From a virus (lineage: Duplodnaviria; Caudoviricetes), in the IMG/VR virus record IMGVR_UViG_3300011444_000003, positions 1-48,648 of that record: DNA of 48,648 nucleotides, one strand, 5' to 3'. The position numbers and the translations under genes were made by a program. The notes below the pieces were generated by a model, which was not told the DNA's origin, made no database searches, and worked only from the letters and a program-made list of their open reading frames with translations. Of this stretch, positions 1-48,648 are shown piece after piece; positions within the stretch are counted from its first letter, which is position 1; every line of letters begins with the position of its first letter.

Positions 1-123
1 CGTGCGGCGTTTGGCGCTGTCGGAGCCCCTGTACCAGGCCAGCGGCCAGTCGGGGACGGCGTCCTGGGCCTCGTGGGCCCAGTGGTGGAGGACGTTGGCC
101 GGCGTCACGATCAGCGTGCGGCC
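1..123. repeat. Direct terminal repeat, left copy (identical to 48526-48648); circular-assembly overlap
   Basis: Bases 1-123 (cgtgcggcgt...gtgcggcc) equal 48526-48648. The repeat lies inside the helicase ORF, which reads through the junction. Confidence 0.95.
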
Positions 124-255
124 GGGCCTGCCGGCGGCGAGAGTCAGCGACGTGGCGGTCTTTCGGGTGCCGGGAGGGTCACCGTAGATGGCCCTCCCAG
201 CGGTCCCGAGGAACCCGAGCGCCTGCTCTTGGAACTCAGCGAGTGCTCGGGGCAT
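1..255 (-). CDS. SNF2/SF2 helicase, N-terminal part (continues at 48525 to 47350 across the junction; about 476 aa total)
   Basis: My translation from ATG 255 is MPRALAEFQEQALGFLGTAGRAIYGDPPGTRKTATSL...TLIVTPANV, which joins in frame with track ORF 47350..48633. It has a Q motif and a Walker A-like GTRKT. Confidence 0.85.
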   Translation of the reverse strand, partial: MPRALAEFQEQALGFLGTAGRAIYGDPPGTRKTATSLTLAAGRPGRTLIVTPANVLHHWAHEAQDAVPDWPLAWYRGSDSAKRRT

Positions 256-260
256 GCGTC

Positions 261-743
261 CTACTGCTGGTTGGCGTTAGCCACCATGTTCCACCTGTAC
301 CCCGAGTAGTTGTACCCAGGGCCGAGCACCGGGCTGGTGCAGTACGGGTGGTTGCTGATGGACACCCACAGGTAGCGGACAGGGCTCTGGGGCTGAGCCC
401 AGAAGTCACCCCACGGCGGACCCCAGGAACCGATGACGGCCCCCCGGTAGCCTGCCGAGCAACCCGTCAGCACGTACCCGTGGCTCGCCTCGACGTAGTA
501 GTCGAGGCCCGAGCCCCGGCGCAACTGGCCGTTGACCCGAATCCACGTGTAGCACTCTGGGCTACCGTCGCCTGTGTTGTAGGCGTCGCAGGAGATGTTG
601 CCGCCCGCCCGCTGAGTGTCGATGACGCTCAGCCCCGGGAAGGTGTAGTCGGCGTGAGCCTGCGACCCGGTTAGGGCCACCGCCCCCGCAACGGTGGAGA
701 TGACGAGCGCACAGGCGCCCAGCCATCGAAGTACACGGCCCAT
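261..743 (-). CDS. Secreted hypothetical protein (Sec signal peptide, Cys-containing)
   Basis: Basic-hydrophobic N-terminus with an AHA cleavage site. Strong SD AAGGAGGT upstream. Confidence 0.65.
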   Translation of the reverse strand: MGRVLRWLGACALVISTVAGAVALTGSQAHADYTFPGLSVIDTQRAGGNISCDAYNTGDGSPECYTWIRVNGQLRRGSGLDYYVEASHGYVLTGCSAGYRGAVIGSWGPPWGDFWAQPQSPVRYLWVSISNHPYCTSPVLGPGYNYSGYRWNMVANANQQ

Positions 744-799
744 AGGGACCTCCTTGGTGACTCGCTTGTGGCGAGGAGCCCAGTCTACCGGCTACCGGC

Positions 800-1120
800 T
801 CAGGGGGTACACGACTCGCCGAAGTGCCAGAAGTGGTCGTTGACCGGGTCCATCTTGTCGAGGTCGCCGCAGTACATGGTCAGGCCGTTGATGAGCCGGC
901 CGTCGAACCGCCACCACTCTCCGTGAGCCTTGCCCGGGGTGTTCCCGACGAAGACGTAGTTGGTCGTGGCCGGGTCGTGGGGCGGCGGCGGGGACCCGCA
1001 AGCGGCGAGCACGAGGGCTGCCAAACCGGCCCCTACGATCGCCCGTACGGTCCAGCGCCGTGACCCCCTCACTCGGGAGTGCACTCCTGGGAGGCGGCCA
1101 CCTGGCTTGACTGGTGCCAT
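800..1120 (-). CDS. Small predicted lipoprotein (start may be GTG 1072)
   Basis: RRWTVRAIVGAGLAALVLAAC lipobox, then a Pro-rich linker and a small Cys-containing domain. Confidence 0.6.
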   Translation of the reverse strand: MAPVKPGGRLPGVHSRVRGSRRWTVRAIVGAGLAALVLAACGSPPPPHDPATTNYVFVGNTPGKAHGEWWRFDGRLINGLTMYCGDLDKMDPVNDHFWHFGESCTP

Positions 1121-1127
1121 TCTGGGC

Positions 1128-1433
1128 TCAGCGACCGAGGACTGCCTTGGCGACCTCGTCGCCAGCGTCCGCCATCTTCTCCAGAGCGAGCCGGGAGTAG
1201 CGCTCGGCGAGCCGCAGCGCCTCCTTCTCGTCGGCGGGGAACGCCGGGCTGACGAAGGCCCGCACGAGGGCGAAGCCCAGGGCGCTCGCCACGGCGGCGA
1301 TCGAGGCCGAGGCCGGCAGGCTGGTGAGCGTGGCGAGGACGACGGCGAGCACGGCCGAGACGCCTGACAGCGTGGCCGGCACCTCGTTCTGGACTCGCTT
1401 CAGCAGGGCGATGACCTTCTCCATGCCGGTCAC
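1128..1433 (-). CDS. Holin-like membrane protein
   Basis: Two hydrophobic segments followed by VRAFVSP, resembling actinophage holins. It lies in a cluster of small membrane proteins. Confidence 0.5.
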   Translation of the reverse strand: MTGMEKVIALLKRVQNEVPATLSGVSAVLAVVLATLTSLPASASIAAVASALGFALVRAFVSPAFPADEKEALRLAERYSRLALEKMADAGDEVAKAVLGR

Positions 1434-1846
1434 TCTACCTTGCAGCCCTCGGCCGCCCGCAGTTGGGCAGCGATGGCCGCCTTCAGCGACTCGGCGTTGG
1501 CCTTGATCCGAGGCAGGAACTCCTCGTAAGCCGCCCGAGCCGAGTTGGCGTCCGTCTGGCCAGCGATGCGCTGGATGGCCAGGGTAACGAAGTCGGCCAG
1601 GTCCACGTTCACGTTGGCCGCAGCGGCCGTGGTACGGGCAGCGGCGTCCCGGTAGCAGCGCTGCTCGGTCGTCAGGGCCCGCACCCGCTCGTCAGCAGCC
1701 GCCCGACCGCCGGCCACGAGGTACAGCGACCAGGTCAGGCTCGCCACGGTCAGCACGGCGGCAATCGCCCCCCACAGGCGCCAGTCCCGCAGCGGCCGCT
1801 TTGGACGGACCACCACTACGGTGCTCTCAGTCATGTTTCTCATCAT
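1430..1846 (-). CDS. Single-pass membrane protein with helical C-terminus (lysis-cluster candidate)
   Basis: TM segment LWGAIAAVLTVASLTWSLYLV followed by an Ala-rich helix. Confidence 0.6.
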   Translation of the reverse strand: MMRNMTESTVVVVRPKRPLRDWRLWGAIAAVLTVASLTWSLYLVAGGRAAADERVRALTTEQRCYRDAAARTTAAAANVNVDLADFVTLAIQRIAGQTDANSARAAYEEFLPRIKANAESLKAAIAAQLRAAEGCKVE

Positions 1847-2078
1847 GGCACCTGGCTAGATCGTCCCTGCACGCATTGAGTCTGTCCCGGGCCACGTCCC
1901 GCTCGGTGCGCACTCGGGTGTAGTCCTCACCGAGCGTCTCCAAGGTCGTGCGCATGATCTGCTGGGCCAGCGTCTCCCCGTCCTGGCTCCGGCCCCAGAG
2001 GGCGGCGAGGCCGGTGACGATGCCGGCGATGGCCACACCGGCAGTCGAGATCAGGAGAGCCAGTTCGCCGCCAGTCAT
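1827..2078 (-). CDS. Small membrane protein with coiled coil
   Basis: N-terminal TM. TAGTCT lies 6 nt before the ATG. Confidence 0.7.
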   Translation of the reverse strand: MTGGELALLISTAGVAIAGIVTGLAALWGRSQDGETLAQQIMRTTLETLGEDYTRVRTERDVARDRLNACRDDLARCHDEKHD

Positions 2079-2087
2079 GCCCCGAGA

Positions 2088-2297
2088 CTACTCGGGCACC
2101 TCGATGTCATGGTCGTTCAAGGTGGTCTCCAACTTGGCGATCGTGGCGTGCAGCACGTCGGACTGGGAGTTGACCAGGACGTGGACCCGCTCCACCGCTC
2201 GCTGGTTGCGCAGGGCGAGGTAGAAGTTGCCCAACGATGTGGCCAGGGCGGCAAGGGCGGCAATGACCGCCGAGAGGGCGAAGGCGAAGGTGGACAT
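2088..2297 (-). CDS. Small membrane protein
   Basis: N-terminal TM and VHVLVNS motif. TAACCT lies 6 nt before the ATG. Confidence 0.7.
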   Translation of the reverse strand: MSTFAFALSAVIAALAALATSLGNFYLALRNQRAVERVHVLVNSQSDVLHATIAKLETTLNDHDIEVPE

Positions 2298-2306
2298 TGC
2301 CCGAGG

Positions 2307-5300
2307 TTACGGGCACTTCACGAAGCGACCGCTTGCGTCCCGGCACGGTGCGCCCTTGCGAGGGCTCACGGGCGTCGGGGTCGAGGTTGACGAAGTACCG
2401 GCCTTCTCCCGGGCCGCCCGGGCCTTCTCGACCTTGGCGTCGTGGGTGGCCTTGGCCTTGGCCGCCTTGTCGGCAGCCGCCTTGTCCTTCTCGGCCTGGG
2501 ACTTCTCGGGCTTCTTGGGCGGCGGGTTCACCTTGGTCTTGGCCTTGGCGATCCGCTCCCGGATCTTGTCCATCTCCTCGGGCGAGTAGATGCGGGGAGC
2601 GCCGAGGTACCGGCCGATGCTCGTGGCGGCGCTCGGGCTCTGCTCGTACACGTCCTTGCCCCGGAGGGTCTGCTCGCCCATGCGGATCAGGGGGACGCCC
2701 CGGATCGTCTCCTGGAGGTCCTTGACAGGGTCGCTCTTGGGCACGGCGTAGCCGGTGGGGCTGTAGCCGTAGGAGTCGGCGAAGCCGCCCTCGGGGGCGC
2801 CCAGGCCGGCCCGTACGAACGAGCCCACAAACGGGTTCATGGCGTCGGCGATCCCGTTCACCGTGGCCAGGCTGCCGGCGTCGAGCAGGGGGTTCCACGG
2901 CCGGGTGTTGATGCCCTGCCCGTGGTTGCCGATGACGAGGCCCTCGTAGGCGCTCGGCAGGATGCCGCCGAACTGGTCCTGGAGGTACTCGGTGTGCTGC
3001 ACGCCCAACTGCTGGAGCAGGCGGGTGGCCAGGGGGTGATCGGCCGGCATCCGGGCGATCAACTTGACCATGCCCTTCTGCCAGGCGTAGAAGGGGAGGA
3101 CCGAGCGGACGAAGCCCCGCTCCAGCGGCCCGAGGTTGCCGTAGTCGACCATCGCCTCGTACGCCCGGTGCAGGGCGGCCTCTCGGGTGGCGCCGGTGCG
3201 CATGGCCCGGTCCATCACGGCGGTGCGGCTGAACTCGTCGACCACCTCGTTGAGCCGGGCGGTCTTCGCCTTCAGGGTGTCCCGGAGCGCCCGGTTCGAC
3301 TCGTGCAGGGCGATGTCCTTCAGGCCACGCCCCACGACGGTGCTGGCTCCCTCCTCGAAGGAGTTGATCGACTGGCCGACGATCTCGGCCGGCATGTTGC
3401 CGGCCCGCACCTTGCGCCAGGCCGATAGCCAGTCCTGCGGGCGCACGCCCTCCAGGGTGGCCAGGATGACGTTGCCGAACAGGTTGTTGACGTACCACTT
3501 CGGGCTCAGGGTCAGCACGAAGGTCCGCCACGGGCTCGTGAAGCGGCGGATCATGCGGAAGGTCCAGTGGTCGTACTCCTTGCTCATCGAGCGCAGGGCG
3601 GTCTTGACCTCCTTGGGGACGATGTACTGGGCGCCCTGGACGGCCTGGTCCTGGACGCTCTTGGTCGTGACCTCCTTGCCGGTGAGCACCCAGTCCCGCT
3701 CGGGGTCCCAGGCGACCCAGCCGTCGGGGATGGCCTGCCCGGGCTTGATCGGCTTCGTGTAAACGCTCTCGATGTGGTCTACCAGGGCGTTCGTCATCTT
3801 CTCGTGGGCGACCTCGACGGCCGCCGAGGCCAGGGCCTCGATGGAGCGGTCAGCGGCGCCGATCTGCACCAGGCGGCCCGAGCGGGCCTTGCGGGTGCCG
3901 GCCTCGATGGCCGTGTCGACACCCTGGCGGCCGAGGCCGAGGTGGCCGAACAACTGCGCCTGGGCCTTGTCCCAGGAGACGTCCTTCAGGTGGGTCGGCC
4001 GGAAGCCCCGAGCCTCGGCCTGGCGAATGACCTCGCTGAAGGTGTCGGGCACGCCCTCCAGCATCGTGGCGATCGAGCCCGTGGGGTCGGCCTTGGCCTC
4101 GTCCATGAGCCCCTGCCAGGCGTCGTACATCGGGCTCCAGGCGGCGTCGGCCGGCTTGCGCACGGCGTCGTGCCGGCGCACAGTGTCCATCGCCTTGGCA
4201 GCGCCCCGCTCCAAGCGGCTGGCCTGGACCTCGGAGTCGGCCAGGCCGTCCATCGCATCGAGCACCCGCTTGTGGCCCTTCTCCAGGGTGCGGATCATGG
4301 CCTGGTTGTGGGCGATGCGCAGGTCGACGGCGTCGGAGGACTTGCGGGCCTCGCCGTACATCCTGGCCCGCTGCATCGACTCGAAGTCCGTCTCCCAGCG
4401 GTAGCGCTTCGTCTCGACGGGGTGCGGCAACTGCCCGCTGAGCGGGTTGTCCAGCGCCTGGCCGGCCTCGGTCGGCGGGGCGAACATGTCGTCCCAGAAG
4501 GCCCGGACGTGCTCGGGCACGTCGCCGACAGCCGAAGACAGGTAGGCGCCGTAGGTCTGCTCCAGGCTGGCGGCGATCTTGCGGAAGGGGGCGTCGAGGC
4601 CGGCCCGGCCAGCGGCCAGGGTGCCTCGGCTGGTGACGTAGCCCATGAGCCCGCCGACGAAGCCCTCCTCGGCCCGCCGCTTGGCGGCGGTCAGCCCCTT
4701 GTCGAGCAGGCCGGGGTACGCCCGGGCGAGCGCCTGGACGTCAGACTCGGGCAGGATCTGGCGCAGCAGGTGGCCGCCCTCGTGGACCAGGGTGCCGAAG
4801 TTGGCGTCCTGGAACAGGCGGACGATCAGGCGGGCGTCGGGGTTCGAGGGCATGACCATCGCCCCGACCAACTTGTCGCCGAAGGACTGGTGGAGTTCGC
4901 CGACCGAGCCCCGGCGGCTCATGTAGTCGGGCTGGACCATCTCGCCCGGCCAGTCGGTGGCGATCTTCTGCGGGGCGAACTCGCCGTGCGTCACGAGGTA
5001 GGCCGTCTGGCCCCGCAACTCGGTGGTCATGGCCCCGAGCGCCTCCTCGGGGAACATCTGGCTGTGCAGGATGAAGGCGATGTTCTCACCGTGCCGGCTG
5101 AAGGTGTTGCCCGCCTGGGCGTGGCCGAAGAAGTCGTGGACCGCCCGGAACTTGTCGTTGACCATGACCCCGTCGGGGTCGACGGCGGACATGAGCGGGT
5201 TGGGCTCATCGCCGGCCAGGGCCGTGCCCCGGATGTTGAGGTGATTGTTCTTCTGGACGTCCTCCCGCATGGCGGCGTGCGCTACCTCGTCGGCCGACAG

Positions 5301-8300
5301 GGTGTTGCCGGGGACGCCGACCCCGCCGTACTCCTGGCCGGGCGGGACGTACTCCACCTGGAGCCGGGGGCCGTCAGGGGCCTGAGTCATCCACTCGTAC
5401 TGCTGCCGGACGTTGTCGACCAGCACGGCGTAGGAGCGCTCGGCCATCGCTCGCTGCTCGGGCGTCATGGATTCCAGGTCCGGCAACTTCTCGTACTGGG
5501 CGGCGATCTCGGCCGTGCGCTGCGGGAGCACTCGGACGGTCGTGTCAGTGAACTCGGGACGAGGAAGGCCGTGGGCTCGGTTGTAGCGGCCAGCCATCGA
5601 GGAGGTGTACCGAGTCAGCCAGTCGTTCGGCGCCGGCACTGCCCGGGCCTTGTTGGTGGCCAGGCGCTCGGCCGCCAGGGCCTGACTCGTGCCGGCCTCG
5701 GTCATCGAGCGGGCGCCCTCGACAGCCATGCTGCCGCCCGAGGGGCCCAGCAACTTGGGCTTCCACGCTGCTGCGTAGTCGTTCAGCAGGCGGGTGGCCT
5801 CGGCGCCGTCGCCGGCCCGCACAGCCGCACGGATCTTGGGGAGGACGTCGCCCTCCCAGACGTTCAGGCTGTCCAACTTCTGGCCCAGGATCTTGGCGTC
5901 GTCCGCCACCTCGTAGCGGGTCTCGGCCGTCTGCCAGTCGTCGGGCAGCATGGCCAGGCTCTCCCGGTCCTTGGCCGTCATCACGGCGGACTCCACCGGG
6001 CTGGAGACGTCGGTGGCCATGAGCCGGGCGTACTCGCCCTGGAGATCGTTGGGCGGCGTCTCGCCGTGCTTGGCGTAATCCCGGACCTGAGCGGCGACCT
6101 GCTTGCGCTGCGTGCGCACGTCCTGGGCGTAGAGGCTGTGGCTCAACTCCTCGTCCCAGTAGTCCTTCAAGGGGTCCCAGCCGGGGCCGGGGTGCTGGGC
6201 GCCTTCGATGGCCCGGCCGATCTCGTCCATCGCCACGTCGTGGTGGGCCAGGAAGCGGCCCCAGTCCTGGCGGCCCACCTCCTGCTTGGCGTAGACCCAG
6301 AGGAGCGCCTGCACCTCGTGCGGCCGCACGTCCCGGCCCAACTTCTGGGTCAGGTCGGCGGCCTGCTCCCGGATGCCCCGGGCGTACTGGCCGTAGGTGC
6401 CGCCGCCGGCCCAGTCGGTGCCGTCGAGGCCGTACAACTGCGCCATGACACTGTCGAGTGTCACGGCGGTGGAGTCGGCCGGGTTGGCGAGGTTATCTCG
6501 GAAGGACCGCAACTTGGCCAGCGCCTTCGAGCCGTGGTACTCCATGAGCGCCCGGTCGTGCGCCTGGGCGATCTCGGGGAAGTTCGCCAGGAGCGTGTCC
6601 TCTTGGGCGGCCAGGGTCCGGGCCTCCCGGGCGAAGTCGATCCTGCGGGGGACACGGGCCAGTTCCCGGGCCTGCTTCTCGGTGGCCCCGCCCTTCTTGA
6701 AGGCGCTCACCCGGGCCTTCATGTCGAGCATCTCCTCGTGCGCCCGCTGGAAGCCCTGGTAGGCGGCGTGCGCCGGGGTGCCCTCGACGAGCCCGTCGGC
6801 GACGAGCGAGCGGGGCATGTTGGTGGCGGCCAGGCCCTTGTTGACGCCGGTCCACGCCTCGGGCAGGGCGGCGATGTCGGCCGTGTCGGCCTTGCTCAGG
6901 TCCAACTTCCCGGTCAGGATGTCGATGACGTTCTGCTTGGGAGCGGCGATCATGCTCGTCGACTTCGACAGGTCCCGGAGTTCGGGGATCTCGCTGAAGC
7001 GGCGGGCGACCTCGGCCGTCGAGGCGAAGCCCGTCGGCGTCGGGCCCCGGCCCGGGGGCGTCTCCTCGATGCGCTTCATGAGGGCCTTGGCCGCCCGCAT
7101 GGCGTTGGCCTGGCCCTTGCGCCAGTCGGACATGTTGGCGACGGCCATCATCGCCCGGCCCAGGTTCTGCTTGGGGTTCGCCATCACCGAGGTCACGGCC
7201 AGGAGGTCGTAGAAGACGTCGGCCGAGTCCCGGACCGTGCCGTTGAGCATGGTCATCGGCTTGCCCCGGTACAGCCCCTCGACGTAGTCGTGGGAGTCGT
7301 AGTACCAGGACAGGGATTCGCTGACCTGCTGCGGGTTCAACTCGGCCAGGGCTCGGCCCGTGGCTTCCTCGGTGCTCAGGTTCAACACGGTCTGGGCCAG
7401 GTACTGGGCGGACGGGGCCCGGACCCCGGCCTGCACCTCGGCGCTCTTGAAGAACTCCCCGAGCGGGGTGCCCTTCGTGGCGTGCATCCCGTAGTCCCAG
7501 TTCATCCAGATCTGCATGACGCCGTCGGCGGTGCTGGCAGGAAGGCCGACCGCCTTGGCGGCGTCGACTGCCTCGTGCCACGTCCGCAGCAGCGGGCTCT
7601 TGCCCGGGTTGGCCAGGACGTCGTTGTGGTAGATCTTGGCCAGGGCCTGCATGTCGGCGTTGCCCGACAGCGTGAGGTCGCCCTTCGCCGTGATGTCGTA
7701 CAGCGCCTGCTGGCCACGAGCCTCGCCCATGAGGATGGCCAGTTCCCGATCGTCGACCGTGGTGCTGATGTCCCCGGCGATGCGGCCCAGGCCGTTGTCG
7801 TCGGTGTAGGTCCACAGGCCCAGCCGGGCGTCCGGGTGGTACCACGCCTCCAGGTTGTCTCGGACGATGCCCCGCAGGATCTCGTCGGAGTTGGCGGCGA
7901 ACTCCTCGTAGGGCATGTCGATCAGGTCCCGGGCCGTCCCGGTCATCCCGCCCACGGCGTAGCCCGTGTCGCCGAGCGCCGGCTTGCCGGTGGCGACGTC
8001 GAAGGTCGTGCCCCCGTTCAGAGTCAGGTCGGCCTTGATGGCCTCGATGGTGCGGTCGATCTTCAGCACGCCAGGAGGTACCGGCTGGTGCAGTTCGCTG
8101 GTGCGCACGCTGATCTCGTCGAGCCGCTTACGCAGGTCGCCCACGGCCGTCTTCCTCGTCTCGATCACACCGCTCAACTTCTCGGCCTTGGCGGCCAGGG
8201 CCAGGCGCTCGTCCGGCGCCCGGTCCCGCAGGTCGGCGGCCCGCTTCAGGTCACGGCGGGCCTTGTTCAGCCGCTTCAGGTCGGGACCGCTCAGAAGTGG

Positions 8301-10025
8301 AGCATCTGTTTCAAGAACGGCGTCCTCCAGGCCGCTGGCGCCGGCCCGGCTGGACAGCAACTCGTTCAGGCTGGACTTGCGCTGGTCCCGCCAGGCGACC
8401 ACGGCCTGGTCGATGGCCTCGTTTACACGCTGCGCAGCCTCCGGGCCCAGGCGAGCCGTCATCTCGGGCGTGAGCCCCTCGAAGCCCCGGCGAGCCTGGA
8501 GCCGCAGAGCGTTGGCGGCCTCGGCGTTGCCGCCGTCTCGGATGACCGTCTCGAACCAGTCGGTGCCGTCGAGGCGAGCGCCGATCTCCTCGCCGATGAT
8601 GCGGGACACCTCGAAGCGGTCCAACTCAGGCACCGTGCGCAGGATGTCCTCGGCCGCCGTCTTGGCGGCCACGACGGCCGGGGACGCCTGGGCGACCTTC
8701 TGCGCCATGCGCACGTTGCGGCCGAGGTCCTGGGTGACCTTGGCCAGGCGGCGCTTGTTCACGAAGGGGGCCCCGGCGGCCAGGATGCGGTTGACGGGGT
8801 CGGGCAACTTCGAGGTGATCCAGGTGGCCCACGGGGCCGGCGGGCGGGAGGCCAACTGCGTGGCCAGGGTGGCTGCCTCGGGCGCCGGGCTGGCGACCCG
8901 GGCGTCGTGGACGGCGTTGTCGACCGCCGCCATGTGGGCGTCCTTCAGGCCAGGGGTGGTGGCCTCGGCCAGGGTCTTCCCGGCCCGGGTGGCCTCGGTG
9001 GTCGTCAGAGCCCCGGCAGCCTCCTCGGCGGTGGGGGCGATGCCGGCGGCCGTCTTCACGATCTCGGCGGCTCGTGGCACTCGGGTGGCGAGGTCCTCGA
9101 CGAGGCCAGGGCGGACCTTCTCGGCGGCGGCCCGCATGACGTCGCCCACGCTGCGGGCGGCCGTGGCGTAGGGGTGGGCGATGGGGTCGAGGTGCTCGGC
9201 GGCGCCGGCCAGGCGCTCGGCCGTGCCCAGGGCCCCGCCCCGCTCGGCCAACTTGGCGCCTGCGCCAAGGGCGCCCTTGGCGGCGCCAGCAGCGAGGGAG
9301 ACGTTGCCGACGTCCTCGATGGCGGCCGGGATGATGCCCCGCTCGTGCGCCTTCTCGGCGAAGTCCTTGGGGCGGTACTGGTCACCGCCGAGGGCCTCAG
9401 CCACGGCGTCCGAGTAGGAGTCCTTGATCGAGCGGCCCTTGCCGGAGCCGCCGCCCGGGGTGCCCATGCCGCCGGGGCTGACGTTCGGAACGGCGTTCTT
9501 CACTGTGCCAGCGACAGACGAGACGAGCCCCTTGCCCGCCCGGGACCAGACCTGGCCGGCGGGCTGGCCGCCGGGGGCGAGCGAGGACGCCATCTGGCCG
9601 ATGCCGGTCAGGCCCTGGCCGATCTCCTTGAACGCCTGGCCGATGCCCAACTTGAAACCGCCCTTGCCCGAGCCCTGGACGGGCTTGGGGGCGGCCTTCT
9701 TGATGGCGTCTCGGGCATCGCCGGTGATCTTGCCGCTAGCAGTCGCCCCCGCCAGAGCGGACAGCGCCGGGTGACCCGGTGCCGGCGTGCTCGTCTGGCG
9801 GGGAGCGGAGTAGCCCCTCGTGGGGGCGGCCGTGCGCACACCCTTGCGGGAGCGCCCGGAGGAGGCAGCAGCCTCGGCCTGGCGGTCGCTCAGGATCTTC
9901 TGCTGCGTGGTGCGCTCGAACGTGCCGGCGCTGGCGTTGGACGTCGACTTGCGCCCGTCGACCTCGTCCAGCCAGTGGCTGCCCCCGAGGCGTGCGAGCA
10001 CGGGGTTGACCCGAGGAGTCGGCAT
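2307..10025 (-). CDS. Giant (2,572 aa) internal virion/ejection protein of large-polyvalent-protein type
   Basis: Follows the adaptor, nozzle and small ejection genes as in podoviruses. Ala-rich. Contains HEGGH, FRAVHDFFGH and a C-terminal DYGNL...LPFYAW region typical of large podoviral internal proteins. Confidence 0.7.
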   Translation of the reverse strand: MPTPRVNPVLARLGGSHWLDEVDGRKSTSNASAGTFERTTQQKILSDRQAEAAASSGRSRKGVRTAAPTRGYSAPRQTSTPAPGHPALSALAGATASGKITGDARDAIKKAAPKPVQGSGKGGFKLGIGQAFKEIGQGLTGIGQMASSLAPGGQPAGQVWSRAGKGLVSSVAGTVKNAVPNVSPGGMGTPGGGSGKGRSIKDSYSDAVAEALGGDQYRPKDFAEKAHERGIIPAAIEDVGNVSLAAGAAKGALGAGAKLAERGGALGTAERLAGAAEHLDPIAHPYATAARSVGDVMRAAAEKVRPGLVEDLATRVPRAAEIVKTAAGIAPTAEEAAGALTTTEATRAGKTLAEATTPGLKDAHMAAVDNAVHDARVASPAPEAATLATQLASRPPAPWATWITSKLPDPVNRILAAGAPFVNKRRLAKVTQDLGRNVRMAQKVAQASPAVVAAKTAAEDILRTVPELDRFEVSRIIGEEIGARLDGTDWFETVIRDGGNAEAANALRLQARRGFEGLTPEMTARLGPEAAQRVNEAIDQAVVAWRDQRKSSLNELLSSRAGASGLEDAVLETDAPLLSGPDLKRLNKARRDLKRAADLRDRAPDERLALAAKAEKLSGVIETRKTAVGDLRKRLDEISVRTSELHQPVPPGVLKIDRTIEAIKADLTLNGGTTFDVATGKPALGDTGYAVGGMTGTARDLIDMPYEEFAANSDEILRGIVRDNLEAWYHPDARLGLWTYTDDNGLGRIAGDISTTVDDRELAILMGEARGQQALYDITAKGDLTLSGNADMQALAKIYHNDVLANPGKSPLLRTWHEAVDAAKAVGLPASTADGVMQIWMNWDYGMHATKGTPLGEFFKSAEVQAGVRAPSAQYLAQTVLNLSTEEATGRALAELNPQQVSESLSWYYDSHDYVEGLYRGKPMTMLNGTVRDSADVFYDLLAVTSVMANPKQNLGRAMMAVANMSDWRKGQANAMRAAKALMKRIEETPPGRGPTPTGFASTAEVARRFSEIPELRDLSKSTSMIAAPKQNVIDILTGKLDLSKADTADIAALPEAWTGVNKGLAATNMPRSLVADGLVEGTPAHAAYQGFQRAHEEMLDMKARVSAFKKGGATEKQARELARVPRRIDFAREARTLAAQEDTLLANFPEIAQAHDRALMEYHGSKALAKLRSFRDNLANPADSTAVTLDSVMAQLYGLDGTDWAGGGTYGQYARGIREQAADLTQKLGRDVRPHEVQALLWVYAKQEVGRQDWGRFLAHHDVAMDEIGRAIEGAQHPGPGWDPLKDYWDEELSHSLYAQDVRTQRKQVAAQVRDYAKHGETPPNDLQGEYARLMATDVSSPVESAVMTAKDRESLAMLPDDWQTAETRYEVADDAKILGQKLDSLNVWEGDVLPKIRAAVRAGDGAEATRLLNDYAAAWKPKLLGPSGGSMAVEGARSMTEAGTSQALAAERLATNKARAVPAPNDWLTRYTSSMAGRYNRAHGLPRPEFTDTTVRVLPQRTAEIAAQYEKLPDLESMTPEQRAMAERSYAVLVDNVRQQYEWMTQAPDGPRLQVEYVPPGQEYGGVGVPGNTLSADEVAHAAMREDVQKNNHLNIRGTALAGDEPNPLMSAVDPDGVMVNDKFRAVHDFFGHAQAGNTFSRHGENIAFILHSQMFPEEALGAMTTELRGQTAYLVTHGEFAPQKIATDWPGEMVQPDYMSRRGSVGELHQSFGDKLVGAMVMPSNPDARLIVRLFQDANFGTLVHEGGHLLRQILPESDVQALARAYPGLLDKGLTAAKRRAEEGFVGGLMGYVTSRGTLAAGRAGLDAPFRKIAASLEQTYGAYLSSAVGDVPEHVRAFWDDMFAPPTEAGQALDNPLSGQLPHPVETKRYRWETDFESMQRARMYGEARKSSDAVDLRIAHNQAMIRTLEKGHKRVLDAMDGLADSEVQASRLERGAAKAMDTVRRHDAVRKPADAAWSPMYDAWQGLMDEAKADPTGSIATMLEGVPDTFSEVIRQAEARGFRPTHLKDVSWDKAQAQLFGHLGLGRQGVDTAIEAGTRKARSGRLVQIGAADRSIEALASAAVEVAHEKMTNALVDHIESVYTKPIKPGQAIPDGWVAWDPERDWVLTGKEVTTKSVQDQAVQGAQYIVPKEVKTALRSMSKEYDHWTFRMIRRFTSPWRTFVLTLSPKWYVNNLFGNVILATLEGVRPQDWLSAWRKVRAGNMPAEIVGQSINSFEEGASTVVGRGLKDIALHESNRALRDTLKAKTARLNEVVDEFSRTAVMDRAMRTGATREAALHRAYEAMVDYGNLGPLERGFVRSVLPFYAWQKGMVKLIARMPADHPLATRLLQQLGVQHTEYLQDQFGGILPSAYEGLVIGNHGQGINTRPWNPLLDAGSLATVNGIADAMNPFVGSFVRAGLGAPEGGFADSYGYSPTGYAVPKSDPVKDLQETIRGVPLIRMGEQTLRGKDVYEQSPSAATSIGRYLGAPRIYSPEEMDKIRERIAKAKTKVNPPPKKPEKSQAEKDKAAADKAAKAKATHDAKVEKARAAREKAGTSSTSTPTPVSPRKGAPCRDASGRFVKCP

Positions 10026-10042
10026 GGGCCGACCTTAGCCCG

Positions 10043-10780
10043 TCAGTAGATGAAGCGGCCGCCGCCCACGCCGTACCGGGTGGTGTTCGGCGCCTTCTTG
10101 GGCTGCGCCATAGCGCCACGCATGGCCTCGGCGGCGTTGGTCATCTTGGCGACTTCCTGTGCATCGAGGGTCTTGGTCTGGTTGAGGTAGTTCTTGCGGG
10201 CCTGGCTGGTGCCCTTGCCCCCGCCTCCACGGCCACCGCCGCCTCCACGGCCACCGCCACCGCCGCCTCCACCGCCGCCACCGCCGCCGCCGCCCCCAGC
10301 CTGGAGGGCCAACTGCTGCTGGCGCCACTGGTCACGATCCCACTGGTAGGCGTCCTGCCACATGGTCTTCATCATGTCGTTGCGCTGGGAGTCGATGTTG
10401 CCCTCAGCCTGGGCGCCGGCCGAGCGCAGCGTGGCCTGGCGGGCCGAGAGGGCAGCCTCCCGCATGGCGGTCATGAGCGGCGCAGCGCTGGCGCTGGCCG
10501 CCGTGTTGGACTGGAGCATGGCCCGCAACTGGTCAATGCCGCCGGCTCGGCCCATGCCGCCGGTGGCCTGCTGCGCCACGGTGCTGGCCTGGTCGAGCGA
10601 CCCGAGGGCGCCCTGGTACGACTGCTGGAGGGCCTGCGGCATGGCGGCCTGGACGGCAGCCGAACGCTCGTTGCTGGCCTGGAGGTCGGCGAGGGCCAGG
10701 GCCAGTTGGCCCCGGATGCGCTGCGTCTGATCGCCCAGGGAGTTCTGGAACTGGGCGTAGTACATGTCGGAGGCGCTCAC
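10043..10780 (-). CDS. Putative internal virion (ejection) protein, Gln/Ala-rich with poly-Gly tract
   Basis: Composition and synteny. TAGTCT lies 6 nt before the GTG. Confidence 0.55.
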   Translation of the reverse strand: MSASDMYYAQFQNSLGDQTQRIRGQLALALADLQASNERSAAVQAAMPQALQQSYQGALGSLDQASTVAQQATGGMGRAGGIDQLRAMLQSNTAASASAAPLMTAMREAALSARQATLRSAGAQAEGNIDSQRNDMMKTMWQDAYQWDRDQWRQQQLALQAGGGGGGGGGGGGGGGGRGGGGGRGGGGKGTSQARKNYLNQTKTLDAQEVAKMTNAAEAMRGAMAQPKKAPNTTRYGVGGGRFIY

Positions 10781-10799
10781 GCCCCGAGACTAGCCGGGC

Positions 10800-11372
10800 T
10801 CAGACGAGCAGACCGACCGATGCGTACGTGCGCTGGCGGGTGAAGTCGTCCAGTTTGCGCTGGAGCGCCGAGTTCACGTCGCCCGACTGCTGGAGGAAGT
10901 TCGTGGCGGCGTTGTCCCGGGCGCCCGTGGCGGCCGTGCCCCGGTACTGACCGGCGGCGCCGAGCGCCCCCTGCAACTGCGGCATGGTCTGGTTCTGGAA
11001 GGTGTCGGTCATCCGGCTCAGGTTCTGGCCGGTGTCGGCCCGAGCCCGCTGCTCGGCCACGCCCATCTCGGCCAACTGCTGCTGCGACTGGACGTTGGCC
11101 TGCTGGGCCTCGGCGTAGCCCGGGACCTGGAAGGCGTTGATCTGCTGGTTGTCCTTGTAGGACTGGGCCCGACCCCGGGTCTGCTGGGCAGCCGTCATGT
11201 ACATCTGGTACGCCTGGGGGTTGGTGTCCTTGACCGTAGCGGCCAGGCGCTCGTACTCGGCGGCCTGGGCGGTCTCCTGGGACTCGGCGGTGACGTACAT
11301 CCCCATCGCTCGCAGCGCCGGGTTGTCCCAGTAGTTCGGGATGCGGTTCAGCAGGTCCTGCATCGTCGTCAT
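10800..11372 (-). CDS. Putative internal virion (ejection) protein, Gln/Ala-rich
   Basis: Start moved to ATG 11372 because TACGGT lies 7 nt upstream and this removes the overlap with the previous gene. Composition and synteny. Confidence 0.55.
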   Translation of the reverse strand: MTTMQDLLNRIPNYWDNPALRAMGMYVTAESQETAQAAEYERLAATVKDTNPQAYQMYMTAAQQTRGRAQSYKDNQQINAFQVPGYAEAQQANVQSQQQLAEMGVAEQRARADTGQNLSRMTDTFQNQTMPQLQGALGAAGQYRGTAATGARDNAATNFLQQSGDVNSALQRKLDDFTRQRTYASVGLLV

Positions 11373-11373
11373 G

Positions 11374-12015
11374 TCAGCGACCGTACCAGGCGTCCTCGAT
11401 GCCAGGGTACCCCTGGTCACGGGTGCTGAGCACCTGCCGCATCATCTGCCCGATCTCCTTCTCGAACAGGGCCCAGCGCCGCTCGGCCTCCTTGGGGTTG
11501 CCGTCGTCGCCGTAGGCCAGGGAGAGCATCCCGGTCACCAGGATGCGGTGGTACATCTCGGGCCACACGGGCTCGATGGTGGTCGAGAGGGCGGTCGGTC
11601 CGAGCAGGTACTCGATCTTGACGCTCACGGCGTGGTCGGGCACGGGGTAGACGATCATGCTGCCCCCCACGAGCCGGTAGTTCGTGGGCATCCCCTGCTG
11701 GGCGTTGTTCGTGTCGTAGATGGTCAACTGCTGTCGGTCGCCGACGAGTGGCACCAGCGGGAAGTCGTCGGTGGTGTTCCAGGCGTTCTGGATGGTGAGC
11801 ACGTCGCCGGGGAGGGCGGCGGTGGCCGTGCCCTGGGCGAACGCCAGTGTGCCGGCCGCCACGACCTCCAGCCAGGGCCAGACGGCGCTGGCGGCGTTGA
11901 CGAAGGCGTAGCAGGTGTTCAGGTACTCCGACCACTCGGCCGGCGAGATCACGTTGTTGGACGGGTCCTTGAACCGGGAACCGGCCGTGGTGACGAGGGC
12001 GTCGTGGGTGGTCAC
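11374..12015 (-). CDS. Head-tail adaptor / tail tubular protein A-like
   Basis: 213 aa with WPWL, LPGD, P..Y...G...VYPVPD and P..YH..LV motifs typical of podoviral adaptors. Synteny. Confidence 0.65.
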   Translation of the reverse strand: MTTHDALVTTAGSRFKDPSNNVISPAEWSEYLNTCYAFVNAASAVWPWLEVVAAGTLAFAQGTATAALPGDVLTIQNAWNTTDDFPLVPLVGDRQQLTIYDTNNAQQGMPTNYRLVGGSMIVYPVPDHAVSVKIEYLLGPTALSTTIEPVWPEMYHRILVTGMLSLAYGDDGNPKEAERRWALFEKEIGQMMRQVLSTRDQGYPGIEDAWYGR

Positions 12016-12019
12016 GGCC

Positions 12020-13549
12020 TCACCCTAGTCCCCGGCCAGGAGCGAAGCCGATGCGCAGGCGCTCGATGGTTGCCGCCTCGGTCTGCGTGCCGTTCGTGTT
12101 CCAGTCGATCTTGATGTACTGGTACGCCGAGCCCAGGTTGGGGAACTGGAAGGTAATCTTGCCGTGCTGGTTGGCGGCGAATGTCGGCCCCGTGCGGGCG
12201 ACCGAGTTGGCCCCGTTCTGGTCGAAGCGGGTCACCGTCATGTTGTTCACCGAGGCAGCGTGGGTCTGGAAGTAGACCTCGACCTCCCGCAGGCGGGTGT
12301 CCTCGCCGGACTTGGGCACGAACGGGGCCGAGGTCCACATGCACTGCGGCGAGCGGAAGACCCCGTCGCCGACGGGCTGGTACTCGTACATCGTGGCGTC
12401 GGCGGCCTCGGCCAGGCTGGCGCCCCAGATCCGGCCTCGGGTGTGGTCGGCCACCCAGAGGTCGAGGTTGTCGGCCAGGTTGGGGAGGATCGAGAAGATG
12501 GCGCCGGTGACCATGTCCCGCACGAGGTTGGCCCCGAGGAACAGGTAGTCGCCGATGAACGCCGTCATGCCGACGGTGCCGTTGCCGGTGGGCTCCAACT
12601 TCAGGCGGTCGAACTGGGTCCACCGCACGTTCTTGCCGACGTCGTCGAAGTTGCGGCCGTCGGTGATGTAGATGCTCCCGTTGTCGGCGATGAACGCCAT
12701 GCCGCCCGGAACGCTGGTGGGCACGACTGGCCGGCGGCCGGCGGGGTGCGCCCCCGAGAGTTCCCGGACGACGGTGTTGGGGCTGGAGATGTCGCCGGTG
12801 ATCGACACCCACGGAGCCCCGGCCTTGCCGACCAGGATGTCCGACGGCTCCGTGCCGGCCAGGGCGGTGATGACCGCACCCGGGCCCGACGGGGTCACGT
12901 CGAGGAACTGGTTGGTCGCCCCCACGTCGCCGACGTTCGAGTAGAACAACTGGCTCGACTCCTCCTGGGCGTACAGCCAGCGGCCCTGGTTGACGATCAG
13001 GCCGGTGGGCTTGGCCACCTGGATCAGGGTCACGGCGCCGTCAGAGTACCGGATCTTGTAGATGCCGGGGCCGGTGGCGCCCGAGCCGCCGTAGTTGAGC
13101 CCGAGCAGCATGTACCGGGTGCCCCCGGCGTCGACGAAGGGCACGAGGAACGACTGGCTCCAGGAGCCGGCCGTGTTCGTGGCGAAGGTGAAGGACATGA
13201 GGGACCAGGTCGTGTCCGAGTTGGTCTCGTCCATGCGGTAGAGCCGGATCGTCGAGTCGGACTCGTCGTACTTGACCACGTAGCGATCCTGGCTCAGGCC
13301 CGAAACGGTGCGGTGCGGGATGCCGAAGTGGCCGCCGATGGCGATGATCTGGTTGCCCGTGCTCATGTCCATTCCGGTGGTCACGATGTTGCCGTCGTCG
13401 GCGAAGGCCCGCAGGCCGCCCTCCTTCAGCGGGTAGCAGTCCTGCATGACCTGGCTGGCGTTGTGCGGCATCGTCCCGGCGTTGCGGGTGTGCACGCCGG
13501 GGGTCCAGTCGCTGATCTCCAGCCAGTTGAGGTGGGAGGAGTTAGGCAT
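12020..13549 (-). CDS. Tail nozzle / stabilisation protein (beta-propeller-like)
   Basis: 509 aa, beta-rich, N-terminal DWTPG...P.NAS..MQD.YP...GGL pattern. Adjacent to the adaptor. Confidence 0.55.
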   Translation of the reverse strand: MPNSSHLNWLEISDWTPGVHTRNAGTMPHNASQVMQDCYPLKEGGLRAFADDGNIVTTGMDMSTGNQIIAIGGHFGIPHRTVSGLSQDRYVVKYDESDSTIRLYRMDETNSDTTWSLMSFTFATNTAGSWSQSFLVPFVDAGGTRYMLLGLNYGGSGATGPGIYKIRYSDGAVTLIQVAKPTGLIVNQGRWLYAQEESSQLFYSNVGDVGATNQFLDVTPSGPGAVITALAGTEPSDILVGKAGAPWVSITGDISSPNTVVRELSGAHPAGRRPVVPTSVPGGMAFIADNGSIYITDGRNFDDVGKNVRWTQFDRLKLEPTGNGTVGMTAFIGDYLFLGANLVRDMVTGAIFSILPNLADNLDLWVADHTRGRIWGASLAEAADATMYEYQPVGDGVFRSPQCMWTSAPFVPKSGEDTRLREVEVYFQTHAASVNNMTVTRFDQNGANSVARTGPTFAANQHGKITFQFPNLGSAYQYIKIDWNTNGTQTEAATIERLRIGFAPGRGLG

Positions 13550-14052
13550 CAGCCCGTCCGCTGAAAGTCGACCGTCGCATCCCAGACGGCCTTAGCGGCC
13601 ACGTTCATCCAGACCTTGTGGCTCCCGTGAACGAACGTCGTCCAGAGCCGGTAGTCCGAGCCATTGGCCGAGATCCCTCTGGCGTAGGCCGAGGCGCAGA
13701 GCATCTCGTCAGCGCAGGCGTCGGAGGCCCGGGCGTGCCAGACCGAGTTCAACTGCCAGCCGCCCCGGTCCCACGAGCCATCGGCGACCGAGCCCGGGTT
13801 GCGCACGAGGTTCCGGGCGTTGTCCACGCCGTGGGACTCGGCCCAGATCACGGCCAGGCCGGTGACCGGGTCGAGGTAGTGCAGCCGCACGAGGACGTAC
13901 GCCCACTCGTACATCGAGTGGATATGGGGGTTGGGGTTGACGTGGGGCGGGTTCCCGCCGTGGTAGCCGTAGTCAGGCTGGGGCGGCACGCAGGCGGCCA
14001 CGACGGCCACGGCCGTCACGAGCAGGAGCCAGCGGCGGAAGCGGGTGAGCAT
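13549..14052 (-). CDS. Lipoprotein lytic transglycosylase (lysozyme-like/SLT)
   Basis: Lipobox VAAC. AES catalytic motif, DRGGWQLNS.WH and IS.NG.DY..W, typical of SLT-like domains. Confidence 0.75.
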   Translation of the reverse strand: MLTRFRRWLLLVTAVAVVAACVPPQPDYGYHGGNPPHVNPNPHIHSMYEWAYVLVRLHYLDPVTGLAVIWAESHGVDNARNLVRNPGSVADGSWDRGGWQLNSVWHARASDACADEMLCASAYARGISANGSDYRLWTTFVHGSHKVWMNVAAKAVWDATVDFQRTG

Positions 14053-14061
14053 GGCCGCAGC

Positions 14062-14550
14062 CTACCGCTTCAGGTCGGCGTCGTCCCTCGTGCCCGGCAT
14101 GCCTCGGAAGACGTTGCGGGGGTTGTTCAGGTCGTGGGCCAACTTCAGGTAGTGCTCCATCATCTCGCCCTGCACGTCCTGGTACTGCCGGCTGAGGTCG
14201 GCCTCCTTGGCCTCGTTGGCCGCATCGATGCGGTCGAGCACGTCCGTGTGGCCGGGGCGGCCGGGGTCCATCGCCACCAGGTCGCTGAGGATCTGAGGCA
14301 GGTCGCTTGGCTGCCAGCGGCCAATCACGACGTCACGGCCCTCCTCGGTGTGACGCCAGACCTCCAGCAGGCGGGCGACGATGTCGCCCTTGCGGTGGAT
14401 CTTGTTGTCCTGCGGGTACCAGCCCGTCTCGGGCGCCTCCAGGTAGGCCAGTTGCAGCCACAGCCGGGGGTCGCCCGGCCAGCCCTTCGTGGGCTCGCCC
14501 TCCCGCAGTTGGCGGTCGAGCACGGTCCACTCCAGCGGCAGGTCAGACAT
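14062..14550 (-). CDS. Hypothetical protein downstream of capsid gene
   Basis: Clean ORF. TATGGT lies 6 nt before the ATG. Confidence 0.7.
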   Translation of the reverse strand: MSDLPLEWTVLDRQLREGEPTKGWPGDPRLWLQLAYLEAPETGWYPQDNKIHRKGDIVARLLEVWRHTEEGRDVVIGRWQPSDLPQILSDLVAMDPGRPGHTDVLDRIDAANEAKEADLSRQYQDVQGEMMEHYLKLAHDLNNPRNVFRGMPGTRDDADLKR

Positions 14551-14564
14551 GGACCCACCATAGC

Positions 14565-14597
14565 GAAAGGGCCGCCCCCCGGAAGGGACGGCCTCTC
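14565..14597 (-). terminator. Intrinsic terminator after major capsid gene
   Basis: Minus-strand GC-rich stem AGGCCGTCCC/GGGGCGGCCC followed by TTTC. Confidence 0.6.
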
Positions 14598-14666
14598 CGC
14601 TGCGTCAATCGGGTCCGTGCGCCCGGACCTACCGGGATTCAAGTCCCCGATGCTGACCAGTGTAGG

Positions 14667-15893
14667 TCAGAAGGTGGGCTCGGCCACCGTGAACTGGACG
14701 TGGGCGTTCCGGGTGACCGCCTCCAGGTTGAAGTAGGACTTGTACCGAGCCTCGACGGCGTCGGAGTTGTCCAGGGCCTTGTACAGGACCCGGCCGTCGT
14801 CCTCGTCCCACTCCCAGTCGAGGCCGATGAACCACTCCATGTCCCGGCTGGTGATGCCAAAGCCCTTCAGGGCGGGGCAGTACCGGTCGACCAGGAGGAC
14901 TCCCTGCGCAACCGCAAGGCCCTTCCAGCCCGAGGTCAGGGTCATCTCCCGGCCCTCGTACCGCTTCTGGGTCTGGAGCAGCGAGGCCAACTTGCGCCGC
15001 TGGACGTGCTCGAAGATGTACAGGTTCGGGGTGGACCCGTCGCCGTCCGTCTCGACCTTCTCCTGACCCTCCTCCAGGAGGACCTCGGAGATGCCGGTCG
15101 AGGTGGACCCCACAGCCAGGCCGTTCCAGACCGGGTTGGAGGCCGCCGTGATGCCGGCGTAGTTCTGGGTGCCCGTGACGAACGGCAGGCCGTTGATCTC
15201 GGTCTCGCCCGAGGCGTAGTTGCCGGCCCGGAACAGGAGGTTGGTGGACACCGTCGAGCCGATGGCGTCGACCGTGATCGTGGTCGGGCTGACCGCCGTG
15301 ATGGTCATGCCGGCCTGGGCGATGGCCCCGGTGGCGACCGTGACGGCGTCGATCTTCTCGCCGACGAAGAAGTGGCGGGTGCCGTTCGACGGGAGGGTCG
15401 TGTTGTCCGGGTAGTTCACCGTGATGACGTTGCCGGCGGGGGCCCCGTTGACTCGCCCGAGGGCGCCGTTCACGAGGACCGAGTTGATCGTCTGGGCCGT
15501 GTTGAAGATCTGGCGGGCCAGGTCGTTCTTCACGTCCTTCTCGGCGCCCCGCAGTTCCGACTCCAGGGCCCGGGTGAAGGCGCCGGTGTCGTTGCGGGTC
15601 AGGTGCTTGGCCGGGCCCGACACCTTGATGGTGTGGTACATGAAGGACAGGTTGTCCCTCGGGCCGATGTACGACTGGCGGTCCGCCGAAGGCAGGGCGC
15701 CCAGTTCGCCTCGGCTACCGGTCGAGGTCGAGCGCTGCGAGTGGACCGACCAGACCGCCTGGCGACCGACGATGTCCTCCCGGTTGAACCGCAGTTCGGT
15801 GAGGACGGGGTTGGAGTTGTTGATCGACTCCCGGAGCCCAGGACCGTAGTTGTCCTTCAGGGCCGCATCGAAGTTGGCGAGGGACTGGGGCAT
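14667..15893 (-). CDS. Major capsid protein
   Basis: 408 aa, downstream of portal and scaffold. MPQSLANFDAALK.NY start, GSRGE.G.LP and INGL motifs, ends at a terminator. Confidence 0.85.
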   Translation of the reverse strand: MPQSLANFDAALKDNYGPGLRESINNSNPVLTELRFNREDIVGRQAVWSVHSQRSTSTGSRGELGALPSADRQSYIGPRDNLSFMYHTIKVSGPAKHLTRNDTGAFTRALESELRGAEKDVKNDLARQIFNTAQTINSVLVNGALGRVNGAPAGNVITVNYPDNTTLPSNGTRHFFVGEKIDAVTVATGAIAQAGMTITAVSPTTITVDAIGSTVSTNLLFRAGNYASGETEINGLPFVTGTQNYAGITAASNPVWNGLAVGSTSTGISEVLLEEGQEKVETDGDGSTPNLYIFEHVQRRKLASLLQTQKRYEGREMTLTSGWKGLAVAQGVLLVDRYCPALKGFGITSRDMEWFIGLDWEWDEDDGRVLYKALDNSDAVEARYKSYFNLEAVTRNAHVQFTVAEPTF

Positions 15894-15905
15894 GCCGCTG
15901 ACCGT

Positions 15906-15930
15906 AGCATCGCCCTTCAGGGGCGATGCT
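15906..15930. promoter_or_regulatory. Perfect 10-bp inverted repeat abutting the capsid gene -10 box
   Basis: AGCATCGCCC-ttcag-GGGCGATGCT. TACGGT is at 15906-15901 on the minus strand. Confidence 0.5.
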
Positions 15931-15936
15931 CAGCGA

Positions 15937-16773
15937 TCAGGACTGCTGCCACCAACCTTCGGCCTTGGCCTTCTCACGCACCTGCCGCATGGCGTCGTCG
16001 AGGCTCTTGGGCCTGGCGGTGGGCTGGGTGACCTCGCCCGGCGACTGGCTGTGGCCGCCGATGTTGCGGGGCAGCGAGTCACGCACGCCCTGCTTGGCCA
16101 GGAGGTACTTCTCGGCCTCGGCCTGCACGATGGAGTTCCAGTCGGCGTGGCCCCGGCGGACGGCGTTGGCGATCACCTCGGGGTCCCACTCGTCCGGGGC
16201 GATGTACGCCTGGGCGAGCGTGATGACGCCCTGCTTGGTCGCATCGTCCTGGACGCCGAGCGCCTGGAGTGCACCGACGGCGGCGTGGGTGGCCTGCTCG
16301 AAGCGCTGGCGCTCCTGGGACTCCTCGAAGGACTCCTCGACCGGGCGCACCCGGCGCTCGATCTCCCGCTCCATCCAGGCTCGCATCTGCTCCTTGGTGA
16401 GTGGCTCGTCGTCGGGCACGTCAGCCAGCGGGTCCGGCTCCTCCTCGGCCTCCCAGTTGAACAGGGACTCGATGACGTCCCGCTCGAAGCCGAGGCCCCG
16501 GAGCGCCTCGACGGCGGCGACCGTCAGGCCCTCCTCGGTGCCCCACGCCTCGACGGCAGCCTGCCGCTGGCGGACGGCCTCGACCCCGCCGTACTCGGCG
16601 AACGGGTCGTCGACCACGGGCGCCGGCAGGCCGGGAGTGCTGGGCTGGCCGGTCGTCGGGCTCGGGGCCTGGAAGATCTCTGCGGGCGGCTCTTGTGAGC
16701 CGGGCTCGGCGGGAGGGGTGTGGCTGTCGAGAACGTCTGCTGGCGTCTCGTACGCCGGGTTGTTCGAGGGCAT
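15937..16773 (-). CDS. Capsid scaffolding protein
   Basis: Acidic and Pro-rich, then helical. Lies between portal and capsid. SD AGGAG. Confidence 0.7.
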   Translation of the reverse strand: MPSNNPAYETPADVLDSHTPPAEPGSQEPPAEIFQAPSPTTGQPSTPGLPAPVVDDPFAEYGGVEAVRQRQAAVEAWGTEEGLTVAAVEALRGLGFERDVIESLFNWEAEEEPDPLADVPDDEPLTKEQMRAWMEREIERRVRPVEESFEESQERQRFEQATHAAVGALQALGVQDDATKQGVITLAQAYIAPDEWDPEVIANAVRRGHADWNSIVQAEAEKYLLAKQGVRDSLPRNIGGHSQSPGEVTQPTARPKSLDDAMRQVREKAKAEGWWQQS

Positions 16774-16814
16774 GTCGTCTCCTGACGGGTGTGGGAATGG
16801 CTACGGGAGGGACC

Positions 16815-18953
16815 TTAGCCGCCCATGCTGGCGGCCTGATTGTCAGCCGGCACGCCGGGGACACGGCCAGGCTGGCCAGTGCCCCCGATGCCGGCGGCGT
16901 TGTAGATCCCCTCGTCAGTGACGGGGGACGGCTGCTGGCCGCTGGCGGACATCAGGGGGTCCGGCGTGGTGCCGGTCATGAAGTCCGTCATGTAGTGGCC
17001 CGAGTTCTGCGCAGCGCCGACGGACCCACGGGCGCCCCGGGCGCCGATGGCCGCCGCAGCGCCGGCCGCATCGGGCTGGCTCGGGCCGAGGCTGGACACG
17101 GGCTGGGGGATGCCGGCCTGGCGCAGCACGAGGCTCTCGTGGACAGCGGCGTGGGCGTCGATGCGAGCCCGGATCGTCTCGGGCAGGCGCTCGTACTCCT
17201 CCGTCTTGCGGAAGCGGTTGATCTGGGCCAGGTGGATGGCGTGGTCGTCGTAGGGGGCGACCTCGCAGTCCTCGCCCTTCAGCAGCAAGGCCAACTCACG
17301 GCGCTGCTTGCGGGTGTCCAGGTCCATGTCCCGGATGATGAAGTCCGTGCCGGGCAGTTCGAGGATGCGCAGCAGGTCCTGGTTGTTCGGGATGACGCCA
17401 CGGGCGTGCAACTCCAGGCCCAACTGGACCCGGGCCGCCTTCGACTTGGGCAGGGCCGACTCGCTCGACACCCGGACGTCGTAGCCACCGTCGAGGTTGG
17501 CGCCCTCGTAGCGGTAGACATCGATGCCCCCGCCCTCCTCGGAGTACACCCGGATGGTGCGCTCCTCGGTCCAGTACTGGCGAGTCAGGCCGAGCACCTG
17601 CTCGCCGACCTCCTTGATGAACTGGGCGAGCATGGTGGCAGTGACGGCCAACTTCGTGTCGTCCGCCTCCTGCAAGGCGAGGATGGCAGCGGCCGGCGTG
17701 CTTGCACCGGCCTGCCCGGCGCTGGCCTCGTTTACACCGGCCCGCTGGCCGAGTTCGCCGTCGGCCCGAGCCATGACGGCCTCCTGCTGCTGCATCCACC
17801 CGGAGTCGGGGGACAGCCAGGTCGGGGGCTGGCCGGTCGGGGCGTAGGGGATGCCCTCGATGCGGGTGGTGACCCGGCTCATGTCGATCGAGCCCGTCGG
17901 GTAGAGCAACTTCGGCACGAGCGTGCGCCGGATGGTCGCCTCCCTGGAGCGGGCGTCGTTGTAGTCCTCCTGCATGGGGATCAGGTCGTCCACCCAGGTG
18001 CGGCCCCGGAGGGTGCCAAGCGGGGGCAGCCAGTTCATCTGGGCGAACGGGAGCCGGCCGTGCTCGAAGGGGAAGTCCCGGCGGGGCTCCAGGATGGTGT
18101 TGCCGGACCAGGTGATGGTCATGCCCTTGGGGGCCGCCCGGCTGGTCAGCATCCACATCTGGTGGACGGCCACGCTGGAGCCGCCCTCGTCCTTCTGGCT
18201 GAGGTGCGCCATCTGGAGCACCTCCTCGACCATGCTGCGGGCCTCGGGCTCGCCGGGGATCTCGACGCCCCACGTCTCCCAGAGCGCCTCACGGCTCATC
18301 ACCGTGGTGCGGATGGCCCAGCGGGCCTTGTCCATGCTGAGCGCCGATGGGTCGACGCTGAGTTCGTTGGCGGGCACGATGTCGTACTCGATGTCGCCCA
18401 TGCGGATCGGCCGGCCGTCCTCGTCCTCGGCCAGGGTGGACCCGGCGTCGGGCTCCCAGTAGATATGGGCGTAGGACCAGCCGAACGTGGCGGGCCAGAA
18501 CAGGAACTCGGTGAGCCAGGCCCTCCAGCCCAGGCGGTCGAACTCGTGCGCCATGATGCGAGTGGCGACCCGGGCGGCGGCCACGTCCTTCTCGTCGTCG
18601 GAGACAGGGCGAGCCTCGGGCAGCGGGGCGCTCTTGGTCAACTTCGAGACGATGCGCTCGACGAGCCCGCCGATCTTGTTGACCGTGATGCGCACGGGGG
18701 CGTTCGGGTCGCTCGCTCGGGGGGCGCTGACCCGGCGTAGAGTCTTGGCCGAGGTGTCCCACGTCAGCCACTGGTGGCCGAGCACGAAGGACAGGTTCAA
18801 CTTCATCTGGTACTCGGGCAGCGGGGTGCGCCCGGCCTTGCGCTTGCGCTCCAGCCAGCCGACTAGTTCCTTCTCGTCCGAAGGGATGATGAACTCGGAC
18901 TTGCCCGAGGACGTGGGCCGACCCCGCATGGAGTCGAGGAAGGACACAGCCAT
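16815..18953 (-). CDS. Portal protein
   Basis: 712 aa. ITVNKI, DLIPMQEDYN and AI..LQE motifs of P22-like portals. Lies between TerL and scaffold. Confidence 0.85.
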   Translation of the reverse strand: MAVSFLDSMRGRPTSSGKSEFIIPSDEKELVGWLERKRKAGRTPLPEYQMKLNLSFVLGHQWLTWDTSAKTLRRVSAPRASDPNAPVRITVNKIGGLVERIVSKLTKSAPLPEARPVSDDEKDVAAARVATRIMAHEFDRLGWRAWLTEFLFWPATFGWSYAHIYWEPDAGSTLAEDEDGRPIRMGDIEYDIVPANELSVDPSALSMDKARWAIRTTVMSREALWETWGVEIPGEPEARSMVEEVLQMAHLSQKDEGGSSVAVHQMWMLTSRAAPKGMTITWSGNTILEPRRDFPFEHGRLPFAQMNWLPPLGTLRGRTWVDDLIPMQEDYNDARSREATIRRTLVPKLLYPTGSIDMSRVTTRIEGIPYAPTGQPPTWLSPDSGWMQQQEAVMARADGELGQRAGVNEASAGQAGASTPAAAILALQEADDTKLAVTATMLAQFIKEVGEQVLGLTRQYWTEERTIRVYSEEGGGIDVYRYEGANLDGGYDVRVSSESALPKSKAARVQLGLELHARGVIPNNQDLLRILELPGTDFIIRDMDLDTRKQRRELALLLKGEDCEVAPYDDHAIHLAQINRFRKTEEYERLPETIRARIDAHAAVHESLVLRQAGIPQPVSSLGPSQPDAAGAAAAIGARGARGSVGAAQNSGHYMTDFMTGTTPDPLMSASGQQPSPVTDEGIYNAAGIGGTGQPGRVPGVPADNQAASMGG

Positions 18954-18962
18954 GCCCGGACC

Positions 18963-19211
18963 TTACTCTGCGGGTTCGGAGACGAGGCCGGACCCCGTGG
19001 CCGAGTGGCGCCACTCCCTCTCGTCGGGCTCCCAGGCTGGCATGGCGACGTGCGCCTTGTACTGCTCCAGGGTACCGGCCTGGACTCGGTCCTGAAGGTC
19101 GGCGATGCGGGCGTAGCCCTGGGAGCGGTCCTGGAGCAGGGCCAGGGCGAGACCCCAGCCGACTCCAGCGAGCACGGCGAGCACGGCGGCGAGGATGGCG
19201 AGGGCGATCAC
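18963..19211 (-). CDS. Small membrane protein
   Basis: Hydrophobic N-terminus. GTGA coupling with the upstream gene. Confidence 0.6.
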   Translation of the reverse strand: MIALAILAAVLAVLAGVGWGLALALLQDRSQGYARIADLQDRVQAGTLEQYKAHVAMPAWEPDEREWRHSATGSGLVSEPAE

Positions 19212-19558
19212 TCGGCCGCCTTGACCCGGGCCTGGCCGGCCAGGGCACGCCCGAAGGCTTCGAGGTCGGCGGTGAGGGCGGCGTTCTCAGCGGCGAGCCG
19301 CTCGATCTCGTGGTCCCGCCAGGCCAGGTCCTCCTGGTACTGCTGGGCGATGGCATCGGCGTCCTCGACGAAGGTCCAGCCCATCACCTCGCCCATCTCC
19401 TGTAGGGCGACCTTGCCGAGGAACAGGGTGCCCTCGCCCTCGATGAGGACGCCGGTGTCGATGCCCTCCTCGTTGCGGCCGTAGATGTAGTCGGAGCCCT
19501 TGGCGTGGACGTAGGAGGGCATGGTCTTCTGGAACAGGCCGTGGATGCGGACGGTCAT
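19208..19558 (-). CDS. Hypothetical protein with C-terminal coiled coil
   Basis: SD GAGGAG, clean ORF. Confidence 0.65.
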   Translation of the reverse strand: MTVRIHGLFQKTMPSYVHAKGSDYIYGRNEEGIDTGVLIEGEGTLFLGKVALQEMGEVMGWTFVEDADAIAQQYQEDLAWRDHEIERLAAENAALTADLEAFGRALAGQARVKAAE

Positions 19559-19567
19559 GGTGTCTCC

Positions 19568-21205
19568 TCAGAGTTGGTCGGGGATGCCGGTGACTGCGTT
19601 GACCGGCACCTTCTTCTTCCCGAGGCCGTCACCTTCAAGCATTCGCTTCCACATGGCGGCCTCGCTTCGATCGACACCGTAGCCCTGGTCCTCGACCCAG
19701 GACCTATCAGGCTTCGAGTTGGGGTCCGGGAGGTCCTCGGAGAAGGCGTAGGCGTACATGATGGCGTCGGCCCGGTCAGGGCTCTCCAGGCCACGCTGCT
19801 TCATCTCGCCCTTCGTCTCGACCCGGATGGCGCCGGCCGGCGAGATCGAGTAGGTCATCTGGGTCAACTGCGCCCGGGTCTTGGGGTCGTTTACACGCAT
19901 CGAGATGCGGCCCCGCTCGAAGCGCCGACGGAGGGCCCACCACCAGCCCGAGCGGGCGTTGAGGTAGAAGTCCGTGACCTTCTTGCCGCCCCGGAAGCCG
20001 ATGACCTGGGAGTGCGGGCCCATGTGGCCGTTGCGCACGGCCCAGCCCCACAACTTCTCGAAGTCGCCGATGGCGCCGGCACCAACGCCGTCAGCGTCGT
20101 AGATCAGGTACGTCGGCCGGTGGCGCACGACCAGGCGGGGGACGGGGGCGGACGGGTCGATCTGCTGCCCCTCGGTCATGCGCAGCGGGTCGCCGAGGAT
20201 GAGGTGGTCGGTGCGGCCGGCGGGGTGGGCCTCCAGGGCGATGAGCGTGTCGCCCGAGCGCACGGCGATGGCCGACTCGGCGGTGCCGTACGGGGCCAGG
20301 TCGACGCCGATGGCGGTGATGCTGGACACGTCCGACTCCCGAGCCTCGGCGGCGTCCACCCAGGCCGGGGCGATCAGGGTGTCCTCGCCCTGGTCCCAGA
20401 ACTGAGCCAGGACACGGGTGGTCCACTCGTAGGTGCCGGGCCCCATGCCCTGCGCCTCCAGGTCGAGCAGGAACTCGGGCGTGGTCAGGTTCGAGCCCTC
20501 GGGCACGGCCTCGCCCGTGAAGGCCGGCGTGTCGTAGGCGGTGATGCGGATGACCTCGACCCTGGGGCTCCGGGTCATCTGGGCGGCGTAGGTGTCCGGC
20601 GTGGTGGGGTTGAACACGAGCAGCAGCCGGGTGTCGCCGGTCGCCATGAGGGAGGTGATCCCTCGGGCCACGTCCTCGCCCACGGCGGTGGCCTCGTCGC
20701 CGATGATGAGTTTGTGGGCAGCGTGGTACCCCTGCATCCCCTCCTCCTTGGTGGCCACCTGGCCTCGGATGAAGTGATTGCCGGGGGAGTCCATGAGGAA
20801 CGTCTCGACGGGCGGGAGCGTGCCGGGGAGTTCGAGCCCATTCTTGGCCATCTCGCCGATGGTGAGCCGGATCTCGCCCCAGAGGTTGTCTCGAAGGTGG
20901 GTCTCCTTCGAGGACGTCGTCAGGACCTTCGAGCCCCGGCAGCCGCCCTTGGTGCCGTCGGGGTCGCAGAACTGGCAGGGGGCTCCGGGGGTGTAGGCGT
21001 CGTAGAACGCCAGGGCCAGGCGGGCAGCGAGGTGGGTCTTGCCCGAGGCGTTGCACGAGGGCACGACGATGCGGGCCCGGCGGTGGGACAACTGGGTGGC
21101 GATGCGCTGCTGGATTGACCAGAGTTCACGGCCGGTGGCGGCCTCGATCCAGGCCCCCAGGTCCAACTGCCCCAACTGACGGAGCCGGTCACGGGAGGCC
21201 GTCAT
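19568..21205 (-). CDS. terL: Terminase large subunit
   Basis: Start moved to ATG 21205 (ATGA overlap). Walker A SCNASGKT, Walker B LIIGDEA, NP coupling motif, RNase H GVDLA, DADGVG and SPDRADA. Confidence 0.92.
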   Translation of the reverse strand: MTASRDRLRQLGQLDLGAWIEAATGRELWSIQQRIATQLSHRRARIVVPSCNASGKTHLAARLALAFYDAYTPGAPCQFCDPDGTKGGCRGSKVLTTSSKETHLRDNLWGEIRLTIGEMAKNGLELPGTLPPVETFLMDSPGNHFIRGQVATKEEGMQGYHAAHKLIIGDEATAVGEDVARGITSLMATGDTRLLLVFNPTTPDTYAAQMTRSPRVEVIRITAYDTPAFTGEAVPEGSNLTTPEFLLDLEAQGMGPGTYEWTTRVLAQFWDQGEDTLIAPAWVDAAEARESDVSSITAIGVDLAPYGTAESAIAVRSGDTLIALEAHPAGRTDHLILGDPLRMTEGQQIDPSAPVPRLVVRHRPTYLIYDADGVGAGAIGDFEKLWGWAVRNGHMGPHSQVIGFRGGKKVTDFYLNARSGWWWALRRRFERGRISMRVNDPKTRAQLTQMTYSISPAGAIRVETKGEMKQRGLESPDRADAIMYAYAFSEDLPDPNSKPDRSWVEDQGYGVDRSEAAMWKRMLEGDGLGKKKVPVNAVTGIPDQL

Positions 21206-22356
21206 GGCAGGATCGAGTAGCGGAAGCCACTGAGGGAGACGTAGTCGCCGGTTCCGATGACCAACTGGATCGTGCCGTCCGGCATGACGTCGACCCGGCC
21301 GAAGGTGCCGGTGGCGTGGGTCGACCACAGATTCCGCTGCACCGACCAGGCGTCCCGGTCGGGGATGGTGGCCATTGTGATGGTGGCGGCCGAGCCGCCC
21401 TTGGAGAGCAGACCCCGCAACTCGACGATGTCGCCAGTGAGCCGGTACTCGGGCTTGGCGTGGTTGGCGTCGTAGCGGGTGAAGCCATTGGTCAGGGTGA
21501 GCGCCTTCCAACCGTTGGTGCCCTCGCCGGACACCGAGAAGGCGACGTTGCTCAGGCTGGCATACGCTGCGACGTTGGCTCCGTACATCTCGATATCGCC
21601 GCTGGGCAAGAGGCGAATGTAGGCGTCCTGAGCCGAGTTCATGTCGGCGCTGAAGTGCAGGACCTTCGAGGGGCGCATCCCGAGCGGGAGGGTGAAGACA
21701 ACCGTGCCGCTGGCCCCGGTCTTGACCAGGCCCCGCAGTTGCACCTCGTCACCTACCAGGCGGTACTCGGCGTTGTGGAACGAGGAACCGAAGTTCTGCC
21801 ACGAGTTCTTGAACGGCACGCCGGTGGTCCCCACCTGGTAGAAGCCCTCGCTGAACGCTGAGGCCAGGGAGTAGCGCATCCACGAGAGGGTGAAGTACCC
21901 GCTGTTGCCCCCGCCGGCCCCGTAGCGCTGGGTGAGGTTGCCGGCCGAGTCGATGTCGTGGCGGGCGTGGGCCCCTCCCCCCACCATCGGGAAGACCAGG
22001 TCGGCTGTAGGCCGGAAGCCCGGCGGCATGATGCTCCAGGTCGAGTTGTCGGCGCCGCCCGCCAGGAGGCCCCGCAACTCGACCATGTCGCCGATCCGCC
22101 GGAACTGGCCGCCCTGCCAGTAGTCGGAGCCGTAGTTGAACGTCGGGGAAGTGAAGAAGGTGTTGGAGGCCCGGTAGGTGAGCACCATCTCCTTCCAGGG
22201 GTGATAGCCCCCAGCATCCCCGAGCAGGGTGGCCTCCCGCTCCAGGATCTCGATGTCCTGGGACACCGACTGGAAGTTCTTGGGCATCTCGGTCTTCAAG
22301 TCCTCGGTGAACGGGAACGGCACGCTCTTGGCTGGGTTCGGTCGAAAGCCCGTCAT
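21202..22356 (-). CDS. Tail fibre / minor tail protein with three tandem beta domains
   Basis: Three repeats of (Y/F)RxxGDxV(E/Q)LRGL, two followed by P.G.RP, as in phage tail-fibre C-terminal domains. Confidence 0.65.
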   Translation of the reverse strand: MTGFRPNPAKSVPFPFTEDLKTEMPKNFQSVSQDIEILEREATLLGDAGGYHPWKEMVLTYRASNTFFTSPTFNYGSDYWQGGQFRRIGDMVELRGLLAGGADNSTWSIMPPGFRPTADLVFPMVGGGAHARHDIDSAGNLTQRYGAGGGNSGYFTLSWMRYSLASAFSEGFYQVGTTGVPFKNSWQNFGSSFHNAEYRLVGDEVQLRGLVKTGASGTVVFTLPLGMRPSKVLHFSADMNSAQDAYIRLLPSGDIEMYGANVAAYASLSNVAFSVSGEGTNGWKALTLTNGFTRYDANHAKPEYRLTGDIVELRGLLSKGGSAATITMATIPDRDAWSVQRNLWSTHATGTFGRVDVMPDGTIQLVIGTGDYVSLSGFRYSILP

Positions 22357-22365
22357 GCGCCGACC

Positions 22366-23088
22366 TTACCGGGTCCAGAGAGCGCCAGCCCGGTTACGCA
22401 CCCACCCCTTGTCGGGGTCGCCAACCGGACCCGGGGCCGACTGGTCAATCAGGATCTCCAGGTACATCGACTGCCAGCGCACAGACGAGGCGATGGTCAT
22501 GGTCGGGCTGGAGTCGAACGAGCCGATCTTCCACTGGACCCGGCCGCCGTAGTTGGGGAGCGTGCCGGGCCGGTCGGTGCCGCCGACCCAGCCGGCCTCG
22601 GCCGTGGTGGCGTCGTTGGCCCGGTGGGCAGAGAAGAAGATCTGGAGGTCCCGGGAGTCAGCCATGGCGGGCGCAGCACCCGCCAGGCCGGGGGTCAGGC
22701 TGGTCGTGCCCGTGGGCCCGTACTCGGCGTCGATCACGGTGGCCGAGGTGCTGTGGCCGGTGATCCCGAGGAGGAACCAGTAGAGCCCGATGGCGGTCAC
22801 GGCGCCGTCTACAGGGACCGTCATGCCGGCCGTGCCGGGGCTGGCCGAGCACTGGAGGCCCCAGGAGCCGATGGCCGAGATGCCATCGACCTGCTCGGCG
22901 GCGGCGAGTTCGGTCCAGGTGCCGCCGTACGCCGAGGGCGGCGTAACGCCGGGGGCCAAGGTCCCGTGCCGGCTGGAGTAGCCGAAGATCAGGTACGACG
23001 AGGCCGGCGGGCTCACCGAGGTGGTGACGTACGAGGTGGCGTCGGCGTTGTTCCAGGCGCTGGCTAGTTCGGAGACGGCGAAGGCCAC
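22366..23088 (-). CDS. Putative virion structural protein
   Basis: Ser/Thr/Gly/Ala-rich beta-type sequence among structural genes. Confidence 0.5.
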   Translation of the reverse strand: MAFAVSELASAWNNADATSYVTTSVSPPASSYLIFGYSSRHGTLAPGVTPPSAYGGTWTELAAAEQVDGISAIGSWGLQCSASPGTAGMTVPVDGAVTAIGLYWFLLGITGHSTSATVIDAEYGPTGTTSLTPGLAGAAPAMADSRDLQIFFSAHRANDATTAEAGWVGGTDRPGTLPNYGGRVQWKIGSFDSSPTMTIASSVRWQSMYLEILIDQSAPGPVGDPDKGWVRNRAGALWTR

Positions 23089-23089
23089 G

Positions 23090-25330
23090 TCAGAACTGCT
23101 GGATCTCCAGCGCCACGACGATGTCCGTCGTGCCTCCGTACTGGGCAGCCGGGGCAGCCGTGGCCACGAGCACGCCGAACAGGTTGGCCGAGCCCGAGGT
23201 GACGAAGGGCTCGCTGACCTTGCCTCCCTTGACCGACCCCAGGCACCAGACGCCCGAGACGGTGTTGCGGTAGTCGGCGGCCAGGAAGTCGATGACAGCG
23301 GTGGGCCGGGCGGCCTCCAGGTTGGCGTCCGACAGGTCGAAGGCGGCGTTGTCCGAGCCGGCCAGGGTGGGGCTGGCCTCGAAGATCCACAGTTCGAGGG
23401 CGTTCAGGGCGGTGACGGTGCGGGAGGTGATCGTAGCGCCGACGATGAGCCCGGGGCGGCCCGAGGCCAGGGCAGCGTTGGTGTAGGTCTGGAGCCCGCC
23501 GATCTGGTCATTGTCCACGTAGCCCGAGGTGGCGATCGTGGGGGTGGCGGTGACCCGGACCTGGCGGACCTGGGGCATGACGGCCAGGGCGCCCGAGCGG
23601 TCCATCCAGGGGATGATGAGGTCGTTGTCGGCCGACATCGCCGTGGGCACGCCCGAGTGGGCCCGGCCGCCGACGATGAGCGGGTTGCCCGAGAGGGCGG
23701 CGTCCTCGGCCACCGAGCCGGCGGCCTGGACGGCGAAGGTGCCGGCGTTGGTCACGGCGTGGCTGGCGACGGTCAGGGTGACGCCCGAGGGGTCGACCCA
23801 CAGCCGACCGGCGTTCATCTGGGGGACCTCGTAGTCGAGGTCGGTGCCGCTGGTGTTGGCCGGCGTGGCGGTGCGCCGGGCGAGGATGACCATGCCCGGG
23901 TGGGCGTCGGCGCTGGCGACGTCCTCGGCCTTGATGGCCCCGGCGATCGTGGTGATGTCGGCGTTGGTCACCGGCGTGGTGGGCGCCGTGGCCAGGGAGA
24001 CGGGCATGGCCGTGGTCAGGGCAGGCTGGTCGGTGGCGAGGATCACCCGGAGCGTGCCGGCGGACTTGTTGCCCGAGTTCACGTCCGGGGCGGTGCCGGC
24101 GATCTTGGTGAGGTTGACCCCGCCGATGTCGGCGGCGCCGGCCACGAGGGCCGGGAGCCGGGTCACGTCGACGTCGAGCCCGTTGGTGATGTCGCCACGG
24201 TGACGATCCCAGGTGGTGCCGTTGTAGACGAGGCCGAAGGCGCCGACGAAGGGCGACACGTTGGGCGAGGCGATGGTGTCACCGGCCAGGGCGCCTATAG
24301 AGACGGGGTTCGCCGTGTCCTTGTCCATGAGGTGAACGGAGAGGTTGCCTCGGGTGTCCGCCTGTGCGTCGGCTCGCTGCCCATCGGTGTAGGTGGGCCT
24401 CGTCGTGTTGACCTTGGCGCCAATCTTGACGGGGTTGCCCGAGTCGGCGCCGGCCGCAGCGACGTTGCCCGCCACAGGCAGCGTGGCGATAGCGGCCGAG
24501 CCGTCGCTGAGCCTGACGAAGACCGGCGTGCCCACCGGGGCGTCGACCGTCAGCGAGCCAGCGTTGTCGGTGACCGGGAAGGTGGCGTTCGAGACAGCAA
24601 CCGTGCCATCGACCGTAAGGCTGCCGGCGTTGTCGGTGACCGGGATGGGGTCGACGTGCTTGACGTACTGCTCGCCCTTGCTGGTCGAGCGAGCAGCGAT
24701 GTTGTCGCCATCGGCCGACACCTCGGAGGCCAGGGTGTCCTTGCGGACCATGATGAGAGCCGTGCCCACCGGATCGGCTGCGGCGACGGCGTCCTCGGTG
24801 TACTGGGTGCCCCCACCCACGGCCACCGGGTTGCCCGAGGTGTCGAGGAGCGTGACATAGGCGGCCCCGAAGTTGGAGCCCCGCTGAGCGATGTTGTCGC
24901 CATCGGTGGTGACGGTGGCAGCCGGCGTGTCCTTGCGCACGAGGATGACGGCGGTGCCGATGGGGTCGGCCGCCGAGACCGCATCCTCGGTGTACTGCGT
25001 CCCGCCCCCGACGGCGACAGGGTTGCCGCCAGTGTCGAGCAGCGTGACGTAAGCAGCGCCGAAGTTGGTGCCTCGCTGGGCGATGTTGTCGCCGTCCGTC
25101 GAGACGGTAGCGGCCGGCGTGTCCTTGCGCACGAGGACGACGGCCGTGCCCGTGGGGTCGGCCGCAGCGGCTGCATCCTCGACGTACTGGACGCCGGACC
25201 CGCCGCCGCCCGCACCGGTCCACAGAGACTCGGCGCCGGCACCGCCGACGTCGATCGCCACTACGGGGACGAAGATCCCGCCCTTGTCGATCGACCTGTG
25301 GACTGCGGCGTCACCTTGGTTGTCAGCCAT
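23090..25330 (-). CDS. Repetitive fibre-like virion protein (746 aa)
   Basis: Three 64-aa repeats plus PVTDNAGSLTVD repeats. Ala/Gly/Thr/Val/Asp-rich. Confidence 0.6.
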   Translation of the reverse strand: MADNQGDAAVHRSIDKGGIFVPVVAIDVGGAGAESLWTGAGGGGSGVQYVEDAAAAADPTGTAVVLVRKDTPAATVSTDGDNIAQRGTNFGAAYVTLLDTGGNPVAVGGGTQYTEDAVSAADPIGTAVILVRKDTPAATVTTDGDNIAQRGSNFGAAYVTLLDTSGNPVAVGGGTQYTEDAVAAADPVGTALIMVRKDTLASEVSADGDNIAARSTSKGEQYVKHVDPIPVTDNAGSLTVDGTVAVSNATFPVTDNAGSLTVDAPVGTPVFVRLSDGSAAIATLPVAGNVAAAGADSGNPVKIGAKVNTTRPTYTDGQRADAQADTRGNLSVHLMDKDTANPVSIGALAGDTIASPNVSPFVGAFGLVYNGTTWDRHRGDITNGLDVDVTRLPALVAGAADIGGVNLTKIAGTAPDVNSGNKSAGTLRVILATDQPALTTAMPVSLATAPTTPVTNADITTIAGAIKAEDVASADAHPGMVILARRTATPANTSGTDLDYEVPQMNAGRLWVDPSGVTLTVASHAVTNAGTFAVQAAGSVAEDAALSGNPLIVGGRAHSGVPTAMSADNDLIIPWMDRSGALAVMPQVRQVRVTATPTIATSGYVDNDQIGGLQTYTNAALASGRPGLIVGATITSRTVTALNALELWIFEASPTLAGSDNAAFDLSDANLEAARPTAVIDFLAADYRNTVSGVWCLGSVKGGKVSEPFVTSGSANLFGVLVATAAPAAQYGGTTDIVVALEIQQF
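24660..25200 (-). repeat. Three tandem 192-bp coding repeats
   Basis: QY(V/T)EDA anchors (plus-strand gtactg) at 25184, 24992 and 24800, a period of 192 bp. Confidence 0.9.
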
Positions 25331-25342
25331 GAGGGACTCCGA

Positions 25343-25750
25343 TCAGCCGTGGGTGAAGACGGTCACCGAGTAGGTCAGGCTGTCGCCATTGCTGTGGACG
25401 GGGGAGACACGCATCCGGGCCACGAGGCCCGACTGCGCCACGAGGTTGGCGCCGGCCGTGATGCGGGGATCGACCCGGAGGACGATGCTCGTGCCGGAGG
25501 CCGTCACGGCCGCCGAGGCGAGCAGGAGGAACCACTCGTCGGCAGCGGGGTCGTAGCCCTCGATGTTGAAGACCACGGACGGGGCAGCGCCCTGGGCCGT
25601 GGTATCGAGGCGGACCATGACGCCGACGGACTTCTGCGGTGGCCCGAACTCCGAGGAGACGGGACTGGCCGTGCGGGCCAGGAGGGGGAACAGGACGCCC
25701 GTGGCGGGGACAGCGTTCCCGAGGACGGTGCGGGCCGTAGCGCCGGCCAC
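25343..25750 (-). CDS. Putative virion structural protein
   Basis: Beta-rich 135-aa ORF, SD GGAG. Confidence 0.5.
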   Translation of the reverse strand: MAGATARTVLGNAVPATGVLFPLLARTASPVSSEFGPPQKSVGVMVRLDTTAQGAAPSVVFNIEGYDPAADEWFLLLASAAVTASGTSIVLRVDPRITAGANLVAQSGLVARMRVSPVHSNGDSLTYSVTVFTHG

Positions 25751-25751
25751 G

Positions 25752-26087
25752 TCAGTCTCCGACGAGGAGCATGTCGACGATGACCGCCGACAGATCGGTG
25801 GCGTTCGTGACCTGCGAGAAGGCGGCGCCCGAGCCCGCCGACCAGAAGACCAGCAACTTCTTGGCGGTCCGGTCGTAGACGAACTGGTAGGCGACGGTCA
25901 GCGGCGCCCGCTGGGCGATGAAGACCACGGCCGGAGTGAAGCCGCTGTACTGCTTGGGATCGAAGGCCCAGCCGCCCGTCGGGTACGAGTTGTCGCCCGT
26001 CAGGACGAACAGGGCGGTCGCCCGGGGGCCGAGGGCGTCGGGCCCGCTGCGCCCCTTGACAGCGCCGGTGGAGACAGTGAGTGCCAT
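25752..26087 (-). CDS. Putative virion structural protein
   Basis: Start moved to ATG 26087 (TACGGT 7 nt upstream). D.SYPTGG motif. Confidence 0.55.
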   Translation of the reverse strand: MALTVSTGAVKGRSGPDALGPRATALFVLTGDNSYPTGGWAFDPKQYSGFTPAVVFIAQRAPLTVAYQFVYDRTAKKLLVFWSAGSGAAFSQVTNATDLSAVIVDMLLVGD

Positions 26088-26100
26088 GCCGGCGACCGTA

Positions 26101-26460
26101 TCAGGCTGGTTCGGAGGGGTCGCTCGGCCAGGGCAGGTGCGTGGCGAGCAGAGCCGACACCTCTCGCCACAGGCGGTAGTCGGCCCACGGCATGAAGTCG
26201 GCATGGACGTTCTCAGCCGCCCACTCCCAGGCGTGCGCCTCGTTGACCAGGCCCTCGCCGACCGGGCGCATTACGTGCCCGAGTTCGTGTAACCCGACTA
26301 TGTACTTCAGCATGGTCGTCGGCCGAGGCGTGTAAACGGTCGGCCATCGCCCGGGGTGGGAGTACGCCTCCTGAACGGTGCCCTCGATCCACTCGATCGT
26401 GACCCGGGTGCCGGCCAGGGACAGGAGGTGGGACCGGGCCCGTGCGGCCGGGAACCTCAC
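26101..26460 (-). CDS. Small zincin-like metallopeptidase
   Basis: LHELGH followed by a downstream NEAHAW Glu. Confidence 0.6.
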   Translation of the reverse strand: MRFPAARARSHLLSLAGTRVTIEWIEGTVQEAYSHPGRWPTVYTPRPTTMLKYIVGLHELGHVMRPVGEGLVNEAHAWEWAAENVHADFMPWADYRLWREVSALLATHLPWPSDPSEPA

Positions 26461-27125
26461 CGGAGGGGCATCGGCGGCTGGCGCCGGCCCATGAGTTGCG
26501 CCATGATCCGGCCGAGTTCCATGAGGTTCATCTCGTCCTCGTCCTGGCTGAACGCCTGGTGCATCGCCGCCTGCTCGATGGCCTTGGCCTGGCTGGAGGC
26601 GACCATCGCAGCGTCGTGGTCAGCGTCGGACGAGCCCGGGCCGAACCCGGTCTGCATCTGCTGCTGGAGCGCTGCCATGTCGCCGGGCATCGACTGCAAC
26701 TCGGGCGGGTAGCCGGCGCCCATCGTGTTGGGCGCTGCGCCGGCCGGGACAGGCGGGACGGGAGCGGGCGGGACCATGCCCTGCGGGCCACCGGGGGCGG
26801 GAGCGCCAGGCGCAGGCGGGCCGCCGGGGCCCGGAGGCATCCCTGGGGGGCCGCCCATGCCAGGGGGCCCGCCCATCATGCCGGGAGGCATGGGGGAGGG
26901 GCTCGGGGGCGGTTCAATCGCCGTAGCGGGGGCTCCCGGGGGCGCACCAGCGCCGGGCGGGGGGCCGGGCAGCGGAGCGTCCATCGCTCCCTGCAACTGC
27001 GGCATCTTGTCGCCGGGCTTGCTCGGGCCCTTCTTCTTCGTGCCCTCCGAGTTCTTGCCGGGGCGGGGCGCCTTGGACCGGCCCCCGGACTTCTTGCTGG
27101 CCTTGCGACGGTCGGACTCGGACAT
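26457..27125 (-). CDS. Low-complexity protein (basic N-terminus, Pro/Gly/Met-rich core)
   Basis: Composition. TAGGGT lies 6 nt before the ATG. Confidence 0.65.
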   Translation of the reverse strand: MSESDRRKASKKSGGRSKAPRPGKNSEGTKKKGPSKPGDKMPQLQGAMDAPLPGPPPGAGAPPGAPATAIEPPPSPSPMPPGMMGGPPGMGGPPGMPPGPGGPPAPGAPAPGGPQGMVPPAPVPPVPAGAAPNTMGAGYPPELQSMPGDMAALQQQMQTGFGPGSSDADHDAAMVASSQAKAIEQAAMHQAFSQDEDEMNLMELGRIMAQLMGRRQPPMPLR

Positions 27126-27139
27126 GGCCCGACCCTACA

Positions 27140-27412
27140 TCACGCCCGGTGACTCACGAAGTACGCCAGGGCGTCGGACACGGCCTGCACCTTGCGGTCA
27201 CGCTCGATGAGCGCCGCCTCGGCCTCGCTGACGGGCACGACCGACGGCACGTCGGGGTCGGTGACCTCCAGCACCATCGTCACGGTGACGCTCTGGAACT
27301 CGCCCAGGGCGTTGCGCAACTGGACCGCCATCGAGCGCCGGAAGGCTCCGAAGAACGACTCGTCGACGAAGCCGGGGGTGTCGACGGTGAAGGTGGCCTT
27401 GGTGTCGCTCAT
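27140..27412 (-). CDS. Hypothetical protein
   Basis: Clean ORF, ATGA overlap, TACGCT 6 nt upstream. Confidence 0.65.
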   Translation of the reverse strand: MSDTKATFTVDTPGFVDESFFGAFRRSMAVQLRNALGEFQSVTVTMVLEVTDPDVPSVVPVSEAEAALIERDRKVQAVSDALAYFVSHRA

Positions 27413-27672
27413 GGGGTCAGCGTAGCCGGCTGCTGGAGGGCGGTCGCACGGTCGATGATGACCTGCGGGAGGACGAAGGTGCCGACCTCCTGGTCCTTCA
27501 TGCCGACCAGGGCCTGGTAGACGGCCAGGAAGCCGGCAGCGCCCTCCTTCAGGCGCACGAGCCAGTCGTACTGCTCGGCGTCCTCCAGGTCGGAGGCCAG
27601 GTCACCGAGGTGGGCCAGCGCAGCGTTCAGGATCTGATCGGTCGTCACGTCGAACTCGACTTCAGCGGTCAT
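27409..27672 (-). CDS. Hypothetical protein
   Basis: Clean ORF, ATGA coupling. Confidence 0.6.
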   Translation of the reverse strand: MTAEVEFDVTTDQILNAALAHLGDLASDLEDAEQYDWLVRLKEGAAGFLAVYQALVGMKDQEVGTFVLPQVIIDRATALQQPATLTP

Positions 27673-27812
27673 TCGTCATCGTCCTCCTCGGACTCAGGGT
27701 CATCGAACAGGCTATCGGCGGGCCACCAGTCTCCGCACTCGCACTCCAAGAGCGGCCGGTCGCAGTGCTCGCACTTGTGGACGGCAGGTCGGGTGCGATC
27801 CGAGTCCCTCAC
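27669..27812 (-). CDS. 47-aa Cys-rich micro-protein with acidic tail (not in ORF track)
   Basis: My translation: MRDSDRTRPAVHKCEHCDRPLLECECGDWWPADSLFDDPESEEDDDE. GTGA and ATGA overlaps at its two ends. Confidence 0.6.
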   Translation of the reverse strand: MRDSDRTRPAVHKCEHCDRPLLECECGDWWPADSLFDDPESEEDDDE

Positions 27813-28012
27813 GCTGGCACACCCAACAGGTCCAGGCGGATGTCGAGTAGGAGGTCCACCATCTTGTTGGCGTCGACGAGCGAGGAACCAGCACCGACCT
27901 CAGCCAGCGCCTCGTCGACACGGTTCATCGCCCGCTCGACCTGTGGGTCAGCCCAGGTAACGTCGACGAAGACCTCAGAATCGACCTTGGGGCCGAACGG
28001 GGCGAAGCGCAC
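27809..28012 (-). CDS. Hypothetical protein
   Basis: GTG 28012 start just after the pup stop: MRFAPFGPKVDSEV...LLLDIRLDLLGVPA. Confidence 0.55.
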   Translation of the reverse strand: MRFAPFGPKVDSEVFVDVTWADPQVERAMNRVDEALAEVGAGSSLVDANKMVDLLLDIRLDLLGVPA

Positions 28013-28016
28013 GGCT

Positions 28017-28247
28017 TCACTCGCCACTCTTCTGCTGAAACGCCTTGACGAACTCCTCCACCTGGCCGTCAACTCCGATGTCGGCCGCCAGGATGTCGTC
28101 GATCTCGTCCAGGAGATCGTCGATGTCAGCCAGGGTGGCCTCTCGCTTGGCGGCGATGGCGTCCAGATCGGGCTCGACTTCAGCCACGTCGTCCACGGAC
28201 TCGTCTCGCTTGGTAGCCGGTCGTTGCCGCCGGACTTGCTCAGCCAT
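28017..28247 (-). CDS. pup: Prokaryotic ubiquitin-like protein Pup homologue
   Basis: DIDDLLDEIDDIL...EEFVKAFQQKSGE matches the Pup consensus DDLLDEIDDVLEENAEDFVRAYVQKGG(Q/E). Disordered acidic N-terminus. TACGGT 6 nt before the ATG. Confidence 0.88.
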   Translation of the reverse strand: MAEQVRRQRPATKRDESVDDVAEVEPDLDAIAAKREATLADIDDLLDEIDDILAADIGVDGQVEEFVKAFQQKSGE

Positions 28248-28503
28248 GCCATGACCGTACCTCAGACCACATCCACCCGTTCGTCAGGTCCCCGAAGGCT
28301 GAGTCGTCGAGGAAGTTGCCCTTGGCGACGGGCGGGTCCTCCAGGCCGGGGGTCCGAGTCTGCCACTCCCCGTCGGCGTCGAGGTACTGGCACATGACCG
28401 GGCCATTGTCGCCGCAGGTGGGCACGTAGCGCAGCACCCGGGCCATCAGGTCGCCGGTGTGCGGGTTGACGATCCAGCGGACCTTGACCAGCGGCCGGTT
28501 CAT
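28240..28503 (-). CDS. Hypothetical protein
   Basis: Clean ORF, ATGA coupling. Confidence 0.6.
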   Translation of the reverse strand: MNRPLVKVRWIVNPHTGDLMARVLRYVPTCGDNGPVMCQYLDADGEWQTRTPGLEDPPVAKGNFLDDSAFGDLTNGWMWSEVRSWHG

Positions 28504-28709
28504 CGGGCCGAGCCCCAGGGAGTCAGCCCGTACTGGGCCAGGAGCCAGCCGATGAAGCGGTGATCCTCGGCGTCCCCCTCCAGGGTCCAGTTCCTGGCGT
28601 CGTGACGTTCGAGGAGGGTGGGCGGGCGCACGGCCAGGCTGGCGACGTAGTCCATGAAGAACGGGCTCGTCCGCAGGTGGCCCGGGATGATGTAGTTGCG
28701 CTGGATCAT
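28500..28709 (-). CDS. Hypothetical protein (paralogue of 28706..28897)
   Basis: Start ATG 28709 (ATGA overlap). RNYI...AVR...T.E..A.DH is shared with the neighbour. Confidence 0.6.
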   Translation of the reverse strand: MIQRNYIIPGHLRTSPFFMDYVASLAVRPPTLLERHDARNWTLEGDAEDHRFIGWLLAQYGLTPWGSAR

Positions 28710-28897
28710 GGCCATCTCAGATCCCGTCGAGCGGCCAGGAGGAGGTCGTGGTCGAGCGCCTCGGCCTCGACCGTGAAGACGTGAGCGGGCGGGCGCTGAA
28801 CCCACGTCGTGCGCACGGCGTACTCCTTCAGGAAGTCGGCCAGGTTGGGCCGGGCGGCGGCCTGGGTGACCGTCAGGATGTAGTTGCGGGTCGGCAC
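28706..28897 (-). CDS. Hypothetical protein (paralogue of 28500..28709)
   Basis: TAGGCT 6 nt before the GTG. Shared motifs with the neighbour. Confidence 0.6.
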   Translation of the reverse strand: MPTRNYILTVTQAAARPNLADFLKEYAVRTTWVQRPPAHVFTVEAEALDHDLLLAARRDLRWP

Positions 28898-28901
28898 CGG
28901 G

Positions 28902-30218
28902 TCAGCCTACCGGCTCGTTCAGGTCGAGCACTATCTCGTCGTACGAGGGCAGGCTGATGCGCATTGTGCCGCCCTCCTTGTGGAGGACGATCAGCCTGTC
29001 TCGGGCGATGTCGACCAGGGCGTCCTCGAAGTACGGGTGCAGCCGCTTGGTGATGTCGGCCTTCAGCACGCCGAACGTGGCCTGGCCGTCGTGGCGCTCC
29101 AGCGAGCGCAGCACCTGGCCCCGGATGCGCTCGGCCACGTCGCCCGCCCGCTCCCTGGCGATGACCTGGGCCTGACTGCGCTGCATTTCCCTTCGGATCT
29201 GGCGGTTCAGGTCGTCCTGGTCGGCGTCATCGACCTCTTGCTGGACCCAGCGACGGACCTGCTGGTTGGTGCGCCACAAGATGCGGGCTCGGTGGTGGTC
29301 GTCGGGGATGGGGTTGAAGCGGCCGTGCAGCAGGGCCATGAGGGCGGCCATGCGCAGCGTGATGAGCGGCTCGTGGGCGTCGAGCGGGGGTAGCGTCTCC
29401 CGGCCGGCGTTCACCGCACGGTGGGCGTCCCTGATCGCCCTGGCCGTGACCGGAGCGATCTTCACCAGGCCGCCCCGGGTCCAGACGGAGGTGTTGAGTT
29501 TCAGCGGGCCAGGCCACTCGACGTCGTCGTGGCTGTCGATCCAGTGGTCATCGTCGGAACTCATGCTGCCGCTGGCCCACACGAAGCGCTGCGGTGTGCC
29601 GCCGTCGATGGATTCGGGGGTGAGCAGGGCGCCCGCCTTCGCCGGCTGGAAGCCGGCGACGAGCCCGATGGAGTAGGAGTTGGCCTCCAGCCGGCGAGAC
29701 GTGGCCTTGGAGGCGTTGGTCTGCCCGAGCGTGCTCCCCGAGAAGGCGGATCGGATGATGACGTCGAGCGTGGTGCCGTCCCGGGAGCCGTAGCGGCGCA
29801 GGATCTCGCCCTCATCGACGTAGACGTAGGCGTTGTGGTGGACCTGGACCTTCTCGCCAGACTCGTCCTTCTCCAGGAACGACTCAACCAGCCCCTCGCC
29901 GGTTCCGATCTGGATGTCGTCCCGGCCGAGCAGGATGTCGGGGGCGGGCACGAGGCGGGCAGCCACCTTCGCTGCGGTGGACTTGCCGCCCCCGGAGCGG
30001 GCAAGGATGGCGGCGAAGTAGTTGAGTGGGGCGGGTCCGCCGACGATGCCGGGGAGGAGAAGGTCACTCGGTGTAAACGCTGCGAGCCGGGCGAGGACGG
30101 CGTGGAGGACGGCGTCCGGGGCCACCACAGCGGAGAAGGAGGCCAACTTGATCCGCTGGAGCGAGGGGGTGTTCCAGAACGAGGTGGGGATGGTCGGGAT
30201 GTGGCTGTCGGTGGGCAC
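28902..30218 (-). CDS. P-loop NTPase, DUF3987/YfjI-like primase-associated helicase with C-terminal wHTH
   Basis: Walker A ARSGGGKS, TGEGL, Walker B YVYVDEG, QP and GG..QRF motifs. Confidence 0.7.
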   Translation of the reverse strand: MPTDSHIPTIPTSFWNTPSLQRIKLASFSAVVAPDAVLHAVLARLAAFTPSDLLLPGIVGGPAPLNYFAAILARSGGGKSTAAKVAARLVPAPDILLGRDDIQIGTGEGLVESFLEKDESGEKVQVHHNAYVYVDEGEILRRYGSRDGTTLDVIIRSAFSGSTLGQTNASKATSRRLEANSYSIGLVAGFQPAKAGALLTPESIDGGTPQRFVWASGSMSSDDDHWIDSHDDVEWPGPLKLNTSVWTRGGLVKIAPVTARAIRDAHRAVNAGRETLPPLDAHEPLITLRMAALMALLHGRFNPIPDDHHRARILWRTNQQVRRWVQQEVDDADQDDLNRQIRREMQRSQAQVIARERAGDVAERIRGQVLRSLERHDGQATFGVLKADITKRLHPYFEDALVDIARDRLIVLHKEGGTMRISLPSYDEIVLDLNEPVG

Positions 30219-30230
30219 CTGGACAGCGTA

Positions 30231-30500
30231 GCGGAAGGGGGCTCTCTAACGTCGAAACGCATAAGTCCTGGTAAACAGAGTATTATCGCATTAGAGGGGC
30301 GCTTCTTACAAAGTGTGGGGGGCTGTCCAGTCCATCCAGATTGTCCAGGAGTGTTCTGGAGAGGTCTCGCTAGCGAAGGGGGACCCGGGTGGGACGGTGG
30401 CGGCGGCGTCCGCCCGGACCGCCCCCCGGCAGGGGGTGGGGTGGGGGGAGGGGGGGAGGGGACACCCAGGGAGGGGGTGCAGTGGGGGGGTGGGGTGCCA
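30231..30500. other. Non-coding AT-rich patch plus G-tract region (origin or packaging-site candidate)
   Basis: AT-rich 30245-30315 with an imperfect inverted repeat. Many G4-G7 runs at 30432-30495. Confidence 0.4.
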
Positions 30501-30593
30501 TCACTGAAACAGATGGGTTGTTGCCTTGGTGCGTGCTGTGTGCTGCCCTTGACACGCACACGCTGGCCTTCAGCAAGGCTGCTGACCTGCTGC

Positions 30594-31232
30594 TTAGCCC
30601 TGCTCGCTCTCGCCCTCCGACCCATCGTGCTCGGAGATGGGAGAAGTGGCACTCGCCAGTGCCAACGCAATGCCGGCTGGTGCGGGACGGTCGGAGATCA
30701 CCTCGGCCTCGGCAATCTCCTCCTCACGCTGGTGCTCAGTCCGCTGCATCACCGAGCGCAACGCTCGCTCCACAGCAACGTCGAGGTCCGAGCGCACCGT
30801 CCCGTCCGGCTCGATCACGTCGCCGGTCGGTGCACGCATCGCCAACTCAGCCAGCAGGCCGAGCCCGGCACGGGCCTCACGCAGGGCCTTGGTCACTGCA
30901 TCGGTGTTGACCGCTCGTGTCGCCCTGCCCTTCCCATCGGTGCCGATCAGCACTCCGGACTCGGCTCGGGCCAGGTTGTCAAGCGCTCGCAGGTACAGGG
31001 CCTGGGCCTGGGCGTGGAGGTGCTCGGCTCGTAGAGCGTCGGCCCGTTCGTGCAGCGCCAACTGCATCGACACCAACTGCCTGGGCAAATGCTCTCCTCG
31101 GTGCCGGCGCAAGGCGTCACGAGACAGACCGGTCTCCCTGCCGATCAGCGACAGGTTCACCTCGGGATCGGCCAGGGCGAGGTCGATGTCCGAGCGGCTC
31201 TGGTGCGCACAGACGGTGCAGCGCTGGGACAT
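30594..31232 (-). CDS. Zn-finger/HTH DNA-binding protein, terminase small subunit candidate
   Basis: CTVCAH...HTH...RRH..EH N-terminus, then a helical oligomerisation-type region. First gene of the leftward arm. Confidence 0.5.
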   Translation of the reverse strand: MSQRCTVCAHQSRSDIDLALADPEVNLSLIGRETGLSRDALRRHRGEHLPRQLVSMQLALHERADALRAEHLHAQAQALYLRALDNLARAESGVLIGTDGKGRATRAVNTDAVTKALREARAGLGLLAELAMRAPTGDVIEPDGTVRSDLDVAVERALRSVMQRTEHQREEEIAEAEVISDRPAPAGIALALASATSPISEHDGSEGESEQG

Positions 31233-31337
31233 CAGGTGGTGCTCGTGCGGTGGGTGCGCAGCATGTCCCCAGCCTGCCACGCAGCGAGCGCCGACCCGCC
31301 GCCAGGCACGAGCCCACAAAGAGCCAGGTCAGCCCTA

Positions 31338-31367
31338 TTGACAGTTCCCTCGACCTGTGCGCACAGT
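31338..31367 (+). promoter_or_regulatory. Candidate sigma-A promoter for the early arm
   Basis: TTGACA-N18-CACAGT. The -10 overlaps the palindrome CTGTGCGCACAG. Confidence 0.45.
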
Positions 31368-31666
31368 TGACCCATCGCCCCTCCCCACCGACAGGGGGCG
31401 CCGTCTGGACCAACAGGCCATCGCCAGGTGGGGGCAGCAGGACCTAGCGGTCCCTCCCAAGCAGGCGTCAGTGCAGCCACCATCCCTCGTCAGGGGTCAC
31501 GGCAAGGAGGGCCACCCGGCCATCAAGCCTTCGGGCAGTCGGGATAGCGCCAGGGGTACCTGTTCCTCTCTCCTCGGAGGGCTCAGCCCCGTCCCGGTCT
31601 ACGGCGACCCGGCTGAGCCCTGCGAGGAGCCCCCACACCCGTGGTGGCCTGAGAGGAGACATCATC

Positions 31667-31978
31667 ATGAAGTTCAGCCAGACCGTCGTCCCGTTCACGG
31701 CCACCAAGACCGGCACGGGCACCAAGGCCAAGGTCGTCGTCCAAGCCCTCGACGGTGAGGTGCTCGGCCAGGCCGGCGGCAACCGGGCAGACCGGGCCAA
31801 CTGGGCCGTCCTGACCTACTGGCCTACCTACGCCACCAAGCACGACGACGATCCCACCGTCAGCCACACCGAGGTCAACCTGCGTGTCGACTCGCTCGAC
31901 GCCCACAACCTCGCTGCGAAGAACCGGGAGCGGGTCACTCAGGTCTACGTCCTGAGCATCGAAGACCGCAGGGCCTAG
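31667..31978 (+). CDS. Early hypothetical protein
   Basis: GAGAGGAGACATCATC-ATG start context. Confidence 0.75.
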   Translation: MKFSQTVVPFTATKTGTGTKAKVVVQALDGEVLGQAGGNRADRANWAVLTYWPTYATKHDDDPTVSHTEVNLRVDSLDAHNLAAKNRERVTQVYVLSIEDRRA

Positions 31979-32049
31979 CCCTGTCGCCCCGTCGCCTTCA
32001 CCAGCGGCGGGGCACCGCCCGCACCAGCGGGCATGGAGAGGAGATCATC

Positions 32050-32505
32050 ATGACCACCACCAAGGGCATCCTGCACAACCTGCCCGCCGGCTGGACCGCC
32101 GTGGAGTACCCGGCTGGGTACTTCATCTCCGGGCCATCGGCACAGGACAAGGTCGTCGAGTGGACCACGGCCACCCTCGATGGGGCGTTCTCACGCAACA
32201 TCGCCGGCCACTTCCCGCTCGCTGCGCTCGCAGCGTTCGACGCCCTCGTCGAGGCCAAGGTGGCCGAGGCCGCCCGCCCGCCCTTCACCGTCCACGTCCT
32301 CGTGGACGGTGACGAGACGGAGGACGGGCTCGGCGAGCGCTGGGACTTCTCGTTCGCCGGGGAGTTCGACCGCTCGGCCAGGGCCTGGGCACGCAACTTC
32401 TACCGGGAGCAGCGAGCCCTCCAGCCCGGGGTCTTCCCGAACACCTGGAAGCAGGAGATCGTCGCCGTTTGGCTCGACGATGACCCCGAGCCCCGGGACA
32501 ACTGA
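32050..32505 (+). CDS. Early hypothetical protein
   Basis: Strong SD, clean ORF. Confidence 0.75.
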   Translation: MTTTKGILHNLPAGWTAVEYPAGYFISGPSAQDKVVEWTTATLDGAFSRNIAGHFPLAALAAFDALVEAKVAEAARPPFTVHVLVDGDETEDGLGERWDFSFAGEFDRSARAWARNFYREQRALQPGVFPNTWKQEIVAVWLDDDPEPRDN

Positions 32506-32583
32506 GGTGAAGAACGGTCAGGGTGGCTTCACCGCTACCCTGTCCACTGCGTGTAAACGAGCACGCTCAGAGAGGAGCCATCC

Positions 32584-33201
32584 ATGACCACCACCACGAC
32601 CCGAGAGGGCTGGCTGCTCGACCTCGTCGAGAAGTACCGGCCCCGCTTCGAGGAGTTGGGCTTCACGCTCCCCGCCCTGCGGGTCGGCGTGGGCTTCACC
32701 AGCACCGGCCGGCGCAGCAAGCGCATCGGCGAGTGCTGGATCTCCAGCGCAAGCGCTGACGGCACCGTGGAGATCTTCCTGCACCCGAGCCTGGGCAACA
32801 CCGATGAGGTGGCCCACGTCCTGGCGCACGAGTTGATCCACAGCGTGCTCCCCGAGGCCAAGCACGGGCCCGAGTTCAAGAAGGTCGCCCACGCCCTCGG
32901 GCTCACCGGGAAGATGACCGCTACGGTCCCCGGCCCCGAGTTCGAGGCGTACCTCCACACGCTCGACCCGGGCGACTACCCACACGCTCGCCTCGCCGAC
33001 GGCACGAGGGTCGCCGCCCCGCCCAAGCAGGCCACCCGGCAGCGCAAGTGCGTCTGCCTCAACATCCACTGTCCCTCCATCGGAGAGGACGGCATCGAGG
33101 GCTACATCTGCCGCACCACCCAGAAGTGGATCATCGAGTACGGGGCGCCCATCTGCCCCGCTTGTGACCTGGCGATGACACCCCAGGAGCAGGAGCAGTG
33201 A
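32584..33201 (+). CDS. SprT-like zincin with C-terminal Zn ribbon
   Basis: IGECW, LAHELIH, HG.EF and CxxxxC...CPAC. Confidence 0.75.
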   Translation: MTTTTTREGWLLDLVEKYRPRFEELGFTLPALRVGVGFTSTGRRSKRIGECWISSASADGTVEIFLHPSLGNTDEVAHVLAHELIHSVLPEAKHGPEFKKVAHALGLTGKMTATVPGPEFEAYLHTLDPGDYPHARLADGTRVAAPPKQATRQRKCVCLNIHCPSIGEDGIEGYICRTTQKWIIEYGAPICPACDLAMTPQEQEQ

Positions 33202-33373
33202 TGAGGCGCCGGCTGAGGCGAGCCCTGCGGCCGGCAACCGACAGCCGCATGACATCGGCCTACGTCGATGCCCGCACCATCCACCACACAATGCCCTGAG
33301 CACCCGCACGAGCCCGTCACACGGCTCGTGTGGACTGCGGCCACCCTTGGTCGCTAGGAGAGGAGACATCATC

Positions 33374-33985
33374 ATGAAGCGCAAGGACATCGAGGCCGCC
33401 CTCGCCAAGGACCCCACCACGGTCTTCTGGTTGAGCGACTACGGCCCTCGCTCGATCGGCGTGCTCGTCGTCGGCTTTAAGGAGCGGGCGACCAGCGGGC
33501 GCTCTTGGGACACCACCACTACGCCGGCCACTGCCCTCACACGGCAGGTCAGCGTGGGCGATCCCCGAGTCCATTTCGGGACCCGGGCGGGACGGTGGGG
33601 GCCGGCCGAGCAGGCCACCGACGAGTACCTCGCCGAGCGCCGTGAGCGGGGCTACGAGATCAACGAGGACGAGGGCTACTGGCTCACGCCAGCGCCCGAG
33701 CCCGACGGTTTCCGGGCCGGCGTGCAGTTCGGCAAGATCACCGCTGTGGCAGCGGGCTCGCTCGCCGAGTTCGTCGCCGAGCGTAAGACCGAGAATCTGC
33801 TAGCGCAGGCACAGTCGGCTGCTCGGGAGAAGGCCGCCAACGAGGCCGCCGTGGCGGCCAACTGGGTCCTCACCCGGCTGGCCAACCTCGGCCTCACCGA
33901 CATCACGGTGACCTCGGATAGAAACGGCGTCGTGGTCACCTTGACCACGGAGGCCGCCGAGGCCCTCGCCGAGGTGCTGAAGTAA
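33374..33985 (+). CDS. Early hypothetical protein
   Basis: Start moved to ATG 33374 after GAGAGGAGACATCATC. Confidence 0.75.
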   Translation: MKRKDIEAALAKDPTTVFWLSDYGPRSIGVLVVGFKERATSGRSWDTTTTPATALTRQVSVGDPRVHFGTRAGRWGPAEQATDEYLAERRERGYEINEDEGYWLTPAPEPDGFRAGVQFGKITAVAAGSLAEFVAERKTENLLAQAQSAAREKAANEAAVAANWVLTRLANLGLTDITVTSDRNGVVVTLTTEAAEALAEVLK

Positions 33986-34056
33986 GACCCCGCCCTAGCC
34001 CCTCACCCGGGCTAGGGTGGACTGCGGCAACACCGCCGCTAGGAGAGGAGATCATC

Positions 34057-34551
34057 ATGACCGCAGACCGCAGTGAGTTTGGGCAGACCCAGATCGTGCT
34101 CACCATCGGCCGCAACGTGGGCGACACGCCCTTGCCGCACGCCGACTGGGTGGCCTACCGAGACGGCATCGCCCGCATCCTGGGCGAGTTCGTCGAGGCC
34201 GCCCCCTACGGCGGCTTCGTCACCGTCAACGGCAACATCGGCCAGGGCGCCTACGAGGGCGTCCCCGAGGACAACTGCGTCTTCGTGGCCCTGCTCAACA
34301 ACCCCTCCGTCGACGAGATCGCCGAGGATGACATCCCTGACCTCGTGCAGCGCCAGGCGTTCAGGTCGTACATCTTCGAGCACGACCTGGCGCACTTTGC
34401 GCACGGCTTCGGGCAGGAGACGGTGGCCTTCACCTACGGGCCCAACGTCCTGCTCCTCGCTCACGAGGACCAGACGCCCCAGTTCGAGGCGACCGACGAC
34501 GCCCTGACCGCCCTCCTCGACGAGGAGACGCTGAAGGGCTGGGAGGACTGA
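34057..34551 (+). CDS. Putative SAM lyase (SAMase)-like protein
   Basis: G.G.YEG..ED and A..FGQETV patterns resemble the Tyr/Glu/Gln-Glu signature of phage SAM lyases. Early location. Confidence 0.45.
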   Translation: MTADRSEFGQTQIVLTIGRNVGDTPLPHADWVAYRDGIARILGEFVEAAPYGGFVTVNGNIGQGAYEGVPEDNCVFVALLNNPSVDEIAEDDIPDLVQRQAFRSYIFEHDLAHFAHGFGQETVAFTYGPNVLLLAHEDQTPQFEATDDALTALLDEETLKGWED

Positions 34552-34623
34552 GTACCCGGACCGGCGCCCGTCACACGGCACCGGCCCACTGCGCATCCAG
34601 CGCTAACGAGAGGAGACATCAAC

Positions 34624-34818
34624 ATGCGAACCGTGTCCAAGCAGGCCGCTGAGGCCATCCTGCGCCTGGGCGGCTTCCCGCTCGGTGGCCCGCTTCAGGG
34701 CTACGTCCAGGAGGCCATCGCCGGCCAGACGGTCCTCGACAGGGCCAAGGCTCTGACCGAGGCGCTCGACTACCTGGGCGTGCTCGGCGACCGTCACCCG
34801 GCGCCCAGGGCTCGATGA
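34624..34818 (+). CDS. Early hypothetical protein
   Basis: Strong SD. Confidence 0.7.
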   Translation: MRTVSKQAAEAILRLGGFPLGGPLQGYVQEAIAGQTVLDRAKALTEALDYLGVLGDRHPAPRAR

Positions 34819-34929
34819 GCACGATGACGGACCAGGCGCTCAACCTCGGGTGCAGCATCCTTGCGGTGCTCATCGGGGTGGCGTACCTGGTCCTCGTCGT
34901 CATCCCCGCAGCACTACCGAGGAGGCTCC

Positions 34930-35124
34930 GTGGCCCGCAAGTACCGTCCACGCCCTGGGATGGATCGAAAGTGGGGACCGTGCAAGCGGTGCGGCCTCAC
35001 CACGACCACCCCGGAGGCCCGCAACACCACTGAGGTGTACCACAACTGCCCCGTTCCGGGGAAGGTGGGCACCGTCGAAGTGCGACCCCTCCCCAAGGGC
35101 GAGGTCGTGGGAGGGGAGGAGTGA
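34930..35124 (+). CDS. Small Cys-containing protein
   Basis: GGAGG then GTG 34930. CKRC...HNC motif. An overlapping membrane ORF 34815..35033 may also be real. Confidence 0.45.
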   Translation: MARKYRPRPGMDRKWGPCKRCGLTTTTPEARNTTEVYHNCPVPGKVGTVEVRPLPKGEVVGGEE

Positions 35125-35309
35125 TGGACCACCGCACCTGGGTGGGCAAGCACGTGCGCACTCCTCACGGGGTGGGCACCGTCACCCAGTCGCAGCGCTA
35201 CGCCGGCCTCGGCGTCGGGCTGCGAGTGCTCACGGTCGATCCGTGCTCGGGCTGCCCTTCATCGGAGTGGTGGCCCGAGGACCAGGTCGCCCTCATCTTC
35301 ACCCCCTGA
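35121..35309 (+). CDS. Small hypothetical protein
   Basis: Coupled start. VRTPHG.G.V SH3-like pattern. Confidence 0.55.
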   Translation: MMDHRTWVGKHVRTPHGVGTVTQSQRYAGLGVGLRVLTVDPCSGCPSSEWWPEDQVALIFTP

Positions 35310-35377
35310 CACGGACGGGCCGGCTTCGCCGCCGGCTCGCCCACTCCCGCCACCTGGCGGGTACGAGAGGAGCAATC

Positions 35378-35698
35378 ATGTCATGCGACTACAACCGGTC
35401 TCAGGTCGTCGCCACGTTCCACGCCTGGGCCCCTGACGGGGCTCTCCAGGGCTCCGTGCGAGTCGAGCGCCGGCCGGACGGCAACTGGTGGTTGCGGGCC
35501 ACGGGCAACGTGCCCACGATCCCCGCAGTGTTCTCCCTCTGGGGAGATCGCACCGCCGCCTACCTCGCTGCACAGGACCAGGTCGCCTCGTTCGAGGCCA
35601 CCCTCCAGGGCGAGCCCGTCGGCCAGGACCGCAGCGCCTTCGACGTCGTGGCCGCCGGCTACATCGACAGCAACTCGGGTGCGTGGGTCAACTACTGA
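35378..35698 (+). CDS. Early hypothetical protein
   Basis: Start moved to ATG 35378 after GAGAGGAG. Confidence 0.7.
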   Translation: MSCDYNRSQVVATFHAWAPDGALQGSVRVERRPDGNWWLRATGNVPTIPAVFSLWGDRTAAYLAAQDQVASFEATLQGEPVGQDRSAFDVVAAGYIDSNSGAWVNY

Positions 35699-35856
35699 TG
35701 CGAGGCTGGCAGGACGTGGCGTTCTTGGAGGAATACGGCGGGGCCAGCCCGCAGGACATCCCCTGGGCGCCGAAGATGCGACAGGAACTAATGGACGCAC
35801 GAGAGGCGGGCATTAGACTCCTGATGGACGAAGTGGCACGCACACTGGGCGTGTAA
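35698..35856 (+). CDS. Small hypothetical protein
   Basis: TGATG coupling: MRGWQDVAFLEEY... Confidence 0.5.
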   Translation: MRGWQDVAFLEEYGGASPQDIPWAPKMRQELMDAREAGIRLLMDEVARTLGV

Positions 35857-35933
35857 ACGCCCCGCCCCTACACCCGTCAAACGGTGTATGGGCACTGCGG
35901 CATCCGCCGCAATCACAGAGAGGAAGTGACATC

Positions 35934-36131
35934 ATGCGATTCAGTCTGGTCAATGAGGCGCCACAGCGCCCCGAGCGGGCGCTCAATGCCAAGGCACGAG
36001 CCCTGTTCAATGACGCCTATCGGCACGCCCTTTACCGGGGCGCATCCGATGAGCAGGCGGTCGAGGAGGGCTACCGAGCCCTCGAAGCCAACGGCTACTT
36101 CTGGGGCCGTGTCATCGATGAGGCACTCTGA
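35934..36131 (+). CDS. Early hypothetical protein
   Basis: GAGAGGAAG SD. Confidence 0.65.
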   Translation: MRFSLVNEAPQRPERALNAKARALFNDAYRHALYRGASDEQAVEEGYRALEANGYFWGRVIDEAL

Positions 36132-36496
36132 TGCCCGCCGGTGACACCCAGGACCGCTACGGCAACCTGATCCGCAGCATGCGGGCCACCGTGGCGCTGC
36201 TCGCCGAGAAGCACTCGGAGGCTCACCACGCCGCCCCCATCCTCGGTGAGACGCTCGACGTGCTCGCCGCACTCCTCAACGGAGCCCTGGCCGAGTTGAC
36301 GTCCCAGCAGACCCGGCTCGCCCGTCAGGGCGAACTGCTCAACCAGTCCGGCCAGCGGGAGTCCCGCTTGCTGAAGCGTGTCGACATGCTCAGCACGGCG
36401 CTCGACGCTGCCCGGAAGGAGACAACCAGCCTGATGCGTCAACTGAAGGCGTGCGAGAGCACCCAGGGCGCCTGGGAGAAGGATCTCGGCTCATAG
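36131..36496 (+). CDS. Coiled-coil hypothetical protein
   Basis: TGATG coupling, heptad pattern. Confidence 0.6.
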   Translation: MPAGDTQDRYGNLIRSMRATVALLAEKHSEAHHAAPILGETLDVLAALLNGALAELTSQQTRLARQGELLNQSGQRESRLLKRVDMLSTALDAARKETTSLMRQLKACESTQGAWEKDLGS

Positions 36497-36577
36497 CCGA
36501 GGGCCCCGCTGCACCTCACCGTGCAGCGGGGCACTGCGGGCCACACAGGACCCGCTTTGCAACGAGAGGAAGCCACC

Positions 36578-37165
36578 ATGCCCACCAGCACCAAGTACGG
36601 CCGCCTGCTCCCGCCAGCCATCTGGCAGGCCCTGGCCGCCGAGTACGAGGAGCAGCCCGAGGATTGCACCGACGGCTGGAACCTCCTCATCTCCCACACC
36701 CGCATCTACGCCGAGAAAGTTGCCGCCGGCCTCACAGTCGTCTGCACCCCGCACATCTGCGTCGAGCGCTTCGAGATCGTCACGTCCAGCAAGGTCTGGC
36801 CGTACGAGACCACCGAGGAGATCATCCGCCTCGTCGAGGCCGGCGCCTACCTGAAGCCCAAGGGCCAGGACGGCGTGTTCAGCCACCCCATCTTCATCGA
36901 GATCGAGTGGAAGGACTACCTGCTCTGGCACGACCTCACCGGCCACGCCGAGACGGGGTTCAACTTCACACCAGAGCAGGAGGTGCTGGCGTTCCGCCGG
37001 CACACCGAGACGTGCCTCAGCCTGGACCTGCGCCTGGCCCTGTTCACCCAGCAGATCCTGCCCATCGCCCACGCCATCGTCACGGGCTCGTGGATCGACA
37101 CTCGGGCACCCGTGCCCGGGCCCATCACCACCGAACTCGTCGAGCGCCTCGGCCGGCGGTCGTGA
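36578..37165 (+). CDS. Early hypothetical protein
   Basis: Start moved to ATG 36578 after GAGAGGAAG. Confidence 0.7.
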   Translation: MPTSTKYGRLLPPAIWQALAAEYEEQPEDCTDGWNLLISHTRIYAEKVAAGLTVVCTPHICVERFEIVTSSKVWPYETTEEIIRLVEAGAYLKPKGQDGVFSHPIFIEIEWKDYLLWHDLTGHAETGFNFTPEQEVLAFRRHTETCLSLDLRLALFTQQILPIAHAIVTGSWIDTRAPVPGPITTELVERLGRRS

Positions 37166-37269
37166 ACGCCATCGAGTTCGTCCAGCACGCCCTGGCCGCC
37201 TGCATCGCAGGCCCCGTGCTCGTGCTGGCTGCCATCGTCGTCCGAGCCATTTGGTGGCACGGCGACTGA
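37162..37269 (+). CDS. 35-aa membrane peptide
   Basis: GTGA coupling, single TM. Confidence 0.5.
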   Translation: MNAIEFVQHALAACIAGPVLVLAAIVVRAIWWHGD

Positions 37270-37295
37270 GCGGGGAGGAAGCCCTGCCAACCATC

Positions 37296-37328
37296 GAGCC
37301 CCTCGCCTAATCCGGCGGGGGGCTCTTT
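37296..37328 (+). terminator. Terminator between the convergent arms
   Basis: GAGCCCCTCGCC-taatcc-GGCGGGGGGCTC-TTT. Confidence 0.7.
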
Positions 37329-37332
37329 GCGT

Positions 37333-37497
37333 TCAGCGCTTGACTCTGAGCAGCCGGGGGTTTCGCTTGACGGCCTTCTTCGAGGCGTGCCGGGCAGCGT
37401 TGGCCAGGGCGCCGGCCGGCACGCCTCGGGCCACGAGCGCTGCGAACCCGGGGTGGGCCGCTGAGTGACCGTGGATCGGGTGCGGGTGCCGAGCCAT
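37333..37497 (-). CDS. 54-aa basic peptide
   Basis: TGATG coupling: MARHPHP...AHPGF...ASKKAVKRNPRLLRVKR. Confidence 0.6.
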   Translation of the reverse strand: MARHPHPIHGHSAAHPGFAALVARGVPAGALANAARHASKKAVKRNPRLLRVKR

Positions 37498-38333
37498 CAC
37501 GGACCAGCGACGGCGTCCACGCACTGCCAGGTGCGCTGGTCGAGCACGGCGGTGACTGGAAGCCCGCAGACCCGCTGGAGGTTCTGCATGGCGGCGATGC
37601 TCCACAACTGCATGACCTGGTAGGGCGGGTGGATGTCCTGGCCAGCCTCGAAGATGGCGACGTGGTTGAAATACGTCACCGCACCCTGTGTAAACGGGTC
37701 GTTGGTGCCGGGGGCGTAGCCCGAGCCGAGCACGAGGTCCGGCTTGACGGCCACCGGCCACAGCCCGTACTGGTGGTGCCACGGGTCGTAGACGATCGCT
37801 GGCGGCGGGCTCGGCGGGCCCGAGTCCTTGAAGGTGCAGGTGTTGAGCACCCACGGCGCACGCCGGTAGTTCCGGCTCGCCGGGATATCGCTCGGCTGGA
37901 TATGCCAGGGCTCGGCGTTGACGTTGGCGAAGTCCCGCAAGCAGAACTTCCACTCGTTGGCGTTCATCCAGCCCCACGAGGAGGTCGGGACCATGTCGCA
38001 GGCCACCGCACCGCCGCTCGTGCCGTCGGCGGGGAAGCCCTCGTGGTTGGAGTTGCCCGGGCTGGCGAAGCCGGGGCCGCCGTTGGTGGGCTGGACCCGC
38101 CAGCAGGTGCCAACGCCGAGGGGCACGCCGTTCGCCGCTGCGAACTCCATGAGGCCACGGACCCGCCGCCAGAACTCGAAGTTGGCCTGGCGCACGGTCT
38201 GCTTGGTCTCCAACTGCGCCATCGTCACCTGAGCACCGGCGTATCCGTACGGATACGGCTGGTTGTCAGGCAGACAGGCGGACAGGGCGGCAACAGCGAT
38301 GACGGCGACGAGCGCCGCCAGCGCCCGCCTCAT
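37497..38333 (-). CDS. Endolysin candidate: lipoprotein M15 (VanY-like) Zn peptidase with C-terminal PG-binding domain
   Basis: Lipobox LSAC. PGNSNHEG...AVACD and EPWH motifs. C-terminal LQ..CGL..T..LD..TW. Confidence 0.8.
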   Translation of the reverse strand: MRRALAALVAVIAVAALSACLPDNQPYPYGYAGAQVTMAQLETKQTVRQANFEFWRRVRGLMEFAAANGVPLGVGTCWRVQPTNGGPGFASPGNSNHEGFPADGTSGGAVACDMVPTSSWGWMNANEWKFCLRDFANVNAEPWHIQPSDIPASRNYRRAPWVLNTCTFKDSGPPSPPPAIVYDPWHHQYGLWPVAVKPDLVLGSGYAPGTNDPFTQGAVTYFNHVAIFEAGQDIHPPYQVMQLWSIAAMQNLQRVCGLPVTAVLDQRTWQCVDAVAGP

Positions 38334-38464
38334 GCTAGCGCTGGGACGAGGCCGAGGAGCAGCACTAGGCCGACCACGGCCACGATCACAGCCCAGAGAG
38401 CGCCGGCCACACGACCGACGACGAAGACGATCACGAGCAGGACGAGGAAAGCAAGGAGGCTCAT
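38330..38464 (-). CDS. 44-aa two-TM protein, holin candidate (not in ORF track)
   Basis: MSLLAFLVLLVIVFVVGRVAGALWAVIVAVVGLVLLLGLVPALA. TAAGGT 7 nt upstream. ATGA-coupled to the endolysin. Confidence 0.65.
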   Translation of the reverse strand: MSLLAFLVLLVIVFVVGRVAGALWAVIVAVVGLVLLLGLVPALA

Positions 38465-38474
38465 GCGGTCGACC

Positions 38475-38885
38475 TTAGGCGCCGAGTTGCCGGTCGATGC
38501 CCTTGCCCTTGTACCGCTTGTTGTACGAGTAGGGCCCGAAGCCGCCCTCGAAGTCCGGGCCTCGGCCCCGAGCGGCCTTGCGCCGGGGGTAGGACCCGTT
38601 CGGACCTGGGCCGGTGCCCCGGCTCATGACCTGCCCGCTGGGCCGGCGAGCGCCGGGCCCGTACTTGCGGTTGCCCATCGTGACGGGGTCGAACTGGGGC
38701 GAGTCCTCGGTGATCGTCGAGGCCCGGGAGCCCACCTTGGTGGAGCGGAGCCCGGAGCCCCTCGTGACCTTGGCGTTCGGCCGGCCCTTGCGGCCATCGC
38801 CAGAAACGCCCACGCCGAGTCGGCCGGTGACGGACCCGCTGGCCGACTTGCCCTTCACGGCGTTGAGGTACTTGTTGGCTGCCAT
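38475..38885 (-). CDS. Basic Gly/Arg/Lys-rich protein
   Basis: Start moved to ATG 38885 (TAGGCT 7 nt upstream). Confidence 0.65.
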   Translation of the reverse strand: MAANKYLNAVKGKSASGSVTGRLGVGVSGDGRKGRPNAKVTRGSGLRSTKVGSRASTITEDSPQFDPVTMGNRKYGPGARRPSGQVMSRGTGPGPNGSYPRRKAARGRGPDFEGGFGPYSYNKRYKGKGIDRQLGA

Positions 38886-38895
38886 GCGGGCGAGC

Positions 38896-39195
38896 CTACC
38901 GGGCCTGGCCGGGCGGCCTGCTTGCGGCGCCACGGGCCAGCGCCTGCTGGAACCGGGCGCTCACCGCCGCCAGCATGGCGTCGTTGACGTCCCGCTGCTT
39001 GGGCCTGTAGGTGTGCCTGGCCGGCGTGAAGCGGGGCATCGGAGCGGGGCCAGGGCTCGGCTGCCAGTACATCAGCGAGTGCGCACGGCTCCCCGTCGGC
39101 TTGCGGGCGGCCAGGCGGATCGACGCCTGACGGCTGCCTAGCCCCCGGCGGTCCTGGATGTCGTTGGGATCGCCCGGAGGCAAGGTCAGGCCCAT
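38896..39195 (-). CDS. Basic hypothetical protein
   Basis: TAGTCT 7 nt upstream. N-terminal NDIQDRRG motif. Confidence 0.6.
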   Translation of the reverse strand: MGLTLPPGDPNDIQDRRGLGSRQASIRLAARKPTGSRAHSLMYWQPSPGPAPMPRFTPARHTYRPKQRDVNDAMLAAVSARFQQALARGAASRPPGQAR

Positions 39196-39205
39196 AGGGC
39201 CGAGA

Positions 39206-39301
39206 CTAGTGGCCGCCCAGCGCTTGGATGACGAGCACAGTCCACCACGAAACTCCTACGAGCACGACGGCCAGGAGGGGGCCCTCGACCCAGCGCCTCA
39301 C
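39206..39301 (-). CDS. 31-aa membrane peptide
   Basis: GTGA coupling: MRRWVEGPLLAVVLVGVSWWTVLVIQALGGH. Confidence 0.45.
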   Translation of the reverse strand: MRRWVEGPLLAVVLVGVSWWTVLVIQALGGH

Positions 39302-40347
39302 GGCTGGGCCTTCGAGGAGGCGAAGACAGGCAGGCGTTGGACGATGCCGTGCTCGGGCGTGACGAAGAACATGCCCTGCTGGGGCCGCTCGAACCCGAAG
39401 CCGCCGTCCTTGGCGTACTCGTCGTACCCCTTCAGGCTGCCGTTCACGACGAAGTCCTGGCCCCACAACATCTGGTGCCAGTGCCCCATCAGGGCCACGT
39501 CGTAGGGCTTCTGGACGGCGCCGTACATGGCGTGCCGGCGCAGCCCCCACTTCATCAGCGAGGGGTAGAGCCCGCCGACGCCGCCGGCCGAGCGGAACGA
39601 ATCGCCGTGGGTGAGCAGGAAGGTCGTGTCGTAGACCTTGATCTGCTGCTCGGCGGCCGTCGAGATCTGGAACGTGATGCGGCTGTCGTCCCTTAGCGTG
39701 TCGGCCAGCCAGTTGTAGATGATCCAGGCGTTGCTCGACTCGGCCCGCTTCTTCTTGGGCGTCTGCTTGTAGGTGCGGTCGTGGTTGCCGTCAACCGTGG
39801 GGACGTGAACGTGGCCGAACTCGTCGGCGAGGTGCCGCAGGGCCGAAGCGAGAGCCGGCACCCAGTGGACGATGGTCGCCGGCACAGGCGCAGTGTTGGT
39901 TCGAGCCAACTCGTCATGGATCTCTCCTGTGATGATGTCCCCGAGGAGGGGGACGACGATGCCCTGGAGCGTCACGCCGGCCACGTAGTTCTTGGCCAGG
40001 TCGACCGCCCCGTTGACGATGCGCTCCAGCCTGGCGTGGGCGATGGGCCGGTCGTAGGCGTTCATGCCATCCATCTCGTCGAGATCGACCACCTCGTCGA
40101 GGTGCAGGTCGCTCAGCATGAGGACGGGGGTGGCGACGTGGGTGCGCTTCGAGCGGGGCTTGGTCACCCAGGCCGGCGCCGTCAGGTCCGACGCCTTGAC
40201 GTAGGCGTACCGGTCGAGGCGCTTCTGGAGCCCGTCGAGCGTCAGCGCCTGCTGTCCGTTCTCACGCTTCAGGCGCCGGATCTCGTTGAAGCGCTCCTCG
40301 GCCAGTCCGTTCGCCCGGGCGAGGGCCTTCTCGATGTCAACGGTCAC
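39298..40347 (-). CDS. Calcineurin-like metallophosphoesterase
   Basis: SDLH, GDII, GNHD, HGD and GHWH motifs. Start GTG 40347 (GTGA overlap). Confidence 0.88.
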   Translation of the reverse strand: MTVDIEKALARANGLAEERFNEIRRLKRENGQQALTLDGLQKRLDRYAYVKASDLTAPAWVTKPRSKRTHVATPVLMLSDLHLDEVVDLDEMDGMNAYDRPIAHARLERIVNGAVDLAKNYVAGVTLQGIVVPLLGDIITGEIHDELARTNTAPVPATIVHWVPALASALRHLADEFGHVHVPTVDGNHDRTYKQTPKKKRAESSNAWIIYNWLADTLRDDSRITFQISTAAEQQIKVYDTTFLLTHGDSFRSAGGVGGLYPSLMKWGLRRHAMYGAVQKPYDVALMGHWHQMLWGQDFVVNGSLKGYDEYAKDGGFGFERPQQGMFFVTPEHGIVQRLPVFASSKAQP

Positions 40348-41252
40348 TGACCCACCGTACCCCGTGAGTCGGTGCCGAGGTCCCTGATCTGGAACGTCAG
40401 CAGGGCCAGGGCGTGGAAGACCACGGCCTGGAGGTGGAACGAGCCTGTCTCCTCGTCGACGTCCTCGCCGGACCAGAAGGCGGCCAGGTGGCGCTGGAGC
40501 GCCGCCATGCTCAGGCCCCAGTCGTAACCCCTTTCCCAGTTTCGGTCCTGATACTTGGATGCCCCCTTGCCGAAGTGCTCGGCCACGAGGAGGAGGGCGT
40601 CGTAGGGCAGCAGGTCGAAGCGGGCCAACTTCGAGCCCTTGGCCCCGCCGGTCTCGGGGTCGACAACCATCTGCTCGCCCCGCAGCCACTGCTCCTTGGT
40701 GCTTGGCAGCGTGTAAACGCCTTCGGGCAGGCCGGCTCCAAACCAGGCGTAGTTCTGGAACAGCGAGACGTGGGTGGCGTGGTCGTCGTACTCCACCTCG
40801 CCGTCCTCGGGCTCGCTGTCCTCCAGGGTGTAGTCGTCCATCACCTGGAGTTCGATGCCCAGCGGGCCATTGAGCACCCAGGGCTGGAGCCGATCCTCGT
40901 GGTACTCCAGCCGGAAGATGTCCTTGTCGAGCGAGCGAGCCAGGCGGTACTCCCGCTGGGCGCCGGACGACAGGGCCCAGCCGTCGAGCAGCACGAGGGC
41001 GTCGGACACGGTGACGGCCGCCTCGTCCCACCGGAACGCCTCGGCGAGGTCGAAGCGGGGCAGGCCGCCCACGTCCCCAGAGAGGTAGCCCGGGTCGAGG
41101 ATCGACACGGAGCCCGAGTCCAGGTCGTGCCTGGCCGGGTTGAAGACGTGCCAGCCGAAGCCCGAGAGCAGGGCGTCCGCCGCCATGAAGCGGGGGAAGT
41201 TGAACTCGGGGATGCCCCGCATGGGGCCGGCGATGTAAGCGGTAGTGGTCAT
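40344..41252 (-). CDS. Fusion: DUF4406 / nucleoside-deoxyribosyltransferase-like + dATP/dGTP diphosphohydrolase (DUF5664) domain
   Basis: YIAGPM.G..FN...F...NPA...D..W..S.GA..E in the N-terminal half. K.RFDLLP...GA.KY..RNWE.G...RHL...GED.D.ETG..HL in the C-terminal half. Confidence 0.85.
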   Translation of the reverse strand: MTTTAYIAGPMRGIPEFNFPRFMAADALLSGFGWHVFNPARHDLDSGSVSILDPGYLSGDVGGLPRFDLAEAFRWDEAAVTVSDALVLLDGWALSSGAQREYRLARSLDKDIFRLEYHEDRLQPWVLNGPLGIELQVMDDYTLEDSEPEDGEVEYDDHATHVSLFQNYAWFGAGLPEGVYTLPSTKEQWLRGEQMVVDPETGGAKGSKLARFDLLPYDALLLVAEHFGKGASKYQDRNWERGYDWGLSMAALQRHLAAFWSGEDVDEETGSFHLQAVVFHALALLTFQIRDLGTDSRGTVGQ

Positions 41253-41575
41253 GGTGCCTCCTGGATGAGCCCGGCAGCGCCGGGGGAGTCGGGAACGTAG
41301 ACGGTGCGGCCGAGGGCCGCCTTGACGTGCGCCTGGCCGTTGTCGAGGTAGTCGACGGCGCTGCGCAGCCAGGTCAAGTCCTCGTGCAGGGTGCCGAGGG
41401 TGCGGTTGCAGTAGACGCAAAGCAGGCCCCGCACGGCGCCGGTGCGGTGGTCGTGGTCCCGCTGTGGCGGCCGGCCAGGCCGGAAGCGCTTGCCGCAGAT
41501 AGCGCAGACCCCCCGCTGTGCGTGCAGCAGGAGTTCGACGTCGACATCGGTGAGCCCGAGGCGCTTCACTGCCAC
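41249..41575 (-). CDS. Recombination endonuclease VII-like HNH nuclease
   Basis: Q.G.CAIC...DHDH.TG.VRGLLC..CN..LG. Confidence 0.9.
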   Translation of the reverse strand: MAVKRLGLTDVDVELLLHAQRGVCAICGKRFRPGRPPQRDHDHRTGAVRGLLCVYCNRTLGTLHEDLTWLRSAVDYLDNGQAHVKAALGRTVYVPDSPGAAGLIQEAP

Positions 41576-43419
41576 TGCTTGCCCTCGAATCGGAGCGGGA
41601 GCGAGTACGGGTTCACGTCGGCCAGGATACGGCCGAGAGTGGCCTCGACCACCTCGTGGTAGCCGGGCTCGATCTCGAACATGAAGGCGTCGTGGACTTC
41701 GAGCACGAGCCCGTCGAGCGCCTGCTCGGCCTCGATCATGACGTCCTTCATCACCTCGGCCACCGCCCCCTGGATCAGGGAGTTGGCCACGGCGTACTCG
41801 GGCACCCGTCCGAAGCGGGAGTTGACGTGCCGGCGCCGGCCGGGCCAGGGCAACTGGGCGTAGCCCCGGCGGCGAGCCTCCTTGCCGACCCGCCTCGACC
41901 AGGCGTGGTAGGTGGGGAACATGGACCTGTGGCCGTCCCGGACCTTCGTGGCCATCGCCCTGGCCTGCTCCTGCGGGATGCCGGCCTTGGCGGCGAACCG
42001 GGTCATCTGGTCGATGCCGGCGCCGTACGGGATGCCGTAGTCGACGTTCTTCGCCAGCGTGTAGTACCGGCTGGCGTGGTCCTTCGTGCCGAACAGGTCG
42101 AAGGCCATCTCCTCGTGCATGTTCCGGCCCTCTTGGAGGATGGCGGTCATCACGGGGTCACCGCTCAGGGCGGCCATGATCCACAGTTCGGCCGAGGCCA
42201 GGTCCCACTCCCAGATCTCCAGTCCAGGCGCCGCCCTGAAGGACTCCCGCACGCCCGGCAGAGTCGAGCCCTTGGGGATCTGGTGCAGGTTGGGCATCGA
42301 CGACGAGCGCCGGCCGGTGACCGTGCCCACCGGGTTGAACGACGGGTGGACCCGGCCGTCGACGCTCGTGCTGGCGTACTCGAACAGCGGGCCGACGTAG
42401 GAGTTCAGCGCCTTGGCGGCGCCTCGGTAGGAGAGGATGTCCTCGGCCACCGGGTGGCCCTCCATCTGCTCCAGGGCGGCCTTGGCGGTGCTCGGGACGC
42501 CCTTGTCCGTCGTCTCGATGACCGGGAGCCCGTGGACGTCGTAGAGCAGCGCCCGCACCTCGACCGGCTTGGACAGGTCGTGGTCGGGGTACTTCTCCTG
42601 GATGGCCTCGACGATGGCCCGATACTCGTAGCCGGCGGTCTGGAGGCGCTCAGGGTCGACGAGGACGCCACGGCGGCGCATCCTGTACAGGCACTCCTGG
42701 ACCTGCATCTCACGGCGCAGAGCGGGCGTCCAGCGGGCGCCCTGGTAGGTCTGCAACTTCAGCGTGTCGACCGGGTCGGTGCCGGCGTAGGGCGCCATCT
42801 CCTCGGGGTACAGGTCGCCCCAGGACAGGTCCTTCGAGGCACTCCTGGCCTTGGCTCGGGACCAGGCGGCCGGCATGTCGGGGTACTCCGCTCGCAGCCG
42901 GCGGTACATCTCGGTCTGGTTCGGCCGCTTGCGCAGTTCCGCCAGGGCCTTCTGCTCGGCCCTGCTGTCGCCGCCGAGGTACAGGTCGGAGAGGGTCTTC
43001 AGCCCCTTGGGCCGGTTCTCATCCTCCAGCCAGGCGGCGGTGGCCGTGTCGTAGGTGTTCCAGCGGTGGGTGAAGCCCCGTCCCGAGCGCTCCAGGATGG
43101 CCCAGTCGAACTGGGCATTGTGCATGACGTGGCGGGCCGTGGTGCGGCTCAGGGCGTCGAGCAGCCCCTCGATGCCAGCGGGGTCGGCCTGGCGCCCGAG
43201 CCGGTGCTGGACGGGGATGTAGTAGCCAGTCCCCTCGTCGATGGCCACACTTAGCCCGGACATCTGGGCCCCGTTCCAGGGCATGAGGTTGCGCCCGTGG
43301 TCGCCGATCTTGCGATCGCCCTCGTCGAACGTCTCGGTGTCGATGCCGACCCGGTCGGCCCGCATCACCCGGTCGGCCAGGTCACCGAGTTCGGTGCGGT
43401 CCCGGAGCAGTCGGATCAT
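41566..43419 (-). CDS. polA: Family A DNA polymerase with 3'-5' exonuclease
   Basis: Exo motifs DTET, HNAQFD and YAGTD. TGR.SS..PNL.QIP, motif A DLASAEL, motif B KNVDYGIPYG, IQG and motif C VHD. Confidence 0.93.
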   Translation of the reverse strand: MIRLLRDRTELGDLADRVMRADRVGIDTETFDEGDRKIGDHGRNLMPWNGAQMSGLSVAIDEGTGYYIPVQHRLGRQADPAGIEGLLDALSRTTARHVMHNAQFDWAILERSGRGFTHRWNTYDTATAAWLEDENRPKGLKTLSDLYLGGDSRAEQKALAELRKRPNQTEMYRRLRAEYPDMPAAWSRAKARSASKDLSWGDLYPEEMAPYAGTDPVDTLKLQTYQGARWTPALRREMQVQECLYRMRRRGVLVDPERLQTAGYEYRAIVEAIQEKYPDHDLSKPVEVRALLYDVHGLPVIETTDKGVPSTAKAALEQMEGHPVAEDILSYRGAAKALNSYVGPLFEYASTSVDGRVHPSFNPVGTVTGRRSSSMPNLHQIPKGSTLPGVRESFRAAPGLEIWEWDLASAELWIMAALSGDPVMTAILQEGRNMHEEMAFDLFGTKDHASRYYTLAKNVDYGIPYGAGIDQMTRFAAKAGIPQEQARAMATKVRDGHRSMFPTYHAWSRRVGKEARRRGYAQLPWPGRRRHVNSRFGRVPEYAVANSLIQGAVAEVMKDVMIEAEQALDGLVLEVHDAFMFEIEPGYHEVVEATLGRILADVNPYSLPLRFEGKQWQ

Positions 43420-44072
43420 CAGTCCTCCATCTCGATCAGGATGTCCGGCCTCGGGTTGTAGCGGGCGACGGAGCGGGCGATGAGCCCGACTTCCTCTCGG
43501 TCAAGCGGCGGGTCGACCAGCACGGCGTTGAGGGCGGCTACGGCCCGGCCGATGGCCTCGGGGCTGCCGCCCTGCTTGCGCACGGTGCCGGCGATGGCGG
43601 CCAGGGTGTGGTTGCGCCGGCCCGCAGGGATGCGGTCCCACTCCAGGCCCGTGTAAACGTCTTGGGTAGCGGCCTTGGGCAGCCAGGTGGGGTTGAAGGG
43701 AGCGATGGGCCGGACAGGCTGGACAGGCTCGTAACCAGGGGCGAACGGCGCCACGACGTACGAACCACGGCCGGCCCGGACATCGACGTCCGGCCAGACG
43801 CCCACCGCCGGGCCTTCGGGCGAGCCCGGGGTCCAGCGGTAGTAGACGTGCCAGCCTCGGGGCGTCTTGATCTCCAGGCTGTCCTTGGCCGGGTCGCCGT
43901 CCCACCAGAGTGAGCGGGCTGGAGCGGAGTCGAAGTCCATGATGACCAGGGCGTCTGCCCGTAGACCGTGCCAGTCGCCGCTGCTGTGCTCGACACCCGG
44001 GTAGTCCGGCGAGGCCCACCCGCCGACAGCGGGTTCCTTCGAGCCGGGCTTCAGGGGAAGGTAGATACGCAT
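43419..44072 (-). CDS. Bifunctional primase-polymerase (Prim-Pol) with PriCT-1 domain
   Basis: PL.PG.K.P, MDFD, TPRGWH.YY, DVR....YVVAP, then I..G.RN.TL...N...PPL...E...I..S. Start ATG 44072 after GAGAGGA. Confidence 0.88.
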   Translation of the reverse strand: MRIYLPLKPGSKEPAVGGWASPDYPGVEHSSGDWHGLRADALVIMDFDSAPARSLWWDGDPAKDSLEIKTPRGWHVYYRWTPGSPEGPAVGVWPDVDVRAGRGSYVVAPFAPGYEPVQPVRPIAPFNPTWLPKAATQDVYTGLEWDRIPAGRRNHTLAAIAGTVRKQGGSPEAIGRAVAALNAVLVDPPLDREEVGLIARSVARYNPRPDILIEMED

Positions 44073-44150
44073 GAGTTCCTCTCGTCCCTCTCGCTGTGGT
44101 CGCCAGCCCCGGGGGGAGAGGATCACCCCCGGGGCCAGCACTCGACGTCG

Positions 44151-44639
44151 TCAGCCGGGAAGGCTGGCGGCCTCGAACTTGGACAAGTCGTTCCACCCGT
44201 CCTTGACGGTGGCGTGTGCCTTGAAGACGGCCACGCCCCGCTGGGCCTGAAGGCGGCCCAGCGACAGGCTGACCTTGCCGGTGGCGTAGTCGACTGTTTC
44301 GCCGAGCGCCTCCAGCAGTGGCAGCGTGAAGCCGGCGCCCTTGCCGACCAGCATGAAGTTGCGCTGGACCGTCCGGTCCATCATGGGCCCGACGTCGAGC
44401 ACCTTGGCGGTGATCGCCAGCATCGGCCGGTGGTCCTTGGTGGCCGACTTGCCGATGTCGACGAGGAGGAACGTGTAGTCGCCCTCGGGGATCGGCAGCA
44501 TCGCCTCGGACAGGTCGAGCACCATCTCGTCCGCCTCCGCTTGGGCGGCGGCGATCAGGTCATCGGCATCTGCGAGGCCCAGTTCCTCGTCTGAGAACTG
44601 GTCGGCGGGGTCGTCCTGCATGGTGGGCTCAGCGCTCAT
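44151..44639 (-). CDS. DUF669-like / SSB-like protein
   Basis: PIPEGDY...S....PM pattern. Follows the Sak4-like ATPase with ATGA coupling. Confidence 0.6.
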   Translation of the reverse strand: MSAEPTMQDDPADQFSDEELGLADADDLIAAAQAEADEMVLDLSEAMLPIPEGDYTFLLVDIGKSATKDHRPMLAITAKVLDVGPMMDRTVQRNFMLVGKGAGFTLPLLEALGETVDYATGKVSLSLGRLQAQRGVAVFKAHATVKDGWNDLSKFEAASLPG

Positions 44640-45421
44640 GGGGTCTCCTTCGTCGGGGTGGGCTTGCGGTACGCACGGCCGATGGCCGCCTTGATCTTGG
44701 GGATGGTCGGGTCTGTCATCGAGCCCCTCAGGGTACTGGTCCAGCGGTTGCCGGCCACCCTGCGGGGATCGTCGGGAGCCCACGAGAGGGTGCGGACGTC
44801 GGTGCCGTCCGGCTTGGTGCCCTTCTCGTACTCGCCGATCACGTTGGCCCACTCCTCCAGCACCTTGCGGGTGGCGGCGGGCAGATCCGGGCCCCGGCGG
44901 TACTCGCCGTGCTCGGGGTCTGGGTCCCTGGTGTGGCAGAGGACGATGATGTCCTTGCCCGTGCGCCGCAGCATGCTGAGCACACGACCGTACGCCTGGG
45001 CCAGGGCGTTGTAGTCCCGGAGTTCGGGCACGGTCTTGCCAATCTGGAGCATGCCGGCGTTCTCGCCCCGGTTCTGCCCGGTGGCGGTGTCGACGGCCTC
45101 CTCGATCAGGAAGCGGGCCAGGGCGTTGCCGGTGTCGATGACCCAGGTGTCTCGCTCCCAGGAGCGGCGCTTGGCCTCGACGAACAGGCCGTTGAGGTCC
45201 TGCCAGGCGGTGGGTTCCCAGGAGAGGATGTCGGCGCCCTCGGGCACCGCCTCGCCTTCGAGGGACCCGTCCAGGTCGATGAACAGCGGTCGGCTGGCGG
45301 TGGCCGCCAGCGTCGTCTTGCCGACAGCCTTGCGGCCGTACACGACGAGACGGAGGGGAGGAACCTGTCGAACAACCGGGGCCGGCTGCTGCGACAGGGT
45401 GGGGATGGTGCTACCAGTCAT
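44636..45421 (-). CDS. AAA_24 / Sak4-like ATPase
   Basis: VVYG...VGKTTLA, LFID.DG, VIDT and LCH motifs. Confidence 0.8.
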   Translation of the reverse strand: MTGSTIPTLSQQPAPVVRQVPPLRLVVYGRKAVGKTTLAATASRPLFIDLDGSLEGEAVPEGADILSWEPTAWQDLNGLFVEAKRRSWERDTWVIDTGNALARFLIEEAVDTATGQNRGENAGMLQIGKTVPELRDYNALAQAYGRVLSMLRRTGKDIIVLCHTRDPDPEHGEYRRGPDLPAATRKVLEEWANVIGEYEKGTKPDGTDVRTLSWAPDDPRRVAGNRWTSTLRGSMTDPTIPKIKAAIGRAYRKPTPTKETP

Positions 45422-46101
45422 GGATCTCCATTCGACTGACGTAGGTGGGTTGGGAGCCAGCGCCCGATCGCTCGGGGGAGGGCCCGCCGCACATAGTAGC
45501 GGCTGTGTGCGTTGTCCCCTACCTGGCGCTCGGGGTTACCGACCACGTCGAGCGTGCCGTCGGCCACGAGGGCGTCGAGCACGATGCGCAGCGGGCCGGG
45601 GTTGCAGGGGATGGCGAGGCAGATAGCCGTCTGGGAGGGAAGGCGCCCGCCCTCGGGGACCGACCTGAGCCACCGCAGGACCTTGTGGGCCAGCGTGGTG
45701 TGGTGCCGGCTCCAGCGGTCGCCGTCGTTCGGTATGGGGGGCACTGAGCGCCCGTTCTGCGTGCCGGCGATGACGTCGAGCGGGTCGGCGCCCTTCAGCC
45801 CGCCTCGCTTCTCGATCGACCAGCGCTGCTGCGGGGTGAGCCCGCCACGGATGCCGTCCCGCTCGACGGAGTCGATGGCCAGGCCGTGCTCCTCGTAGAG
45901 CGCATGTTCGGCGCACTCGTAGCGGACGGGGCACAGGGCGCACACGGCCCGAGCGGCCTCGATCCCCTCCGCACTGGCCTCGATCTCCTCGCCGTCGCCC
46001 AGGGCGTCCTCGAAGAACATCCCTGGGGGTGCTCCAAGGCATTGAGCGTGGTCCAGCCAGTCGAAGTCGTTGCGCCAGCCGAAGCGGGTCACAGCATCCA
46101 C
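45418..46101 (-). CDS. whiB: WhiB-family Fe-S transcription factor fused to a GntR-like winged HTH (start may be GTG 46092)
   Basis: W...A.C...P..FF...A..VC..CPV..EC...AL...GIRGG.T..QR, then PEG.RLPS......C....R..L..L..DG. Confidence 0.85.
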   Translation of the reverse strand: MDAVTRFGWRNDFDWLDHAQCLGAPPGMFFEDALGDGEEIEASAEGIEAARAVCALCPVRYECAEHALYEEHGLAIDSVERDGIRGGLTPQQRWSIEKRGGLKGADPLDVIAGTQNGRSVPPIPNDGDRWSRHHTTLAHKVLRWLRSVPEGGRLPSQTAICLAIPCNPGPLRIVLDALVADGTLDVVGNPERQVGDNAHSRYYVRRALPRAIGRWLPTHLRQSNGDP

Positions 46102-46256
46102 TTTGTGAGGAACCAGCCCTCACCCGGCCAGTGTTCTAGGCCGTCCGGGTCGATCTCCATGATCTCGGCGTCGGACGGCGGGTTGTCCTGGTCGAAGTGC
46201 CACGCCTTCAGCGTGTAGCCGTTGCCCAGTTCGGCCGTCCGATCAGGCTCCCTCAT
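46089..46256 (-). CDS. 55-aa hypothetical protein (not in ORF track)
   Basis: GGAGG SD. MREPDRTAELGNGYTLKAWHFDQD...KWML fills the gap and overlaps the whiB start by GTGA. Confidence 0.55.
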   Translation of the reverse strand: MREPDRTAELGNGYTLKAWHFDQDNPPSDAEIMEIDPDGLEHWPGEGWFLTKWML

Positions 46257-47181
46257 CGTCATCGTCCTCCCACTCGATCATGTCGCCGTAGTCCTCACGG
46301 CCGAGCAGGGTACCCCAGCACTCGGACCGAGCGGGGCAGTGCCCGCAGTGCGCCCCGATGTTGGGCAGCGGGTCGGCGTTGGGGTCACCGTCTGTGATGT
46401 CCTGGCGCCGCTTGATGGCCTCGGCCACAATCAGGAGGGCCTCGTCGATCTGCGGCTGCTCCCGGCTGAGGAGGATGCGGTTGAAGGACTCGGCCGGCGG
46501 CCGCTCGATGCCGGGGTCCATCGCCTGGATGGCCTTGGCCTGGAGCCGCAGTTCCTTCTTGGTGACGCCGGCCACGTTGCCCATCTCGGCCTCGATCTCG
46601 GCCAGGGTGCGCTGCTTGGGCTTCCAACGGTACGTGTAAACGCCGTCGAACAGCACGCCGAGCACGGGCATCTCGGTGAGTTGCTGCACCCCGTGGGTGT
46701 ACAGCGTCTCCTGGAGCGTGACGTCCAGCAGGGCCAGCCGCCGCCGGCTGCCGTACGACTTCGTCTCCAGCACCCAGAGGGCGCCCCCCTGGTCCATGAT
46801 GACCTTGTCGACGTGGAACGTGAGGTCGACGCCCTCGACGGGGCTCGGGATGCGGCCCTCCATCTCGCTGGCGTAGAGGCTCAGGCCAGTGTCGCTCGGC
46901 GAGCGCCCGTAGACCTGGATGTAGCGGTCGATCAGCCAGAACAGCAGGTCGGCCTCCTCGCCGATCAGCCCGTAGGCCGTGGGCGTGAAGTAGCCAGGCA
47001 CCTCGTACCGGCCCCACCACCAGTCGTCGGTGAACAGGTGCCAGGACGTGCCGATGCGCAGGCCCTTGCCCTCCTGGTCGTAGCCCTGGCGGTAGGTGTA
47101 GTCCCACTGCCGCTCGCAGGTGGTCAGGGTGTCGATCTCGCTGTAGGAGATCGTGGCCGGATCGAACGTGCGGCCAGTCAT
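46243..47181 (-). CDS. PD-(D/E)XK (RecB/Cas4-like) exonuclease
   Basis: ISYS....C.R.W.Y, G...H, E...D...ETKS, Q..LY and C-terminal C..C.....C. Start ATG 47181. Confidence 0.82.
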   Translation of the reverse strand: MTGRTFDPATISYSEIDTLTTCERQWDYTYRQGYDQEGKGLRIGTSWHLFTDDWWWGRYEVPGYFTPTAYGLIGEEADLLFWLIDRYIQVYGRSPSDTGLSLYASEMEGRIPSPVEGVDLTFHVDKVIMDQGGALWVLETKSYGSRRRLALLDVTLQETLYTHGVQQLTEMPVLGVLFDGVYTYRWKPKQRTLAEIEAEMGNVAGVTKKELRLQAKAIQAMDPGIERPPAESFNRILLSREQPQIDEALLIVAEAIKRRQDITDGDPNADPLPNIGAHCGHCPARSECWGTLLGREDYGDMIEWEDDDDEGA

Positions 47182-47402
47182 GGCGTGAGCCTCAGCACCC
47201 GCTCGCCGGACTTGGTCGTGTGGCCGTGCCGGGCGCCGTCCTCGGTCAGGTGATCGAAGACCCAGGCGTATGCCTCGTCTTCGACCTCGATACCTTCGGC
47301 CTCCTCGGGCTCGCACTCGTACCCCCAGTTGCTGACGACGGGAAGGTCGTCAAACTCCTCGGGGATGGTCGCTACCAGTCTCTTGAACTCCGCAACCTTC
47401 AT
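47178..47402 (-). CDS. Small acidic hypothetical protein
   Basis: MKV.E...L...P.D.PV pattern. ATGA coupling downstream. Confidence 0.6.
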   Translation of the reverse strand: MKVAEFKRLVATIPEEFDDLPVVSNWGYECEPEEAEGIEVEDEAYAWVFDHLTEDGARHGHTTKSGERVLRLTP

Positions 47403-48648
47403 GCCAATGTCCCTTCACCAGGTCCTGCCAGGTCGCCCCGAGCAGGAGTTCCTTCACGTCCTTCTGCTGCCGGTTGGCCTCGGCGACCACCTCGTCGATG
47501 GTGTCCTCGGCCGTCAGGGCCCAGACGTTGACCGGGCGGGTCTGCCCCGAGCGCCAGAGGCGCCCGACAGCCTGCCGGTTCACGTCGTAGACCCAGTCCA
47601 GGTCAACGAAGATCAGGTTACGGGCATTCCGCTGAAGACCGTCGACCCCGACACCCAGGGCGGCGATGGTGCCCACAATGGCGCTGGCTTTCCCCTCGGC
47701 GAAGCGGTCCTTGTTGCGGTCTCGGTCTTCCTGCTTCAGCCGGCCCGTGTAAACGACCGAGCCCGGGATCTTGGCGGCGATGCGGTGCGCTGTCTCCTGG
47801 TTGGCGGTGAGCACCACGGCGGGCTCGTCGAGGTCGCCGACCAGTTCCACGGCCGCCTTCGCCTTCGAGGTGAGGCCGTCCTCGGGCTGGACGTCGGCCC
47901 AGCCGCTGACCAACTGGCGCAACCGTCCCTGGCGGGCGATGGCGAGGTCGGCCGAGATGAAGCCCTCGTCGTTGTCGGCCTCGACCCAGCCGTGCTCGGC
48001 CATCTGGTTGTAGACCTTGCGCTCGGCCGGCGCCAACGCCACGGCCAGGTTCGTCCAGATCGGCTCACTGCCCAACTCGGGCATGAGGTCCTCGATCGGC
48101 CGGTAGAGCAGCAGCCCGAGCATCTCCTGCTGGAGGATCTTCTCGTGGCCCGGCCGGATGGCGCCGACGATGCGCACGGGGAAACGGGTCGCCTTGCCGA
48201 AGGTGGTCGACTTCACGTAGAAGTGCTCCTCGGCCCACGGCCAGTACGCCGGCCAGCGGTGGCGGTCGATGAGGTGGAGCAGGGCCCAGAGTTCCTCGGC
48301 CCGGTTCATGACGGGGGTGCCGGTGACGGCCAGGAACGTGGTCGAGGCGGTCGACAGGCGGGACACGGCCCGGGAGATCTGGGAGGTGCGGTTCTTCAGC
48401 CGGTGCGCCTCGTCGAACACGAGGTTGCGAATCTTGGCCTTCAGCAGCCAGTCCACGTCACGGCGTACGGCCTCGTAGTTGGTGATGAGCGCCCCGCCAC
48501 GCTGAAGCCAAGAGTCAACAGCGGTCGTGCGGCGTTTGGCGCTGTCGGAGCCCCTGTACCAGGCCAGCGGCCAGTCGGGGACGGCGTCCTGGGCCTCGTG
48601 GGCCCAGTGGTGGAGGACGTTGGCCGGCGTCACGATCAGCGTGCGGCC
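47350..48648 (-). CDS. SNF2/SF2 helicase, C-terminal part (starts at 255 across the junction)
   Basis: NYE, DEAH, TGTP..N, GVGVDGLQ and QA.GR..R.GQ motifs. Confidence 0.9.
   Translation of the reverse strand, partial: GRTLIVTPANVLHHWAHEAQDAVPDWPLAWYRGSDSAKRRTTAVDSWLQRGGALITNYEAVRRDVDWLLKAKIRNLVFDEAHRLKNRTSQISRAVSRLSTASTTFLAVTGTPVMNRAEELWALLHLIDRHRWPAYWPWAEEHFYVKSTTFGKATRFPVRIVGAIRPGHEKILQQEMLGLLLYRPIEDLMPELGSEPIWTNLAVALAPAERKVYNQMAEHGWVEADNDEGFISADLAIARQGRLRQLVSGWADVQPEDGLTSKAKAAVELVGDLDEPAVVLTANQETAHRIAAKIPGSVVYTGRLKQEDRDRNKDRFAEGKASAIVGTIAALGVGVDGLQRNARNLIFVDLDWVYDVNRQAVGRLWRSGQTRPVNVWALTAEDTIDEVVAEANRQQKDVKELLLGATWQDLVKGHWHEGCGVQETGSDHPRGV
48526..48648. repeat. Direct terminal repeat, right copy
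   Basis: Identical to 1-123. Confidence 0.95.

Follow-up and report, generated by a model that had tools for sequence, protein, structure and literature searches.

An orphan Pup with an extended hinge in a complete actinobacterial phage genome

Introduction

The nearest known system to the gene described here is actinobacterial Pup, the prokaryotic ubiquitin-like protein (PF05639, TIGR03687; PDB 3M9D, 3M91, 7PX9, 7OXY and 7OY3). In that system, according to an excerpt of PMC3511204, PafA couples the terminal Glu of Pup to lysines, and Dop carries out both deamidation and depupylation. The excerpted text of PMC8755798 describes Mpa as binding a 30-residue helix of Pup and threading its disordered N-terminus. 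The contact network of Dop with Pup is more extensive than that of PafA, as stated in sections of PMC8599861, and passages of PMC5358908 describe free Pup as unstable or rarely seen. Phage adaptation to the Pup-proteasome system is called untested in an extract of a 2026 review (PMC13696103).

Here we analyse a small phage gene whose product resembles actinobacterial Pup in its size class, its disordered N-terminus, its DDLLDEIDD helix, a second helix with a Phe and a QK-x-G-E tail. Unlike actinobacterial Pup, it is borne by a phage, it stands without arc, dop, prcBA and pafA, and its hinge between the two helices counts 9 residues rather than 3; at 76 aa it also exceeds the 60-70 residues stated for Pup in the excerpt of PMC3511204. 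A literature search of mostly openly accessible papers, main texts only, returned no published description of a phage or plasmid Pup.

Results

A complete phage genome with pup and no match to its enzymes

The window, that is the whole 48,648-nt stretch analysed, is one entire contig of about 69% GC from a soil or sediment actinobacterial phage. A terminal repeat of 123 nt (positions 1-123 and again 48526-48648) marks it as a closed complete genome of 48,525 bp, and its completeness class is 100%. Comparison with Pfam and PHROGs identified a P22-like portal and a major capsid protein (together at 14667-18953, minus strand), PolA, WhiB and a helicase. Lysine makes up 2.9% of the residues in the phage proteins, a share for which GC bias could account.

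The genome gave no match to the Pup-ligase family (PF03136) or to the proteasome family (PF00227), and tblastn with ARC, Dop, PrcB and PafA across the complete genome likewise found nothing. The preliminary description had stated from inspection that dop, prcBA and pafA are absent, and both kinds of search agree with it.

Several other features of the genome deserve mention. The Pfam and PHROGs scans (54 and 59 ORFs) brought up no recognisable large terminase, and PF03237 had no match. The gene at 2307-10025 (minus strand) encodes a protein of 2,572 aa with no Pfam match and with only a PHROG of unknown function; it is 62% identical over 1,370 aa to a homologue in a related phage (IMG/VR record G006, see below), and is likely a virion or ejection protein. 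Between 31000 and 37300 the sign of the GC skew flips over an island of small plus-strand genes that includes a SprT-like protein, and none of eight ORFs queried from this island matched the recovered part of G006. Finally, a 222-aa protein encoded at 26457-27125 (minus strand), four genes downstream of pup, has a basic N-terminus followed by a long Pro/Gly/Met-rich low-complexity middle, a layout that is conserved in G006 (locus L006).

Identification of the pup gene

The Pup-family ORF of 76 aa lies at 28247-28017 on the minus strand, a strand that the preliminary description left unstated; its translation is identical to the one given there. The Pfam Pup model (PF05639), which that description had suggested as a check, matched the ORF with 38 bits (E 3.2e-9), above its cut-off of 27. 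All six matches in a PDB search up to E 1 were Pup chains (best E 1.3e-4), and their alignments display both a gap of six residues and a Ser in place of Gly at the third-last position. With TIGR03687, an equivalog model of the C-terminal 33 residues, the phage Pup scored below the cut-off (20.5 vs 41.45). The allele ending in GGE also fell below it (23.5), and the insertion-free Pup of L006 scored above it (53.9); it is therefore the insertion, and not the Ser, that distinguishes the phage Pup. By its sequence, the protein is a member of the Pfam family that stands outside both the canonical locus and the TIGR equivalog. An ORF of 147 aa that overlaps pup in the +1 frame, or a frameshift fusion with it, was rejected as chance, since 41 of 160 other pup genes also have that frame open.

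The pup gene belongs to the phage

Record G006 (loci L005 and L006) is a distant relative of this phage: 33 of 52 queried ORFs found a match there at 30-80% identity, with their order kept. Its pup, 38% identical to the one described here, stands in the same gene block, after a shared primase-like gene, and the encoded Pup has canonical spacing with no insertion. The block is headed in both phages by a primase/polymerase-associated gene (28902-30218, minus strand; PHROGs and synteny). The 67-aa ORF that starts 5 nt past the pup stop (27809-28012, minus strand) has a homologue of 41% identity that follows pup in G006; Atlas searches with this ORF gave no more than leads, all under 0.8. The 87-aa ORF upstream (28240-28503, minus strand), whose end shares 8 nt with the beginning of pup, is absent from that place in G006. 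The whole pup gene is also spanned by single contigs from the probable source run and from two other studies. A chimeric host fragment, raised earlier as a way in which the locus could mislead, is ruled out by these contigs and by the retention of pup in the same block of G006.

The hexamer TACGGT stands 6 nt before the pup ATG (28254-28259, minus strand), exactly as first described, and probably serves as the -10 box of a leaderless start. Across the genome, TAnnnT occurs 6-7 nt before ATG at 17 sites, compared with 0-8 in 20 shuffles; all 17 are on the minus strand and mostly precede real starts, such as those of the portal and capsid genes. G006 has 13 such sites, and the same start signal precedes pup in another phage (L002) and in Nocardioidaceae. 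This distribution suggests that genes of the phage may be transcribed one by one as leaderless messages. Since the signal is common to genes of this phage, and since G006 keeps pup in synteny, we regard pup as a true phage gene.

Starts with this signal include those at 18953, 15893, 14550, 14052, 10025, 22356, 27125, 27412 and 28247 (all minus strand); the hexamer is mostly TA[ACG]GGT or TAGGCT and is present even within the packed structural block. The GC3 of pup is 0.78, compared with 0.86-0.96 in 10 other genes of the phage. In the sole RNA run listed (X22) only short host-like pieces were seen and no contig of the phage pup, a result that says nothing either way about its expression.

Clues to the host point in more than one direction. 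The nearest Pups to the phage Pup are mostly from Acidimicrobiia, and among 80 GTDB loci the leaderless start signal coincides with pup genes of the Nocardioidaceae type in 11 of 12 cases. A search with the phage capsid yielded one weak match in 401 genomes of the class Acidimicrobiia and none in 401 genomes of the family Nocardioidaceae.

Six additional residues in the hinge

In the Dop-Pup structure, as given in an excerpt of PMC8599861, the 71-residue Pup of A. cellulolyticus has helix 1 at D44-V53 and helix 2 at N57-S64. In an alignment of the phage Pup to it, anchored at the helix-1 motif and at the C-terminal end, the hinge grows from 3 residues to 9. On this mapping, helix 1 of the PafA/Dop-binding region (DDLLDEIDDI) corresponds to residues 43-52 (28092-28121), the hinge of 3 residues plus a 6-residue insertion to residues 53-61 (28065-28091), and helix 2 to residues 62-69 (28041-28064), all on the minus strand. 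Measured from the L-D-E-I-D motif to the C-terminal end, the spacing is 31 in the phage Pup and 25 in 160 of 160 control Pups, which bears out the earlier observation of a roughly 6-residue insertion between the helices.

The controls were the best 80 Pups each from GTDB and metagenomes, in scans that covered 6 of 64 and 5 of 64 parts of the respective collections. All of them (80/80 and 80/80) have a spacing of 25 and a KGG[QE] end, so that no long-hinge copy occurs among either best 80, and dop, pafA or prcB lies near pup at 79/80 GTDB and 78/80 metagenome loci.

A Pup profile search brought up long-hinge relatives. Among the best 120 of its 1,282 matches, 106 were canonical, 13 were long-hinge clusters (two with +5, two with +6 and nine with +7 residues) and one was a read-through form. 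The long-hinge relatives match PF05639 at 34-59 bits, and all 13 clusters keep L-D-E-I-D, Phe at -11, an aromatic residue at -7, Gln at -5 and GG[EQ], counts that are partly built in, the search patterns having used helix 1 and the tail. They end in Glu in 8/8 clusters from outside Streptomyces and in Gln in 5/5 Streptomyces clusters. The read-through form (P0074, Logan, 90 aa) is Pup-like with 24 residues past GGQ, its ligation site masked.

Genomic contexts could be read for the lineage of the window and its relative L001, for an unrelated phage record of 49% GC (L215), and for two Streptomyces linear plasmids. In L215 the long-hinge pup comes after an endolysin gene, and no ligase was found in that record. 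The plasmids, from Streptomyces anthocyanicus, are NZ_CP109229.1 (L210:15001-16277) and NZ_CP109572.1 (L221:6001-7277), and this plasmid copy is the only one read for the Streptomyces long-hinge type. There, a RimK-like ATP-grasp gene that is annotated as hypothetical lies directly downstream of pup, at a distance of 146 nt; pup also precedes a tyrosine recombinase, and no PafA was found on either plasmid. The plasmid protein, annotated in RefSeq as a second Pup (WP_331752764.1), is like the phage Pup an orphan on a mobile element with an insertion in the same hinge. It differs in its +7 insertion, its GGQ end, another N-terminus and the RimK-like neighbour, and, unlike the phage Pup, it passes TIGR03687 (a close homologue, P0068, scores 45 bits). 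Five other long-hinge clusters (P0017, P0046, P0050, P0051 and P0053) were not found in IMG/VR, and samples of 63 and 401 genomes, searched with no positive control, did not yield the Streptomyces long-hinge type.

The C-terminal end

The preliminary description was headed by a non-canonical KSGE end, and this feature did not survive comparison with relatives. In the two nearest 90% clusters, 11 of 13 sequences end in KGGE; the pair with KSGE consists of the phage protein and P0009, encoded on a contig of 48,666 nt, and both probably derive from the same genome. The Ser codon lies at 28026-28028 (minus strand), and the Ser base at 28028 was seen only in X1, a possible source run, among eight sequencing runs examined. 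Long pieces from five other studies (X2, X5, X6, X7 and X11) carry the Gly base; X7 and X11 probably duplicate the data of L001 and P0003 and are not independent support for Gly, X4 was left out of this count as a 41-nt piece with 5 differences, and X22 does not cover the codon. Ser74, real in this record, is thus a private one-base variant of one strain and no feature of the family, and is likely incidental. As a designed feature, the SGE end is ruled out. The motif GG[QE] is represented by SGE in the record and by GGE in its relatives, and the terminal Glu, the residue that is ligated, is present.

Compared with L001, the gene has four coding base changes that lead to three amino-acid changes, with no purely silent codon, and these changes are too few for purifying selection to be shown. 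In a divergent allele the changes cluster, among those listed, in residues 8-39.

A ready-to-ligate Glu had also been proposed as a phage adaptation. Glu is not enriched in viral Pups: viral types end in E or Q in the ratio 12/10 (a count that precedes L224, which adds one Q), compared with 43/37 in genomes (p = 1.0).

UBact is a small bacterial tag whose tail ends in [TS]G[EQ], which resembles the SGE of the phage Pup. No family match to UBact was obtained with Pfam (E 0.01) or NCBIfam (E 1), libraries that may hold no UBact model. Set against UBact, the helix-1 motif of the phage protein is that of Pup, and its relatives end in GGE.

Orphan Pups in other viral records

The survey of IMG/VR phages that the preliminary description had suggested turned up orphan Pups in 33 other records, making up, with the phage Pup, about 23 sequence types. 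None of the 33 records, many of which are fragments, had a Pup-ligase match, and proteasome matches were absent from all 31 records tested. Like the gene studied here, these phage Pups (L002-L037, L224) stand alone, among replication and packaging modules and with no ligase or proteasome genes; neighbours at 13 sampled loci include terminases, portals, prohead proteases, Thy1, RNR and RecA. Most viral types have canonical spacing and a KGG[QE] tail, unlike the lineage of the window and L215, which are long-hinged.

Among the first 21 viral types, 5 deviate in spacing or tail, compared with 0 of 80 genome Pups (Fisher p 2.6e-4), in counts that are not phylogenetically independent. The odd forms encoded at L008:4884-5159, L033:2-154, L030:4765-4953 and L036:374-676 comprise AQGQ with a spacing of +1, QSGQ, AGGE, and EGGE with -1. 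Viral copies explore changes of tail and spacing that are absent from the 160 control Pups. Three queries against 50,697 GenBank phage records gave no Pup match, and PHROGs gave none. In a quick Pup tree (67 columns), too short for counting origins, the viral Pups stand on long branches.

Predicted structure and docking on PafA

AF2 predicts for the phage Pup a coil at residues 1-27, a helix at 28-56, a break, and a helix at 59-75, with a mean pLDDT of 72.5. The predicted disordered N-terminus (28167-28247, minus strand) corresponds to the segment that is threaded in host Pup, and the long predicted helix that follows it (28080-28166, minus strand) matches the 30-residue helix bound by Mpa/ARC, as both are described in the excerpt of PMC8755798. 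In this model the insertion does not touch the approximately 30-residue Mpa-binding helix.

Complex modelling of residues 30-76 with PafA from Acidimicrobiales as a stand-in gave a score of 0.81, compared with 0.01 for the best control; the mark applied is reached by 116 of 157 solved pairs and 2 of 215 mismatched pairs. Contact agreement between runs was at least 92% and the pLDDT of the partners at least 74. The modelled contacts involve residues 39-53 and 56-76, that is both helices and the tail. The phage Pup is accordingly predicted to dock on PafA, as the preliminary description had proposed to model; since this is a textbook pair, the pass may be a memory of solved PafA-Pup structures. 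The model does not separate a substrate from an inhibitor.

Discussion

We tentatively propose, at slightly less than an even chance, that the orphan Pup is a working tag that the phage supplies to host PafA and to the Mpa/ARC proteasome ATPase. The gene would be expressed during infection from its leaderless start, and host PafA would ligate the terminal Glu to lysines with no need for Dop. The six extra hinge residues would loop out and leave the protein usable as a tag; the additional tag would then increase the pupylation and proteasomal turnover of host proteins, with amino-acid recycling or the removal of host factors as the possible benefit. Extra tag could raise turnover in this way given the scarcity of free Pup in host cells, and the loop-out fits the variation of hinge length among +5, +6 and +7. 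Because the hinge spacing is invariant in the control Pups, however, the six additional residues may well impair ligation. The kept Glu or Gln, a reactive end, favours a working tag.

The preliminary description opposed hijacking of pupylation to a decoy, and this is the correct pair. As a decoy, the chief rival to a working tag and in our view unlikely, it would attach to PafA, to Dop and/or to the coiled coil of Mpa, its long hinge would make it a poor substrate for ligation or turnover, and it would jam host pupylation so that phage proteins are protected. All readable long-hinge contexts (two unrelated phage lineages and two plasmids) lie off the chromosomal operon, viral types deviate where genome Pups do not, Ser74 is tolerated in at least one genome, and the Mpa-binding helix is predicted to be unaffected by the insertion, all of which would suit a decoy. 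The terminal Glu/Gln and the helix-2 residues are nevertheless kept in 13/13 long-hinge clusters, and a pure Mpa decoy is disfavoured because it would have no need of the tail; in addition, the Pup of L006 is canonical in spacing at the very same site, as are most viral types in both spacing and tail. The tag might instead be irreversible, with ligation by PafA and a long hinge that blocks removal by Dop, committing tagged host proteins to destruction. The wider contacts of Dop with Pup, in the sections of PMC8599861 cited above, would allow such a difference between the two enzymes, and a Glu end, needing no Dop, is found in every long-hinge cluster from outside Streptomyces. We consider this improbable, since the five Streptomyces clusters end in Gln and so need Dop before ligation, and since viral Pups overall have no enrichment of Glu.

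Less probable again is that pup is a neutral passenger, captured from a host long ago and drifting under relaxed selection, with the insertion and the Ser as signs of decay. The long branches of viral Pups, the lower GC3 of the gene and the empty search of GenBank phages agree with such a history. Yet the gene is intact in every allele seen, has persisted through the divergence of two lineages whose proteins share 30-80% identity, bears the phage's own start signal and recurs in some 23 viral sequence types with unrelated neighbours, and the changes of the divergent allele, among those listed, are clustered. Least probable of all, and by our estimate very unlikely, is that long-hinge Pups are coupled by an amide ligase other than PafA, for example the RimK-like ATP-grasp protein encoded next to pup on both Streptomyces plasmids, where no PafA was found. 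The two plasmid loci are near-identical and count as a single observation, made in an IS-rich region; the phage genome gave no RimK match, and the modelled complex with PafA fits well.

Apart from the working tag in the phage, the long-hinge Pups may form a dedicated subfamily, borne by phages and plasmids of actinobacteria, in which 5-7 extra residues uncouple the host enzymes, such that PafA and Mpa are still engaged and ligation or removal is altered. This is possible, with perhaps one chance in three or slightly better. As host hinge spacing is invariant, the subfamily probes a structural rule of Pup recognition, and nature provides the controls: GGE and SGE alleles, a sister phage with no insertion, and hinges of +5 and +7. 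A long-hinge Pup could also yield a Dop-resistant tag, or an inhibitor of PafA or Mpa, for labelling tools based on pupylation. A Pup encoded by the phage itself, in a gene of 76 residues, is the most direct handle on the question of how phages and pupylation meet. If long-hinge Pups do modulate the host enzymes, they would be the first viral effector against bacterial pupylation, and pupylation would be a battleground in phage infection.
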